NCBI GenBank assembly: GCA_032111345.1
Contig: JAULUW010000009.1
Span: forward strand, 14,467 to 56,749
From: Bacteroidia bacterium
GTDB taxonomy: Bacteria > Bacteroidota > Bacteroidia > NS11-12g > UBA955
Reading direction: 5' to 3'
Length of the DNA stretch: 42,283 nucleotides
The position numbers and the translations under genes are program-made. This document shows positions 1 to 42,283 of the stretch, one piece after another; position 1 is the stretch's first letter; every line of letters starts with the position of its first letter. The notes under the pieces are model-generated. The model was given only the letters and a program-made list of their open reading frames with translations, searched no databases and had not been told where the DNA came from.

Positions 1-524
1 TAGCCTGCATTAAGGATAAATTCATCACATACAAAGGGCAAAACTCCCCCGGTGTATGTGCTCTCATCGTAAGGATTACAGGTAATTTGCCCATGGTTGA
101 GTGTAATACTATCATATACCCTAACCTTCAATAATTGTAATTTATTCAGACCTGCAAAGCTGCCCCATCCAGCAGAATTATCTGGACTTACAGTAATGTT
201 ACTTCCCGAGGTGCTTACGACTGTACAGCTTTTATGAAAGCCGGTGAATGAACCGTCTTCCATGCAAATTAATAAGCAATAATCACCTGAATTAAACACA
301 CCTGACGTCGACCCAGGCTTAATGCTAAGGTCATAATTTGGGGTATTAGAGCTTACTAAAGTGATTCAAGTTCGGGTATCATCGAACGTAACAATATGGC
401 CGTCAGCAACTACAAAGTTAGTGCTGCTAGTTGGCCAACCCGTCATTTGGGCTTTTGCATCATACCAATAACTTAAAATAAGTATGGTTAAGATAAAATG
501 TTTGATTTTTTCCTGAGATTTCAT
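1..524 (-). pseudogene. 5' part of a secreted-protein gene paralogous to the N-terminal region of ORF 8543..10831. It is interrupted by an in-frame TGA (366..368) and runs off the window start.
   Basis: Minus-strand ATG at 524..522, then a signal-peptide-like MKSQEKIKHFILTILILSYWYDAKAQ and MTGWPTSSTNFVVADGHIVTFDDTRT-TGA-ITLVSSNTPNYDLSIKPGSTSGVFNSGDYCLLICMEDGSFTG...TYTGGVLPFVCDEFILNAG, all in one frame (hand translation). This is collinear with AQLTGWPSTT...GITAVTANVTDYNLTINTGSLSGTFLVDDFCLLISMEDGNLTG...TYTGGVLAFVCDTFVLNAG of ORF 8543..10831. The TGA aligns with a Gly of the paralog. It is absent from the ORF track because of the stop and the window edge. Confidence 0.6.
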
Positions 525-838
525 TGTCTTAATCTTAAATCTTTTTACGATAGCAAAGTAACTTTACAATTAGCTCCAATTCAATACCAAAAACTGTATG
601 TGAATCATGTTTTTTTATGCCGGAAATATCATAAAAATAATCATTAAAACTTGCTAATAACGCTCGAATATCAAGCCCAAAATGGTATTAAGCGAACTGA
701 CAACCCATGGATCAAAAGCCAAAAATGAAAACCACAACAGAACGCTCATAAGGAAAGGTTTATCTAAACTTATCGTGAGGCTCTTTTGGATCCTCAGTTA
801 TTATTCCCTTGTTGAAAAATTTCAATTTCAAATCAGCT

Positions 839-1001
839 ATCTCGCGACTTTAGTGAGTATTTGGCGAGATTGGATCAAGCCACAAGCTATGCGCTTTTTA
901 ATTTCACCACTTTGGCGAGTATTTGGCGAGATAGAGCCAGGGCGCAAACTATACGCTTTTTGAATCTCGCCAATTTGGCGGGTTATAGGCGAGATTATTT
1001 G
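839..1001. repeat. Imperfect tandem repeat, ~62-63 bp unit, about 2.6 copies. Each unit carries an ATCTCGC(C)...(G)GCGAGAT inverted pair.
   Basis: Units start at about 839, 901 and 964. Shared blocks are tttggcgagtatttggcgagat and (a/c)tatgcgcttttt / ctatacgcttttt. The third unit has a perfect 8-bp inverted repeat, ATCTCGCC-16 nt-GGCGAGAT, and overlaps the stop codon (995..997) of ORF 995..2473. Confidence 0.8.
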
Positions 1002-2473
1002 TCATTTAATTCATATTTAGTGCTAGGGCCTGAACCTACTTTTTTCAATAAACCACTATCAGTCCAATCCTTTAGATAACGTTCAGCCGTTCGTGAAGCT
1101 AATCTGGTAAACTCAACAAACTCTGATTTAGATATAGGTCGTTTTTGTCTGAAAATTTCAAAGTTTTTAACATCTTCAGTACTCAAAACATCTATGCTGT
1201 CTTTCCCAATTATCTCTTTAACGGCTTTTGTTGTTCTTGGAAAAGTCAAGGTTAAGAATGGTTCATTGAACGTATATTTTGGAATAGGTAAACCGTGTTC
1301 TTTGTTCAAGGACTTAAACGTTTTCATTCCAAACCCTTTCTCCTCTACATAATTCATCAAGCTAAAGGCATAGGTTATAATATGGTTTCTGCTCAATGAA
1401 GGAGCTTCAAAAGTATTTAGTTCTTCAAGTGTAATAGCTGGTAGCGGTTTGCCCGGACTCGTTACGACAATTTTATCTTCATCAATTTTGATTTCGCATT
1501 TGGCACCTTCAATTTCATAATCTCTGTGAACTAAAGCGTTAACAATAGCTTCTCGTAAAACTTCAATAGGAAAGTCTGGAATGTCTTTTCTTTTGAAACC
1601 ACTAGTGTCCTTCGAAAGTGGTAATACTTTCTTCAACCATTCTTCAATTTTGTCGGGTAAAAGCACCAAGGCCTGATCAAAATCATTCGGCTCAATTTTA
1701 TTACTGCCATAACTTACATGGGCTTTAAGCACTGCATTTTTGAATTTAGCACGTGGGTTTTTACCAAAAAGCAGAATTCCGTAGCCTGTAGGTACAAACA
1801 TCTTCTTTTCTTTGTCCCAATCCATTGCACCAAAATCAGCTAAGTATTCAAGGAAGTTTTCGTCTGTTGGCTTATAATTCAAATTTGCTTCTTTGATGAA
1901 TTTCTGAAGTGCTTCATCCGAAAACTTGCTACTGTCGTAATTTGCAACAGGGAATTCAAAAGTTGTGCGTAAATCTTCTTCTTGGTCGACTTCTATTCTA
2001 CGTTGTAGTGCTTGTTTCAAAAAGACCATATTTTCTTGCTCAATAATTCGTTGAAACTCTCGGTCAAACATTCTGTATTCCACACCGTGTTTTTTCAAGT
2101 GCCTGATGCCATTGCCTTTGGGGTCTTTATCCTCTATGCCAATAAATACTTTTTTAATACGTGCATTAGTCACTCTTCGGCAACAAGGCACTTTGGGTGG
2201 ATTGCGTTCTACACAGGGTTCAAGGGTGGTGTATAATATACAATCTTCTAAATTTTCTTTGGCTAATTTCCTTTCCAATAAAGTAAATTCAGCGTGATCC
2301 CCTTCACGAAGTTCACCCCTGTAGGCTGTTTCTATTCGACCGTCAGGAAAAAGTAAAACGGCACCTACTTTGGGTGGTACTTTACCATCCTCTCTTGGCT
2401 CATTGACGCTTTTATTCATTACATCAATAGCTAATTGCATCAATTTCGTATGCGTAAATTGTTTATTAATCAT
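995..2473 (-). CDS. Fusion protein: N-terminal RibD/CDA-like zinc deaminase domain plus a C-terminal Schlafen/RecG-like HATPase_c_4 module and a winged HTH.
   Basis: 492-aa ORF. Deaminase motifs: DHAEFTLL and TLEPCVERNPPKVPCC (H-A-E ... PC-x9-CC, the RibD-type spacing). C-terminal REAIVNALVHRDYEIEG...VTSPGKPLP...SRNHIITYAFSLMNYVEEKGFGMKTF is the signature of COG2865-type (AlbA_2/HATPase_c_4) proteins. The tail SKSEFVEFTRLASRTAERYLKDWTDSGLLKKVG looks like a wHTH. Confidence 0.7.
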   Translation of the reverse strand: MINKQFTHTKLMQLAIDVMNKSVNEPREDGKVPPKVGAVLLFPDGRIETAYRGELREGDHAEFTLLERKLAKENLEDCILYTTLEPCVERNPPKVPCCRRVTNARIKKVFIGIEDKDPKGNGIRHLKKHGVEYRMFDREFQRIIEQENMVFLKQALQRRIEVDQEEDLRTTFEFPVANYDSSKFSDEALQKFIKEANLNYKPTDENFLEYLADFGAMDWDKEKKMFVPTGYGILLFGKNPRAKFKNAVLKAHVSYGSNKIEPNDFDQALVLLPDKIEEWLKKVLPLSKDTSGFKRKDIPDFPIEVLREAIVNALVHRDYEIEGAKCEIKIDEDKIVVTSPGKPLPAITLEELNTFEAPSLSRNHIITYAFSLMNYVEEKGFGMKTFKSLNKEHGLPIPKYTFNEPFLTLTFPRTTKAVKEIIGKDSIDVLSTEDVKNFEIFRQKRPISKSEFVEFTRLASRTAERYLKDWTDSGLLKKVGSGPSTKYELNDK

Positions 2474-2783
2474 AAATCTACATTTTGAGTTTCATAATGC
2501 CATTTACATCTAAAATACTTACCAGCAGTTGGACCAAAAGGTTAGTGGTGCCAAGTTAATATTTTGTGTTGTATTAGGTAGCATTTTGGTTTGAAAATTT
2601 ATAGAATGCTTCATTGGATTTTATTCCAATGCTTTCGAGTTTCTGTTTTAAGCTTCCCAAAAGAGTGCGTTTTTAATCTTGGAATACGGCTTGGCTTAGC
2701 AGCGAATTTTTAACACAAACTCCAATCGAATGACTTAACTGGAACCTAACACAAAACTGTCGTACAAAGCACCGAACTTGTCA

Positions 2784-4178
2784 TTAAGGCAAACCGCTTT
2801 GATCCGCTTTTTTCTTATTTTCTTTTGACTCCTTGGCTTCTTTTTTGATTTGGTTGATTTCGCTTAATATGTCTTCAAGTCCTTTTGGTTTAGTTTCGAT
2901 ATAAACTAAATCTTCTCCAAAAATCTCCTTATATACGTTTTTAAATTCATCTGTCTTTCTGAATTGTTTGAATAGTGGCCATTCTCTGTATGCATCTTTA
3001 TTCAAATGTTTGTTTGTCGAGCCAATGTTTTTCATTAACGCTATTGATTTCGGATAATCTTCTCTTAATACTGAAATAGCAAGTTTGAATTGGTCGCTTG
3101 TAGCTGACCAATCGTGATTGTCTAAAACACTCGTACAAGCATTTTTATTATCTGCTAAATAATGAGCTAATGCCTTGTTAATTGTAAAAATGCAAAGCAT
3201 TTCTCGGTCTGTGTGTTTTTTAAGTGTTTCAGTCGCAAAAGAAAGTAGATTTAAAGCTAGTCTATGATGTCCTTTTATAAGTAGTGCGTAACAAACATTG
3301 TTTAAATGTGCATCTGCATCTTCAAGTTTATCAGGCAAGAGTTTTCTCCAAACTACTTGTCCAAGTTTCACTCCTATTTCAAACATCACCATATAGCATT
3401 TATTGAAATATTCAGGATTTGCAATAAGTTTCTGTCCGATTTTCACCTTGTCAATATTCTTAACTTCGTTTTCTTTACAAACGTCTATATATTGTCTTGA
3501 AACAACACCGTTGCAATGAACAAAAAGATTTCTCCTTTCTGTTATCTCAATGAAATCACTGAAACTAGGTAAGTCCTTTCTTAAAAGAATATTAAGTTTT
3601 GTTTCGAGCCATTTGAATTGTTTAAGGTGACTTTCTCTTAATACAGATTCAATTTCTTTTTCAATTAAATACTCTCTCGCTTCTTCCAATGAATTGAACT
3701 TTATGAGTTCAGAAAAGAGAATGTTTTTTTCTGAGTTATTGAGCAACTCCGGTTTAGCTTCAAAAATAGTCCTAATTAGTCCGCCTAGGTATGCATCATA
3801 TTGACTGACAAAAGCTACAACAAAATTGATAGGTAGAAGTCTTGTTGCTAAAGCGGTTGTGTCAACCTTATCATTGAGTTCAATAAAACCTTTAAACTTG
3901 TCAGCGGGAATAAGTAGCTTTGAGGCCTCGTTATCTTCTTCTTTTTCTTTATTTTCAACTAGTCCATTTTCCTTAATGTATTTGTTAACGTGTTTAGCTT
4001 CTTGAACAAGTTTTACGTTCAGCAATCCCATAACTAATGGAACAATATCGGCTTGAGCTTCAATATGTTTTATGAATTTATCTAACTCTTTACCGAAGTC
4101 AGGATAAGCAATTACTGTCTGTTGATCTTGATTTGTTATTTTTTCTTCATTCATATTTTTTGTCAATTTGTCGCTCAA
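2784..4178 (-). CDS. HEPN-domain protein (Rx4H motif) with a helical TPR-like C-terminal region; putative RNase or abortive-infection-type effector.
   Basis: 464-aa ORF. ITERRNLFVHCNGVV contains R-x4-H preceded by long helical segments (VSQYDAYLGGLIRTIF...ESVLRESHLKQFKWLE), as in RiboL-PSP/MAE_28990-like HEPN families. The track start at 4178 is TTG; the first ATG is at 4154. A lysine/glutamate-rich tail follows. Confidence 0.55.
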   Translation of the reverse strand: MSDKLTKNMNEEKITNQDQQTVIAYPDFGKELDKFIKHIEAQADIVPLVMGLLNVKLVQEAKHVNKYIKENGLVENKEKEEDNEASKLLIPADKFKGFIELNDKVDTTALATRLLPINFVVAFVSQYDAYLGGLIRTIFEAKPELLNNSEKNILFSELIKFNSLEEAREYLIEKEIESVLRESHLKQFKWLETKLNILLRKDLPSFSDFIEITERRNLFVHCNGVVSRQYIDVCKENEVKNIDKVKIGQKLIANPEYFNKCYMVMFEIGVKLGQVVWRKLLPDKLEDADAHLNNVCYALLIKGHHRLALNLLSFATETLKKHTDREMLCIFTINKALAHYLADNKNACTSVLDNHDWSATSDQFKLAISVLREDYPKSIALMKNIGSTNKHLNKDAYREWPLFKQFRKTDEFKNVYKEIFGEDLVYIETKPKGLEDILSEINQIKKEAKESKENKKKADQSGLP

Positions 4179-4323
4179 AAAGACCGCTAACGTTGTGCGG
4201 CTCTGACTAGTGCTAAGTTAGGGGGCTGCCCTTGTAGGTCAAATGCCAAAGTTTAGTGTTGTTACTCGTTCAAAGTTCTTGACTTATAAAGCATTAGGCA
4301 AAATACTTTTTGGAAGCAGTATT

Positions 4324-5013
4324 TTACACTTTTTTCATTATGCTTTCTGTATTAGTGTTAAGTCGTGCTTCAAATGAATCCCAATTTTTATACAAACTTG
4401 CAGATGCTTTTTTTACGTTAATTCCGTGTTTTTCGGCTAGGATTTTTTTAATAAGCCAAACACTATTATTTATCTTTTGTGTCGTAGGAAATAAGCTACG
4501 ATTAGGAATGAAATGAGTGTCAATAAAGCCACGATTTAGTTGACGCGCTTCATTGAATATGTTTTGAGCCCAATACGATTCTTCAGTATTGTTGTTAGGT
4601 TTAATTTCTTTTGTTCTATAAAGGTTTGACCAATTAGGAAATTCATCTTCCAAGGTGTCAAATAAAATTCCGTGAACAATAGAAAAGTCAAGGTCACTAT
4701 GTTCTCCAATTTTTTTTCCGTAGTTAGGGTACGGGCTGATTGAAAATCCTATTTTGGCACTACCAATAAGCTTAACTTCTGACGGGGAAATATATAATTT
4801 GTCTGCAATGTACTGAGTGATTTGTTCATGTAATATTGGTTTGTCTTTGAACGCAAACGGAATGTTGCTTACTATAAAATATCTAACTAGCGCTTTTTTT
4901 TCTTTATCACCAATGTTGTTATAGTAATATTTAAAGTCAGCAGGAATTGTGTAAGCGCTACTAATTGCAGATGCTGTCAATGATAATGTTATATATTCTC
5001 GAATGTCAGTCAT
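4324..5013 (-). CDS. Pol-beta superfamily (minimal) nucleotidyltransferase-like protein.
   Basis: 229-aa ORF with an ATG start. GSAKIGFS-x17-SDLDFSIV matches the G-S ... D-x-D pattern of Pol-beta-fold NTases (MNT/SMODS-like). The ATG overlaps the stop of the upstream ORF (ATGACTGA). Confidence 0.5.
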   Translation of the reverse strand: MTDIREYITLSLTASAISSAYTIPADFKYYYNNIGDKEKKALVRYFIVSNIPFAFKDKPILHEQITQYIADKLYISPSEVKLIGSAKIGFSISPYPNYGKKIGEHSDLDFSIVHGILFDTLEDEFPNWSNLYRTKEIKPNNNTEESYWAQNIFNEARQLNRGFIDTHFIPNRSLFPTTQKINNSVWLIKKILAEKHGINVKKASASLYKNWDSFEARLNTNTESIMKKV

Positions 5014-5626
5014 GAATTTTAAAATATTTGCGGTTTATGTGGTTATCGTAAAGAGTTATCAAATGTTGTTTTCTGGTTTCTATTTGTCGTAAACGGTTTT
5101 GATCAAAATAATTTGGTTGAGGATATTTTATTCTTGAAATAATTTCAGCCGCTTTCTCAACTGGTAATTCATCTCTTTCTGCAATGCCAAGTTCTGAATA
5201 AGTTTCAGTTAATCCATTCATTCCCGATCCATAATAGGCAACGTTCAAGTAGATTTTTGGTATTGCTTTTTTGGGAACAATGGAAGAAATTGTTGTAGCA
5301 AGAAAAATTTCTTGAATTTTCCTTTTGAATGTTCTGTCAAATTCATTGGTTAAAACACGATCCAATTGTTGTTGAATTGTGCTTGCACCTTCAACTTTAC
5401 CATAAATTATTCGGTTTCTAATGGCTCTAACAATTGCAATAGGATCAAAACCTATATGGTAATAAAATCTGTGGTCTTCACCCGAAATTAAAATTTTGGA
5501 CAAAATAATAGAGTTGTTTGAATCGCTTATTTTTAGCAATTCATATTCCTCAAGAAGTCTGGCCCGAAGTCGGTCATATTTCTTTTCGTAAATTAGTTTG
5601 GCTATATGTCGTAGTATAAAACCCAA
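5006..5626 (-). CDS. GT51 (peptidoglycan glycosyltransferase / MtgA-like) domain protein lacking an N-terminal membrane anchor.
   Basis: 206-aa ORF with GT51 motifs GEDHRFYYHIGFDP (EDxxFxxHxG), GASTIQQQL (GxSTITQQ) and KRKIQEIFLA (RKxxE). The N-terminus MGFILRHIAKLIYEKKYDRLRARLLEEYE has no hydrophobic helix. TTG start; an in-frame TAG lies 11 codons upstream. Confidence 0.65.
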   Translation of the reverse strand: MGFILRHIAKLIYEKKYDRLRARLLEEYELLKISDSNNSIILSKILISGEDHRFYYHIGFDPIAIVRAIRNRIIYGKVEGASTIQQQLDRVLTNEFDRTFKRKIQEIFLATTISSIVPKKAIPKIYLNVAYYGSGMNGLTETYSELGIAERDELPVEKAAEIISRIKYPQPNYFDQNRLRQIETRKQHLITLYDNHINRKYFKIHD

Positions 5627-5887
5627 TGTTAAGTAATGATGTTTTAGAATGGCTGCCTAACTCTTTTAATTAAGAGAAAAAGCACTAATTCTATGTTTGT
5701 AAATATTTGCAAATAAATCATTATTGTAATATTTTTAATTTTCGCAAGGGTAACGGTAAAAAACACATAATAAGTTCTTTAATTGGTTCGACAAAGCCTA
5801 AATTAGGCAGCTCAAATTTAGCTGTACACCAAACGAATAAGTGTTTTTTTCTAGTTATTAGATTCGATACAGTTTTACTCATATACT

Positions 5888-6532
5888 TTAATCTGGGATC
5901 TTATAAATACCATGTTTTATAGCAAAAATTACCATACCCGCCATATTCGATGCATTCGTTTTCTCCATTAGAATGGTTCTGTATTTATTAATAGAATTAG
6001 CAGATAATCCGAGTTTCACAGCAATTTCATTTGCATTTTGCTGTTCACAGATTAATCTAAGTATGGAGATTTCTGTTTCGTTAAAATTTTTTAATTTCAC
6101 AAGCCCTAACTTGTTCTCATCAAATGCCATTTTATAGGCCACCGGGTTATTCAACATGATACTGTTTTTGTAAATAAGGCGAATTGTAGAAGTTAACTCC
6201 TCAGCAGTGCTTTTTTTGAAAAGTACACCATCGGCACCTAATTGCATAATGCGGAGGTTGATAAAATTAGAGGTATGTGCCGAAAAGATGAGGACTTTAA
6301 ATAAGTCTCCAAACTTCTCTCGAATTATTTTTAAGGTTTCAAAACCATCTAATTCTGGCATGTCAATATCGAGTAAAACCAAGTCAGGTACCGTGTGTTC
6401 TAGAAATGTTAAAACTTCAATTCCGTTGCTAAAGGAACCTACAACAACAATATCAGAGCTATTGGTTTCAATGGCGGATTTTATCGATTCGCGCATAAGA
6501 GGATGGTCGTCTGCTATGATTATTTTTATCAT
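5888..6532 (-). CDS. Response regulator, NarL/LuxR family (REC + LuxR-type HTH).
   Basis: MIKIIIADDHPLMRESI...LLDIDMPELDG receiver motifs. The C-terminal ETEISILRLICEQQNANEIAVKLGLSANSINKYRTILMEK is a LuxR HTH. Confidence 0.9.
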   Translation of the reverse strand: MIKIIIADDHPLMRESIKSAIETNSSDIVVVGSFSNGIEVLTFLEHTVPDLVLLDIDMPELDGFETLKIIREKFGDLFKVLIFSAHTSNFINLRIMQLGADGVLFKKSTAEELTSTIRLIYKNSIMLNNPVAYKMAFDENKLGLVKLKNFNETEISILRLICEQQNANEIAVKLGLSANSINKYRTILMEKTNASNMAGMVIFAIKHGIYKIPD

Positions 6533-6535
6533 GAT

Positions 6536-7306
6536 TTAATTATTTAAAGGAATATGAAACTTAAATTCAAAACCATTACCCTTGAGGTTCGAATTTGCAA
6601 CGGCCCCTTTTAACATCTCAATTCTTGCTTTGATGGTATGTGTTCCAAGGCCCTCAATAAAGGAATTTGCATCTATGCCAATACCGTCGTCTGTGTACTT
6701 GAATTCAATTTTTTCTGGGAATGGTTTAATGATTAACTGAACTTTTTGTGCTTTTGCATGCTTTAACGTATTATTGAGTAATTCTTGAAAAATCCGGAAT
6801 AGATTTTTGGTTTCTTCCGGGCCTAATTCTACATAATCATAAAGATATTGAATCTTTAATGATGACGTTTGTTCTATTTGTAAAATTAACTCATGCAAAC
6901 CATCGAATAAACCCAATCGTAACAAAGTTGCCGGATAGAGCATGGTAGATAAATCGGAACATTTTTCGGAAGCCTTATTAATCAGCGTTTCTAATGCTTC
7001 GAAATTATCATTGCCTTTACCCAATAAGGCTGTGTTCGTTTTTAACCGTTGTACTTGCATCCAGGCCAAGGTTAAAACCTGACCTAGATCATCGTGTAGT
7101 AGACTGCCAATTTTTATCCGCTCTTCTTCAATAGCGTTGAGTTGAATTTGATTGATCGTTTTTTGAAAAGCAAGCTCCTTCTTCTCCATATCTAATATGG
7201 TCTTGTTTCTTTCATATGCAGCTTTTAATATGAAAAATCCGCTAATAGTTGTTGTAAGTGCAACTATTACAATGGCAACTATAGCGGTATTAGTTACCGA
7301 TTCCAT
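6536..7306 (-). CDS. Sensor histidine kinase, HisKA_3 (NarX/DesK-like) type.
   Basis: One N-terminal TM segment, H-box LHDDLGQVL, N-box ELLNNTLKHA, G-boxes DDGIGI and GLGTHTI. A 3-nt gap separates it from the response regulator gene. Confidence 0.85.
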   Translation of the reverse strand: MESVTNTAIVAIVIVALTTTISGFFILKAAYERNKTILDMEKKELAFQKTINQIQLNAIEEERIKIGSLLHDDLGQVLTLAWMQVQRLKTNTALLGKGNDNFEALETLINKASEKCSDLSTMLYPATLLRLGLFDGLHELILQIEQTSSLKIQYLYDYVELGPEETKNLFRIFQELLNNTLKHAKAQKVQLIIKPFPEKIEFKYTDDGIGIDANSFIEGLGTHTIKARIEMLKGAVANSNLKGNGFEFKFHIPLNN

Positions 7307-7944
7307 AATAAACCAATAAAAGTGAAAGCATAAAACAAAATGAATTTCAGTGTCAGATAAATATTTAAAAAACGATCGTGTTGCATTATGTCAATATATA
7401 AATACCTTGCCATGCTGTGATTGATAAAATCGAGTGTGGATATTATGAAAATTGCCAATACAAAACAAATTTTACTCACAGGATACTTTGGTATGGTAAA
7501 TATTTTTAACAAAACATGTATAGAGAAAAGCATACCTAAAATACTGATTAAAAAATTTACATTTTCATATTCTAAGGCATTCAAAAAACCATAATCAGAA
7601 TATTTTTCTTGGGATGCAGCAGGATAATCAAACATAAAAAGTGAAGCAGCATACAATGCAACCCCAACTCCGCTAATCAACGATACGGCTTTCTCGATTG
7701 AATTTGTTGTGATCAATTGCTTCAGTATAAAAATAACAATGAACAACTCAATTCCATTTACGACTACTAACAACTCTAAATTTGACGTTAACAGCGTATC
7801 ATCGATCCAATTACACAACAAATTCAGCATCCCCCAAAACGAGAAAACTAAATACCAACGTTCATGGGTAGCAGTATACTTCCGCCATCCTAATAATATT
7901 AGGATGGCAAAAGCTGTTGTTTTGACAATCCAAAAATCAATCAA
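7294..7944 (-). CDS. Polytopic membrane protein (about six hydrophobic helices), possible input/sensor partner of the kinase.
   Basis: The 216-aa ORF is hydrophobic throughout. It overlaps the kinase start by 13 nt, and its TTG start overlaps the upstream stop (TTGA). Confidence 0.5.
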   Translation of the reverse strand: MIDFWIVKTTAFAILILLGWRKYTATHERWYLVFSFWGMLNLLCNWIDDTLLTSNLELLVVVNGIELFIVIFILKQLITTNSIEKAVSLISGVGVALYAASLFMFDYPAASQEKYSDYGFLNALEYENVNFLISILGMLFSIHVLLKIFTIPKYPVSKICFVLAIFIISTLDFINHSMARYLYIDIMQHDRFLNIYLTLKFILFYAFTFIGLLWNR

Positions 7945-8249
7945 CTATTTAATGGGTTGCTACTTGAACAATGTGAAGGACAAGGTTTAGCAAATTCTGC
8001 TAGCAGCCCTTGGTACAAATCATTTTCATCTGCTTTTGCTCCACAAAGTACCAATGTTAAATTTCCATTGTTGATAGCGAAATAATATTTGAGTCCGACA
8101 CATTCTGCTTGATTTAAAATTGCCATTACAGCATCCTTACTGAAGAATCCCCCGATTTTAGAATTAATGTTAGCGTCTCTGTACGCTTTAGTCATAACAG
8201 AAGCATCAACTAGTGTTATGGAATGGTTTTCATTTGGATTAAAAGACAT
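7941..8249 (-). CDS. Small protein of unknown function; first gene of the two-component operon.
   Basis: 102-aa ORF with an ATG start, no signal peptide and a Cys-containing C-terminus (KPCPSHCSSS). Translationally coupled to the next gene. Confidence 0.45.
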   Translation of the reverse strand: MSFNPNENHSITLVDASVMTKAYRDANINSKIGGFFSKDAVMAILNQAECVGLKYYFAINNGNLTLVLCGAKADENDLYQGLLAEFAKPCPSHCSSSNPLNS

Positions 8250-8386
8250 ATCGCAAAGAAATGGGTTAAAAAAAGAAAAACCAATATCATAAATACTACC
8301 GTTCCATTATCAAAAATGCCCCTTGTGATGGATAAAAGTGAGTTAGAGTATTTGTAAAAGTCAATTTAAAAGGTTAATAAAATAAT

Positions 8387-8412
8387 TATTCAATACCAAA
8401 AATGGTATTGAA
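8387..8412. promoter_or_regulatory. Perfect 11-bp inverted repeat (ATTCAATACCA-aaaa-TGGTATTGAAT) in the divergent intergenic region; candidate operator.
   Basis: Arms at 8387..8397 and 8402..8412. The half-site recurs upstream of the paralogous pseudogene (attcaatacca at 579..589; ccaaaatggtatt at 677..689). Confidence 0.5.
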
Positions 8413-8542
8413 TTGTCCAAATCAAACAATTTAATTTGAATGGATTAGAAAGTCCTAATACTAATGGATTTACAAGAGGAAATCATAGAATTAAATACGT
8501 AAAACAAATATAAAAAAATCCAAAACATACAAATATTAAATA

Positions 8543-10831
8543 ATGAAAAAAATAAATTTAATTATTGCCTTGCTATTAACAATGGCTTATTGCAACATCG
8601 CTAGTGCTCAGCTTACAGGTTGGCCTAGTACAACAAACAAAAAAACCGTAGCTAACGGCGAAATTGTTTACCTCGACTCTCATCGAGTCGGAATTACTGC
8701 CGTAACTGCAAACGTTACCGATTACAATTTAACAATAAATACGGGCTCATTATCTGGAACATTTCTAGTAGATGATTTCTGTTTGTTGATTTCAATGGAG
8801 GATGGTAATTTAACCGGACTTCATAAAAGCTGTGTTCTTAAAACCATTAATAATAATATAATTACTGTAACGCCCAACAATTTATCAGATTGGAATTTAT
8901 TCACAACTTGTTCTAAATTGCAACTTATAAAGGTTCCAGTTTATGATTCCCTCACCCTAAATCACGGACAAATAACCTGCCATCCATACAATGAAACAAC
9001 CTACACAGGAGGAGTTCTTGCTTTCGTATGTGATACGTTTGTACTCAATGCTGGATATATTAATGCAACGGGGCAAGGTATTAGTCCTTACACTATGAAC
9101 TTGGGTATTCCTGGACTTGGAGGCGCCGGTTCGCAAACCTATTATAGCAACAGTGGAGGCCTTCCACAAACTAATACACCTCCTTGCTACACTCCAGATT
9201 CAATTATTTTGCCTTTAGTGTATACACTTAACGGAACAGAAGGTGATAGCAGTCTCAATAATGGTGGTATAGGAACTAGTTGTAATTATTCAACGGTAAT
9301 ATCAAATAGCACAGCTAATAATTCGTATCCTAAAATAATTAATATGGGGACTCCTGGTGTTCTAGGGCCTTTTACTAGTTCGTCCACTGGTGGTAGTGGC
9401 GGAGGTCATGGTGGAAAGGGTCGTAATTTGAATAATAGCTTTATCGACGGTAACCCTGGAGAATTCGGTGCCAATGGTGAGGATCCTCAAAAAACAAATT
9501 CAAGAGGTGGTGGCATAATTATTGCAAAAATAAAAACGCTATACATTGATAATCAGTTGTTATTGTCCGGGACTGCACGGTTCATCAGTAATGGAGGTAA
9601 TGGAACGAATGGTGGTCAAGGAGGTTTCGGAGGAAATGGAGGTGCAGGAGGCATAGGTGAAGAGGGTTTTTGTACTGGAGATACTATATTTTTTTCTGGT
9701 GCCAAAGGCGGTTATGGTGAGTCGGGAGATCCTGGAAATGGCGGTGATGGAACCAATGGGGGCCAGTCTGGCTCAATTTGGTATTTATCAGACCAACAAT
9801 ACCCTGTTATAGGTGTTAATAGTGGTGCACCCATTTATTATAATGCCCCATTCGAACAACTATTTAATGTCAACGGTGGAAAAGGCGGTAAAGGAGGGGT
9901 GCCAGGAATTTCAGAAATAATAAATCACAACAGAACAGAAGCCTTTGATACTACTGGTTGCAATCCTTTAGAATGGTGTGTAAGTTCTGATACGTCCACC
10001 AGTTGCGATTGCGATTCGGTTTTTGCGTCGTTTCAGGGGAAAGATGAGTTAATATATAATACCAGTATAACACCCAATTATGTAATTTTTGGCAATTCAA
10101 CTTTTAGTTGTGCTTTTGATTCGATTTGGGGAGTTCTTAAATTCATTAAAGGAACAAAAGAATTTTATTGCCCGATGTCTAACCCTGAACAATTCAAAGA
10201 AATTTTAAAATTGATAGGGATTGCTCGTTTAAGCCCATACCAAAATAATCCAGCTGCCAACGTTGAAGCAGAAATGTTGAATGGAAAACTGAGATTTCAA
10301 GTAAAAAGCACTAAATGGCCCATTGCGGAATATGATTTTGAAAGTAATACATTAACCGACTTAGACGATCCGGCAAAGCAAAGTGTAGTGGAAACTAGTT
10401 GTTTGTATAGTTCTGCGGCGTTTGGCGGTGCACAATTCATGAAAGTGGGAAGCGCAGGAAATGATGGGAATGATTACCCATATTCTGGAAGTAAAAGTAT
10501 AGGAACTATACCTTTTGTCGATAGTGCAAATGTGATTTATTATTCACCCGTAACTGCTATCGACGAAGAAATGCAGTCCTCTCATTTGAAATCCAATGAA
10601 ATAAAAATCTACCCGAATCCAGCTGCCAGCACAGAAATACAAGTTGAAAGCGAAATTGTTTTAACTGAAATCTGTATCCTAGACCATTTGGGAAAAATAA
10701 TGATACAACTTCAACCCAATGCCAAGCAACTAACAATCCCAATTCAAAGTCTTCCAGATGCGATGTATACCATTCAGTTAAAAACATTAAATGAAACAAT
10801 TACCAAAAAAATCGTTATATTGAAAAATTAA
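8543..10831 (+). CDS. Secreted glycine-rich protein with a T9SS type A C-terminal sorting domain.
   Basis: Signal peptide MKKINLIIALLLTMAYCNIASAQ. Gly-rich tracts (GGSGGGHGGKG, GGNGTNGGQGGFGGNGGAGGIG, GNGGDGTNGGQSG, GGKGGKGG). C-terminal IKIYPNPAAS...YTIQLKTLNETITKKIVILKN is typical of Por/T9SS CTDs. Confidence 0.8.
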   Translation: MKKINLIIALLLTMAYCNIASAQLTGWPSTTNKKTVANGEIVYLDSHRVGITAVTANVTDYNLTINTGSLSGTFLVDDFCLLISMEDGNLTGLHKSCVLKTINNNIITVTPNNLSDWNLFTTCSKLQLIKVPVYDSLTLNHGQITCHPYNETTYTGGVLAFVCDTFVLNAGYINATGQGISPYTMNLGIPGLGGAGSQTYYSNSGGLPQTNTPPCYTPDSIILPLVYTLNGTEGDSSLNNGGIGTSCNYSTVISNSTANNSYPKIINMGTPGVLGPFTSSSTGGSGGGHGGKGRNLNNSFIDGNPGEFGANGEDPQKTNSRGGGIIIAKIKTLYIDNQLLLSGTARFISNGGNGTNGGQGGFGGNGGAGGIGEEGFCTGDTIFFSGAKGGYGESGDPGNGGDGTNGGQSGSIWYLSDQQYPVIGVNSGAPIYYNAPFEQLFNVNGGKGGKGGVPGISEIINHNRTEAFDTTGCNPLEWCVSSDTSTSCDCDSVFASFQGKDELIYNTSITPNYVIFGNSTFSCAFDSIWGVLKFIKGTKEFYCPMSNPEQFKEILKLIGIARLSPYQNNPAANVEAEMLNGKLRFQVKSTKWPIAEYDFESNTLTDLDDPAKQSVVETSCLYSSAAFGGAQFMKVGSAGNDGNDYPYSGSKSIGTIPFVDSANVIYYSPVTAIDEEMQSSHLKSNEIKIYPNPAASTEIQVESEIVLTEICILDHLGKIMIQLQPNAKQLTIPIQSLPDAMYTIQLKTLNETITKKIVILKN

Positions 10832-10834
10832 TCC

Positions 10835-13423
10835 ATGCGAACCCTCATATTCATATTGTTCCTATGTATTTCCCAATTGGGACTCTCTCAAAACAAACTT
10901 GAGATGGTCCCTAACGGGGATTTTTCTAAATATACGGATTATACGATACCGGCAAAACAGTGGAAGGATTATTTTGGAGATCATTACATTCCAATACCGT
11001 TGGGAAATCCTTATTATAATCCAGATTATTTATTTCAAATATTAGATGTTTATAAATTCTCGCACATAGGTTCAAGAATTGCTGCTCGAATGGATTTATG
11101 GCTTATTTCAGAAAAAGCTCACCTATTATTGAATTCCTGGTATCCTTATGCAGATTCAAATAACCATAAAATCAATTTTGATAGTTTGATATACGAGGAT
11201 ACCTTTAATTTTTACAAATGCAATCAGTATGTAAACACTAATTTTCTAAAGGATCATTACATCCCTTTTGAATGGGATGCGCAAATAAGTAAACTTAGAG
11301 TATGTGGTAAAAATCTAGGTAACTTAACAGCACCCCTTAGAATCAAAACGAGAGCACGAGCGTATTATAATTTGAATTTAAACCTAATGTACGATTGGCC
11401 CACTTATATCTATACCATGATATATAGGGGCTATATTACCGGAACTGTAGATTATGCTGACCCTCACAGTATTGTTAATAAATACCCTACTTTAAGGCAC
11501 GCAGACAATGTACTATTGGAGAAACAGAGAAATGGTAACTATTCCTTTGTACTCAAAGATGTATTGTGTAATATGACTTTAGATTCTACATTTTACGCTA
11601 GAAATAATAATTTTAAAATTACTTTGTTAAATGCCTTTTTTATGGACCCAAATTCAATAAATACATCCCGTTTGGAACAAGATATTTGGCAGATGCCTCT
11701 ATTTTCAGAAATATATGATGAAAAACATTTTACACATCGTTTCAAAGCAAACGGAGCAATGGGCTTTTTGCAAATCCGGCAAAAACACCCCGACAGTGTT
11801 CAATATTATGCCAAAGATACCATGCCCTTTCCACAAAACGAAGACAGTTTGTTGTATGTAATTACAGTGGGAGGCCTTTTTCCTGAGGATGATAAGAGGC
11901 AAAGATTGGGGCAAAGAGTGGCTAGTAAAACGTTTCACCCTTTTATTAGCAGGTACCCGTATGTAAAACAATGGCAATACCCCGGGAAGGTTCGGCGTTA
12001 CGCAGATAAAGTATTGCGCAATGCAGACTATTTCCTAGATAATCTATCTCTTAAACCAGAGATGTATCGAAATACGCCGATTGCCGCCCCCAACCTGCTG
12101 TGCCATGCCGATACCTTTTTGGCGTTCATTCCCTCTGGCGAAAACGCAATTTGGACGGATCTTAGAACAGGGAAGGTGCTGTCTGAAGGAGATTCATGTT
12201 TGATATTTTTAAACGATGAAGTGTTGATTGAAGTCAAAGGGGAAAATTTCCGTTATGTATTGAAATATTCCATAAAAATCCCACAATCTCCTTTTGATAA
12301 ACCTGTGTATCAACTGTGCAAAGGCGATAGTTTGAAATTCCAAGCGGAATCTGGTTTTAGCGCATATTGGCAGTTCGGAAAATACCAATCAAACACCTAT
12401 ACCCACCATTACGCGGATACTCCCGTTTTGCAAATAACCTATAAAACAGCCTTAGGATGTGTGTATACCTATTCGGCCGAGGTCATTAAAGGGCCTGAAT
12501 CAAATGATTTTAGTATAGATACCGCCTTGTGTGATCAAGTAAAATTTCATTGGAATATCCCCGACACTTCATGGACACTCCAAGCCCAAAATAGGGTCGT
12601 AAAAGAAAATAACAAGCTCGCAATTTCCATACCCACAGATTTTAATAGTGAAATTGTTTTGATAGATCCCCTTTCAAAATGCCCTATTACCCTAAAGGCT
12701 CAAATCGCATCCAATACCACACCCGATTTGGTTAACGTTCAAGATACCACCTTGTGTTATTTAGATCAATATGAAGTTAGGGTCGCACCCGCGCTGTGGT
12801 ATACGTTGAATGGGACTCAAGTTAAGCAACCCATATTTATCGATTCCGCAGATAGGTATGAGCTGATTGCTGGCAATCGGAATTGCACAGATACAGTATC
12901 ATTTACCCTATTGAAATATCCAGAAATTGAGGCTAAAATAGAGCAGTTAAATCCGTGGACATGCTATTTGGATTCTCCATTGATTTTTAGTGCTTTGCCA
13001 AATAAATACCAGTATTATTGGCAAGAAACAAAAGGTCCGGATTCACTATTTCAACAAAGTGACAGTTTAAGGATCAACGTTATGGCTTTGGATAGTCACG
13101 GTTGTGAACGAAACTACTACATATCTCCCAAATACGCGTGCTTCAAGCCCGTGTGGATCCCGAACGTATTTACCCCGAACGGAAATGGTCCTGAGGAGAA
13201 CGAGCGCTTTGCGCCCTCATGTGTATCCTGCCAAACCACATATATGAGAATTTACAATCGATGGGGAGAGATGATTTATTCCGGTGTTGAACCATGGGAC
13301 GGTACCTATGAAGGAAAGCTCGTACCCAACGGGGTTTATGCCTATAGTTTAGGAGTCAAAATCAGCTACGGATCTCAGAGGAGCATCCAGCATTTTAAAG
13401 GAAATGTGCAGGTGCTGCGATAG
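10835..13423 (+). CDS. Large secreted protein with a T9SS type B (gliding-motility-associated) C-terminal domain.
   Basis: Signal peptide MRTLIFILFLCISQLGLSQ. Repeated Cys-containing modules (LCKGDSLKF, LCDQVKF, LCYLDQYEV). C-terminal PNVFTPNGNGPEENERF...IYNRWGEMIY...WDGTYEGKLVPNGVYAY. Confidence 0.8.
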   Translation: MRTLIFILFLCISQLGLSQNKLEMVPNGDFSKYTDYTIPAKQWKDYFGDHYIPIPLGNPYYNPDYLFQILDVYKFSHIGSRIAARMDLWLISEKAHLLLNSWYPYADSNNHKINFDSLIYEDTFNFYKCNQYVNTNFLKDHYIPFEWDAQISKLRVCGKNLGNLTAPLRIKTRARAYYNLNLNLMYDWPTYIYTMIYRGYITGTVDYADPHSIVNKYPTLRHADNVLLEKQRNGNYSFVLKDVLCNMTLDSTFYARNNNFKITLLNAFFMDPNSINTSRLEQDIWQMPLFSEIYDEKHFTHRFKANGAMGFLQIRQKHPDSVQYYAKDTMPFPQNEDSLLYVITVGGLFPEDDKRQRLGQRVASKTFHPFISRYPYVKQWQYPGKVRRYADKVLRNADYFLDNLSLKPEMYRNTPIAAPNLLCHADTFLAFIPSGENAIWTDLRTGKVLSEGDSCLIFLNDEVLIEVKGENFRYVLKYSIKIPQSPFDKPVYQLCKGDSLKFQAESGFSAYWQFGKYQSNTYTHHYADTPVLQITYKTALGCVYTYSAEVIKGPESNDFSIDTALCDQVKFHWNIPDTSWTLQAQNRVVKENNKLAISIPTDFNSEIVLIDPLSKCPITLKAQIASNTTPDLVNVQDTTLCYLDQYEVRVAPALWYTLNGTQVKQPIFIDSADRYELIAGNRNCTDTVSFTLLKYPEIEAKIEQLNPWTCYLDSPLIFSALPNKYQYYWQETKGPDSLFQQSDSLRINVMALDSHGCERNYYISPKYACFKPVWIPNVFTPNGNGPEENERFAPSCVSCQTTYMRIYNRWGEMIYSGVEPWDGTYEGKLVPNGVYAYSLGVKISYGSQRSIQHFKGNVQVLR

Positions 13424-13471
13424 CGAAGTGAGCGTTTATAAATTGTACTACTTTTTGCCTAAATTGCCAAA

Positions 13472-16030
13472 GTGAGAAATCCAATATCCTATATCCTCCT
13501 CTTTTGGATTTGTCCGCTAATCGGACAAAATGGGTATATGAATTGGCGCACGCCATTTAGAAAAGGCACCATAAAATATGACTATGTAAATGACAGTACG
13601 CGTGTTCTAGCAAATGACAAGCAACTGAGTAATCTAATTGAGCCCAGATTTCGTCGGGAATATTTTGATACGGCAGACGGTTATTCTGTAAAAATCCCAT
13701 TAGAACCGGAGCAAATTGCCCGATATTCTTTTATTGAAGATATCCAAGGAGATTTGAGGTATTACGCCGACATAAGTGGCGTTTTTACAGCAAATAATCA
13801 GCCCCTTTTTCAAGCATTTAATTTTAATATAGTTACAAGTGCTTTAAGAAGGGATGCTTATATTCTCAATATACCAAAGACAGAAAAAAAATACAGCAAC
13901 ATCCCCAATACCCACTATCCAGGATAACCCTTAAATTCAGTATCCACCAATTGTGTTAGGTTTGGAAATTCAAATTATTATGGGGCGTTTTGTTGGGATT
14001 TTAGATATGAGGGAATTCGTGTTTTAAACATGAATTATTCCAAAACAAAAGGAGATACCGTTACCCATAATACGCTTCTGTCTCGCTTAGGAATGTTAAC
14101 ATCGGTGACCTGTGGACCAAATGAAAATAGTTTTTGGATCGTTGGAATTTCAAAGAACTGCGATTCCATTTTCAGTTACTTGTGGTCGCAAAATGGTGTT
14201 GAACTGAAATCTCGGTTGCCACTTTCAGCATCATTAGATCCGTTTTTTTATGGAAGACGGTTGACTTTTTCACCGAATAACAGAAAAGCAATACTCATTG
14301 AAAAACCCACTAATATCCCAATGCCGGAACCTTTGACTCCGAGAAATGCCGAAAATATTAAAAGTACATTGTTCGATTTTGACCCCACATCGGGTAAGCT
14401 TTCTAATCCCTCGATTTTACCGTATTCCGGATTCACGGTAACATTTTCAGCAGATTCCAAATGTATTTATATAGGAACCTTCGATAGTAGTCGATTTTGG
14501 CGTTATAATTTGACCGATAGTATATTTATCCCATTTCCCAGTCGACTTTTGATTTTAGATAGTACAGGTAAATTAATTGGGCAGCCCGACAGTATTCCTA
14601 TTTATGGCGACAATCCATTAACCAATAATCAATTTTGGGTTAGTCCCTCAGGTCTCTACTTAAATACAGATGGATCTATTGTTTTAGATGGGGACGCAAA
14701 GGTAATTATGGCTTTCTCCCCATTTAATGAGATTCTTAAAGGAACCCTGAAAACCTATTATAATGCGCTTTATCAAAAGCATTTTTCGGTATACCACGAA
14801 CACGGTTTTTACAACATTACAATTCCTGAGATACCGGCTTGTAAATGCGTAGAATCTCCCAAACAATTACGTCATTCATTGAATCTTTGCAGTGCAGACA
14901 CGTTTAGTTTGGAATTGCCCTATTATTTGCACGACTCCATAATCATTGAATTTGGCGATGGCAATATAGCATCTTTGAAAAAGACGGAAAGGGAAATTAG
15001 TTACGTATATTCAGATACAGGTTTGTTTGATGGTCGCATTACCTATTATTCTGCGTTCAATTCATTTCAACAAAACTTCCATGTTCGCTTTGTTGCTCCA
15101 CCCAAACAACATAATATGGCTGATACGCAAATTTGTGAAGGACAATCGTATCTATTGAATCTAGAGGGATCTGACAGTTGTTGGATTTGGAGTTCTAACC
15201 AACAACGCAAAGACTATGCTACCCAAAGTGGTTTCTATGTGTGTGTGGCTCTTGATTCTGTTTGCGGGAATTTACAGGACAGTGTATACATAGACGTTAA
15301 ACCAAAACCCCAACCATTGAGTTTGCCAGATACCGTTTTATGTCCCAATGAAGCATTAGTCATACATGTCCCCAAAGAAATCATTCAGGTTTCATGGGAT
15401 AATACAATTGGGGATTCTGCACGGGTAAAAACCTTCAATAATACAGGTTTACATACCCTAAAATATCAAAATGAGCATTGCAACCGTTTGGACACATTTG
15501 TTATAACCATCTCTGAGCCACTTAAATTTGACATCTACCAGCGAAATCCCAATGCCTGTCTGCGCTATGAAACCCTGATTTTTGATTTAAATATAGCTGA
15601 TTCTGTAAATAATACCATATTCTGGCCCGATTACAGTCCTTATAAAACCACGTATTTCACTCAAAGCGCCCATGATTTTAGTGTTCGAGTTACGGATGAG
15701 TATGATTGTTATGAAGAGGTAACCGTTACCCCAATATGGCGTTGTGAACCCCAGGTATATATCCCTAATACGTTTACTCCCGATCAAAAGGGTCCGGCCG
15801 AAAATGAGATTTTCCTGCCTGTAATTAAGGATGGAAGATTAATCCTCATGAAAATATTCAACCGATGGGGTGAGTGCATATACCAGAACGCAGAAGGGTG
15901 GGATGCTACCTATCAAGGCAAAACAGTACCCAATGGAATTTATACCTACATGTTAGCTGTTGAAACCAGCAGTGGAAACAATAAATCCAGCGTACGGTAT
16001 TTTAGTGGTTATGTACAGGTGCTGCGATAG
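13472..16030 (+). pseudogene. T9SS type B CTD protein gene split by a single in-frame TAA (13925..13927).
   Basis: ORFs 13472..13927 (GTG start, signal-peptide-like MRNPISYILLFWICPLIGQ) and 14030..16030 (no signal peptide) are in the same frame. I translated the 102 nt between them codon by codon and found no further stop. The joined frame is about 850 codons, like the 862-aa neighbour. C-terminal IPNTFTPDQKGPAENEIF...FNRWGECIY...WDATYQGKTVPNGIYTY. Confidence 0.6.
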
Positions 16031-16071
16031 CATGGGGAAGAAAAGAGGTGAACTAGTCGGCATTAGTGCGA

Positions 16072-16191
16072 CCAAAAGAAGTAGAAATTCGATTGGTTCA
16101 ATTAATTAATGTTTCATAGCTGATTTTTCAGTTCATGGCTGATATCTGAGATATGTAGCATGAATTTTTATTGTTATTCATATCGTTTTGC
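16072..16191. repeat. Copy A of a ~120-bp direct repeat (core); weaker similarity starts near 16033.
   Basis: Shares long identical runs with 19309..19428: gaagtagaaattcga, ggttcaattaattaatgtttcatagctgatttttcag, tcatggctgatat, tgagatatgtag, ttattcatatc. Confidence 0.85.
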
Positions 16192-16330
16192 TAAATCTCA
16201 TTATTAAAGTTTTACCGAGCGGTATTAATTTGTCGTTAATTAGCAATGTTGGCTTAAATAATCCCGTTCGGTAAAATATTAACAGTAATTGCTATACTTG
16301 TTTAACTCACAATTATTTATGAACTTCGTA

Positions 16331-16528
16331 ATGATGAATATCAAACAATACATAGAAATTAACCCTGAGAAAAGATTTGGAAAGGCAATTGTGAAGGGAA
16401 CCCGTATTTCTGTTGCTGATATCCTAAATTGGATGGCGAATGGGATGACTCGAGAAGAAATCATTCAGGACTACCCGGAGTTAAGCAAAGAGCAGATTAA
16501 TGCATGCCTATTTTTTGCCGCAATTTGA
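16331..16528 (+). CDS. DUF433-family protein (antitoxin-like small HTH protein).
   Basis: MMNIKQYIEINPEKRFGKAIVKGTRISVADILNWMANGMTREEIIQDYPELSKEQINACLFFA matches the DUF433 pattern (GkP.i.GTRI.V..il...a.G.s.eeI...yP.Lt.e.i.aal.ya). The track start at 16289 is a TTG extension; ATGs are at 16331 and 16334. Confidence 0.7.
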   Translation: MMNIKQYIEINPEKRFGKAIVKGTRISVADILNWMANGMTREEIIQDYPELSKEQINACLFFAAI

Positions 16529-16942
16529 AAAAGACCTCGCGTGTCTTGAAATAAGAAATTAAACTTTTGGTACAACAATTGGGGAGTATTATAGTGTTCA
16601 GGCGTTGCTTTATATGAGCTGTTAAGTAATGACTTTTATAATAAAAATGGGGATGTCCTATTTATCATATAAGTAGTATTGCCATTATTTGCTGCATTCT
16701 AAAAAATGTACGACATGCCAAATATTATTTTCGGTATATAATCAAGTCCATATTTAATTATGGTTTTAAAATTTATGTTTCATTGATAATACAATTTTAC
16801 CATTATTGCTTATTGTTTTTGTTCGATTTGTGGGCTAAAAAAATATTTTTTCATATGTTTTATGGTATTGCCTTTTAATTATCCACTCAGTAATTTTGTC
16901 AATATAAATACAACAAATCGAAAATACTAACATATTTAAATA

Positions 16943-17545
16943 ATGAAAACCATATTTTTTATCATTACACTTTTTATTTATTCGAACAAATCATTTGGGA
17001 GTACTCGTCCTACTCAATTTGACACATGTAGACCACATTTCGACAATTTCATAGATTGTCAATATTCTTTAAAAAATGTGGGTTATTGGGTAGATACGAT
17101 AGGCTCTTTAGTTATTTTTAAATCACACAACCACGATTGGATTCAGGATCAGATTCTTATGTATGGATGTTGGTATGATGATAACTTTCATTACAACCAA
17201 ACGATTGAGCCTACTTTTAATTGTGGAGATTGCGAATATTCGGATTCTGCAATTCTTGCAACACACAACCTTCCCAACAATTCCATAGTTTATAAATTCT
17301 ATTCTATTGATAATAATACAAGCACTGGTAATGTTTTATTTGACTATCGCGATCGTATGGATTATGAATCAATTTTCAATATTTTCCCACTTGATACTCC
17401 ATATTGTTGTGATCCGGTTGCACCTCCATTAGATTGTGCTACTTGTAATTGCGCAGTTGGTAAGATTGATTGGATTCAAAATGATTTTGTTGCTAAACCA
17501 GCCCGTGGAATATATTGGAATAACAATTGCATGCATACATATTAA
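16943..17545 (+). CDS. Secreted cysteine-rich protein of unknown function.
   Basis: 200-aa ORF with signal peptide MKTIFFIITLFIYSNKSFGS and many Cys (CGDCEY, PYCCDP, CATCNC). No T9SS CTD recognised. Confidence 0.5.
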   Translation: MKTIFFIITLFIYSNKSFGSTRPTQFDTCRPHFDNFIDCQYSLKNVGYWVDTIGSLVIFKSHNHDWIQDQILMYGCWYDDNFHYNQTIEPTFNCGDCEYSDSAILATHNLPNNSIVYKFYSIDNNTSTGNVLFDYRDRMDYESIFNIFPLDTPYCCDPVAPPLDCATCNCAVGKIDWIQNDFVAKPARGIYWNNNCMHTY

Positions 17546-17565
17546 ATTCAAACTCAAACTCAAAC

Positions 17566-19188
17566 ATGAAACTTATTAAACGATTTCTACCACTGATAAT
17601 CATATTAGCCTCATTTAATGTGGCTTATGGGCAAGTTGAATTAAAACTTGACTTCTATAAACATTTCAAATATGGACATCAAAAATTCACCAATGGTTAT
17701 TTTAAAAATCCCCAAATGGAAATGGACTTATTGGGGAATGTCTTTATTGCCATTTCAACTACGGATTATTATGAATTTGAAACCGACAATGATACCGGTA
17801 GTTTGATTTTATTATTGAAGTTTGATAAAGACGGTAATTTAAAATGGAAGAAAAAGTGGAAGTACACGGATTTTTCATTTGCAGCGTTCACAGGTTTACA
17901 AGCGGATGACAATGGAGGCGTTTGGGCAAAAGGACCTCTTAATTTAGCCGTTGAGGTAAAAATAGACGAAAAAAAATACAATACATTCCCCAATGCTAGG
18001 ACTTCATTTCACTTTAACCAAAACGGCAATTTTGACAGAATGGCGCCCATGCATTTTGCTTGTAATTCCGAACTAATTAAGGGATTAGACGGAAATTATT
18101 ACAGTATTGGTAACGCTGGAGAATTATCAAGTTTTGATGATAGTGGTAAAGTAGTCCTTGACTATTTTAAACCTTTTTATAATTTAAATAGGCCTGAATT
18201 CGCCATAAGTGCCAATGGTGATCGCGCTTTTGTAACCATTGACCCTTCAGGATCTCGCAACATGTATGATACTGTTTATTCGTGGACTAATTACGGCCAT
18301 ACTGTAATTTGCTTCGATAGTTCAGGAAAAGTGAAATGGCATAGATTAATTAAGGATGTTGGATGGCAAAATGAAGCAGCCCACCATAGGGTTCGATATG
18401 ATAAACAAGGAAACTTGTATGTAGCATCCAATTTTTCTAAAAACACGCCTGGTAAATCCGGACTTTTTTCTGGGGGATATAGGGCCATTATTTATAAATT
18501 CGATACAAATGGAGTGTTAGTGGGAGAGTTTTACGATACTACCAAAATCGGTGATTTTAAAATGAGTTCAGAAGCTTGGCTGTATAATGATGAACAAGGT
18601 AGAATAAATGCTGTTATCTATACCTATAATGGTTACAATGAACAGCATTACCCCAAAGTCAATTTAACTGCTGCGCAATCCGGTAAAATGTTAAAGGTCG
18701 TATTTGACTCCAACTTCAATGCAACACAATATTTTTTAGGTCCCAGAGTAGGTGTTCCTGGGAATTCTATGCCATCAAATAAATTTTGTATGTTTCACAA
18801 AACGTATTCCTTAGACAATAAATATCGTTTACCCGACAATACTGAAATTTTACTCATGAGCAATGAAGATATGGTATTTATGGTTTTAGATAGCATAGGT
18901 AGACCCGCTTCTACGCATACTCTCCAAGAGCCCAACCAATTGTCGGTTATTCCCAATCCAAATCATGGGGACTTTAAAATCAAGCTTGTTAATGATCAAT
19001 TTAAGGAGCTAAACATCAAAATTTATAATTCAAATGGTCAACTAATATTAAACGAAACAACGACAAGAAATAAAGCTGGCGAATACACTATTTCATTGCC
19101 GAAGTCTTTCCGAACTTCAGGATTTTACTTCATTTCAATAAAAACAGATACCGGCGTTCAATATCAAGAAAAAATATTCGTAGTTTGA
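17566..19188 (+). CDS. Secreted beta-propeller-like repeat protein with a T9SS type A C-terminal sorting domain.
   Basis: The likely start is the ATG at 17566 (MKLIKRFLPLIIILASFNVAYGQ signal peptide). Repeated D.(D/S)GN(L)/GKV motifs (DKDGNLKWKK, DSSGKVKWHR, DKQGNLYVAS, DTNGVLVGE). C-terminal LSVIPNPNHGDFKIKL...YFISIKTDTGVQYQEKIFVV. Confidence 0.7.
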   Translation: MKLIKRFLPLIIILASFNVAYGQVELKLDFYKHFKYGHQKFTNGYFKNPQMEMDLLGNVFIAISTTDYYEFETDNDTGSLILLLKFDKDGNLKWKKKWKYTDFSFAAFTGLQADDNGGVWAKGPLNLAVEVKIDEKKYNTFPNARTSFHFNQNGNFDRMAPMHFACNSELIKGLDGNYYSIGNAGELSSFDDSGKVVLDYFKPFYNLNRPEFAISANGDRAFVTIDPSGSRNMYDTVYSWTNYGHTVICFDSSGKVKWHRLIKDVGWQNEAAHHRVRYDKQGNLYVASNFSKNTPGKSGLFSGGYRAIIYKFDTNGVLVGEFYDTTKIGDFKMSSEAWLYNDEQGRINAVIYTYNGYNEQHYPKVNLTAAQSGKMLKVVFDSNFNATQYFLGPRVGVPGNSMPSNKFCMFHKTYSLDNKYRLPDNTEILLMSNEDMVFMVLDSIGRPASTHTLQEPNQLSVIPNPNHGDFKIKLVNDQFKELNIKIYNSNGQLILNETTTRNKAGEYTISLPKSFRTSGFYFISIKTDTGVQYQEKIFVV

Positions 19189-19308
19189 ACATTCTGCAAT
19201 TCGAATAGCGACATTCCTGGTAAAATAAAAAAAACCACTAGAAATGGTGACTTTTCTCTTTTGTTAACGGGGAATGATCAAATACACAAGCAATCGGATT
19301 TGGTGGGG

Positions 19309-19428
19309 CCAAAGAAGTAGAAATTCGAGTGGTTCAATTAATTAATGTTTCATAGCTGATTTTTCAGCTCATGGCTGATATTTGAGATATGTAGTATAAA
19401 TCTGGTTATTATTCATATCTTTGTTTGC
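19309..19428. repeat. Copy B of the ~120-bp direct repeat; weaker similarity starts near 19268.
   Basis: See copy A. Copy B ends 24 nt before the AbiEi ATG and contains a TAnnTTTG box (TATCTTTG, 19416..19423). Confidence 0.85.
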
Positions 19429-19451
19429 AGGTTAAAGCTGATAATTAAGCT

Positions 19452-20273
19452 ATGAAAAACAAATTGATCTCTACACAGTCCAACGAACTCTTAACGTATT
19501 TCCATCAATTGGGTAAGGAAAGCTTTGATAATTCTGAAGCCCAATTAGCCCTGCCTAAATCAAAGGAAAGTGCAGTGGGTGAGCTTCTAAGCGATATGGT
19601 CAAGCGTGGCCTCCTGATGAGGATTAAGCATGGATTATATCATATCATCCCATATGAACAAGATGCTAAGTTGTTTATGCCTGACTGGCATTTACTTGCA
19701 GAACCATTGACTCGAGGTAAAGAATACTATATTGGCTATTACTCAGCCATGCAGATTCATCAATTAATTACGCAGCCATCTTTGAAAGAGCAAATAGTTG
19801 TAGCAAAGCAAGTCAAACCATCCGTTTTAAAAATTAAGGATATTGAATTTCAATTCATTTATCACAATGTCCGTCATTTTTTCGGCGCTAAAAAGATTTG
19901 GATCGATAATTACAATAAGGTTTGGTGCTCAGATTTGGAGAAGACATTTATAGATTGCCTCTTTAAGCCCCATTATGCTGGTGGGATAGTGGAAGTGGCC
20001 AAGGCTATAGCAATGTCAAAAGACATAATCGATTTTGACAAACTTTTTGAATACATAAAGCGATTTGACTCGCAGGCAGTAGTCAAGCGATTGGGGTTTA
20101 TTCTTGAAACCCTTGATTTGGATCTCGCAATCATTGATAAACTGCAAATGCAGAAAACACCATCTTATGTGTTACTTGATACGGAATTACCCAAGGTTGG
20201 CAAGATGATCAGCCGTTGGAGTATTCAGCAAAATTTGGAAACTCAGACTATTAAATCTGCCCTATTCACATGA
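19452..20273 (+). CDS. AbiEi-family antitoxin / transcriptional regulator (type IV TA).
   Basis: 273-aa ORF immediately upstream of, and overlapping by ATGA, an AbiEii-like nucleotidyltransferase gene. Size and position are as in AbiE modules, with N-terminal wHTH-like LLSDMVKRGLLMRIKHGLYHI. Confidence 0.65.
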   Translation: MKNKLISTQSNELLTYFHQLGKESFDNSEAQLALPKSKESAVGELLSDMVKRGLLMRIKHGLYHIIPYEQDAKLFMPDWHLLAEPLTRGKEYYIGYYSAMQIHQLITQPSLKEQIVVAKQVKPSVLKIKDIEFQFIYHNVRHFFGAKKIWIDNYNKVWCSDLEKTFIDCLFKPHYAGGIVEVAKAIAMSKDIIDFDKLFEYIKRFDSQAVVKRLGFILETLDLDLAIIDKLQMQKTPSYVLLDTELPKVGKMISRWSIQQNLETQTIKSALFT

Positions 20274-20898
20274 TCAAGCCAGGAGAAATACAGAAAAAAG
20301 CACGAGAAGTGGGTGTTCGAGACCAACAAATAGAGAAGGATTATATACTCTCGTGGCTTTTACAAGGTATTGCCAATCACAGTCAGCTCAGATCGAAGCT
20401 GGTGTTTAAAGGTGGTACCGTATTAAAGAAAGTGTATTTCAAAGACTATCGGTTTTCAGAAGACCTGGACTTTACATTAATTGATGGTGATGTTTCAAAT
20501 GATCAAATCTTTGAATGGTTTAATCAGGCCTTTGTGTTTATCCGGGAGGAAGCAAATATTCCGACCAAGAGCAACATGAACTAAATTGTTATCCTCTGGA
20601 AGAAATATTAATAGAGAAGCTTCGGTCGGTGATGCAAAGAATGCAAGCCCGAGACTTTTATGATATTTGGTATTTAACCGAGATACATGGAATGGACGTG
20701 GCCTATTATACAAAGGAGTTCAAATCTAAGTGCGAGAGTAAAGGGTTGAATCCAAGCGATTTCCAAATAAAACTGTCCCAACGCCTTCCTCAATATAAAG
20801 GTCGATGGACTTCTTCGATGTCTGATCAGATCAAAAAATTACCAGAATTTGATCAAGTGGAGAGAGAAGTCATGAGGCATTTAAAGAAATTAAACTAG
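20270..20898 (+). pseudogene. AbiEii/DUF1814-type nucleotidyltransferase toxin gene, frameshifted and probably internally deleted.
   Basis: 20270..20584 encodes the N-terminal NTase part (KLVFKGGTVLKKVY...YRFSEDLDFTL) and stops at TAA. The conserved distal block (CYPLEEILIEKLRSVMQRMQARDFYDIWYL) continues in a different frame, open from 20524 and listed as ORF 20629..20898. The two conserved blocks are much closer together than I would expect for full-length family members. Confidence 0.6.
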
Positions 20899-20942
20899 TC
20901 GTCAAAAATATATCCCCTTATTTGTACAGTCGTAAATACATC

Positions 20943-22001
20943 CTACACAAATCGTGCAATATTCACCTCCTCCGGCAACTCGCTGCCATTGCACAGAAAA
21001 TCGGCGTACCTCGGACTTAAATAACTGACCAAACTGCTGCCCTTAGATCCCAATCCGTTGTATATATATAAGGTATCGTGCTGCGGGTGCTGACCTAAAA
21101 ACGGCCGCCAAGTCGCTACCGTGGGCCGCGGAGCCCGCCTGTGCGACACCAATTTGATTTCTTGGGGAATCCATTCTTTAAACAATTCAATCAATTCAGC
21201 GGCGTGATGCGCTTCGGGAACGGTACTCAGACTCTCATTGTGATACGTGCTTCCCCCGAGCCAACGATTGCCCCCAATAGGAACCAACCACTCCTTGCGT
21301 TTTAAAATGAAATCTTGAGGCAGGTCATTTATTTCCAATTCCAAAATATCGCCGCCCGTTGCCCCTAAAGGCAAATAGTTGAAATACGGATTCTCATACA
21401 AACCAATGCCTTCCGCAAAAACAATGCGACGCGACCATAAATCGTGGAGGCTCCAAACGTCGTTTTCTCGTTTGAGTTCGGAATGAAGGAAGTCTTGATT
21501 TATTTTATCAATACCTACTTGAGCAAAGTAGAGATACGCCGCGTCTAGAAACTCTTTTACATCGAGCTTTCCCGATAAATGACACAAGGCCCCTCCAAAG
21601 GGTAGGGGAAGTCCGTGCGAATCGGAAGGATCTATGGGACTTAAATGTTGTTGGAAGCCGTTCTCGCGCGACCTTTTCGTCCAATTTTTGGTATGTTGCG
21701 CGTTTTTATGCACCTGCAACGTGGGAATTCGATGGATGAATTTGGCCCCAAATAAATGCTCCCAATTTTCGTAATATTCAAATACCGACGGGTAAATTTC
21801 GTCGCATTTCCAGGCCTTTTGAACGTTTCTGGGCACCATCGGATTCATCATGCCGGCAGCAGTGCGGCTGCTGCTGTGCTCCTTGGCATCGTCAATTAGC
21901 GCAATGCGCTGTCCTTTTTTATGGAGTTCAAGCGCCAAAGTACTGCCCGCAATGCCCGCGCCCACTATTAAAAAGTCATAAGTTTTTGCTTCTTCAACCA
22001 T
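20943..22001 (-). CDS. FAD-dependent oxidoreductase (DAO/glycine-oxidase-like).
   Basis: N-terminal Rossmann motif YDFLIVGAGIAGSTLALEL...IALID; 352 aa. Confidence 0.7.
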   Translation of the reverse strand: MVEEAKTYDFLIVGAGIAGSTLALELHKKGQRIALIDDAKEHSSSRTAAGMMNPMVPRNVQKAWKCDEIYPSVFEYYENWEHLFGAKFIHRIPTLQVHKNAQHTKNWTKRSRENGFQQHLSPIDPSDSHGLPLPFGGALCHLSGKLDVKEFLDAAYLYFAQVGIDKINQDFLHSELKRENDVWSLHDLWSRRIVFAEGIGLYENPYFNYLPLGATGGDILELEINDLPQDFILKRKEWLVPIGGNRWLGGSTYHNESLSTVPEAHHAAELIELFKEWIPQEIKLVSHRRAPRPTVATWRPFLGQHPQHDTLYIYNGLGSKGSSLVSYLSPRYADFLCNGSELPEEVNIARFV

Positions 22002-22033
22002 AAATCAAGATCTTGCACGAAGTTACCACAATC

Positions 22034-22663
22034 ATGAAGAAAATCTGGAGTTTATGCACCCTCTTATTTATCGCGACTTTGGGTCATGCACAAATAACGA
22101 AATTTCCGCAAAGCAAGCAATTTTACGGCGCTTTGGGAACGCAAGTGCTTTTTTCACAACTCGATGGAGATGGGGCTTCGGGTTATAATAAATTCGGACT
22201 CCAATTGGAAGCCTTGGTGGGCTTTACCCTGAATGAGCAGGAGGCCATTGAGGCAAGTCTGGGTTTTTCCGAACGCGGATCTCGAAAAGGCACCGATCCC
22301 GAAAATATGGATTTTCGTATTTTTCATATTCGGCACCAATGGTTGGAAGGAAGTTTGAGTTATGCAAGACCCTTAAAAGGAGTTCTGGCCCACGCTGGAT
22401 TGAGAATGGCCTATTTAATTGCCGCCCAAGAAACCGAAGGATTTGATCCCAATATAGAACAAGGCATGCGCAAAATAAATGTACTCGGCGAAATTGGAAT
22501 TCGATACCCCATAAACCCACATTGGTCGCTTTCCGCAAAAGCGTCTTACAGCCTCTATTCCTTGCTCAAAAACGACAACAGTACGTTTTTACCCAATTCA
22601 ATTTACCAATCTGCTGGCTTGTTCTCCAATAATATCGGAATAGGCATTAATTTTACGCCTTGA
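22034..22663 (+). CDS. Outer-membrane beta-barrel (porin-family/OmpA-N-like) protein.
   Basis: Signal peptide MKKIWSLCTLLFIATLGHAQ from the ATG at 22034. Alternating amphipathic strands; C-terminal IGIGINFTP. Confidence 0.55.
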   Translation: MKKIWSLCTLLFIATLGHAQITKFPQSKQFYGALGTQVLFSQLDGDGASGYNKFGLQLEALVGFTLNEQEAIEASLGFSERGSRKGTDPENMDFRIFHIRHQWLEGSLSYARPLKGVLAHAGLRMAYLIAAQETEGFDPNIEQGMRKINVLGEIGIRYPINPHWSLSAKASYSLYSLLKNDNSTFLPNSIYQSAGLFSNNIGIGINFTP

Positions 22664-23196
22664 TGAAAAGCCTGATTATTTGTTTCATTTTTATCTGGGG
22701 AATTTACCCCCTTGCCGCTCAAAAACAATCCGATTCGGCAGTATTGTCTTCGGGAACAAGAGGCAAAAAAGGATATTCGGAAAGCCAAGATGCATATTCC
22801 CATAGCGGTATGACTATAGCTTCTATGGACAAAACCGCGCGCATCCGCTTTGTTTTGCGACAGCAGTTGGAAGCCTGGAATGCAGGGAACATGGAAGGGT
22901 ATATGCAGGGGTATTGGAATTCAGACTCCCTGCAATTCATCACGGCAAAAAAAATCACCTACGGGTATCAAACCGTTTTGGAAAACTATAAAAAGTCTTA
23001 TCCGAATAAAGAAAAAATGGGTCATTTAGACTTTGAAATTCTTAAGATTCAGTTTTTAGATCCTTTATCGAATACAGCGCAAGTCTTGGGTACATGGCAC
23101 GTACAAGGCGAAAATTCGAATGCCCAAGGAACATTTTCCTTAATCCTGAAGTTTTTCGGCGCCGAACCTAAAATCATCATCGACCATACGTTCTGA
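22663..23196 (+). CDS. NTF2/SnoaL-like (DUF4440-type) protein with a signal peptide.
   Basis: MKSLIICFIFIWGIYPLAAQ, then IRFVLRQQLEAWNAGNMEGYMQGYWNSDSLQFI, typical of DUF4440/SnoaL-like folds. Confidence 0.45.
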   Translation: MKSLIICFIFIWGIYPLAAQKQSDSAVLSSGTRGKKGYSESQDAYSHSGMTIASMDKTARIRFVLRQQLEAWNAGNMEGYMQGYWNSDSLQFITAKKITYGYQTVLENYKKSYPNKEKMGHLDFEILKIQFLDPLSNTAQVLGTWHVQGENSNAQGTFSLILKFFGAEPKIIIDHTF

Positions 23197-23198
23197 AG

Positions 23199-24656
23199 AT
23201 GCGTTTTTTACAAAAACACAAATGGCTTTTTGCACTTTTGACCTTGCAAATGGCCTTACATGCACCATTCATGAATCGGGTTGCCATGGGAAATCACGTT
23301 TGGCGGCAGTGCAATACCCTGGCCGTAGCAAAAAACTACTACGAGCAGGATATGAATATTTTGTATCCCCGCATCGATAAAAACTACGGCACAAATGGTA
23401 TTACGGGTCCGCAATTCACGTCTTACGACTATACCTTGGCCCTGTTATATAAAGGTTTCGGATTTTCGGAAACCACACACCGTTGGTTCAGTTTATTCCT
23501 GTCTTTATTGGCGCTTGCCGGCACGGTGGCGGTAATCAAGATCTACCTTCCCAATGGCCATGCCGCCTATTGGGGCGGTTTGGCATTGATAGGGATTCCC
23601 GAATTTTACTATTACAGCATTGCGGCAGTTCCAGATTTATTGGCTTTGGCGGCCATGGTTTGGGGGTGGTGGTATTTCTACCGGTATTTGAATCGCCCAT
23701 CGGCGATGAATTTAATTTATACCATGCTGTTATTGGCCTTGGCCGGAATGACCAAATTGATGTTTTTGGTGCCGGGTTTTGTTTTTCTGGGGGAAATTAT
23801 CCGCCGCAAGGCTTGGAATACCAGAGATGTGGCAGGCTATGGCGTATTGGCGTTGGGCGTTTTGGGGACTTCCGCTTGGTGGTATTTCTGGGCAAAGTAC
23901 CTAACCGATATGAATGGGATTAATGAATTCGTTCATGCCATCCGATTTAAAGAATCGATTTCTGCCGCGCTCCAAGTATGGATAAAGAATATGGGGATCG
24001 ATGCGGTTGAAACGTGGGTGGGGTATCCTTTATTGATTCCTGTTTTTGGAGGTTTGTTTTTGGCTTTAAAGCGTCATGCCCGTGATCTGAGGGTATTGTT
24101 TTCTTTGCTAGCCGCTACCTTATATTATGGGGTAATGCAACACCAATTGGAACATCATGGGTACTATATCGTATTATTTGTGCCTTTTATCGCTTTGTCG
24201 GCTGCCTATTTTGTGCACAGGATGGAGCGGCGTTCCAAGACTTCCCCCGAGAAGAATTTAGTGTTTACGAAATGGCATATTCTGTTACTTTTAGCCCCTA
24301 TTTGGTCGGTTTTGCGCATGTCGCACAACTTCAATGAACAGCAAGCGGGAATGCCGGCTATTTTTACCCAACCCGCAGATAGGGTGCAGATGCAAGCCTT
24401 GTCGAAAGCGCAAGATTTGTGGATTGTAGGACCGGATCAATCGGGTTGTGTATTTTTTTATTATTTGGGGGCCAAAGGGTTTCCTTGGTACAATTTAGGA
24501 GATGCGCCAACGGAATTTGCGCGGTTTAAAGAATTGGGAGCCAAGGGGATAATCACTCCGAATGAATCGGATGCGCGGGAGATGTGCCGGCGGGCAAATA
24601 TTGAAATTGGATTGATAAAAAGGCACAATGATTGGGTATGGATTGCATTTAAATGA
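23199..24656 (+). CDS. Polytopic membrane glycosyltransferase-like protein (GT39/ArnT-like).
   Basis: 485 aa with many TM helices followed by a soluble C-terminal domain. The overall architecture resembles ArnT/PMT-type enzymes. No strict motif verified. Confidence 0.4.
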   Translation: MRFLQKHKWLFALLTLQMALHAPFMNRVAMGNHVWRQCNTLAVAKNYYEQDMNILYPRIDKNYGTNGITGPQFTSYDYTLALLYKGFGFSETTHRWFSLFLSLLALAGTVAVIKIYLPNGHAAYWGGLALIGIPEFYYYSIAAVPDLLALAAMVWGWWYFYRYLNRPSAMNLIYTMLLLALAGMTKLMFLVPGFVFLGEIIRRKAWNTRDVAGYGVLALGVLGTSAWWYFWAKYLTDMNGINEFVHAIRFKESISAALQVWIKNMGIDAVETWVGYPLLIPVFGGLFLALKRHARDLRVLFSLLAATLYYGVMQHQLEHHGYYIVLFVPFIALSAAYFVHRMERRSKTSPEKNLVFTKWHILLLLAPIWSVLRMSHNFNEQQAGMPAIFTQPADRVQMQALSKAQDLWIVGPDQSGCVFFYYLGAKGFPWYNLGDAPTEFARFKELGAKGIITPNESDAREMCRRANIEIGLIKRHNDWVWIAFK

Positions 24657-24697
24657 AAAATATTCTTGCATTCATTGTTTTAGGAAATAGATTTATG

Positions 24698-24705
24698 TAT
24701 ATTTG
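24698..24705 (+). promoter_or_regulatory. Bacteroidota -7 promoter box TATATTTG upstream of rplS.
   Basis: Exact TAnnTTTG 24 nt upstream of the ATG, with a TTG at 24676..24678 at -33-like spacing. Confidence 0.55.
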
Positions 24706-24728
24706 CAGCCCGATTTGAAACGAAAATC

Positions 24729-25082
24729 ATGAACTTAATAGTAAATAGCATCACTCAAGAAACGTTGCGTACCGATTTGCCTGATTTTAAAGCTGGTGAC
24801 CGTATAACCGTTTTTTATAAGATCAAGGAAGGTAGCAAGGAGCGTATTCAACAGTTCCAAGGCGATGTATTGCAACGTCGTAATGCAGGGGTGAACGAAA
24901 TGTTTACCGTTCGTAAAATATCTAACGGAATTGGTGTTGAACGTATTTTTCCTTTACACAGTCCTTACATCGACAAAATCGAAGTCAATCGTCATGGTAA
25001 GGTACGTCGTGCTCGTATATTCTACTTACGGGATCAAATTGGTAAAAAAGCGCGTATCAAAGAACGTCGTATCGTTAAATAA
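24729..25082 (+). CDS. rplS: 50S ribosomal protein L19.
   Basis: [37 protein letters not shown]...[26 protein letters not shown]...[12 protein letters not shown] is a clear L19 sequence. Confidence 0.95.
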
Positions 25083-25126
25083 GAATTTAAGATTTTCATC
25101 AAATCCGTTCTCAGGGTTTGAATACG

Positions 25127-25153
25127 AAAGGCTCCAATTTGGAGCCTTTTTTT
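25127..25153 (+). terminator. Rho-independent terminator after rplS.
   Basis: aaaggctcc-aattt-ggagccttt followed by a T-run. Confidence 0.75.
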
Positions 25154-25278
25154 ATGCATTCCATTATAGTGTACACTTTGCGGGGTATTCACATTCCTTG
25201 TCTTAAACTTTAAAGCAGCAAATGCGCCAAATTTGTCACTTTAAGGCAATCTTTGTAACAGACAAAATCGCACGCACT

Positions 25279-25884
25279 ATGAGTTTGCCCGAAAGAGACA
25301 TTATAAAATCGAAAATGCGTACACCAGCCGTTAGCATCAACTTTTCCAAATTGGGAGATGAGCAATTGGTGTCGTATTTTCATAAGCCGATTTATACAGA
25401 AGATGCGTTTCGCGAATTATTGCGCCGTTATCAAGCCAAAGTGTATGCCTATGTATGCAATATGCTGGTTTCTAGAGACGATGCAGACGATGTAACGCAA
25501 ATGGTTTTTATCAAAATTTGGCAGAATTTGGCATCATTCAAGGGTGAAAGTAAATTATCTACTTGGATATATCGTATTTCATCGAATGAAACCATTTCGT
25601 TTTTGAGAAAAAAGAAACCAGAAATTGATTTCGATGATGCCTTGGTTTACATGGCGGAACAATTGCAACAAGAGGACGCAATTTCAGCAAGAGAAATCGA
25701 AGTAAAATTGCAAAAGGCCCTTTGTTATTTGCCCTTTAAGCAGAAGTTGGTTTTTGTATTGCGATATTTTGAAGATTTGCCCTTTGAAGAAATTGCAGAA
25801 CTAACACAAACAAGTGTGGGTGCCTTGAAGTCAAGCTACCACCATGCCGTTAAGAAAATTGAAATTTATTTAGGTGTTTTATAA
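25279..25884 (+). CDS. ECF-type RNA polymerase sigma-70 family factor.
   Basis: Region 2 (DADDVTQMVFIKIWQNL...STWIYRISSNE) and region 4 (LPFKQKLVFVLRYFEDLPFEEIAELTQTSVGALKSSYHHAVKKI). An alternative ATG lies at 25222. Confidence 0.85.
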   Translation: MSLPERDIIKSKMRTPAVSINFSKLGDEQLVSYFHKPIYTEDAFRELLRRYQAKVYAYVCNMLVSRDDADDVTQMVFIKIWQNLASFKGESKLSTWIYRISSNETISFLRKKKPEIDFDDALVYMAEQLQQEDAISAREIEVKLQKALCYLPFKQKLVFVLRYFEDLPFEEIAELTQTSVGALKSSYHHAVKKIEIYLGVL

Positions 25885-25893
25885 AGGACAGCT

Positions 25894-26916
25894 ATGAATA
25901 TAGAATTTAGCAAAATCAAATCCCCTTTTCAGCCGAGTCAAGAACATTTGTCCGATATGGCTATGCGCATACAAAGAAAGGTTGGCATAGAGGCACTGGA
26001 ATTATTTGAAAAAACCGAATTAAAAGAGCCCCTTATTCCTAGAAATCCAATTCAATTAAGTGTGGAATTTGGAAATTCCTATGTTTCAGAAAAACCAGAA
26101 CACACGTATATAGAATCGGGAGATTCACAGGGATCTTTACTTTCTGATACGCCTTCGCCTCGTTTAAAGGTTCAACCTGCTTTGGATACCGAAGTGCCCT
26201 ATACGCAAACTGTGTTCAATAATGAGCCAATCTTGGGTGTTCAAGCACAGGAAATAAGTATCCATACAGAACCCATAGCGAATGAGGAAGTACCGGTTTC
26301 AAGGGTCTCAGAAAGCGAGATAATTGGTAAAAGTGTTGAAGAACCTTCACGCTCCAATTCGCAAAATTCGGACCCCATCGTTCAAGAACCCAATAAGGAT
26401 GAGCGGGCGGCAAATCGATTCCGCGATATGGAAATTGAGCGTAAACGTGCAGAAGCTGCTGCCCGTTACGCAGCATTGCTTGATGAATCACGTGCAGATT
26501 ATGTGGCCGTTTCAGCTCCTGTGCCAGAAATAAAGAAAGAATCATTGCCCTGGGCAACAATATTAGGCTTGGCAGCTTCTGTATCCGCTATTGCAACAGC
26601 TTGGTGGGTGTGGAGCATGATACAAACGCCAATGAGCATTGAACAAATTGCAGAAAATTCCCGTGGATCTGCCAAGAACCCCGCAAGTATTCAAGCAGAA
26701 CTTCAAACAAATCCTATTGCTTTGGAAACACTACCTATTGAATATCAAGTGGTTAATGACTTGATATCAGAAGATGCTCCCAAGGAGCAAGGAGTAGTTT
26801 TGCCCCATTTTAAAACAATGGATGAGCAATCTAAAGTGAGTATGGTGGTGTTGGAAAATAATGGATTATTGGTAATGGATCTTGAAGACGATCTTTTTTT
26901 GGAAAGTGAATTATGA
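25894..26916 (+). CDS. Single-pass membrane protein, possible anti-sigma factor.
   Basis: Immediately downstream of the ECF sigma gene, with one TM segment (LPWATILGLAASVSAIATAWWVWSMI). No conserved motif recognised. Confidence 0.4.
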   Translation: MNIEFSKIKSPFQPSQEHLSDMAMRIQRKVGIEALELFEKTELKEPLIPRNPIQLSVEFGNSYVSEKPEHTYIESGDSQGSLLSDTPSPRLKVQPALDTEVPYTQTVFNNEPILGVQAQEISIHTEPIANEEVPVSRVSESEIIGKSVEEPSRSNSQNSDPIVQEPNKDERAANRFRDMEIERKRAEAAARYAALLDESRADYVAVSAPVPEIKKESLPWATILGLAASVSAIATAWWVWSMIQTPMSIEQIAENSRGSAKNPASIQAELQTNPIALETLPIEYQVVNDLISEDAPKEQGVVLPHFKTMDEQSKVSMVVLENNGLLVMDLEDDLFLESEL

Positions 26917-27386
26917 AAAAAATGATTTTCGGTTTGATGGTTCTCTCGTATTTTGTCGTTTTACCCGCGCAAAATATCGATAGTAACCGTTTGGATAAAA
27001 TTGATGTGGTAAAAGAGTACCGCAAAGAACTTTGGAAAAGTAAACTCGATGTAACGGACAAACAAGTATCGGATTTCTTGTCGGTTTACAACGAATACCA
27101 ATTAACACTTCGCGAGGCAAAGCGTAATTTCCGAAAGAAATGGCATCTAAAAAATGTTGATCTGTTAAGCGAAACGGAGGCAAAAGAATATATCAATGAA
27201 GCCCTCGAATTGCAGCAAACCGAACACGATTTAATGGCGCAATATGCACCTAAATTTGCGCAAATCATAGGATGGAGTAAATCCGCTCGAATAAAAAAAA
27301 TGGAGAGAGAAATTAGTCCGCTACTTTTAAGAAAAGCCAATGAGATTCGGATTCAAAAGAATCCCAAAAGATCGCGTAAAGGGTAA
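26913..27386 (+). CDS. Small secreted helical protein (Spy/CpxP-like or ECF-sensor-like).
   Basis: Signal peptide MKKMIFGLMVLSYFVVLPAQ, charged helical remainder, ATGA overlap with the upstream gene. Confidence 0.4.
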   Translation: MKKMIFGLMVLSYFVVLPAQNIDSNRLDKIDVVKEYRKELWKSKLDVTDKQVSDFLSVYNEYQLTLREAKRNFRKKWHLKNVDLLSETEAKEYINEALELQQTEHDLMAQYAPKFAQIIGWSKSARIKKMEREISPLLLRKANEIRIQKNPKRSRKG

Positions 27387-27439
27387 AAGAAGTCCCTGCA
27401 TGAATGCAATGTTAAATCATTGTTAATAATATTTTTTCG

Positions 27440-27470
27440 AGGCCCAAATTTATTTTGGGCCTTTTATTTT
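27440..27470 (+). terminator. Rho-independent terminator.
   Basis: aggcccaaa-tttat-tttgggcct followed by T-rich sequence. Confidence 0.7.
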
Positions 27471-27671
27471 AGTTCAGCCCTTATTTATGTGTTTTTAAGG
27501 CACTTATAAGGGTTATTGAGAATGACAAAAGGTCACATGACGTACAAATGACACTAACAAAATTGCTGTTTGGAAATGAAATGGGCTTCAAATCGTTTTA
27601 CAATAACGAAATCACTTGTTTAAAAGTCCCTCCGGGGTTATTATTGCAACATTTTAAAAACAATCCGTACA

Positions 27672-28511
27672 ATGAGTAATCAGAAAAACACCAAGAAGTC
27701 AGGAAGGAATTTGTTCGCCGCTTATTTTGCTGGTGCATCCATCCTCGTAGCCCTATTAACGGGTGTCGTAATTTTTATGTTCATCATGGGAAATCCCGAA
27801 AATTTTGAAGGCGCTGGTTTAAAGCCTGAAGAAATCGTGGAAAAAGGACATCCAAAAAACATTTTAGGGATCATTCACCGCGGTGGTGTAATCGTACCTT
27901 TATTATTGGCCGTAAATATCACGGTTATCATTGTGAGTATCGAACGTTTTATTACCTTATCTGCTGCGTCTGGTAAAGGAAATGCAAGTGAATTTGTTCA
28001 CAAAATGCAATCTTTATTGGCAAAGAATGACATCAATGCGGCTATCAAAGCATGTGACGTACAACAAGGTTCTTTGGCAAACGTGGTAAAAAGCGGTTTA
28101 ACCCGTTATTCTATTGTACAAGGAAATGCAACTTTAGATCGCGATGAAAAGAAAGCGGCTATCGAAAAAGAATTGGAAGAAGCAACCAGCTTAGAATTGC
28201 CGATGCTTTCTCGCAACTTGGTGGTAGTATCTACGTGTGCATCTGTAGGAACGCTTATCGGTTTGATCGGAACGGTATTTGGTATGATTCGTGCGTTCGC
28301 AGCTTTGGCAAATGCCGGTGCTCCTGACACGGCAGCTCTTGCAACAGGTATCTCTGAGGCACTTGTAAATACCGCTTTTGGTATCATTGCATCTACCTTA
28401 GCGATCATTGCTTATAACTATTTCACCAACCGCATCGACGGTATGACGCATTCTATGGATGAGGCTGGATATTCTATTATCTCTAACTTCCAAGCGAACG
28501 CGACTGCTTAA
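27672..28511 (+). CDS. exbB: MotA/TolQ/ExbB proton-channel family protein.
   Basis: Three TM segments and the conserved GLIGTVFGMIRAF...GISEALVNTAFGI block. Followed by two ExbD genes and tonB. Confidence 0.8.
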   Translation: MSNQKNTKKSGRNLFAAYFAGASILVALLTGVVIFMFIMGNPENFEGAGLKPEEIVEKGHPKNILGIIHRGGVIVPLLLAVNITVIIVSIERFITLSAASGKGNASEFVHKMQSLLAKNDINAAIKACDVQQGSLANVVKSGLTRYSIVQGNATLDRDEKKAAIEKELEEATSLELPMLSRNLVVVSTCASVGTLIGLIGTVFGMIRAFAALANAGAPDTAALATGISEALVNTAFGIIASTLAIIAYNYFTNRIDGMTHSMDEAGYSIISNFQANATA

Positions 28512-28559
28512 TTCATTTACCTTTTTTTATCCAAACGTATAAAAAGAAAAACATAAAAC

Positions 28560-29240
28560 ATGCCTAAAGTAAACATGCCTCGTTCAACCCCTGCCTTGGA
28601 TATGACTCCAATGGTAGACTTGGCGTTTCTTTTGGTAACGTTTTTTATGTTGACATCTAGTTTTAGAGCACCTGAGCCCATTATCTTAGATACACCTACA
28701 TCTACTACCGAGCAACAAATACCTAAGCAGGTATTCTTGGTAATGATCGATGAAGAGGGTAGGGCCTTTGTTGATATCACCAATGCAGCGGTGAAATCAA
28801 AGGTTTTGAAAAAGATGATGTCTCAATTTAAATCTGGAGGACTTTCCGATGAAGACATTAATAAATTTGCAGGCGTAGGTCCTGTAGGTCTTCGAATGGC
28901 GGAAATCCCCACCTTTATGGAGCTCGAATCAACAGAAAGAACTGCGTATGAACAACGTGTAATTCCTTATGATACTGCCGCAAGCAAGATCAAAAATAGC
29001 GAACTCTACTATTGGGCATATTTTACCAAAATTGAAGCGCACAACGATTATAAAGAGCGCGAAGAAGAAGCAAAATTGAGAAATATGGAATTTGACAAGT
29101 CAAACTACATTCAATTTTCAATTAAAGCCGCACGTAACGCTAAATGGGATAAAATTCAATACATTATTGATGTATTCCGTGAAGCAAAAGTCAAAGAATT
29201 TCAGATGATAACGGGCTTGGAGAACGCCCCTGAAAGTTAA
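28560..29240 (+). CDS. exbD: ExbD/TolR biopolymer transport protein.
   Basis: N-terminal LDMTPMVDLAFLLVTFFMLTS motif. Confidence 0.8.
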   Translation: MPKVNMPRSTPALDMTPMVDLAFLLVTFFMLTSSFRAPEPIILDTPTSTTEQQIPKQVFLVMIDEEGRAFVDITNAAVKSKVLKKMMSQFKSGGLSDEDINKFAGVGPVGLRMAEIPTFMELESTERTAYEQRVIPYDTAASKIKNSELYYWAYFTKIEAHNDYKEREEEAKLRNMEFDKSNYIQFSIKAARNAKWDKIQYIIDVFREAKVKEFQMITGLENAPES

Positions 29241-29251
29241 TAACCCAGACT

Positions 29252-29881
29252 ATGGCAGAAATACAACAAAGTGGCGGCGGTAACGACGGGAAAAAAAGAG
29301 CCAAAAAACAGAGTACGCGGGTGGATATGACTCCCCTGGTGGACTTGGCGTTTTTGCTGCTTACCTTTTTCGTATTAACCTCTACCTTTTCTAAGCCGAA
29401 GGTTTTAAGGATGATTTTCCCTGAGAAATTAGAGAAAGACAATCCAAACGTAAAACCACCGGAAATTAAAGACGGGTTAACCATCCTTCTTACCGCTAAC
29501 GACAATATCTTCTATTATGTAGGTGCACTCAATAAAGAAACAGAAGTCATTAGAACCGACTATACAAAAAACGGTTTTAGGAAACTTTTGATTGAGAAAA
29601 ATGCCCCTTTAATAGACAAACTGAAGAAATTACAACTTGAACTTGCCGACGCCAAAGAGGGCGATACCGCAACGCGTAACCGCATCGAACGCCAAGCAAA
29701 AGACGAACAAATGAAATCGAAATTGGTCGTTTTAGTGAAGCACGATAAAGATGCCACGTACGAAAATATTATCGATGTTGTCGATGAGTTCTTGATTACT
29801 CAAGTAGCAAAATACTTCGTAGTAGATCCCGGATTAGATCCGATAGAAGCTGCGAAAATTCAGGAACAATTAAGCAACTAA
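29252..29881 (+). CDS. exbD: ExbD/TolR biopolymer transport protein (second copy).
   Basis: VDMTPLVDLAFLLLTFFVLTS motif. Confidence 0.8.
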   Translation: MAEIQQSGGGNDGKKRAKKQSTRVDMTPLVDLAFLLLTFFVLTSTFSKPKVLRMIFPEKLEKDNPNVKPPEIKDGLTILLTANDNIFYYVGALNKETEVIRTDYTKNGFRKLLIEKNAPLIDKLKKLQLELADAKEGDTATRNRIERQAKDEQMKSKLVVLVKHDKDATYENIIDVVDEFLITQVAKYFVVDPGLDPIEAAKIQEQLSN

Positions 29882-29885
29882 AACT

Positions 29886-30719
29886 ATGGCAGAAAACGCA
29901 TTCTCTAAAGTATTCAACCGTTGGGATTTACCCGATGCTGAATCAAGGTTGAACCTGGTTTTTGAAAATCGTTTCAAAGATTATGGAGCGTATAAAATAC
30001 GCTTGATGTTCCGAAAGTCACAGAGTATTGCTACTCTTGCAGCTTGTGCATTGGCATTATTATTTGCTTCCGGACCTCGTATCATTGCAGCGCTTTCCGA
30101 AGCAGATGCAAAAGAAAGAAAAACCATTAAAATTGTTACCAATTTAGATGATATCGAGTCTCCGATTGAAGAAGAGGAAGAAAAGCCAAAAGAACCACCT
30201 AAATTAAAGGAACCTGAACCCGTGGCTCAGCAAGCCTATGTGGCGCCACGTATCAATCCAGATGCAGAGGAAGATGCTCCCATCAACCCTCCGGATGTGG
30301 TTTCCAATACAGGTGTTAAAAACGTAGAAGGTCTTGCGGATCCAACCGCTCCTGATTTAGGGGGTGGGGAAAGCGGCCCGGTTAAAGGGGGCGATGAAGG
30401 ACCTACAGCGAACGTTGCCGTTAAGGCATCATTCCCAGGTGGAGAGCCCGCCTTCAGAGAATATGTAGCCAACGAGTTTCAATACCCCGTTCGCTGCCAG
30501 GATGAAGGAATCAACGGTTCGGTAGTTTTGCGATTCGTTGTAGATCAGTCTGGACGTATCTCAAAGGTTTCCGCCATCGAAGAAACCAAAAGTTGTCCCG
30601 AGTTTACCGAAGAAGCCATCCGAGTGCTTAAACGCTCTCCCAGATGGATTCCAGGTCAAAACAAGGGCCGTTTCGTGGTTTCTTGGCGTGAAATTCCAAT
30701 TCGCTTAACCGTAGAATAA
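29886..30719 (+). CDS. tonB: Energy transducer TonB-family protein.
   Basis: TM anchor, Pro/Glu/Lys-rich linker (EEEEKPKEPPKLKEPEP), and C-terminal TonB_C (ASFPGGEPAFREYVANEFQYP...GINGSVVLRFVVDQSGRIS). Confidence 0.8.
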   Translation: MAENAFSKVFNRWDLPDAESRLNLVFENRFKDYGAYKIRLMFRKSQSIATLAACALALLFASGPRIIAALSEADAKERKTIKIVTNLDDIESPIEEEEEKPKEPPKLKEPEPVAQQAYVAPRINPDAEEDAPINPPDVVSNTGVKNVEGLADPTAPDLGGGESGPVKGGDEGPTANVAVKASFPGGEPAFREYVANEFQYPVRCQDEGINGSVVLRFVVDQSGRISKVSAIEETKSCPEFTEEAIRVLKRSPRWIPGQNKGRFVVSWREIPIRLTVE

Positions 30720-30740
30720 AAGTTTCACTCAGATTGTTTT

Positions 30741-30772
30741 AGGCCAAAACCGCAAGGTTTTGGCCTTTTTTT
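30741..30772 (+). terminator. Rho-independent terminator after tonB.
   Basis: aggccaaaacc-gcaa-ggttttggcct followed by tttttt. Confidence 0.8.
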
Positions 30773-30793
30773 ATGCCCTTATCGAAACTTGAT

Positions 30794-30801
30794 TAACTTT
30801 G
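30794..30801 (+). promoter_or_regulatory. Candidate -7 box TAACTTTG.
   Basis: TAnnTTTG match 11 nt upstream of the ATG at 30812. Confidence 0.35.
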
Positions 30802-30811
30802 TGATTGCGCG

Positions 30812-32317
30812 ATGGAGCCCATAAGAATATCGAACCTTACGTTTACCTCTAAAGATACTACATTATTGACGTTGCCTGAATTTACGGCCAACTCGGGCGA
30901 AATTCATGCCATAATTGGCGAAAGCGGCAGTGGCAAATCCCTCCTACTGAAACAAATTATCGGGCTGCTTCCCAAAAATATCCATACCTCAGGAAAGGTA
31001 CATATTCAAATTCCACAAGCTCCAGAAGGCAATAGTTTAGATTGGTCTGAGGCCCAATGGAGATTGCAAAGAGGTAAAAATATTGGAATGATTTTCCAAG
31101 AGCCATTGAGTGCGCTAAATCCACAAATGACCTGCGGACGCCAATTGCAAGAGGCATGGAATATCCATGCCGAACCTGAATACAAAAATAAGCAGTTCGA
31201 AATTATCGAACGCTTGCATGATGTAGGACTTGGAGCCGATGCACAAAGGGTGCTGGCATCGTTCCCGCATCAATTGAGCGGTGGACAGCGGCAACGGGTG
31301 GTGATTGCCATGGCAACCTTGCATAAACCGCCAATTATTTTAGCCGATGAACCTACTACGGCTTTGGATTTTTTCTCACGGAAAAAAGTTTTGGATGATT
31401 TATTGGCGGTGGTTAAAAAACTTCAAGCTACCTTAATATGGGTCACCCATGAATTGGATATCGTGGCCGAATATGCCCACCAAATTACCGTATTAAAGAA
31501 AGGGGAGTGGATTCAAACAGGTACATTGAAAGAGGTGTTAGAGCGGAACCCTCATCCGTATGTCCTGGAACTTTTACACGCACTTCCCACCCGAAAAAAG
31601 GCTGTAGTTCAAGGAACCGAAAGAATTTTGGATATTCAGGGCTTGGGAAAAATATATCCACCCAATATCAAAGCATTAGATCAATTTGAAGCCCATTTAG
31701 GTCCGGGCGAAACACTAGCCGTGATTGGGACTTCTGGATCCGGAAAATCGACCTTGGCTAAATTATTAGTCGCATTAGAAAAACCAAGTTCGGGAAGAAT
31801 TTTGCTCAATGGCCAGCCCTTAGCAAAGTTGCCTCCAACCGGAATTCAAATGGTGTTTCAAGATCCTTTTTCTTCTTTGAATCGCAAACATACCGCCCAA
31901 ATTGCCATGATGGAAGTGCGTAAGGTATGCTTCCCAAAGGAAAATAAAGAAGAACGGCTATCGCGCGTGCAACAGGGATTAAAAGAAGTTGCATTAGATC
32001 TTTCGGAATGGAATAAAAGACCTACCGAAATGAGTGGGGGGCAGCGCCAACGTTTATGCATTGCTAAAGCATTGGCATCGAACCCTCGTATATTGATTTT
32101 AGACGAGGCGGTAGCTGCTTTAGATCCGATCGTTCAAAAGCAAGTATTGGATCTTTTGCAAAAAATACAAAAAGAGCGGCAATTGATTTTTGTATTTATC
32201 ACACATGATTTAGCCGTAGCCCGAGCGCTGGCCGATAAAATGATTTTCTTAGAAAAGGGAGAAATTAAAGAAATTCCACCGGAGTGGCTTGCCCATATGC
32301 CTAAAAGTGCTGGTTAA
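30812..32317 (+). CDS. ABC transporter ATP-binding protein with duplicated ATPase domains (Dpp/Opp/YejF-like).
   Basis: Two Walker A motifs (GESGSGKS, GTSGSGKS), two signatures (LSGGQRQR, MSGGQRQR) and two Walker B motifs (ILADEPT, LILDEAV). Confidence 0.85.
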   Translation: MEPIRISNLTFTSKDTTLLTLPEFTANSGEIHAIIGESGSGKSLLLKQIIGLLPKNIHTSGKVHIQIPQAPEGNSLDWSEAQWRLQRGKNIGMIFQEPLSALNPQMTCGRQLQEAWNIHAEPEYKNKQFEIIERLHDVGLGADAQRVLASFPHQLSGGQRQRVVIAMATLHKPPIILADEPTTALDFFSRKKVLDDLLAVVKKLQATLIWVTHELDIVAEYAHQITVLKKGEWIQTGTLKEVLERNPHPYVLELLHALPTRKKAVVQGTERILDIQGLGKIYPPNIKALDQFEAHLGPGETLAVIGTSGSGKSTLAKLLVALEKPSSGRILLNGQPLAKLPPTGIQMVFQDPFSSLNRKHTAQIAMMEVRKVCFPKENKEERLSRVQQGLKEVALDLSEWNKRPTEMSGGQRQRLCIAKALASNPRILILDEAVAALDPIVQKQVLDLLQKIQKERQLIFVFITHDLAVARALADKMIFLEKGEIKEIPPEWLAHMPKSAG

Positions 32318-32429
32318 CGCGCATGAAGGAAATGTCAAAATAAATGAACTAAGGGTTGCGGTTTTTTGAACAATCGGATATCGTGAATTTCCACTTGGGC
32401 ACTTGAGGGCTTTGTTGTATTTTTGAATT

Positions 32430-33290
32430 ATGCGAATGTTTTTATTGATTGCTTGTTTTTGGGGAATGACCATAGGAAATGCACAAAATACCTTAAACGT
32501 TACGCATACGGTGCAAAAAGGAGAAACCCTTTTTAAAATATCCAAAGATTATGACATGACTGTTTCAGAGCTGCGCGAAATGAATCCCCAAGTGGGTGTT
32601 TTGCAGCCGGGAATGAAGTTAAATGTACGTAAAAAATTGGATGTACAATCTCGGAAACCCAATGTGATTATTCATGTTGTGAAAAAAGGGGAGACCTTGT
32701 ATAAAATTTCCCAAAAGTATAAGGTTAAGGTCAATGAAATCCGTGAGGCCAATGGCATGATTGACAATGCGATTTCAATAGATCAAAGTTTAAAAATTCC
32801 TACAGACTTACAATCAACAGGAAAACCCAGTCTTTCAGAAACAGAATCTGCGGCAAACCCTTCCAATGCAGGAAACCCAGAACCTTCATTACTAAGCGCC
32901 CAAAAAAAGGCGTCGGTAGAAGCTGCAAAAACTCAAATTGCGACCGATCCCGAAATAAAAGGGGGAATTATTGAAAAAAGCAATGGAACTAAGAAAACAG
33001 AATTCCAAGCTAAATCAGATACTAAAAAGGCCATTGTTTTAGATTCTACCGCCAGTCAAGCAGGCAATTACACTTATAAAACCTATGTGTGGATTTCGGG
33101 TTTGAGCAACAATCAAGTGGTTTGCGTTATCAATCCGCGCACAGAACAAATGATTTATGCGCTGAATCAAGGAAAACGCAACAATCAAAGCGCAGATTCG
33201 ATAATACTTACACCCGTTGTTGCGGAGAAGTTAGGTGTGCGTGGCGAGGCCGCGGAACTGCAAATTCAATATGTTGCATCTAAGCCTTAA
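32430..33290 (+). CDS. Secreted protein with two LysM peptidoglycan-binding domains.
   Basis: Signal peptide, then HTVQKGETLFKISKDYDMTVSELREMNP and HVVKKGETLYKISQKYKVKVNEIREANG. A TATTTTTG box at 32418..32425 lies just upstream. Confidence 0.8.
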   Translation: MRMFLLIACFWGMTIGNAQNTLNVTHTVQKGETLFKISKDYDMTVSELREMNPQVGVLQPGMKLNVRKKLDVQSRKPNVIIHVVKKGETLYKISQKYKVKVNEIREANGMIDNAISIDQSLKIPTDLQSTGKPSLSETESAANPSNAGNPEPSLLSAQKKASVEAAKTQIATDPEIKGGIIEKSNGTKKTEFQAKSDTKKAIVLDSTASQAGNYTYKTYVWISGLSNNQVVCVINPRTEQMIYALNQGKRNNQSADSIILTPVVAEKLGVRGEAAELQIQYVASKP

Positions 33291-34521
33291 GCATTTAGAA
33301 AAGCTCTTTTACGGGGCGTTTTTCATTGCGCTTGCCAGTATCCATTTTTCACCGGCACTGAGTTCTATCGCTGTTTTTACAGCAATTCTCAGCGGTATTT
33401 TATCCCTTTCGGGGGAAGCTCATGAACGGATGCTTTTGAGATTTCAAGCGTTTGCCGGTTTGTTATTTGCGGCTATGTGGGCTATAGATATTAGCAATGG
33501 GGCTTCGATTGCTACGGCATGGTCTTCCTTGCAAGTTATGTTACCCTGGTTCTTTTTGCCCTTTTTATTGATTATTCCGATGAAATCTCGGGTAAACCCG
33601 ATTTATATTGGATTGTTTTTGGCATTTCCATTGTGGTGGGTTTCAGGGGCGACCTTATTGAATTACGCGCTCGATTGGCAATTTTTATCACAAATGGTAT
33701 TAGAGTCAAAACCCTTGCCCTTGTATTCTCAAGTCTATCATATCGAATTCAGCCTGCTCATTACCGCAGTTCTTTTAGGCATGACCCTGTGTTTCGAATA
33801 TCTTAAAACCTCGGAGTATCGAATTCTTTTTGGTGTACTTTACATCCTGTTATTCCTATCCTTACATATTATGTCGGCCCGCACGGGTTTGTTGGGATAT
33901 TGGTTGGGAATGGGCATTTTTTCATTTGGGAAATGGGGGAATAAAGCCCTATGGGGGAGATTAAAACCTCATTATTCCTGGGGTATTATACTGGTGTGCA
34001 TCATTGCGTTGTTTCAGATTCCCAGTTTGAAAAACCGGATCCAAAATACCCAAGAAGATTTGGCAGCCGTTTGGTCGGGTGGCGATGTCAATCACAAGAG
34101 CATTGGTCAGCGCGTTCAAGCATGGAAAGCCACATGGAATATTGCACAAAACCTTCCGGAAAATTTAAGAGGCGTTGGGAGTCATCAATTTGATTCGGCT
34201 TTGATGGAATCCTATGAAAGAGGAAAGACTTCCTTATTTGTGAGCAACCGGATAGGTCCACACAATCAATCATTACAATGGGCGGCTACATATGGTTGGC
34301 TGATAGTAGGGGCGTGGTGGCTGTTTTTAGGGAGCTTATTGCAATCGGTATTTTCGGGTTACCGGATATGGATAATTGGGATTCCCTTAGCGGCGGCATC
34401 GATGTTTGAGAGTATTGCTCAACGGCAGGCAGGGGCCTTGGCGGTATTGATTTTGTTCGTATTTATGGCCAATATAGAAAAATATCGAGGAAATATTAAA
34501 AACTTTCCTTCAATTACTTGA
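33271..34521 (+). CDS. O-antigen ligase/polymerase-like (Wzy_C-type) polytopic membrane protein.
   Basis: About 10-12 hydrophobic helices with a larger loop (NRIQNTQEDLAAVWSGGDVNHKSIGQRVQAWK). The ATG at 33271 is the likely start. Confidence 0.45.
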   Translation: MLHLSLKHLEKLFYGAFFIALASIHFSPALSSIAVFTAILSGILSLSGEAHERMLLRFQAFAGLLFAAMWAIDISNGASIATAWSSLQVMLPWFFLPFLLIIPMKSRVNPIYIGLFLAFPLWWVSGATLLNYALDWQFLSQMVLESKPLPLYSQVYHIEFSLLITAVLLGMTLCFEYLKTSEYRILFGVLYILLFLSLHIMSARTGLLGYWLGMGIFSFGKWGNKALWGRLKPHYSWGIILVCIIALFQIPSLKNRIQNTQEDLAAVWSGGDVNHKSIGQRVQAWKATWNIAQNLPENLRGVGSHQFDSALMESYERGKTSLFVSNRIGPHNQSLQWAATYGWLIVGAWWLFLGSLLQSVFSGYRIWIIGIPLAAASMFESIAQRQAGALAVLILFVFMANIEKYRGNIKNFPSIT

Positions 34522-34539
34522 GTATTTAAACATTTTCCC

Positions 34540-34547
34540 TATATTTG
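34540..34547 (+). promoter_or_regulatory. Bacteroidota -7 promoter box TATATTTG upstream of rpmB.
   Basis: Exact TAnnTTTG 15 nt upstream of the ATG, with a TTG at 34518..34520. Confidence 0.55.
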
Positions 34548-34561
34548 CACTCCCAAAAACT

Positions 34562-34795
34562 ATGTCTAGAGTTTGTGATTTAACCGGCAAAAAGGCTTTA
34601 AAAGGAAACCGTGTTTCTCACTCGAATAAGAAAACGAAGCGTAGATTCTATCCGAATTTACAGACTAAGAAGTTCTTTATCGAGGAAACAGGTGAGTGGA
34701 TTACATTGAAGGTAACCGCTTCGACGATTAAAACCATCGATAAAAAAGGCGTATCTGCGTGTTTAAACAATTTGTTCAAGAGAGGTAAAATCTAA
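34562..34795 (+). CDS. rpmB: 50S ribosomal protein L28.
   Basis: MSRVCDLTGKKALKGNRVSHSNKKTKRRFYPNLQ. Confidence 0.95.
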   Translation: MSRVCDLTGKKALKGNRVSHSNKKTKRRFYPNLQTKKFFIEETGEWITLKVTASTIKTIDKKGVSACLNNLFKRGKI

Positions 34796-34798
34796 GAG

Positions 34799-34981
34799 AT
34801 GGCAAAAAAAGGCAATCGCGTACAAGTTATATTGGAATGCACCGAGCAAAAAGGCAGCGGAGTTCCCGGCATGAGTCGTTATATAACTACCAAGAATAAG
34901 AAAAACACACCAGAGAGAATTGAATTGAAAAAATTCAATCCTTACATGCGTAAAGTAACTGTTCATAAAGAAATTAAGTAA
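34799..34981 (+). CDS. rpmG: 50S ribosomal protein L33.
   Basis: [16 protein letters not shown]...[32 protein letters not shown]. Confidence 0.95.
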
Positions 34982-35136
34982 TGGCAAAGAAGGTAGTAGC
35001 AACACTTAAAAAAGAAGGTGGAGTAGAAATGGTAAAGGTTATTCGTACCATTAAATCCCCTAAGACCGGTGCTTACACGTTCCGTGAGGAAATCGTAACT
35101 GCAGACCGTGTTCAAGACGTTCTTAACAAGAAATAA
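34981..35136 (+). CDS. DUF4295-family small protein (51 aa); not in the ORF track.
   Basis: Hand translation: [56 protein letters not shown] overlap with rpmG. The position after rpmG is typical in Bacteroidota. Confidence 0.65.
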   Translation: MAKKVVATLKKEGGVEMVKVIRTIKSPKTGAYTFREEIVTADRVQDVLNKK

Positions 35137-35155
35137 TCGATTTTTTTATCTATTG

Positions 35156-35179
35156 AAGCCCCGAAACGGGGCTTTTTTT
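35156..35179 (+). terminator. Rho-independent terminator.
   Basis: aagccccg-aaa-cggggctt followed by a T-run. Confidence 0.8.
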
Positions 35180-35200
35180 GTTTATACCTAAATAATCACC

Positions 35201-36166
35201 ATGTTCAGCTGGTTTAAAAAGAAATCCAAAGCAAGTCCCAACGACCTCAGCGCAACCCGCGAGGCCCTGAAACAAACGCGCAGCAGTTTGCTTTCAAAAA
35301 TTGGATTAATCCTTACAGGTAAAAATAAAATCGATTCAGACGTACTTGATGAATTGGAAGAAGCTTTGCTCACCTCCGATGTAGGCATTGACACCACGGA
35401 AACCATTATCGACGTACTGAAACACAAAGCAAAAAATACCGGCTTTGAATCGGCCTCCGATATCAACGAATGGCTTGCAGAAATTGTCGATCAATTGATG
35501 CCCGATATCAGCGAGCCCGTTGCCGATTCTTTTGATTTACACAATCGCAAAAAGCCCTATGTCGTGCTTGTGGTAGGAGTGAACGGGGTAGGTAAAACGA
35601 CCACCATTGGAAAAATGGCCTATCAATATGCCCAAAATGGACATAAAGTAATTTTGGGTGCAGCGGATACCTTTCGTGCGGCTGCGGTAGATCAATTAGG
35701 CATCTGGAAGGACCGTGCTGGAGTTGAAATTGTAAGTCATGGGATGAATGCCGATCCCGCCGCAGTTGCCTTCGACGCAGTGAAAAAAGGCGTGGAAGAT
35801 CAAGCAGATGTGGTAATTATCGATACAGCAGGCCGTTTGCATAACAAACTTGGACTTATGAACGAACTGGCCAAAATTAAAAGAGTAATCCAAAAGTTCA
35901 AAGACGATGCGCCCGATGAAGTTATATTGGTCATAGATGCCACTACCGGTCAAAACGCCTTTGAACAAGCAAAAGCATTTACCCAAGCAACCCAAGTAAA
36001 CGCATTAGCAGTAACCAAATTAGACGGTACTGCGAAGGGTGGTGTGGTTATTGGGGTAAGTCATACCTTTAAAATCCCAGTAAAATATATGGGCCTTGGC
36101 GAACAAGCCGGGGATTTGAAATTATTTGATAAACCCGCATTCATTTCCTCAATTTTCTCTGCATGA
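35201..36166 (+). CDS. ftsY: Signal recognition particle receptor FtsY.
   Basis: SRP GTPase motifs VVGVNGVGKTTTIGK, DTAGRLHNK, TKLDGTAKGG. Confidence 0.9.
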   Translation: MFSWFKKKSKASPNDLSATREALKQTRSSLLSKIGLILTGKNKIDSDVLDELEEALLTSDVGIDTTETIIDVLKHKAKNTGFESASDINEWLAEIVDQLMPDISEPVADSFDLHNRKKPYVVLVVGVNGVGKTTTIGKMAYQYAQNGHKVILGAADTFRAAAVDQLGIWKDRAGVEIVSHGMNADPAAVAFDAVKKGVEDQADVVIIDTAGRLHNKLGLMNELAKIKRVIQKFKDDAPDEVILVIDATTGQNAFEQAKAFTQATQVNALAVTKLDGTAKGGVVIGVSHTFKIPVKYMGLGEQAGDLKLFDKPAFISSIFSA

Positions 36167-37470
36167 AAACCAAATTCGCAAAAGCACCCAAAGTAAATGT
36201 AATTACCTTAGGGTGTAGTAAAAATACTGTAGATTCCGAAGTGATGATGGCCCAATTAAAGGCCAACGAATTCGATGTAAAACATGAAAACGATGAACAC
36301 AATGCCGATATTGTTATAATCAATACCTGTGGGTTTATCGACAATGCCAAGGAAGAGAGTATCAATACGATTTTAGAGTATGCCGAAGCCAAAAATCAGG
36401 GCAAACTGGAAAAATTAATTGTTACAGGCTGCCTTTCTCACAGATATAAAGAAGATCTTCAAGCCAATATCCCAGAAGTAGACCAATGGTTTGGTACCCT
36501 TGAATTGCCACAACTTTTGCGCAGTGTGGGGGCCGATTATAAACACGAACTTTTAGGAGATCGGTTGCAGACAACGCCCAAGCATTATGCGTATGTGAAA
36601 ATTTCCGAAGGTTGCGACCGTCCCTGTTCTTTCTGTGCCATTCCGCTAATGCGTGGTAAGCACGTTTCTAAATCCATCGATAATTTGGTGAAAGAAGTAA
36701 AAGGTTTGGTAAGTAATGGAACCAAAGAAATTATGCTGATTGCCCAAGATTCAACGTCCTACGGCTTGGATTTATATGGGGAACGTAAATTGGGCGATTT
36801 AATGAAACACCTGAGCGATGTGGAAGGATTGGAATGGTTGCGCTTGCATTATGCGTATCCTTCACAGTTTCCCATGGATGTTTTGGATGTAATCGCCGAA
36901 CGTGAAAATATTTGCAAGTACTTGGATATGCCCATTCAGCACATCACAGACCGGGTGCTTAAATCAATGCGTAGAGGTATTACCAAGCGCAGAACCATGG
37001 AATTGGTTTCAGAAATTCGCAGCCGGGTTCCGAATCTAGCATTAAGAACCACCATGCTGGTAGGACATCCAGGAGAAGAACAAGAGGATGTAGACGAAAT
37101 GTTAGAGGCACTTGCTCAAATGAAATTTGAACGTTTGGGAGTGTTTACGTATTCCCATGAAGACAATACCCATGCACATACTTTACCCGATTTGCTGTCT
37201 CAAGAAGAAAAGCAAAATCGCGCAAATAAAGTAATGGAACAGCAAATGGATATCAGCTGGCGCTTCAATCAAAGCCTCGTAGGAACCCAACAACGGGTTT
37301 TGTTCGATCGCATTGAAGACGATCATTTCATAGGAAGAACCCAGTTCGACAGTCCGGAAGTGGATAATGAAATATGGGTTCCCATTAATCAGAATTACGT
37401 GAGAATGGGTGATTTTGCCAATGTAACCATTACAGAAGCATCACATTACGACCTAAAAGGGGAATTATAA
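36163..37470 (+). CDS. rimO: Ribosomal protein S12 methylthiotransferase RimO.
   Basis: UPF0004 N-domain (VNVITLGCSKNTVDSE...INTCGFI), radical SAM CDRPCSFC, C-terminal TRAM domain. Confidence 0.85.
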   Translation: MKTKFAKAPKVNVITLGCSKNTVDSEVMMAQLKANEFDVKHENDEHNADIVIINTCGFIDNAKEESINTILEYAEAKNQGKLEKLIVTGCLSHRYKEDLQANIPEVDQWFGTLELPQLLRSVGADYKHELLGDRLQTTPKHYAYVKISEGCDRPCSFCAIPLMRGKHVSKSIDNLVKEVKGLVSNGTKEIMLIAQDSTSYGLDLYGERKLGDLMKHLSDVEGLEWLRLHYAYPSQFPMDVLDVIAERENICKYLDMPIQHITDRVLKSMRRGITKRRTMELVSEIRSRVPNLALRTTMLVGHPGEEQEDVDEMLEALAQMKFERLGVFTYSHEDNTHAHTLPDLLSQEEKQNRANKVMEQQMDISWRFNQSLVGTQQRVLFDRIEDDHFIGRTQFDSPEVDNEIWVPINQNYVRMGDFANVTITEASHYDLKGEL

Positions 37471-39038
37471 TGCCCGTTAGGTTTTCAAACATTCCCAATA
37501 ATATCCCATCAGCGCCGTTAAAACGCCTGCTCAATAAGGAACTTGATGGGGTATACCCCAGATTGATCTCTGATGATTATGCTTTGAATTTGTGCACGGA
37601 ATTAAATACTTCCTTTGATTTAGAAGCACGTAAATTACTTCATACAGTATTAAAGGAGCAACACAATGCGCTTACTTTGACCCAAAAACAGCAATCTAAC
37701 CTAGATGCTTTGGCTACTTTGGATGGATTTACGGTAGTTACCGGTCAGCAAATACACCCCTTTTTAGGACCTGCATTTGTCTGGGCTAAGGTAATGACCG
37801 TCATAGATCGGGCTGAAAAACTGAGTAATACATTGCAAAAAAAAGTGGTCCCTGTTTTTTGGATGGCCACAGAAGATCACGATTTTGAAGAAATTCAAAC
37901 CATTCCTTTTTTAGGTAAATCCTACGTCTGGGAGTCCGAATCTGGTGGGCCTGTTGGAGATTTAGATACGGCAGGACTTGCCGATATTCTGACTCAAATG
38001 AAACTCGATTTTCAACATGATGTTAAGGTATTGGATTTTTTACAGCAATTTGATGGCTTATATGGATTAGGAATTTCATTAACCGAAGCTTCCCGATTGC
38101 TCATTCACAGGATCTTTGGTTCACATGGTTTACTAATTGTGGATCCCAAAGAGTCCGTTTGGAAAGAATGCGTAAAGGATATGTGGCTTAATGAATTAAC
38201 CGATTTACCCTTTGAAGCACTTGAATTACAAAGTAAGTTATTAGAAGAAAATGGGTTAAAAACACCTATTAATCCGCGTCAAACCTCTATGTTCTATTAT
38301 GGTAATGGACAACGTTTGCGATTGGATAAGGTGGATACGGGTCAATTTCAAACCTCAGATACCGCTTTTAAATGGACTCGCGAAACATTGGAAATGGAAA
38401 TTAATAAAAATCCAGAGCGTTTTTCAGCCAATGCGCTCTTACGGCCCGCATATCAACAGCGCATTTTACCTAATTTGGTGTATATCGGCGGTCCCGCTGA
38501 ATGCATGTACTGGCTGCAAGTTCCTGGATTAATTGCAACCCATAACGCCTGTATTCCAATTTTAGATTTGCGCCTCATGCTGCATCTTGGAAGTGTGGCT
38601 ATCGACAAAAAAACAGCCAATTTTCCTTGGGAAGCGGAACATTGGTTTGAAAATCAGGATACATTACTGCAGGAGTTCATGCAACATGAATACGGAAATC
38701 TATCGTTAAATCAACAAATTCCAGCACTAAAAGCGCAGTTTGAATTGATTTGGGAATCCCTTTATCAAATAAAACATCCCAAGTTAAAAGAAATAAAAAA
38801 GGATCATGATGCGGTTTTACGCGCTTTGCAAAATACGGCAGATACGTTTTTAAATGAAGGATTTGAAGGTCATTTAGCCCCAAAGCTCAAGCAATTAAAA
38901 ACCTTGAAAGAATTGGTTTTCAACGAGAAAAAACTGCAAGAACGGAGCTTGTTTTGGATGGAATGGCAATTTAAATTGAACGGAATTCCAGAAATTTTAC
39001 CCTTACAAAACCGCTTCGCTTGGATTTTGCCTGAGTAG
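37470..39038 (+). CDS. bshC: Bacillithiol biosynthesis cysteine-adding enzyme BshC.
   Basis: 522 aa, with VVTGQQIHPFLGPAFVWAKV (the TGQQ...GP...K motif of BshC) and a helical C-terminal domain. Confidence 0.7.
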   Translation: MPVRFSNIPNNIPSAPLKRLLNKELDGVYPRLISDDYALNLCTELNTSFDLEARKLLHTVLKEQHNALTLTQKQQSNLDALATLDGFTVVTGQQIHPFLGPAFVWAKVMTVIDRAEKLSNTLQKKVVPVFWMATEDHDFEEIQTIPFLGKSYVWESESGGPVGDLDTAGLADILTQMKLDFQHDVKVLDFLQQFDGLYGLGISLTEASRLLIHRIFGSHGLLIVDPKESVWKECVKDMWLNELTDLPFEALELQSKLLEENGLKTPINPRQTSMFYYGNGQRLRLDKVDTGQFQTSDTAFKWTRETLEMEINKNPERFSANALLRPAYQQRILPNLVYIGGPAECMYWLQVPGLIATHNACIPILDLRLMLHLGSVAIDKKTANFPWEAEHWFENQDTLLQEFMQHEYGNLSLNQQIPALKAQFELIWESLYQIKHPKLKEIKKDHDAVLRALQNTADTFLNEGFEGHLAPKLKQLKTLKELVFNEKKLQERSLFWMEWQFKLNGIPEILPLQNRFAWILPE

Positions 39039-39087
39039 TTGTCAGTTTATTGCAATAATACAATCAAATTTGTGCCATAAAAACCCC

Positions 39088-39095
39088 TATATTTG
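39088..39095 (+). promoter_or_regulatory. Candidate -7 box TATATTTG upstream of the SulP gene.
   Basis: Exact TAnnTTTG 7 nt upstream of the ATG at 39102. Confidence 0.45.
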
Positions 39096-39101
39096 GCGTA
39101 A

Positions 39102-40685
39102 ATGAAATTGGATTTAAAAAATAATTTTTCATCCTCTATTGTTGTCTTTTTAGTTGCATTGCCTTTGTGCATGGGAGTTGCGATGGCTTCCGGTGCAAGC
39201 GTGATTCAAGGGATACTTTCGGGGGTGATTGGGGGGATTGTAGTGGGATTATTCAGTAATTCACATGTGAGTGTTTCGGGTCCTGCAGCAGGGTTGATTG
39301 TAATTGTTGAAGGCGCTTTTACCGATTTAAAAACCGTAGATGCCTCTCATTATTTAGGGATTTTTGCCTTGGTCGTGGTTCTGTCGGGTTTGATTCAAAT
39401 GCTATTAGCTGCATTGAAATTGGGAACTATTGCAGATTTTATACCGGTATCGGTCATCAAAGGAATGTTGGCGGCAATTGGTATCATCCTTATTTTAAAA
39501 CAATTTCCACATTTAATAGGCTATGATCGCGATGCTTTTGGTGAAAGTGAATTTATTCAAAAAGACGGACACAATACCTTTTCAGAATTGTATTACGCCC
39601 TCCTATATGCAAGTCCTTTGGCTATCATTATTGGTATTTTAGGAATTTTAGTACAAATAGTCTATGAATCGAACTACCTGAAAAACGCAAAATGGAAAAC
39701 CTATTTACCCGCCCCTTTACTCGTGGTTACTCTTGGTATTTTGATACAAGCACTGGCGTTGCGTTTTTCACCCGATTGGGCCATACAAAACAGTCACATG
39801 GTAAATATTCCGGTGTTTTCTGAAATGAGTGCTAAGGGTTCAAATCCTTTTATAGGACTGATTCAAGGATTAAATATGCCGTATTGGTCGGCTATTGGCA
39901 TGCCTATTGTTTGGAAATTGGCGGCACTTATTGCCGTTATTGCCAGTGTAGAATCTTTGCTGTCCTTAGAGGCGGGTGAAAAAATCGACACCTTTAAAAG
40001 GACCAGTAGTCCAAATAACGAATTATGGGCACAGGGATTTGGAAATCTTGCAGCCGGTCTGCTTGGTGCTTTGCCCATAACATCGGTGATTGTGCGCTCT
40101 TCTGCGAATGTAAATGCGGGAGCAACGCTCAAAACATCGACCATTTTACATGGTTTTTGGCTTTTGGTTTTCGTGTTATTTGCACCGAAATTGATCAATC
40201 AAATACCGTATTCTGCTTTAGCCGCTGTATTGATTTTTGTGGGATATAAATTGGCAAAACCATCCCTTTTTAAGGAACAATATCAACGGGGTAAAAATGC
40301 GATTATCCCATTTGTGATTACGATTGTCGCTATTTTATTTTCAGATTTACTTATTGGAATCACCATCGGTATTGTAATTGGATATGTTTTCGTTTTGCGT
40401 AGCAATTACGTGGATGCGGTAAGTGTGGTTCATGCAGGATCTGATTATTTGGTTCGTTTTCACAGTCAAACCAGTTTTATGAATAAATCTTCCGTAAAAA
40501 AACGAATTTATGAGATTCCAGAAAATGGATCCGTAATTTTTGATTTCTCTAACAATACGTTTTTAGATAACGACATTATTGATTTATTAGGTGATTTTTG
40601 TGAAGCTGCGCAAAGTAAGAAAATAGGAGTGGAGATGAAATTTCATGATGATGTTCAAAAACAAAGAATTCTGAAAAGACTGTAA
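39102..40685 (+). CDS. SulP-family anion (bicarbonate/sulfate) transporter with a C-terminal STAS domain.
   Basis: Polytopic, with the SulP motif GVAMASGA and a soluble C-terminal ~100 aa. Adjacent to a carbonic anhydrase gene. Confidence 0.8.
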   Translation: MKLDLKNNFSSSIVVFLVALPLCMGVAMASGASVIQGILSGVIGGIVVGLFSNSHVSVSGPAAGLIVIVEGAFTDLKTVDASHYLGIFALVVVLSGLIQMLLAALKLGTIADFIPVSVIKGMLAAIGIILILKQFPHLIGYDRDAFGESEFIQKDGHNTFSELYYALLYASPLAIIIGILGILVQIVYESNYLKNAKWKTYLPAPLLVVTLGILIQALALRFSPDWAIQNSHMVNIPVFSEMSAKGSNPFIGLIQGLNMPYWSAIGMPIVWKLAALIAVIASVESLLSLEAGEKIDTFKRTSSPNNELWAQGFGNLAAGLLGALPITSVIVRSSANVNAGATLKTSTILHGFWLLVFVLFAPKLINQIPYSALAAVLIFVGYKLAKPSLFKEQYQRGKNAIIPFVITIVAILFSDLLIGITIGIVIGYVFVLRSNYVDAVSVVHAGSDYLVRFHSQTSFMNKSSVKKRIYEIPENGSVIFDFSNNTFLDNDIIDLLGDFCEAAQSKKIGVEMKFHDDVQKQRILKRL

Positions 40686-40686
40686 T

Positions 40687-41337
40687 ATGAAAGAAAAAGA
40701 CAAACTCTTCCTAAGTAATCAGGCATGGGCAAAGGAAAAACAAAAAAGTGATCCTGAATATTTTAAGAAATTAGCCAAAGACCAAGCTCCCAACTATTTA
40801 TGGATTGGGTGTTCCGATTCTCGGGTACCTGCCAATGAAATTATAGGTGCGCAGCCTGGCGAATTATTCGTTCATCGAAATATCGCCAATATGGTGGTAC
40901 ATACCGATCTGAATTTACTTAGTGTATTGGAATATGCGGTGAATTATTTGCACGTAGAACATGTAATTTTATGCGGACATACCGGTTGTGGCGGTATAAA
41001 AGCAGCGCTTTCGCAATCTAATTTTGACTTATTAAACAAGTGGTTGCGGAATTTAAAGGACGTGTATTTCCACCATAGAAATGATTTAGAATCGATTCAA
41101 AATGAAGATCAACGCGTAAACAAGCTGGTTGAATTCAACATTATTGAGCAAGTACAAAATCTAATTAAAACCGGAGTCGTTCAAAAGGCCTGGCATAAAG
41201 GCATCGAAGTTACCATCCATGGGTGGCTATATGATATGGAAACTGGACTCGTTTCTTCCTTAGTAGAGGCCGATAGACATACGAATATCGACCCCATCTA
41301 TAGGTATGATTTTGGTGGTACGCTCGAAAATTTATAA
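40687..41337 (+). CDS. Beta-class carbonic anhydrase.
   Basis: Zinc ligand motifs GCSDSRV and CGHTGCGG. Confidence 0.9.
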   Translation: MKEKDKLFLSNQAWAKEKQKSDPEYFKKLAKDQAPNYLWIGCSDSRVPANEIIGAQPGELFVHRNIANMVVHTDLNLLSVLEYAVNYLHVEHVILCGHTGCGGIKAALSQSNFDLLNKWLRNLKDVYFHHRNDLESIQNEDQRVNKLVEFNIIEQVQNLIKTGVVQKAWHKGIEVTIHGWLYDMETGLVSSLVEADRHTNIDPIYRYDFGGTLENL

Positions 41338-42036
41338 TACTTTCGACTTGCGATCAATACGCAAATTGATCAATTCTAAAGTAAAGGAAAACGCCATGGC
41401 AAAGTAGATATATCCTTTATTGATATGCTGTTCGAAAGCTTCTCCCAACAGAGAAACGCCGATGAGTACCAAGAAAGACAATGCAAGAATTTTAATCGAT
41501 GGATTGGCATTTACGAAATCGGCAATAGGTTTGCTTGCGAGCAACATTACTATCATAGAAATAATTACCGCAGCAATCATTACCCAAATTTCTTTGGCCA
41601 TTCCAATTGCGGTAATAACGCTGTCTAAGCTAAATACAACATTTATTAAAAGCATTTGAGCCATTAAAGCCCCCCACTTGTATTTTTTGCCTTTTTCTTG
41701 AACTTCTGGAGTGGCCCCTTTCATTTTTAAGTGAATCTCATGCACACTCTGATACAACAAGAATAAACCGCCACCTAATAACAACAATTCTTTGCCCGAA
41801 ATAGGATGATCCATTAAAGTAAACAAAGGGTGCGATTGTTGCTGTATCCAATTAATTCCAAAAAGCATCAATATACGCACAAACATCCCCATAATAAGTC
41901 CGATTAAACGCGCTTGGCTCTGCTTCTCGGGACTTGTTTTACCTGCCAGAATGGTTACAAAAATGATGTTGTCGATCCCCAATACGATTTCCAAAACCGT
42001 GAGGGTGAATAAACTAATGAGTGCGTCGTTGGTCAT
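41332..42036 (-). CDS. TerC-family integral membrane protein.
   Basis: LGIDNIIFVTIL and FSLDSVITAIGM motifs; 234 aa; multiple TM segments. Confidence 0.8.
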   Translation of the reverse strand: MTNDALISLFTLTVLEIVLGIDNIIFVTILAGKTSPEKQSQARLIGLIMGMFVRILMLFGINWIQQQSHPLFTLMDHPISGKELLLLGGGLFLLYQSVHEIHLKMKGATPEVQEKGKKYKWGALMAQMLLINVVFSLDSVITAIGMAKEIWVMIAAVIISMIVMLLASKPIADFVNANPSIKILALSFLVLIGVSLLGEAFEQHINKGYIYFAMAFSFTLELINLRIDRKSKVL

Positions 42037-42283
42037 TTATATGTGATTTTAGTTTGTTAATAGGTAAAAATTGGGCTTCGGTTTTATTTTTAAACCATGT
42101 GAGTTGCCTTTTTGCATAGTTTCGAGTTTTTTGTTTGATCAATGCAATGCAGGCTTCTTTATCTATTACGCCGGCAAAATAATCATAAAATTCTCGATAT
42201 CCCAATGTCCGCATAACCGACAAATTTTGGTGTTCTTCCAAGGATTTTACCTCTTGTTCAAGCCCCATATCAATCATAAGGTC
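42014..42283 (-). CDS. miaA: tRNA dimethylallyltransferase MiaA, C-terminal part (the gene runs off the window end).
   Basis: LGYREFYDYFAG...CIALIKQKTRNYAKRQLTWFKNK is the conserved MiaA C-terminus. Confidence 0.8.
   Translation of the reverse strand, partial: DLMIDMGLEQEVKSLEEHQNLSVMRTLGYREFYDYFAGVIDKEACIALIKQKTRNYAKRQLTWFKNKTEAQFLPINKLKSHINDQRRTH

Follow-up and report, generated by a model that had tools for sequence, protein, structure and literature searches.

A GT51-type glycosyltransferase gene coupled to a nucleotidyltransferase-like gene in a four-gene stretch of a Bacteroidia genome

Four co-oriented genes and their surroundings

Within the window, by which we mean the whole 42,283-nucleotide stretch of DNA from a Bacteroidia bacterium that was analyzed (GCA_032111345.1 JAULUW010000009.1:14467-56749), four co-oriented ORFs occupy the minus strand between positions 995 and 5626. 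They had been described in a first-pass annotation as a small defense or addiction islet, possibly a single composite system, and our reading of the ORFs agrees with that annotation on their presence, orientation and coordinates. The features are listed below in the direction of transcription, grouped into the three units for which we argue in the next section.

5006-5626 (-): unit 1 gene A, protein with a GT51-type peptidoglycan glycosyltransferase domain (Pfam Transgly), 206 aa, TTG start
5006-5013 (-): 8-nt overlap of the GT51 stop with the NT start, ATGACTGA, read from the sequence
4324-5013 (-): unit 1 gene B, NTase-like protein termed NT, 229 aa, helical at the N-terminus, with a GS-x21-DLD...GFID core; in translational coupling with gene A
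4155-4323 (-): spacer between units 1 and 2, 169 bp, including a T-run preceded by a weak hairpin (CCGC...GCGG TCTTTTT)
2784-4154 (-): unit 2, solitary HEPN-like protein, likely ATG start at 4154; the ORF extends to a TTG at 4178 (2784-4178, 464 aa)
2474-2783 (-): spacer between units 2 and 3, 310 bp
995-2473 (-): unit 3, solitary deaminase fusion, 492 aa, with a RibD/CDA-type zinc deaminase at residues ~8-135, HATPase_c_4 at 323-411, a region between the two, and a winged helix at the C-terminus

The gap of 145 bp originally given between the NT and HEPN-like genes holds if the latter starts at the TTG at 4178, but both its homologues and public gene calls place the start at the ATG at 4154, which yields a protein of 456 aa and hence a gap of 169 bp. 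The gap of 310 bp between the HEPN-like and deaminase fusion genes is correct as first given. The hairpin and T-run of the first spacer were not called by a terminator scan, the second spacer matched no Rfam family, and read-through transcription may extend across all four genes. The flanks are likewise as first described, with a two-component operon (Response_reg plus GerE, and HATPase_c) on one side and a decayed T9SS cargo gene (3-524, minus strand) on the other, the latter interrupted by an in-frame stop after codon 52 and intact in a sister contig that is 98.8% identical (L036). That the stretch is visibly AT-rich is a weaker point, since its GC content of 34.2%, compared to 38.4% for the window, is within the lowest 11% of segments of the same size and the adjoining two-component operon is just as low (34.0%).

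Two of the original domain labels, GT51 and deaminase, are confirmed by Pfam profiles, while the NTase and HEPN labels were confirmed by no profile library and no fold search and derive solely from the invariant motifs GS...DxD...D and RNxxxH. When the protein set was run against PADLOC, as had been recommended, the GT51, NT and HEPN-like proteins gave no match and the deaminase fusion gave partial matches at the level of domains only.

Distribution of the four genes across genomes

The co-orientation and adjacency of the four genes, the position of an NTase-like gene upstream of one encoding an Rx4H motif, and the presence of the same arrangement in at least four near-identical contigs would all suit a single composite defense system, in which NT and the HEPN-like protein form an enlarged MntA/HepT-type pair to which GT51 and the deaminase have been added. 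The distribution of these genes makes such a system highly improbable. A pattern scan seeded with NT only, covering representatives of 185,579 species, returned 33 genome loci (one genome per species), none of which contains a HEPN-like or deaminase gene, and conversely a homologue of NT, GT51 or the deaminase was found at none of 83 HEPN-like loci. When all of the ORFs that neighbor NT were clustered, GT51 and NT were the only recurrent clusters. Comparison of genomes for joint travel of the four genes found their order confined to contigs that are 98-100% identical to the window; a HEPN-like homologue that is 85% identical (at locus L040) has different neighbors, and each of the three units is seen alone in other genomes. 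The spacing within the window points in the same direction, as NT overlaps GT51 yet lies 169 bp from the HEPN-like start. Since NT and HEPN-like genes do not co-occur across loci (0/33 and 0/83), neither the MNT-HEPN pair nor the four-gene composite that had been suggested is borne out, and both ideas fail the refutation test that was set alongside them; NT is coupled to GT51, and its apparent pairing with the HEPN-like gene is a chance juxtaposition.

The HEPN-like protein of unit 2 starts with a coiled coil, continues with a helical core and ends in a TPR-like helical repeat. It has an Rx4-6H motif in the form R216-N-L-F-V-H221, and the segment ERRNLFVH (R216-N217-x3-H221) is invariant in the family (31 sequences). 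More than 844 homologues of ~450 aa were found. The AF2 model is all-helical (pLDDT 85), and Foldseek returned no HEPN structure, only weak TPR-like matches that come from the C-terminal half. Against the Pfam HEPN models the protein had no match above threshold, while two of the 31 members matched PF18730 (HEPN_Cthe2314) weakly and below threshold (E 0.0067). There is no recurrent partner gene at the 83 HEPN-like loci, and at several of them the gene is found within a type I or type IIG R-M operon or next to one. Given the RNxxxH motif, which is invariant, and these genomic contexts, the protein is probably an RNase that stress or phage activates.

The deaminase fusion of unit 3 matches Pfam dCMP_cyt_deam_1 (PF00383; E 9e-13, 48.5 bits against a cut-off of 25) and HATPase_c_4 (E 2e-16), and it also has an NCBIfam RibD-type match. 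Its translation contains the zinc motifs HAEFTLL and EPCVERNPPKVPCC. Matches in the PDB are to RibD deaminase domains (E 2e-9) and to 3lmm (E 4.5e-7), and the C-terminal part matches a PHROG family labeled 'DNA helicase' (E 9e-36). The best 120 homologues are 71-90% identical. In all five of the other genomes examined the gene lies in R-M or defense islands, in three of them between hsdS and hsdR. The partial matches in PADLOC-DB v2.0.0 are to pAgo-associated proteins, together with a marginal one to dCTPase (E 0.0098). A probable role for the fusion is that of a second-line effector or regulator linked to R-M, with nucleotides or nucleic-acid bases as the presumed targets of its deaminase.

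We therefore propose, with a probability of about 0.6, that the 995-5626 stretch holds three accessory units that are independent of each other and adjoin in a lineage-specific manner, rather than one system, and that unit 1 is a GT51-NT cassette. The idea of a defense or addiction islet thus survives in the defense-type contexts in which the units are found elsewhere, and not as a single composite system. Co-orientation and a suggestive gene order, here an NTase followed by a HEPN, can mislead.

The GT51-NT pair

The GT51 protein matches Pfam Transgly (PF00912) with an E of 3e-29 and 102 bits (cut-off 27), and its best sequence match in the PDB is the GT domain of Aquifex PBP1a (E 1.4e-17, ~125 residues aligned). 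The motifs ED.R..H.GFD, EGASTI.QQL, RK..E and YL..AY.G are conserved in its 30 homologues, in which the glutamates of motif 1 (EDxxFxxHxG) and motif 3 (RKxxE) and the whole of motif 2 (GxSTIxQQ) are all kept. All NCBIfam equivalog cut-offs are missed by a wide margin, with scores of 79.7 for mono_pep_trsgly (cut-off 182.65) and 101.6 for a PBP1 family (cut-off 508.75). In 28 of the 30 homologues the maximum Kyte-Doolittle hydropathy over 19 residues is ~1.0 and these proteins are thus without a transmembrane anchor, and the N-terminal helix of the GT51 protein is amphipathic (hydrophobic moment 0.78).

The NT protein carries a pol-beta-type signature, comprising a G84-S85 turn, D107-L-D109 and a third acidic residue, D165. 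The AF2 model (pLDDT 92) has the order alpha-beta(GS)-alpha-beta(DxD)...beta(D), which fits this signature, and the spacing from GS to DxD is 21 residues versus the usual 9-13. Conservation among 139 representatives is 100% for G84, S85, G89, D107 and D109 and 91% for D165. No match to NT was found in Pfam, NCBIfam or PADLOC, NTase family profiles matched none of 32 NT members when these were scanned one by one, and one fusion member matched PF01909 over the GS..DxD region with an E of 0.01 and 16.7 bits (cut-off 21). A Foldseek search of the PDB with the whole chain, which includes large helical additions, had a best E of 0.9, with GLD-2, AadA, TUT4 and pol lambda at E 5-8, and a fold search in BFVD returned nothing. 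The family, which public data divide into ~1,000 representative clusters at 50% identity, has no Pfam entry, and we found neither a name nor any literature for it. Judged by its invariant GS, DxD and D motifs only, NT is a putative pol-beta-type nucleotidyltransferase-like protein.

One of the 33 NT loci is truncated by the end of a contig, and a GT51-like gene adjoins NT in all of the 32 that can be assessed, immediately upstream in 31 and just downstream in the other (L016). Overlaps of 4-17 nt between the two genes recur in most related loci, the divergence of GT51 is correlated with that of NT across loci, and five representative proteins (clusters) of 430-634 aa are natural Transgly plus NT fusions. 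The loci span Bacteroidota, Campylobacterota, Acidobacteriota, Desulfobacterota and Methylobacter, and the pair is also present in a remote representative. We found no named system that it matches and no paper that describes it, and a search of phage collections did not find it. Hence the pair is an undescribed, tightly coupled two-gene cassette. On the evidence of sequence comparison, GT51 and NT act together, as shown by their joint inheritance in five or more phyla and by their fusion into one polypeptide in several lineages.

Possible roles of the pair and comparison with known systems

To our knowledge, GT51 glycosyltransferases are regarded as universally extracytoplasmic, membrane-anchored and wall-building. 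The canonical biosynthetic enzymes (MtgA, class A PBP) carry a transmembrane anchor at the N-terminus, by which the domain is held on the outer side of the cytoplasmic membrane, and GT51 enzymes are antibiotic targets. An NTase needs NTPs, and these are cytoplasmic. A cytoplasmic placement of the GT51 domain is also suggested by the lack of a hydrophobic anchor in 28/30 homologues, by the amphipathic N-terminal helix and by the strongly basic stretch that follows a hydrophobic helix in one of the fusions (P0439). We tentatively propose, at rather less than even odds, that the GT51 domain sits on the cytoplasmic side of the membrane and would act there on lipid II before its flipping, either polymerizing or sequestering it, or offering lipid II or the GT51 domain itself as a substrate for nucleotidylylation by the NTase. 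The NTase-like partner would control or complete the GT51 reaction, and the pair would serve as a toxin/regulator module, of the abortive-infection or addiction type, which brings cell-wall synthesis to a halt. A preprint has proposed immune effectors in the cytoplasm whose target is unflipped lipid II (10.1101/2025.01.14.632903). In a bolder version, which we regard as unlikely, the pair represents a new class of conflict module: GT51 would polymerize unflipped lipid II too early or, acting with the NTase, cap it with a nucleotide, and both routes would trap the undecaprenyl carrier and bring about a collapse of wall synthesis. If true, a GT51 enzyme would here be employed for the first time as an intracellular weapon or regulator.

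The genomic contexts of the pair vary between loci, which, like its patchy spread and the plasmid copy described below, would suit a conflict-related or mobile character. Its neighbors in the 33 loci are mostly housekeeping genes, a few are related to the wall (NamZ, LysM), and just a handful match PADLOC models, so an enrichment in defense islands is not demonstrated. Together with the lack of a PADLOC match for the pair itself, these neighbors would be in keeping with an accessory pair of cell-envelope enzymes catalyzing consecutive steps, for example the building or trimming of a glycan on an undecaprenyl-linked precursor followed by nucleotidylylation or phospho-transfer, reactions that sugar-modifying NTase-fold enzymes carry out, and no conflict module would be involved. 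The catalytic residues are kept in both partners, and natural fusions, which are typical for enzymes of one pathway, suit two steps of a pathway at least as well as a toxin plus antitoxin. We nevertheless consider an envelope role somewhat unlikely, as the pair is extremely patchy in distribution (33 loci, counting one genome per species, for 185,579 species represented in the scan), has no conserved biosynthetic neighborhood, and is without the anchor or secretion signal needed for acting on the wall itself. In addition, one copy is located on the Aliarcobacter plasmid pM830MA in a defense island, among TIR, PLD, DUF4365 and DUF4917 genes and adjoining an IS21 element.

The roles of the two proteins could also be reversed, with the NTase-like protein as a tRNA-modifying toxin in the manner of MenT or AbiEii and the GT51-like protein as a repurposed antitoxin or sensor. 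MenT and AbiEii are nucleotidyltransferase toxins that modify tRNA, and both the conservation of the NT catalytic residues (100%, save D165 at 91%) and the compact cassette of two overlapping genes are what such a toxin might display. However, the catalytic motifs of GT51 are strictly conserved too, which is unexpected in a mere binding antitoxin, and NT has no detectable similarity to DUF1814/AbiEii or to other NTase families, making this reversal distinctly improbable. The GT51-NT pair would represent either a new route by which cells or mobile elements manipulate lipid II from inside, or new glycan-modifying chemistry.

In the type VII MntA-HepT system a minimal nucleotidyltransferase controls its partner, a HEPN RNase, by nucleotidylylation, and the window resembles it in having an NTase-like gene upstream of an Rx4H-motif gene. 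It differs in that the NT/HEPN-like adjacency is not conserved, the real partner of NT being GT51, and in that the proteins are far larger (229 and 456 aa, compared to ~100-140 aa for an MNT and a small HEPN toxin). Moreover, neither protein of the window matches the NTP_transf_2/Polbeta or HEPN Pfam models. The nucleotidylylation reaction of MntA-HepT nevertheless offers a possible analogy for the control of GT51 by NT. The deaminase fusion recalls COG2865-type 'RecG-like' proteins, which combine HATPase_c_4 with an HTH and occur in defense islands, as well as the deaminase-based defense genes for dCTP deaminase and DcdV. Features in common are HATPase_c_4 and a C-terminal winged helix, a zinc deaminase whose motifs are HAE and PC...PCC, and a location inside R-M operons and defense islands. 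In contrast to COG2865-type proteins, it has an N-terminal RibD-like deaminase, of putative role, in place of the usual AlbA_2, and it reaches the PADLOC dCTPase model at an E of 0.0098 only.

As described in a survey of the HEPN superfamily, HEPN proteins are often embedded in R-M operons and fused to TPRs (Anantharaman et al., 2013; PMC3710099). Unlike the R-M-embedded groups of that survey (AbiD/F, AbiU2, AbiJ, LA2681 and Cthe_2314), the HEPN-like protein has no Pfam HEPN match above threshold and no HEPN structure among its Foldseek matches. It resembles them in its R-N-x3-H motif at the end of a helix within an all-helical core and in its repeated presence in type I/IIG R-M operons, and its TPR-like extension is comparable to LA2681-type fusions (PMC3710099).

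With MtgA/SgtB-type enzymes and the GT domains of class A PBPs, the GT51 protein shares the two catalytic glutamates, motifs 1-4 and, approximately, motif 5. The canonical enzymes are universal, whereas the distribution here is accessory, patchy and horizontally spread; there is no N-terminal anchor or signal peptide in 28/30 homologues, and the gene invariably occurs coupled to, or fused with, one for an NTase-like protein. For the tentative proposal of a module acting on lipid II in the cytoplasm, the closest parallels are the Zeta/PezT toxins and the fused EzeT toxins, all of them kinases of UDP-GlcNAc by which peptidoglycan synthesis is poisoned. While their folds and chemistry are unrelated to those of GT51-NT, for which toxicity is putative, they provide the conceptual precedent for a cytoplasmic toxin whose killing action lies in the corruption of a peptidoglycan precursor, and their fused toxin-regulator form parallels the GT51-NT fusions.

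Gene layout and flanks

The four minus-strand genes at 995-5626 of the window, which the first-pass annotation regarded as a small defence or addiction islet and possibly one composite system, are three independent units: a GT51-like gene together with the gene of an NTase-like protein (NT), the gene of a HEPN-like protein, and a gene encoding a deaminase-HATPase_c_4-winged-helix fusion. All four ORFs are present in the ORF list:

5006-5626, minus strand: GT51-like ORF, 206 aa, TTG start
4324-5013, minus strand: NT ORF, 229 aa
2784-4178, minus strand: HEPN-like ORF, 464 aa from the TTG at 4178, 456 aa from the ATG at 4154
995-2473, minus strand: deaminase fusion ORF, 492 aa

The GT51-like and NT genes share 8 nt, read from the sequence as ATGACTGA. 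The spacer between the HEPN-like gene and the deaminase fusion is 310 bp, as annotated, while the 145 bp given for the spacer between NT and the HEPN-like gene holds for the TTG at 4178 but not for the ATG at 4154, which is the start used by HEPN-like homologues and public gene calls (456 aa) and which makes this spacer 169 bp. The description of the islet as AT-rich is right insofar as its GC content (34.2% vs. 38.4% for the window) ranks among the lowest 11% for windows of that size, but the difference is modest and the adjoining two-component operon is equally low (34.0%). Sigma-70 promoter and terminator scans of the islet gave no signal above shuffled background, a motif scan for the Bacteroidota -7 box (TAnnTTTG) located one site 186 nt upstream of the GT51-like gene and none in the other two spacers, and a repeat search found no direct or inverted repeats flanking the islet as a mark of insertion.

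Both flanks had been correctly recognized. On one side is the two-component operon, consisting of a Response_reg+GerE response regulator and a histidine kinase, and on the other is the decayed T9SS cargo gene (window 3-524, minus strand), in which an in-frame stop follows codon 52. This gene is present as ORFs of 52, 326, and 350 aa in locus L034 and is unbroken in locus L036 (7258-9345, a single ORF of at least 696 aa), whose DNA is 98.8% identical, and hence its pseudogenisation in the window is very recent. A paralogue of the cargo gene, 60% identical, is found at window 8543-10831. Between the start of the T9SS gene and the deaminase 3′ end, the spacer contains a 62-nt tandem repeat (839-995, 2.5 copies, 76% matches) that stops at the deaminase stop codon, and the plus-strand ORFs at 682-963 and 861-1079 that run through it are spurious.

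Domain assignments

The GT51 and deaminase-fusion calls are solid. The GT51-like protein matches Pfam Transgly with an E-value of 3e-29 (102 bits vs. a cut-off of 27), and among PDB sequences it is closest to the glycosyltransferase domain of Aquifex PBP1a (E 1.4e-17). In the fusion protein, Pfam places dCMP_cyt_deam_1 at residues 8-112, HATPase_c_4 at 323-411, and a winged-helix signal at the C-terminus, with NCBIfam and PDB matches that are RibD-type.

The NTase and HEPN labels are less straightforward, as neither protein has a Pfam, NCBIfam, or PADLOC match, and sequence and profile searches revealed no PDB relatives of either. Among the Pfam, NCBIfam, PADLOC, and PHROGs libraries, the sole match to either protein is a PHROG of unknown function for NT. 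Residues G84-S85, G89, and D107-x-D109 of NT are 100% conserved, and D165 91% conserved, in 139 representatives that are mutually <50% identical, and the AF2 model (pLDDT 92) places the conserved residues along a strand-turn-helix-strand...strand arrangement like that of pol-beta-type NTases. Whole-chain Foldseek searches with NT against PDB and BFVD yielded nothing significant (best E 0.9, with true NTases at E 5-8), PF01909 was matched by one NT family member (E 0.01), 32 NT homologues scanned singly at E ≤ 10 showed no weak family signal, and there was no bridge to known NTase families among the best 150 of 1,046 NT profile matches, these 150 all having E < 1e-36. The HEPN-like protein has an invariant ERRNLFVH motif (R216, N217, H221) and an all-helical AF2 model (pLDDT 85), for which whole-chain Foldseek against PDB/BFVD gave no significant match and, at most, a TPR-like similarity of the C-terminal half. 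Weak matches to PF18730 (HEPN_Cthe2314) were seen in two of 31 HEPN-like homologues scanned singly (E ≤ 10) and were absent from a second scan of ten divergent members. The labels NTase-like and HEPN-like draw limited support from conserved motifs and predicted secondary structure, and are reasonable but unproven.

The GT51-NT pair

A pattern scan seeded on NT peptides alone, covering one genome per species for 185,579 species, gave 33 loci, with which the window proteins were compared by tblastn and whose neighboring ORFs were clustered. The GT51-like gene is immediately upstream of NT in 31 of the 33, and in another (L032) the upstream side of NT is lost at the contig end. The remaining locus, L016, is the sole one with a GT51-like gene 3′ of NT, where it is immediately downstream (1570-2331) and divergent, encoding 253 aa (37% identity) with a hydrophobic N-terminal segment. 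The only recurrent ORF clusters across the NT loci are NT and GT51. The tblastn comparison found a HEPN-like gene beside the pair in none of the 33 loci and no homologue of the deaminase fusion in any of them; the one other deaminase-domain match, weak and partial (L001, ∼6 kb away from the pair, 86 aligned residues at 35% identity), is no homologue of the fusion protein. Conversely, none of 83 loci with the HEPN-like gene (80 from a profile scan of metagenomes and three more) contains NT, GT51, deaminase, or two-component genes. The GT51-like gene therefore travels with NT while the HEPN-like and deaminase genes are separate, and the combination of all four is seen only in contigs that are 98-100% identical to the window. 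These comparative loci refute both the composite system and the proposal that NTase and HEPN form an MNT-HEPN pair, and the order of NTase followed by HEPN is coincidental. The defence or addiction label is retained for the HEPN-like and deaminase genes by virtue of their contexts elsewhere, and for the GT51-NT pair only tentatively.

The GT51 and NT proteins form an obligate functional pair. Their gene overlap recurs in most NT loci (4-17 nt), and GT51 and NT divergence co-varies across loci (75-78% vs. 75-76%, ∼58% vs. ∼50%, and ∼46% vs. ∼44%). At least five of the 1,046 NT relatives retrieved by the profile search of 1.84 billion representatives are one-chain fusions (430-634 aa) with Transgly N-terminal and NT C-terminal, and a Transgly gene overlaps the NT start even in the remote representative P0504. 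Among plasmids, tblastn located the pair in Aliarcobacter cryaerophilus pM830MA, where IS21 adjoins it and DUF4365, PLD-like, TIR, and DUF4917 genes follow. Elsewhere its immediate neighbors are mostly housekeeping genes with scattered PADLOC matches, and NT was not found in viral contigs and phage genomes. In the remote locus L124 (1553-3715) a UvrD-like helicase gene begins 2 nt past the NT stop and may be a lineage-specific third component. Locus L007, labelled as a Janthinobacterium lividum MAG, has several flanking gene clusters in common with a Sphingobacteriaceae MAG contig (L006) and is probably mis-binned, and thus gives no sound basis for a proteobacterial range of the pair.

Both members have conserved catalytic signatures, and the GT51 domain lacks a canonical anchor. 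Across 30 aligned GT51-like partners, ED.R..H.GFD (motif 1, with catalytic Glu49 in the window protein), EGASTI.QQL (motif 2), RK..E (motif 3, with the second catalytic Glu104), YL..AY.G (motif 4), and R.KYP are near-invariant, and the domain therefore appears, from its sequence, to be under selection as an enzyme. A membrane-spanning hydrophobic segment is absent from 28 of the 30, the exceptions being the atypical loci L016 and L030, and in the window clade the N-terminal sequence ILRHIAKLIYE has a strongly amphipathic character (hydrophobic moment 0.78). In the 634-aa fusion P0439 (L123, 1430-3334) a very basic stretch comes after the N-terminal hydrophobic helix, and hence by the positive-inside rule both domains would stay in the cytoplasm, where the NTase would find NTPs. 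P0439 also has an additional C-terminal region of ∼180 aa without a Pfam match.

We propose that the GT51-NT pair might work on the cytoplasmic side of the membrane, on lipid II that is still unflipped. Since the cassette is compact, has a patchy distribution, has spread horizontally, and does not depend on context, it may be a toxin/regulator or abortive-infection-type module that would block wall synthesis, a reading to which we assign a probability of roughly 35-40%. The NTase might use the GT51 protein as its target, in the way that HepT is modified by MntA, or, like antibiotic NTases, might instead nucleotidylylate the substrate at a sugar hydroxyl. As a conceptual precedent, a preprint (10.1101/2025.01.14.632903) proposes immune effectors whose target would be unflipped lipid II. 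The mostly housekeeping surroundings and the failure to find phage copies in viral and phage collections are real arguments against a conflict module, and the one-chain fusions would suit a two-step biosynthetic pathway equally well. We consider a biosynthetic enzyme pair somewhat less likely than a conflict module, and a reversed toxin-antitoxin arrangement quite improbable. We rejected a decoy or resistance pair against moenomycin-type antibiotics, because a cytoplasmic decoy cannot meet a drug that acts in the periplasm. CBASS was also rejected, as a CD-NTase would be larger than NT, which lacks a SMODS match, and the GT51 protein has no recognized nucleotide-sensor domain. No PADLOC model matched the pair, whose NT half has no Pfam family, and the literature searched held nothing relevant on GT51/Transgly with toxin-antitoxin, defence, or nucleotidyltransferase. 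The four-gene system is not real, and the pair concealed in it is a gene association that is surprising as well as clean and testable.

HEPN-like and deaminase fusion proteins near restriction-modification genes

The HEPN-like gene has no recurrent partner across its loci. Several carry type I restriction-modification (R-M) genes (HsdM/S/R, identified from sequence), the copy on a Crinalium plasmid adjoins hsdS and hsdR, one on a Nostoc plasmid is within an operon that also encodes a helicase and a TaqI-like methyltransferase, and other copies are among housekeeping genes. In the Nostoc plasmid (pANSO36A, L129 1120-9553) four genes overlap, namely the HEPN-like gene and those for the methyltransferase (1,111 aa), a protein of 183 aa, and a helicase-related protein of 1,100 aa, and this set may be a larger R-M-like system that employs the HEPN-like protein.

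The deaminase fusion belongs to a large family that is unusually conserved across genera, as its best 120 homologues, from Belliella, Algoriphagus, Arenibacter, and Brumimicrobium, are 71-90% identical, which suggests recent horizontal spread. All five contexts examined are defence islands:

L120, L122, and L127 (Belliella baltica and two other Bacteroidota): fusion gene between hsdS and hsdR
L121: between a type IIG enzyme and McrBC
L126: beside DarT/Macro, AbiH, and PLD genes

In the first three, the fusion gene and the end of hsdS share 4 nt, with hsdR following, and the fusion gene is therefore a fixed insert of the type I R-M operon; this position in three genomes suggests that the protein is an R-M-linked effector or regulator.

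Both genes belong, as unnamed members, to known kinds of accessory genes associated with R-M. The HEPN-like protein, with an N-terminal coiled coil, a helical core bearing the invariant RNxxxH, and a TPR-like C-terminus, agrees in architecture and R-M embedding with several Abi-type and TPR-fused HEPN families as described in a HEPN survey (PMC3710099), and it is most likely a latent RNase that backs up restriction. In the fusion protein, a zinc deaminase of the RibD/CDA type (HAE and PC...PCC motifs) is joined to a HATPase_c_4 and winged-helix module that is typical of the 'RecG-like' proteins of defence islands.

Follow-up and report, generated by a model that had tools for sequence, protein, structure and literature searches.

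A conserved two-gene module couples an anchorless GT51 glycosyltransferase-like protein to a partner with a nucleotidyltransferase-like signature

GT51 enzymes are membrane-anchored, periplasm-facing lipid II polymerases and are targets of antibiotics. What role, then, might be played by a GT51 domain that is encoded with no membrane anchor, and whose gene runs directly into that of a second protein? This question is raised by a pair of genes on the minus strand of a 42,283-nucleotide stretch of DNA from a member of the Bacteroidia (contig JAULUW010000009.1), referred to here as the window.

The first gene of the pair (5006..5626, minus strand), recognised by its open reading frame and its match to PF00912, encodes an anchorless GT51 glycosyltransferase-like protein of 206 amino acids from a TTG start. 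The second (4324..5013, minus strand), recognised as an open reading frame, encodes its obligate partner, a protein of 229 amino acids with an ATG start, an unclassified fold and an NTase-like G-S...D-x-D signature. Both reading frames have the positions, lengths and start codons given by the first-pass annotation, and the overlap that it had described between them is real: the start of gene 2 overlaps the stop of gene 1 by 8 nucleotides, ATGACTGA (5006..5013, minus strand), an arrangement indicative of translational coupling. The GT51 frame cannot be extended upstream because an in-frame TAG lies 31-33 nucleotides before the TTG, and it contains no alternative in-frame start. The intergenic region of 261 nucleotides between a response-regulator gene and gene 1 (5627..5887, minus strand) is presumed to hold the promoter of the two-gene operon; a sigma-70 promoter scan of the region upstream of gene 1 was uninformative, the sequence being Bacteroidota-like. 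Downstream, 145 intergenic nucleotides (4179..4323, minus strand) separate the pair from a non-conserved gene of 464 codons, and a terminator scan and folding of this region were similarly uninformative, with only a weak A/U-rich hairpin after the gene 2 stop that folds no better than shuffled sequences (z = 0.22). The stretch had also been called AT-rich, which it is to a moderate degree, the GC content of the pair being 0.32 vs 0.38 for the window. Because both proteins belong to large, length-conserved families, the observation of these two reading frames is far beyond chance.

The GT51 protein and its missing anchor

Judged by its sequence, the product of gene 1 is a true GT51 domain with all catalytic motifs. 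It matches PF00912 with E = 3.2e-29 and 102 bits (cut-off 27) over profile positions 23-172 of 178, and its best alignment among PDB GT domains is to that of Aquifex aeolicus PBP1a (2oqo, E = 1.4e-17). The three motifs quoted in the first-pass annotation are all present, and they are conserved throughout the family: motif 1, EDHRFYYHIG, with the catalytic E50 (residues 50-59; 5450..5479, minus strand), is kept in 119 of 120 members, and both motif 2, GASTIQQQL (residues 80-88; 5363..5389, minus strand), and motif 3, RKIQE, with the second catalytic glutamate E106 (residues 102-106; 5309..5323, minus strand), in all 120. A fourth motif, YLNVAYYG (5228..5251, minus strand), is represented as Y-[LIVF]-N in 105 of the 120, and the catalytic motifs are intact in all 32 diverse loci. 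The GT51 subunit is thus predicted to be catalytically competent, with lipid II polymerase as its expected activity.

The lack of an N-terminal anchor, likewise noted at first reading, is equally real. Neither protein contains a segment fit for a transmembrane (TM) helix or signal peptide, the maximum Kyte-Doolittle value of any 19-residue segment (KD19) being 1.0 in the GT51 protein and 0.99 in the partner, and for the residues preceding the ED motif the 120 family members have a median KD19 of 0.35. The missing anchor is a family-wide trait of these members, not a truncation, and an upstream in-frame TM anchor is not the pattern among the homologs. Truncation of an mtgA or PBP gene was considered and rejected because the 120 homologs share the same length, the same motifs and the same lack of an anchor. 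A few members do have an N-terminus hydrophobic enough for a TM helix (P0322, KD19 1.8; L031, as called, 1.93), and for these two a periplasmic location is a possible alternative because of their TM-like segments.

At the N-terminus of the window protein lies a short basic or amphipathic segment, M/L-GFILRHIAKLIYE (5585..5626, minus strand), which is not a TM helix (hydrophobic moment 0.57, KD19 <=1.0) and which may make in-plane contact with the membrane. Similar segments are found in a Chitinophagales-like clade and in proteins fused to the partner, and are absent from some clades; in most members, the window protein included, charged residues stand inside a 12-14-residue N-terminal segment. 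Nor does the protein qualify as an MtgA or class A PBP, in view of its lack of a TM segment and its sub-cut-off scores (79.7 vs a cut-off of 182.65 for the MtgA equivalog TIGR02070, with the PBP models all far below theirs).

The partner protein and its nucleotidyltransferase-like signature

The partner belongs to a family of 1054 representatives at E <= 1e-3, comprising over 1000 sequence clusters. Among 124 diverse members only five residues are invariant, namely G84, S85, G89, D107 and D109. The first three lie in GSAKIG (4747..4764, minus strand; 124 of 124 members), at the end of a predicted strand spanning residues 80-83, and the two aspartates in SDLD (4687..4698, minus strand; 124 of 124), at the start of a predicted strand spanning residues 107-113. 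A candidate third acidic residue, D165, which may have a catalytic role, is located in GFID (4519..4530, minus strand) on a predicted strand at 163-165, and is an aspartate in 111 of the 124. The elements hG[GS], [DE]h[DE]h and a third acidic residue, typical of the Pol-beta NTase superfamily, are accordingly present and can be placed on strands of the model. The string GSAKIGFS-x17-SDLDFSIV given in the first-pass annotation stands as to its two octets, found at residues 84 and 106, and is corrected as to its spacer, which is 14 residues and not 17. Measured from G-[ST] to D-x-D, the spacing in the partner family is 17-22 residues, longer than in MNT.

Searches for relatives of the partner gave a consistent picture. 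Profile searches against Pfam, NCBIfam and PADLOC returned no model above threshold, and the window partner itself has no NTase match in any of the three. No significant match was obtained in a sequence/profile search of the PDB, and Foldseek searches of PDB and BFVD with confident partner models found no structural relative, so that three-dimensional similarity to solved NTase folds was not recovered. The AF2 model is of high confidence (pLDDT 97, pTM 0.91), and the succession of helices and strands in it agrees with an alpha-beta-alpha-beta-alpha-beta core. The recurrent weak profile matches of the family are to NTases only: 9 of 124 members match PF01909, in no case above threshold (best E = 0.011), and 4 of 124 weakly match the PADLOC CBASS CD-NTase model 'oligonucleotide cyclase' (best E = 0.0011). 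A weak AbiEi match in 1 of 124 is noise, and no LicD match appears among the top profile listings. When aligned with hhalign to an MNT alignment, the partner gave a probability of 54-66% and P of about 1e-4 over a short region in which the motifs are in register, SDLD falling on SDLDLAII of MNT and, in the greedy alignment, the partner G-S on the MNT G-S.

Taken together, the invariant G-S/D-x-D signature and the sub-threshold NTase matches argue, if only weakly, for the Pol-beta nucleotidyltransferase identity first proposed, to which above-threshold profiles, the PDB and Foldseek lend nothing. The invariant G-S, G and D-x-D residues probably form a divergent Pol-beta-like active site dependent upon metal and nucleotide. 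Were the partner a true nucleotidyltransferase, it would represent a very divergent branch; were it not, it would be a confidently predicted fold without a known relative.

Pairing, distribution and neighbourhood

Across 33 testable genome loci, the GT51 gene lies directly upstream of the partner gene on the same strand in 32, the 33rd having the reverse order. These loci come from at least five phyla (Bacteroidota, Pseudomonadota, Campylobacterota, Acidobacteriota and a Desulfobacterota-like group). Start and stop overlap in 30 of the 32 same-order loci, by exactly 8 nucleotides (as called) in 16, and the coupling and neighbourhood claimed for the window are in this way upheld across phyla. 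Furthermore, the two proteins co-diverge (mirror-tree r = 0.90; Mantel 0 of 2000), and at least five natural single-chain fusions of GT51 and partner exist, P0261 among them. In none of about 45 loci did the partner occur without GT51. Two loci (L052 and L049) have a GT51 protein of the family and no partner, which argues against a toxic GT51 protein for which the partner would be the antidote, and the partner is present in 2 of 3 loci selected by GT51; a further locus, L016, has an adjoining 253-amino-acid GT51 protein with a hydrophobic segment (KD19 1.75). These observations solidly establish the pair as a conserved, self-contained two-gene unit, sometimes a single fused gene. The unit is horizontally mobile and moves as such between bacterial phyla.

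The module is also accessory: a pattern-limited scan covering 185,579 species genomes yielded 35 loci only, and the GC content of the pair is below that of its surroundings. A plasmid and a viral (IMG/VR) contig also carry the pair, the scan of viral contigs having used alignment A1. A phage origin was considered and rejected, since 50,697 phage records searched with three queries yielded no homolog of the partner, and the matches of P0317 were to PBPs only.

Within the neighbourhoods, the two genes alone are conserved. A three-gene system including either the 464-codon gene (2784..4178) or a nearby deaminase fusion was rejected, as neither adjoins the pair outside near-identical contigs. The former had been taken for a HEPN gene; it contains an Rx4-6H-like string, has no profile support for this label and is not conserved with the pair, which places the gene outside the conserved unit. 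A DUF4365-TPR gene lies downstream in two distant loci (E = 3e-31) and in no other, and is regarded as a co-located neighbour, not a third component.

Defence genes are frequent, not universal, neighbours of the pair. Recognisable defence or toxin-antitoxin (TA) genes occur within 10 kb in 6 of 11 contexts annotated by Pfam or from the records (a raw count). The plasmid locus is flanked by TIR, DUF4917, PLD, DUF4365 and HNH-AAA genes, and other loci by an adjacent CAP12-PCTIR TIR gene, by DUF4365-TPR together with OLD-TOPRIM, or by RmuC; of the loci selected by GT51, one has Mrr_cat and DUF3800 as neighbours and another lies in a TA-rich stretch. Defence models detected among 107 immediate neighbours include MADS, type I R-M, SoFic and PDC candidates. 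Several loci are situated amid housekeeping or ordinary metabolic genes with no recognisable defence neighbour.

Possible functions and comparison with known systems

A cross-phylum mobile family that has kept all GT51 catalytic residues, lost the anchor and become locked to an uncharacterised enzyme is unexpected for cell-wall biology. The explanation that we tentatively favour, at less than even confidence, is that the pair forms a mobile conflict module whose substrate is lipid II, approached from the cytoplasm. MraY and MurG build lipid II on the cytoplasmic leaflet, GT51 domains that lack their TM helix are active in vitro, and dead-end undecaprenyl-linked intermediates are toxic. The GT51 protein and its partner might act together in a single complex on the inner side of the cytoplasmic membrane, where the GT51 subunit would reach lipid II before flipping; were lipid II polymerised on this wrong side, undecaprenyl phosphate would be tied up in dead-end products, and envelope synthesis would stop. 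The partner could regulate the reaction or bring it to completion through nucleotidylylation of either the GT51 subunit or the glycan, with growth arrest of the abortive-infection or addiction type as the outcome. We infer the cytoplasmic location, the lipid II substrate, the chemistry of the partner and the role in conflict, and in this sense the suggestion in the first-pass annotation of an abortive-infection or TA-like module targeting the cell envelope is a reasonable hypothesis. Put in its most specific form, as an immune or addiction system with an inward-turned peptidoglycan polymerase, in which triggered wrong-side polymerisation of lipid II locks up the undecaprenyl carrier under the control, or with the completing activity, of a highly derived NTase-like enzyme of apparently new fold, the proposal is doubtful. 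The points that weigh against the favoured explanation are the lack of a PADLOC match, the housekeeping loci, the loci with GT51 alone, the sub-threshold NTase matches and the TM-like N-termini of a few members. Should the module reach lipid II from within the cytoplasm, it would show that envelope synthesis can be poisoned or rewired in a new way, and might represent a new class of immune effector; an inward polymerase, were it confirmed, would be the first effector of a defence or TA system to use the chemistry of cell-wall synthesis itself. At 1.3 kb, the module is compact and easy to test genetically and biochemically.

Other functions can be conceived. The two proteins could be an accessory envelope-glycan pair that plays no part in conflict: a GT51 protein peripheral to the membrane would polymerise an undecaprenyl-linked disaccharide on the cytoplasmic face, and the partner would decorate or cap the lipid-linked glycan in a LicD/fukutin-like manner. 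Phosphotransferases of the LicD/fukutin type, which have an NTase fold, act on lipid-linked teichoic-acid precursors with CDP-activated donors, and the spacing of G-[ST] and D-x-D in the partner is presumably closer to that of LicD than to that of MNT. Such a function would accord with strong purifying selection on both active sites, with fusions that imply consecutive or joint catalysis, with several loci amid ordinary metabolic genes, and with a GT51 gene that is sometimes alone and a partner that never is, as would follow from a partner that works on the product of GT51. We judge it unlikely, if deserving of attention, on account of the sporadic, mobile distribution with its frequent defence and TA neighbours, the absence of glycan-biosynthesis, flippase or export genes conserved beside the pair, and the failure of the partner to match LicD or another family. 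That the partner is never alone, and the GT51 gene alone twice, would also suit a TA or abortive-infection module with the NTase-like partner as its toxin, in the manner of AbiEii and MenT, and the upstream GT51-like protein as an antitoxin or a sensor, perhaps of lipid II state. The gene order, with a possible antitoxin upstream, a possible toxin downstream and an overlap between them, resembles that of type II and type IV TA operons, one locus is embedded among TA modules, and the invariant residues of the partner are NTase-like. This arrangement nonetheless appears rather improbable: it is difficult to see why a mere antitoxin would keep invariant GT51 catalytic motifs, the 124 partner members searched show no similarity to AbiEii, MenT or DUF1814, and both proteins are larger than typical TA components.

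Little credence is given to an ordinary accessory peptidoglycan synthase, exported or anchored by way of a degenerate helix at its N-terminus or by some non-classical route, with the partner as its dedicated regulator or chaperone and added glycan-polymerising capacity as the result. The complete, canonical GT51 domain and the fairly hydrophobic N-termini of P0322 and L031 and of the adjoining GT51 protein of L016 are what this explanation would predict, whereas the N-terminal segments of most members are charged and low in KD19 (window and family median alike), and the TIGR02070 score falls well short of the MtgA cut-off. Moreover, a separate partner has no signal peptide and a fused one would follow GT51 across the membrane, into a periplasm where a nucleotide-dependent enzyme lacks its substrate. 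Virtually no credence attaches to a decayed mtgA or class A PBP remnant beside an unrelated chance reading frame, with no module at all; the unusual TTG start and missing anchor would suggest it in the window copy only, and it is refuted by the conservation data, that is, by more than 120 same-length members with intact motifs, the 1054 partner representatives, strict adjacency, co-divergence and natural fusions.

Comparison with known systems bears out the earlier impression that no named defence or TA system fits. PADLOC-DB v2.0.0 contains zero families matching either protein at E <= 0.1, nothing relevant on a GT51 or transglycosylase protein in a defence or TA setting was found in the literature searched, and the module is undescribed, matching no described system. 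The type VII TA system MNT-HEPN (MntA-HepT) is likewise a small coupled two-gene operon found in TA- and defence-rich regions, and its G-S...D-x-D aligns weakly with that of the partner; here, however, the second protein is a GT51 enzyme and not a HEPN RNase, and the partner, at twice the size of MNT, carries 11 inserted residues between G-S and D-x-D and two inserted helices ahead of the third strand, while the PF01909 matches of its family stay below threshold. CBASS shares the possible combination of an NTase-like enzyme with an effector-like one, the cyclase match being weak and limited to the 4 of 124 members, whereas the GT51 protein is single-domain with no nucleotide-sensing domain and no CBASS model scores above threshold; the direct fusions point to a physical complex rather than second-messenger signalling. 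AbiE and MenAT are also overlapping two-gene operons with a possible NTase downstream, and differ in that the partner lacks AbiEii, MenT and DUF1814 similarity and in that an enzyme, instead of a wHTH antitoxin, is encoded upstream. LicD/fukutin-type proteins are cytoplasmic enzymes with a G-x...D-x-D site that work on lipid-linked glycan precursors; no LicD profile is among the top listings for the partner, and such a site would suit a partner acting on the GT51 product. Lastly, the GT51 domains of MtgA and the class A PBPs (PF00912; PDB 2oqo, 3hzs, 3vma) constitute the same near-full-length domain, with both catalytic glutamates and motifs 1-4 aligned. The window protein differs from them in having neither an N-terminal TM anchor nor a transpeptidase domain and in scoring below the equivalog cut-offs, and in being an accessory, mobile protein coupled or fused to a second protein that the canonical enzymes do not have.

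Gene layout and GT51 identity

Two genes were located on the minus strand where the first-pass annotation had placed them: gene 1 (5006..5626), which starts with TTG and encodes a GT51 protein of 206 aa, and gene 2 (4324..5013), which starts with ATG and encodes a partner protein of 229 aa. Gene 1 ends and gene 2 begins within a shared octamer, ATGACTGA, at 5006..5013. Extension of gene 1 upstream is blocked in the window sequence by an in-frame TAG 31-33 nt before the TTG, and inspection of the open reading frame identified no other in-frame start codon. The pair (4324..5626, minus strand) has a GC content of 32% versus 38% for the window, and neither protein contains a cysteine; within the window as a whole, no tRNA genes were found and no Rfam family scored above threshold. 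All of the sequence motifs originally quoted for the two proteins are present, although the spacer between GSAKIGFS and SDLDFSIV in gene 2 comprises 14 residues rather than the 17 reported.

The initial assignment of gene 1 to GT51 is well supported, and the domain is bona fide and complete. Pfam Transgly recognizes the protein at 102 bits, against a cut-off of 27, in an alignment that spans profile positions 23-172 out of 178. Among solved structures it best matches Aquifex aeolicus PBP1a, through the soluble GT domain of that protein (2oqo; E = 1.4e-17), on whose catalytic motifs EDHRF, GASTIQQQL and RKIQE align. In a sample of 120 family members drawn from a homolog search, the three GT51 motifs are kept in 119/120, 120/120 and 120/120 members, respectively. 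NCBIfam models for PBPs and MtgA match the same region of gene 1, all far under their equivalog cut-offs (79.7 for the MtgA model, cut-off 182.65); gene 1 belongs to the GT51 domain family and lies outside MtgA and the class A PBPs.

Gene 1 had also been described as lacking a membrane anchor, and a search for an upstream in-frame anchor in its relatives indicates that this absence is a trait of the family as a whole. Ahead of the ED motif, the most hydrophobic 19-mer scores a median of 0.35 on the Kyte-Doolittle scale (KD19) across the 120 members, with the caveat that a few N-termini (those of P0322 and of the protein at locus L031 with its start as called here) reach 1.8-1.9, enough for a real helix. 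The maximum in the window protein, 1.0, is located within the domain. Of the 120 members, 66 are exactly 206 aa long and 74 have the ED motif at residue 50. A basic, amphipathic stretch makes up the first 14 residues in the fusions described below and in members of the Chitinophagales-like clade, but is missing from the Flavobacterium-like clade.

Family and probable active site of the partner

A first homolog search with gene 2 returned 200 clusters, nearly all of 225-235 aa and none annotated, while an exhaustive profile search yielded 1054 representatives at E <= 1e-3, 203 of them at E <= 1e-30. The window protein has no match in Pfam, PADLOC or NCBIfam, and PDB sequences searched with profiles of 38 or 124 members gave none either. 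Two structural models were predicted (the first with pLDDT 82; the second, deeper, with pLDDT 97 and pTM 0.91), and Foldseek comparison of both with PDB and BFVD returned nothing significant (best E = 0.89, TM <= 0.24). The proposal that gene 2 encodes a Pol-beta nucleotidyltransferase (NTase) is therefore not established by profile, PDB or Foldseek searches, and the NTase label is used here as a hypothesis. The residues on which it was based fare better: G84, S85, G89, D107 and D109 are the sole invariant positions among 124 members with identities down to ~24%, D165 is kept in 111/124, and this conservation argues that the G-S/D-x-D motif is not noise.

Weaker similarities point in the same direction. 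When members were scanned individually, NTP_transf_2 was the only Pfam family matched by more than three partners (9/124, all sub-threshold) and CBASS oligonucleotide cyclase the only recurrent PADLOC match (4/124); in one fusion protein, PF01909 matches at E = 0.01 exactly over the G-S...D-x-D stretch. Profile-profile comparison with a validated minimal NTase (MNT) alignment gave probabilities of 54-66%, and a greedier setting placed a helix, the G-S strand, an 11-residue insert, the D-x-D strand and the next helix in register. Helices and strands are predicted in an order that fits an alpha-beta-alpha-beta-alpha-beta NTase core carrying an insert of two helices. A very divergent NTase-like active site and, alternatively, a new fold whose acidic site arose by convergence appear about evenly balanced. 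Residues 31-136 of the partner also match phrog_32008, a phage family of unknown function (E = 2.4e-8); tblastn against 50,697 phage records found no partner homologs, and sequenced phages are essentially devoid of the cassette.

Conservation and surroundings of the pair

Scanning a single genome from each species with the partner alignment yielded 35 loci. The upstream position is on the contig in 33 of these, and in 32 GT51 is the immediate upstream neighbor, encoded on the same strand; the start/stop overlap seen in the window recurs in 30/32, the remaining two having 12-13-nt gaps; both the neighbor relationship and the translational coupling first suggested are borne out. Pairwise distances of GT51 and partner correlate at r = 0.90 (permutations as high, 0/2000), and at least five representatives (P0244, P0261, P0316, P0322, P0317) are single-polypeptide fusions with GT51 N-terminal and partner C-terminal. 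P0317 (634 aa) carries an additional C-terminal domain of ~180 residues without a Pfam match, which could be a sensor or interaction domain. Hosts include many Bacteroidota as well as Pseudomonas, Methylobacter, Sulfurovum, an Acidobacteria MAG and a Syntrophobacter MAG, and the pair also occurs on an Aliarcobacter plasmid and one IMG/VR contig.

In the 33rd locus, on a Puia sp. MAG contig (L016:432-2331), the order is reversed: the partner comes first, and ~450 nt farther downstream lies a GT51 of 253 aa whose N-terminal segment is hydrophobic (KD19 1.75). Among loci selected by GT51, the partner is present in 2/3. On a Spirochaetia MAG contig (L052:4639-5262) a family GT51 with 65% identity to the window protein stands alone, with a Zn_peptidase_2 gene downstream and no partner remnant seen. 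At L049:496-1545 a family GT51 (P0197) is fused to a C-terminal glucosaminidase (PF01832); a CHAP-domain gene comes next and the partner is absent. This arrangement occurs on a single metagenome contig of 2.4 kb, which may be an assembly chimera. A partner without GT51 was never seen among the loci examined. The dependence is one-way: the partner needs GT51, and GT51 does not need the partner.

An all-against-all comparison of neighbors at 36 loci left only the GT51 and partner families conserved. The 464-aa gene (2784..4178, minus strand) and the deaminase fusion (995..2473, minus strand) were found beside the pair only in metagenome contigs that are near-identical, and neither is retained as part of the module. 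The 464-aa protein has no match in Pfam, PADLOC, NCBIfam or PHROGs, and its HEPN label, drawn from ERRNLFVH, an Rx4-6H-like string, is tentative. The deaminase fusion (492 aa; a cytidine/dCMP deaminase domain plus a HATPase_c_4, RecG-C-like region) shows partial PADLOC matches to proteins associated with pAgo and strongly matches a PHROG 'DNA helicase' family; it may itself be a defence gene. Upstream, a four-gene cluster (5888..8249, minus strand) encoding a 102-aa protein, a 216-aa multi-pass membrane protein, a HisKA_3 histidine kinase and a LuxR-type response regulator is likewise kept in near-identical contigs and not beside the pair elsewhere.

Defence or toxin-antitoxin (TA) genes lie within 10 kb of the pair in 6/11 annotated contexts, a count that makes defence enrichment suggestive, not proven. 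These are the Aliarcobacter plasmid (TIR, DUF4917, PLD, DUF4365, HNH + AAA ATPase, IS21), Flavobacterium limicola (a CAP12-PCTIR TIR gene immediately downstream), Pedobacter (RmuC) and three loci carrying DUF4365-TPR with an OLD-TOPRIM ATPase (L047), Mrr_cat with DUF3800 (L050), and MNT-HepT, YoeB, PIN and MazG (L051). Among 107 immediate neighbors, PADLOC identified MADS components, type I R-M, SoFic, DRT-type RmuC and several PDC candidates, and Pfam also recognized tRNA synthetases, transporters and biosynthetic genes; other loci hold transposases only, or housekeeping operons. The picture is of a small mobile cassette often landing in variable or defence regions. DUF4365-TPR homologs lie directly downstream of the pair on a Campylobacterota plasmid (L036:10621-12564) and in a Bacteroidota MAG (L047:10852-12735), sharing 25% identity over ~600 aa (E = 3e-31), and beside the pair in none of the remaining fetched loci.

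Possible functions and known systems

Any explanation must accommodate two conserved active sites, the lack of an export signal in either protein, their being locked together or fused, the one-way dependence of the partner on GT51, and the mobility of the cassette. Assembly of lipid II is finished at the cytoplasmic leaflet prior to flipping, GT51 domains without an anchor can be active in vitro, and undecaprenyl-linked dead-end products are toxic. Because of this established knowledge, the most economical model, which we infer tentatively, is that a GT51-partner complex would act on lipid II from inside, that the NTase-like partner would either control GT51 or alter what GT51 produces, and that the outcome would be envelope arrest serving abortive infection or addiction. 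A defence function is thereby offered as a hypothesis.

Among the rival readings, a glycan-modifying enzyme pair with no part in conflict is unlikely; somewhat less likely again is a TA module whose toxin would be the partner, acting as an NTase. The simpler scheme of a GT51 toxin and a partner antitoxin is argued against by solitary GT51 copies. That the pair is a conventional peptidoglycan synthase, somehow exported, with a regulator is improbable, and the idea of a gene remnant is refuted, the domain being intact and anchorless family-wide.

The GT51-partner module is confirmed as real, widespread and unclassified. The original impression that it matches no named defence or TA system holds: PADLOC has no model for it, and searches of PMC and bioRxiv turned up neither a GT51-containing defence or TA module nor a cytoplasmic GT51. 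Set against MNT-HEPN, CBASS and AbiE, the module falls outside all three, and within reach of the tools used it is an undescribed system.
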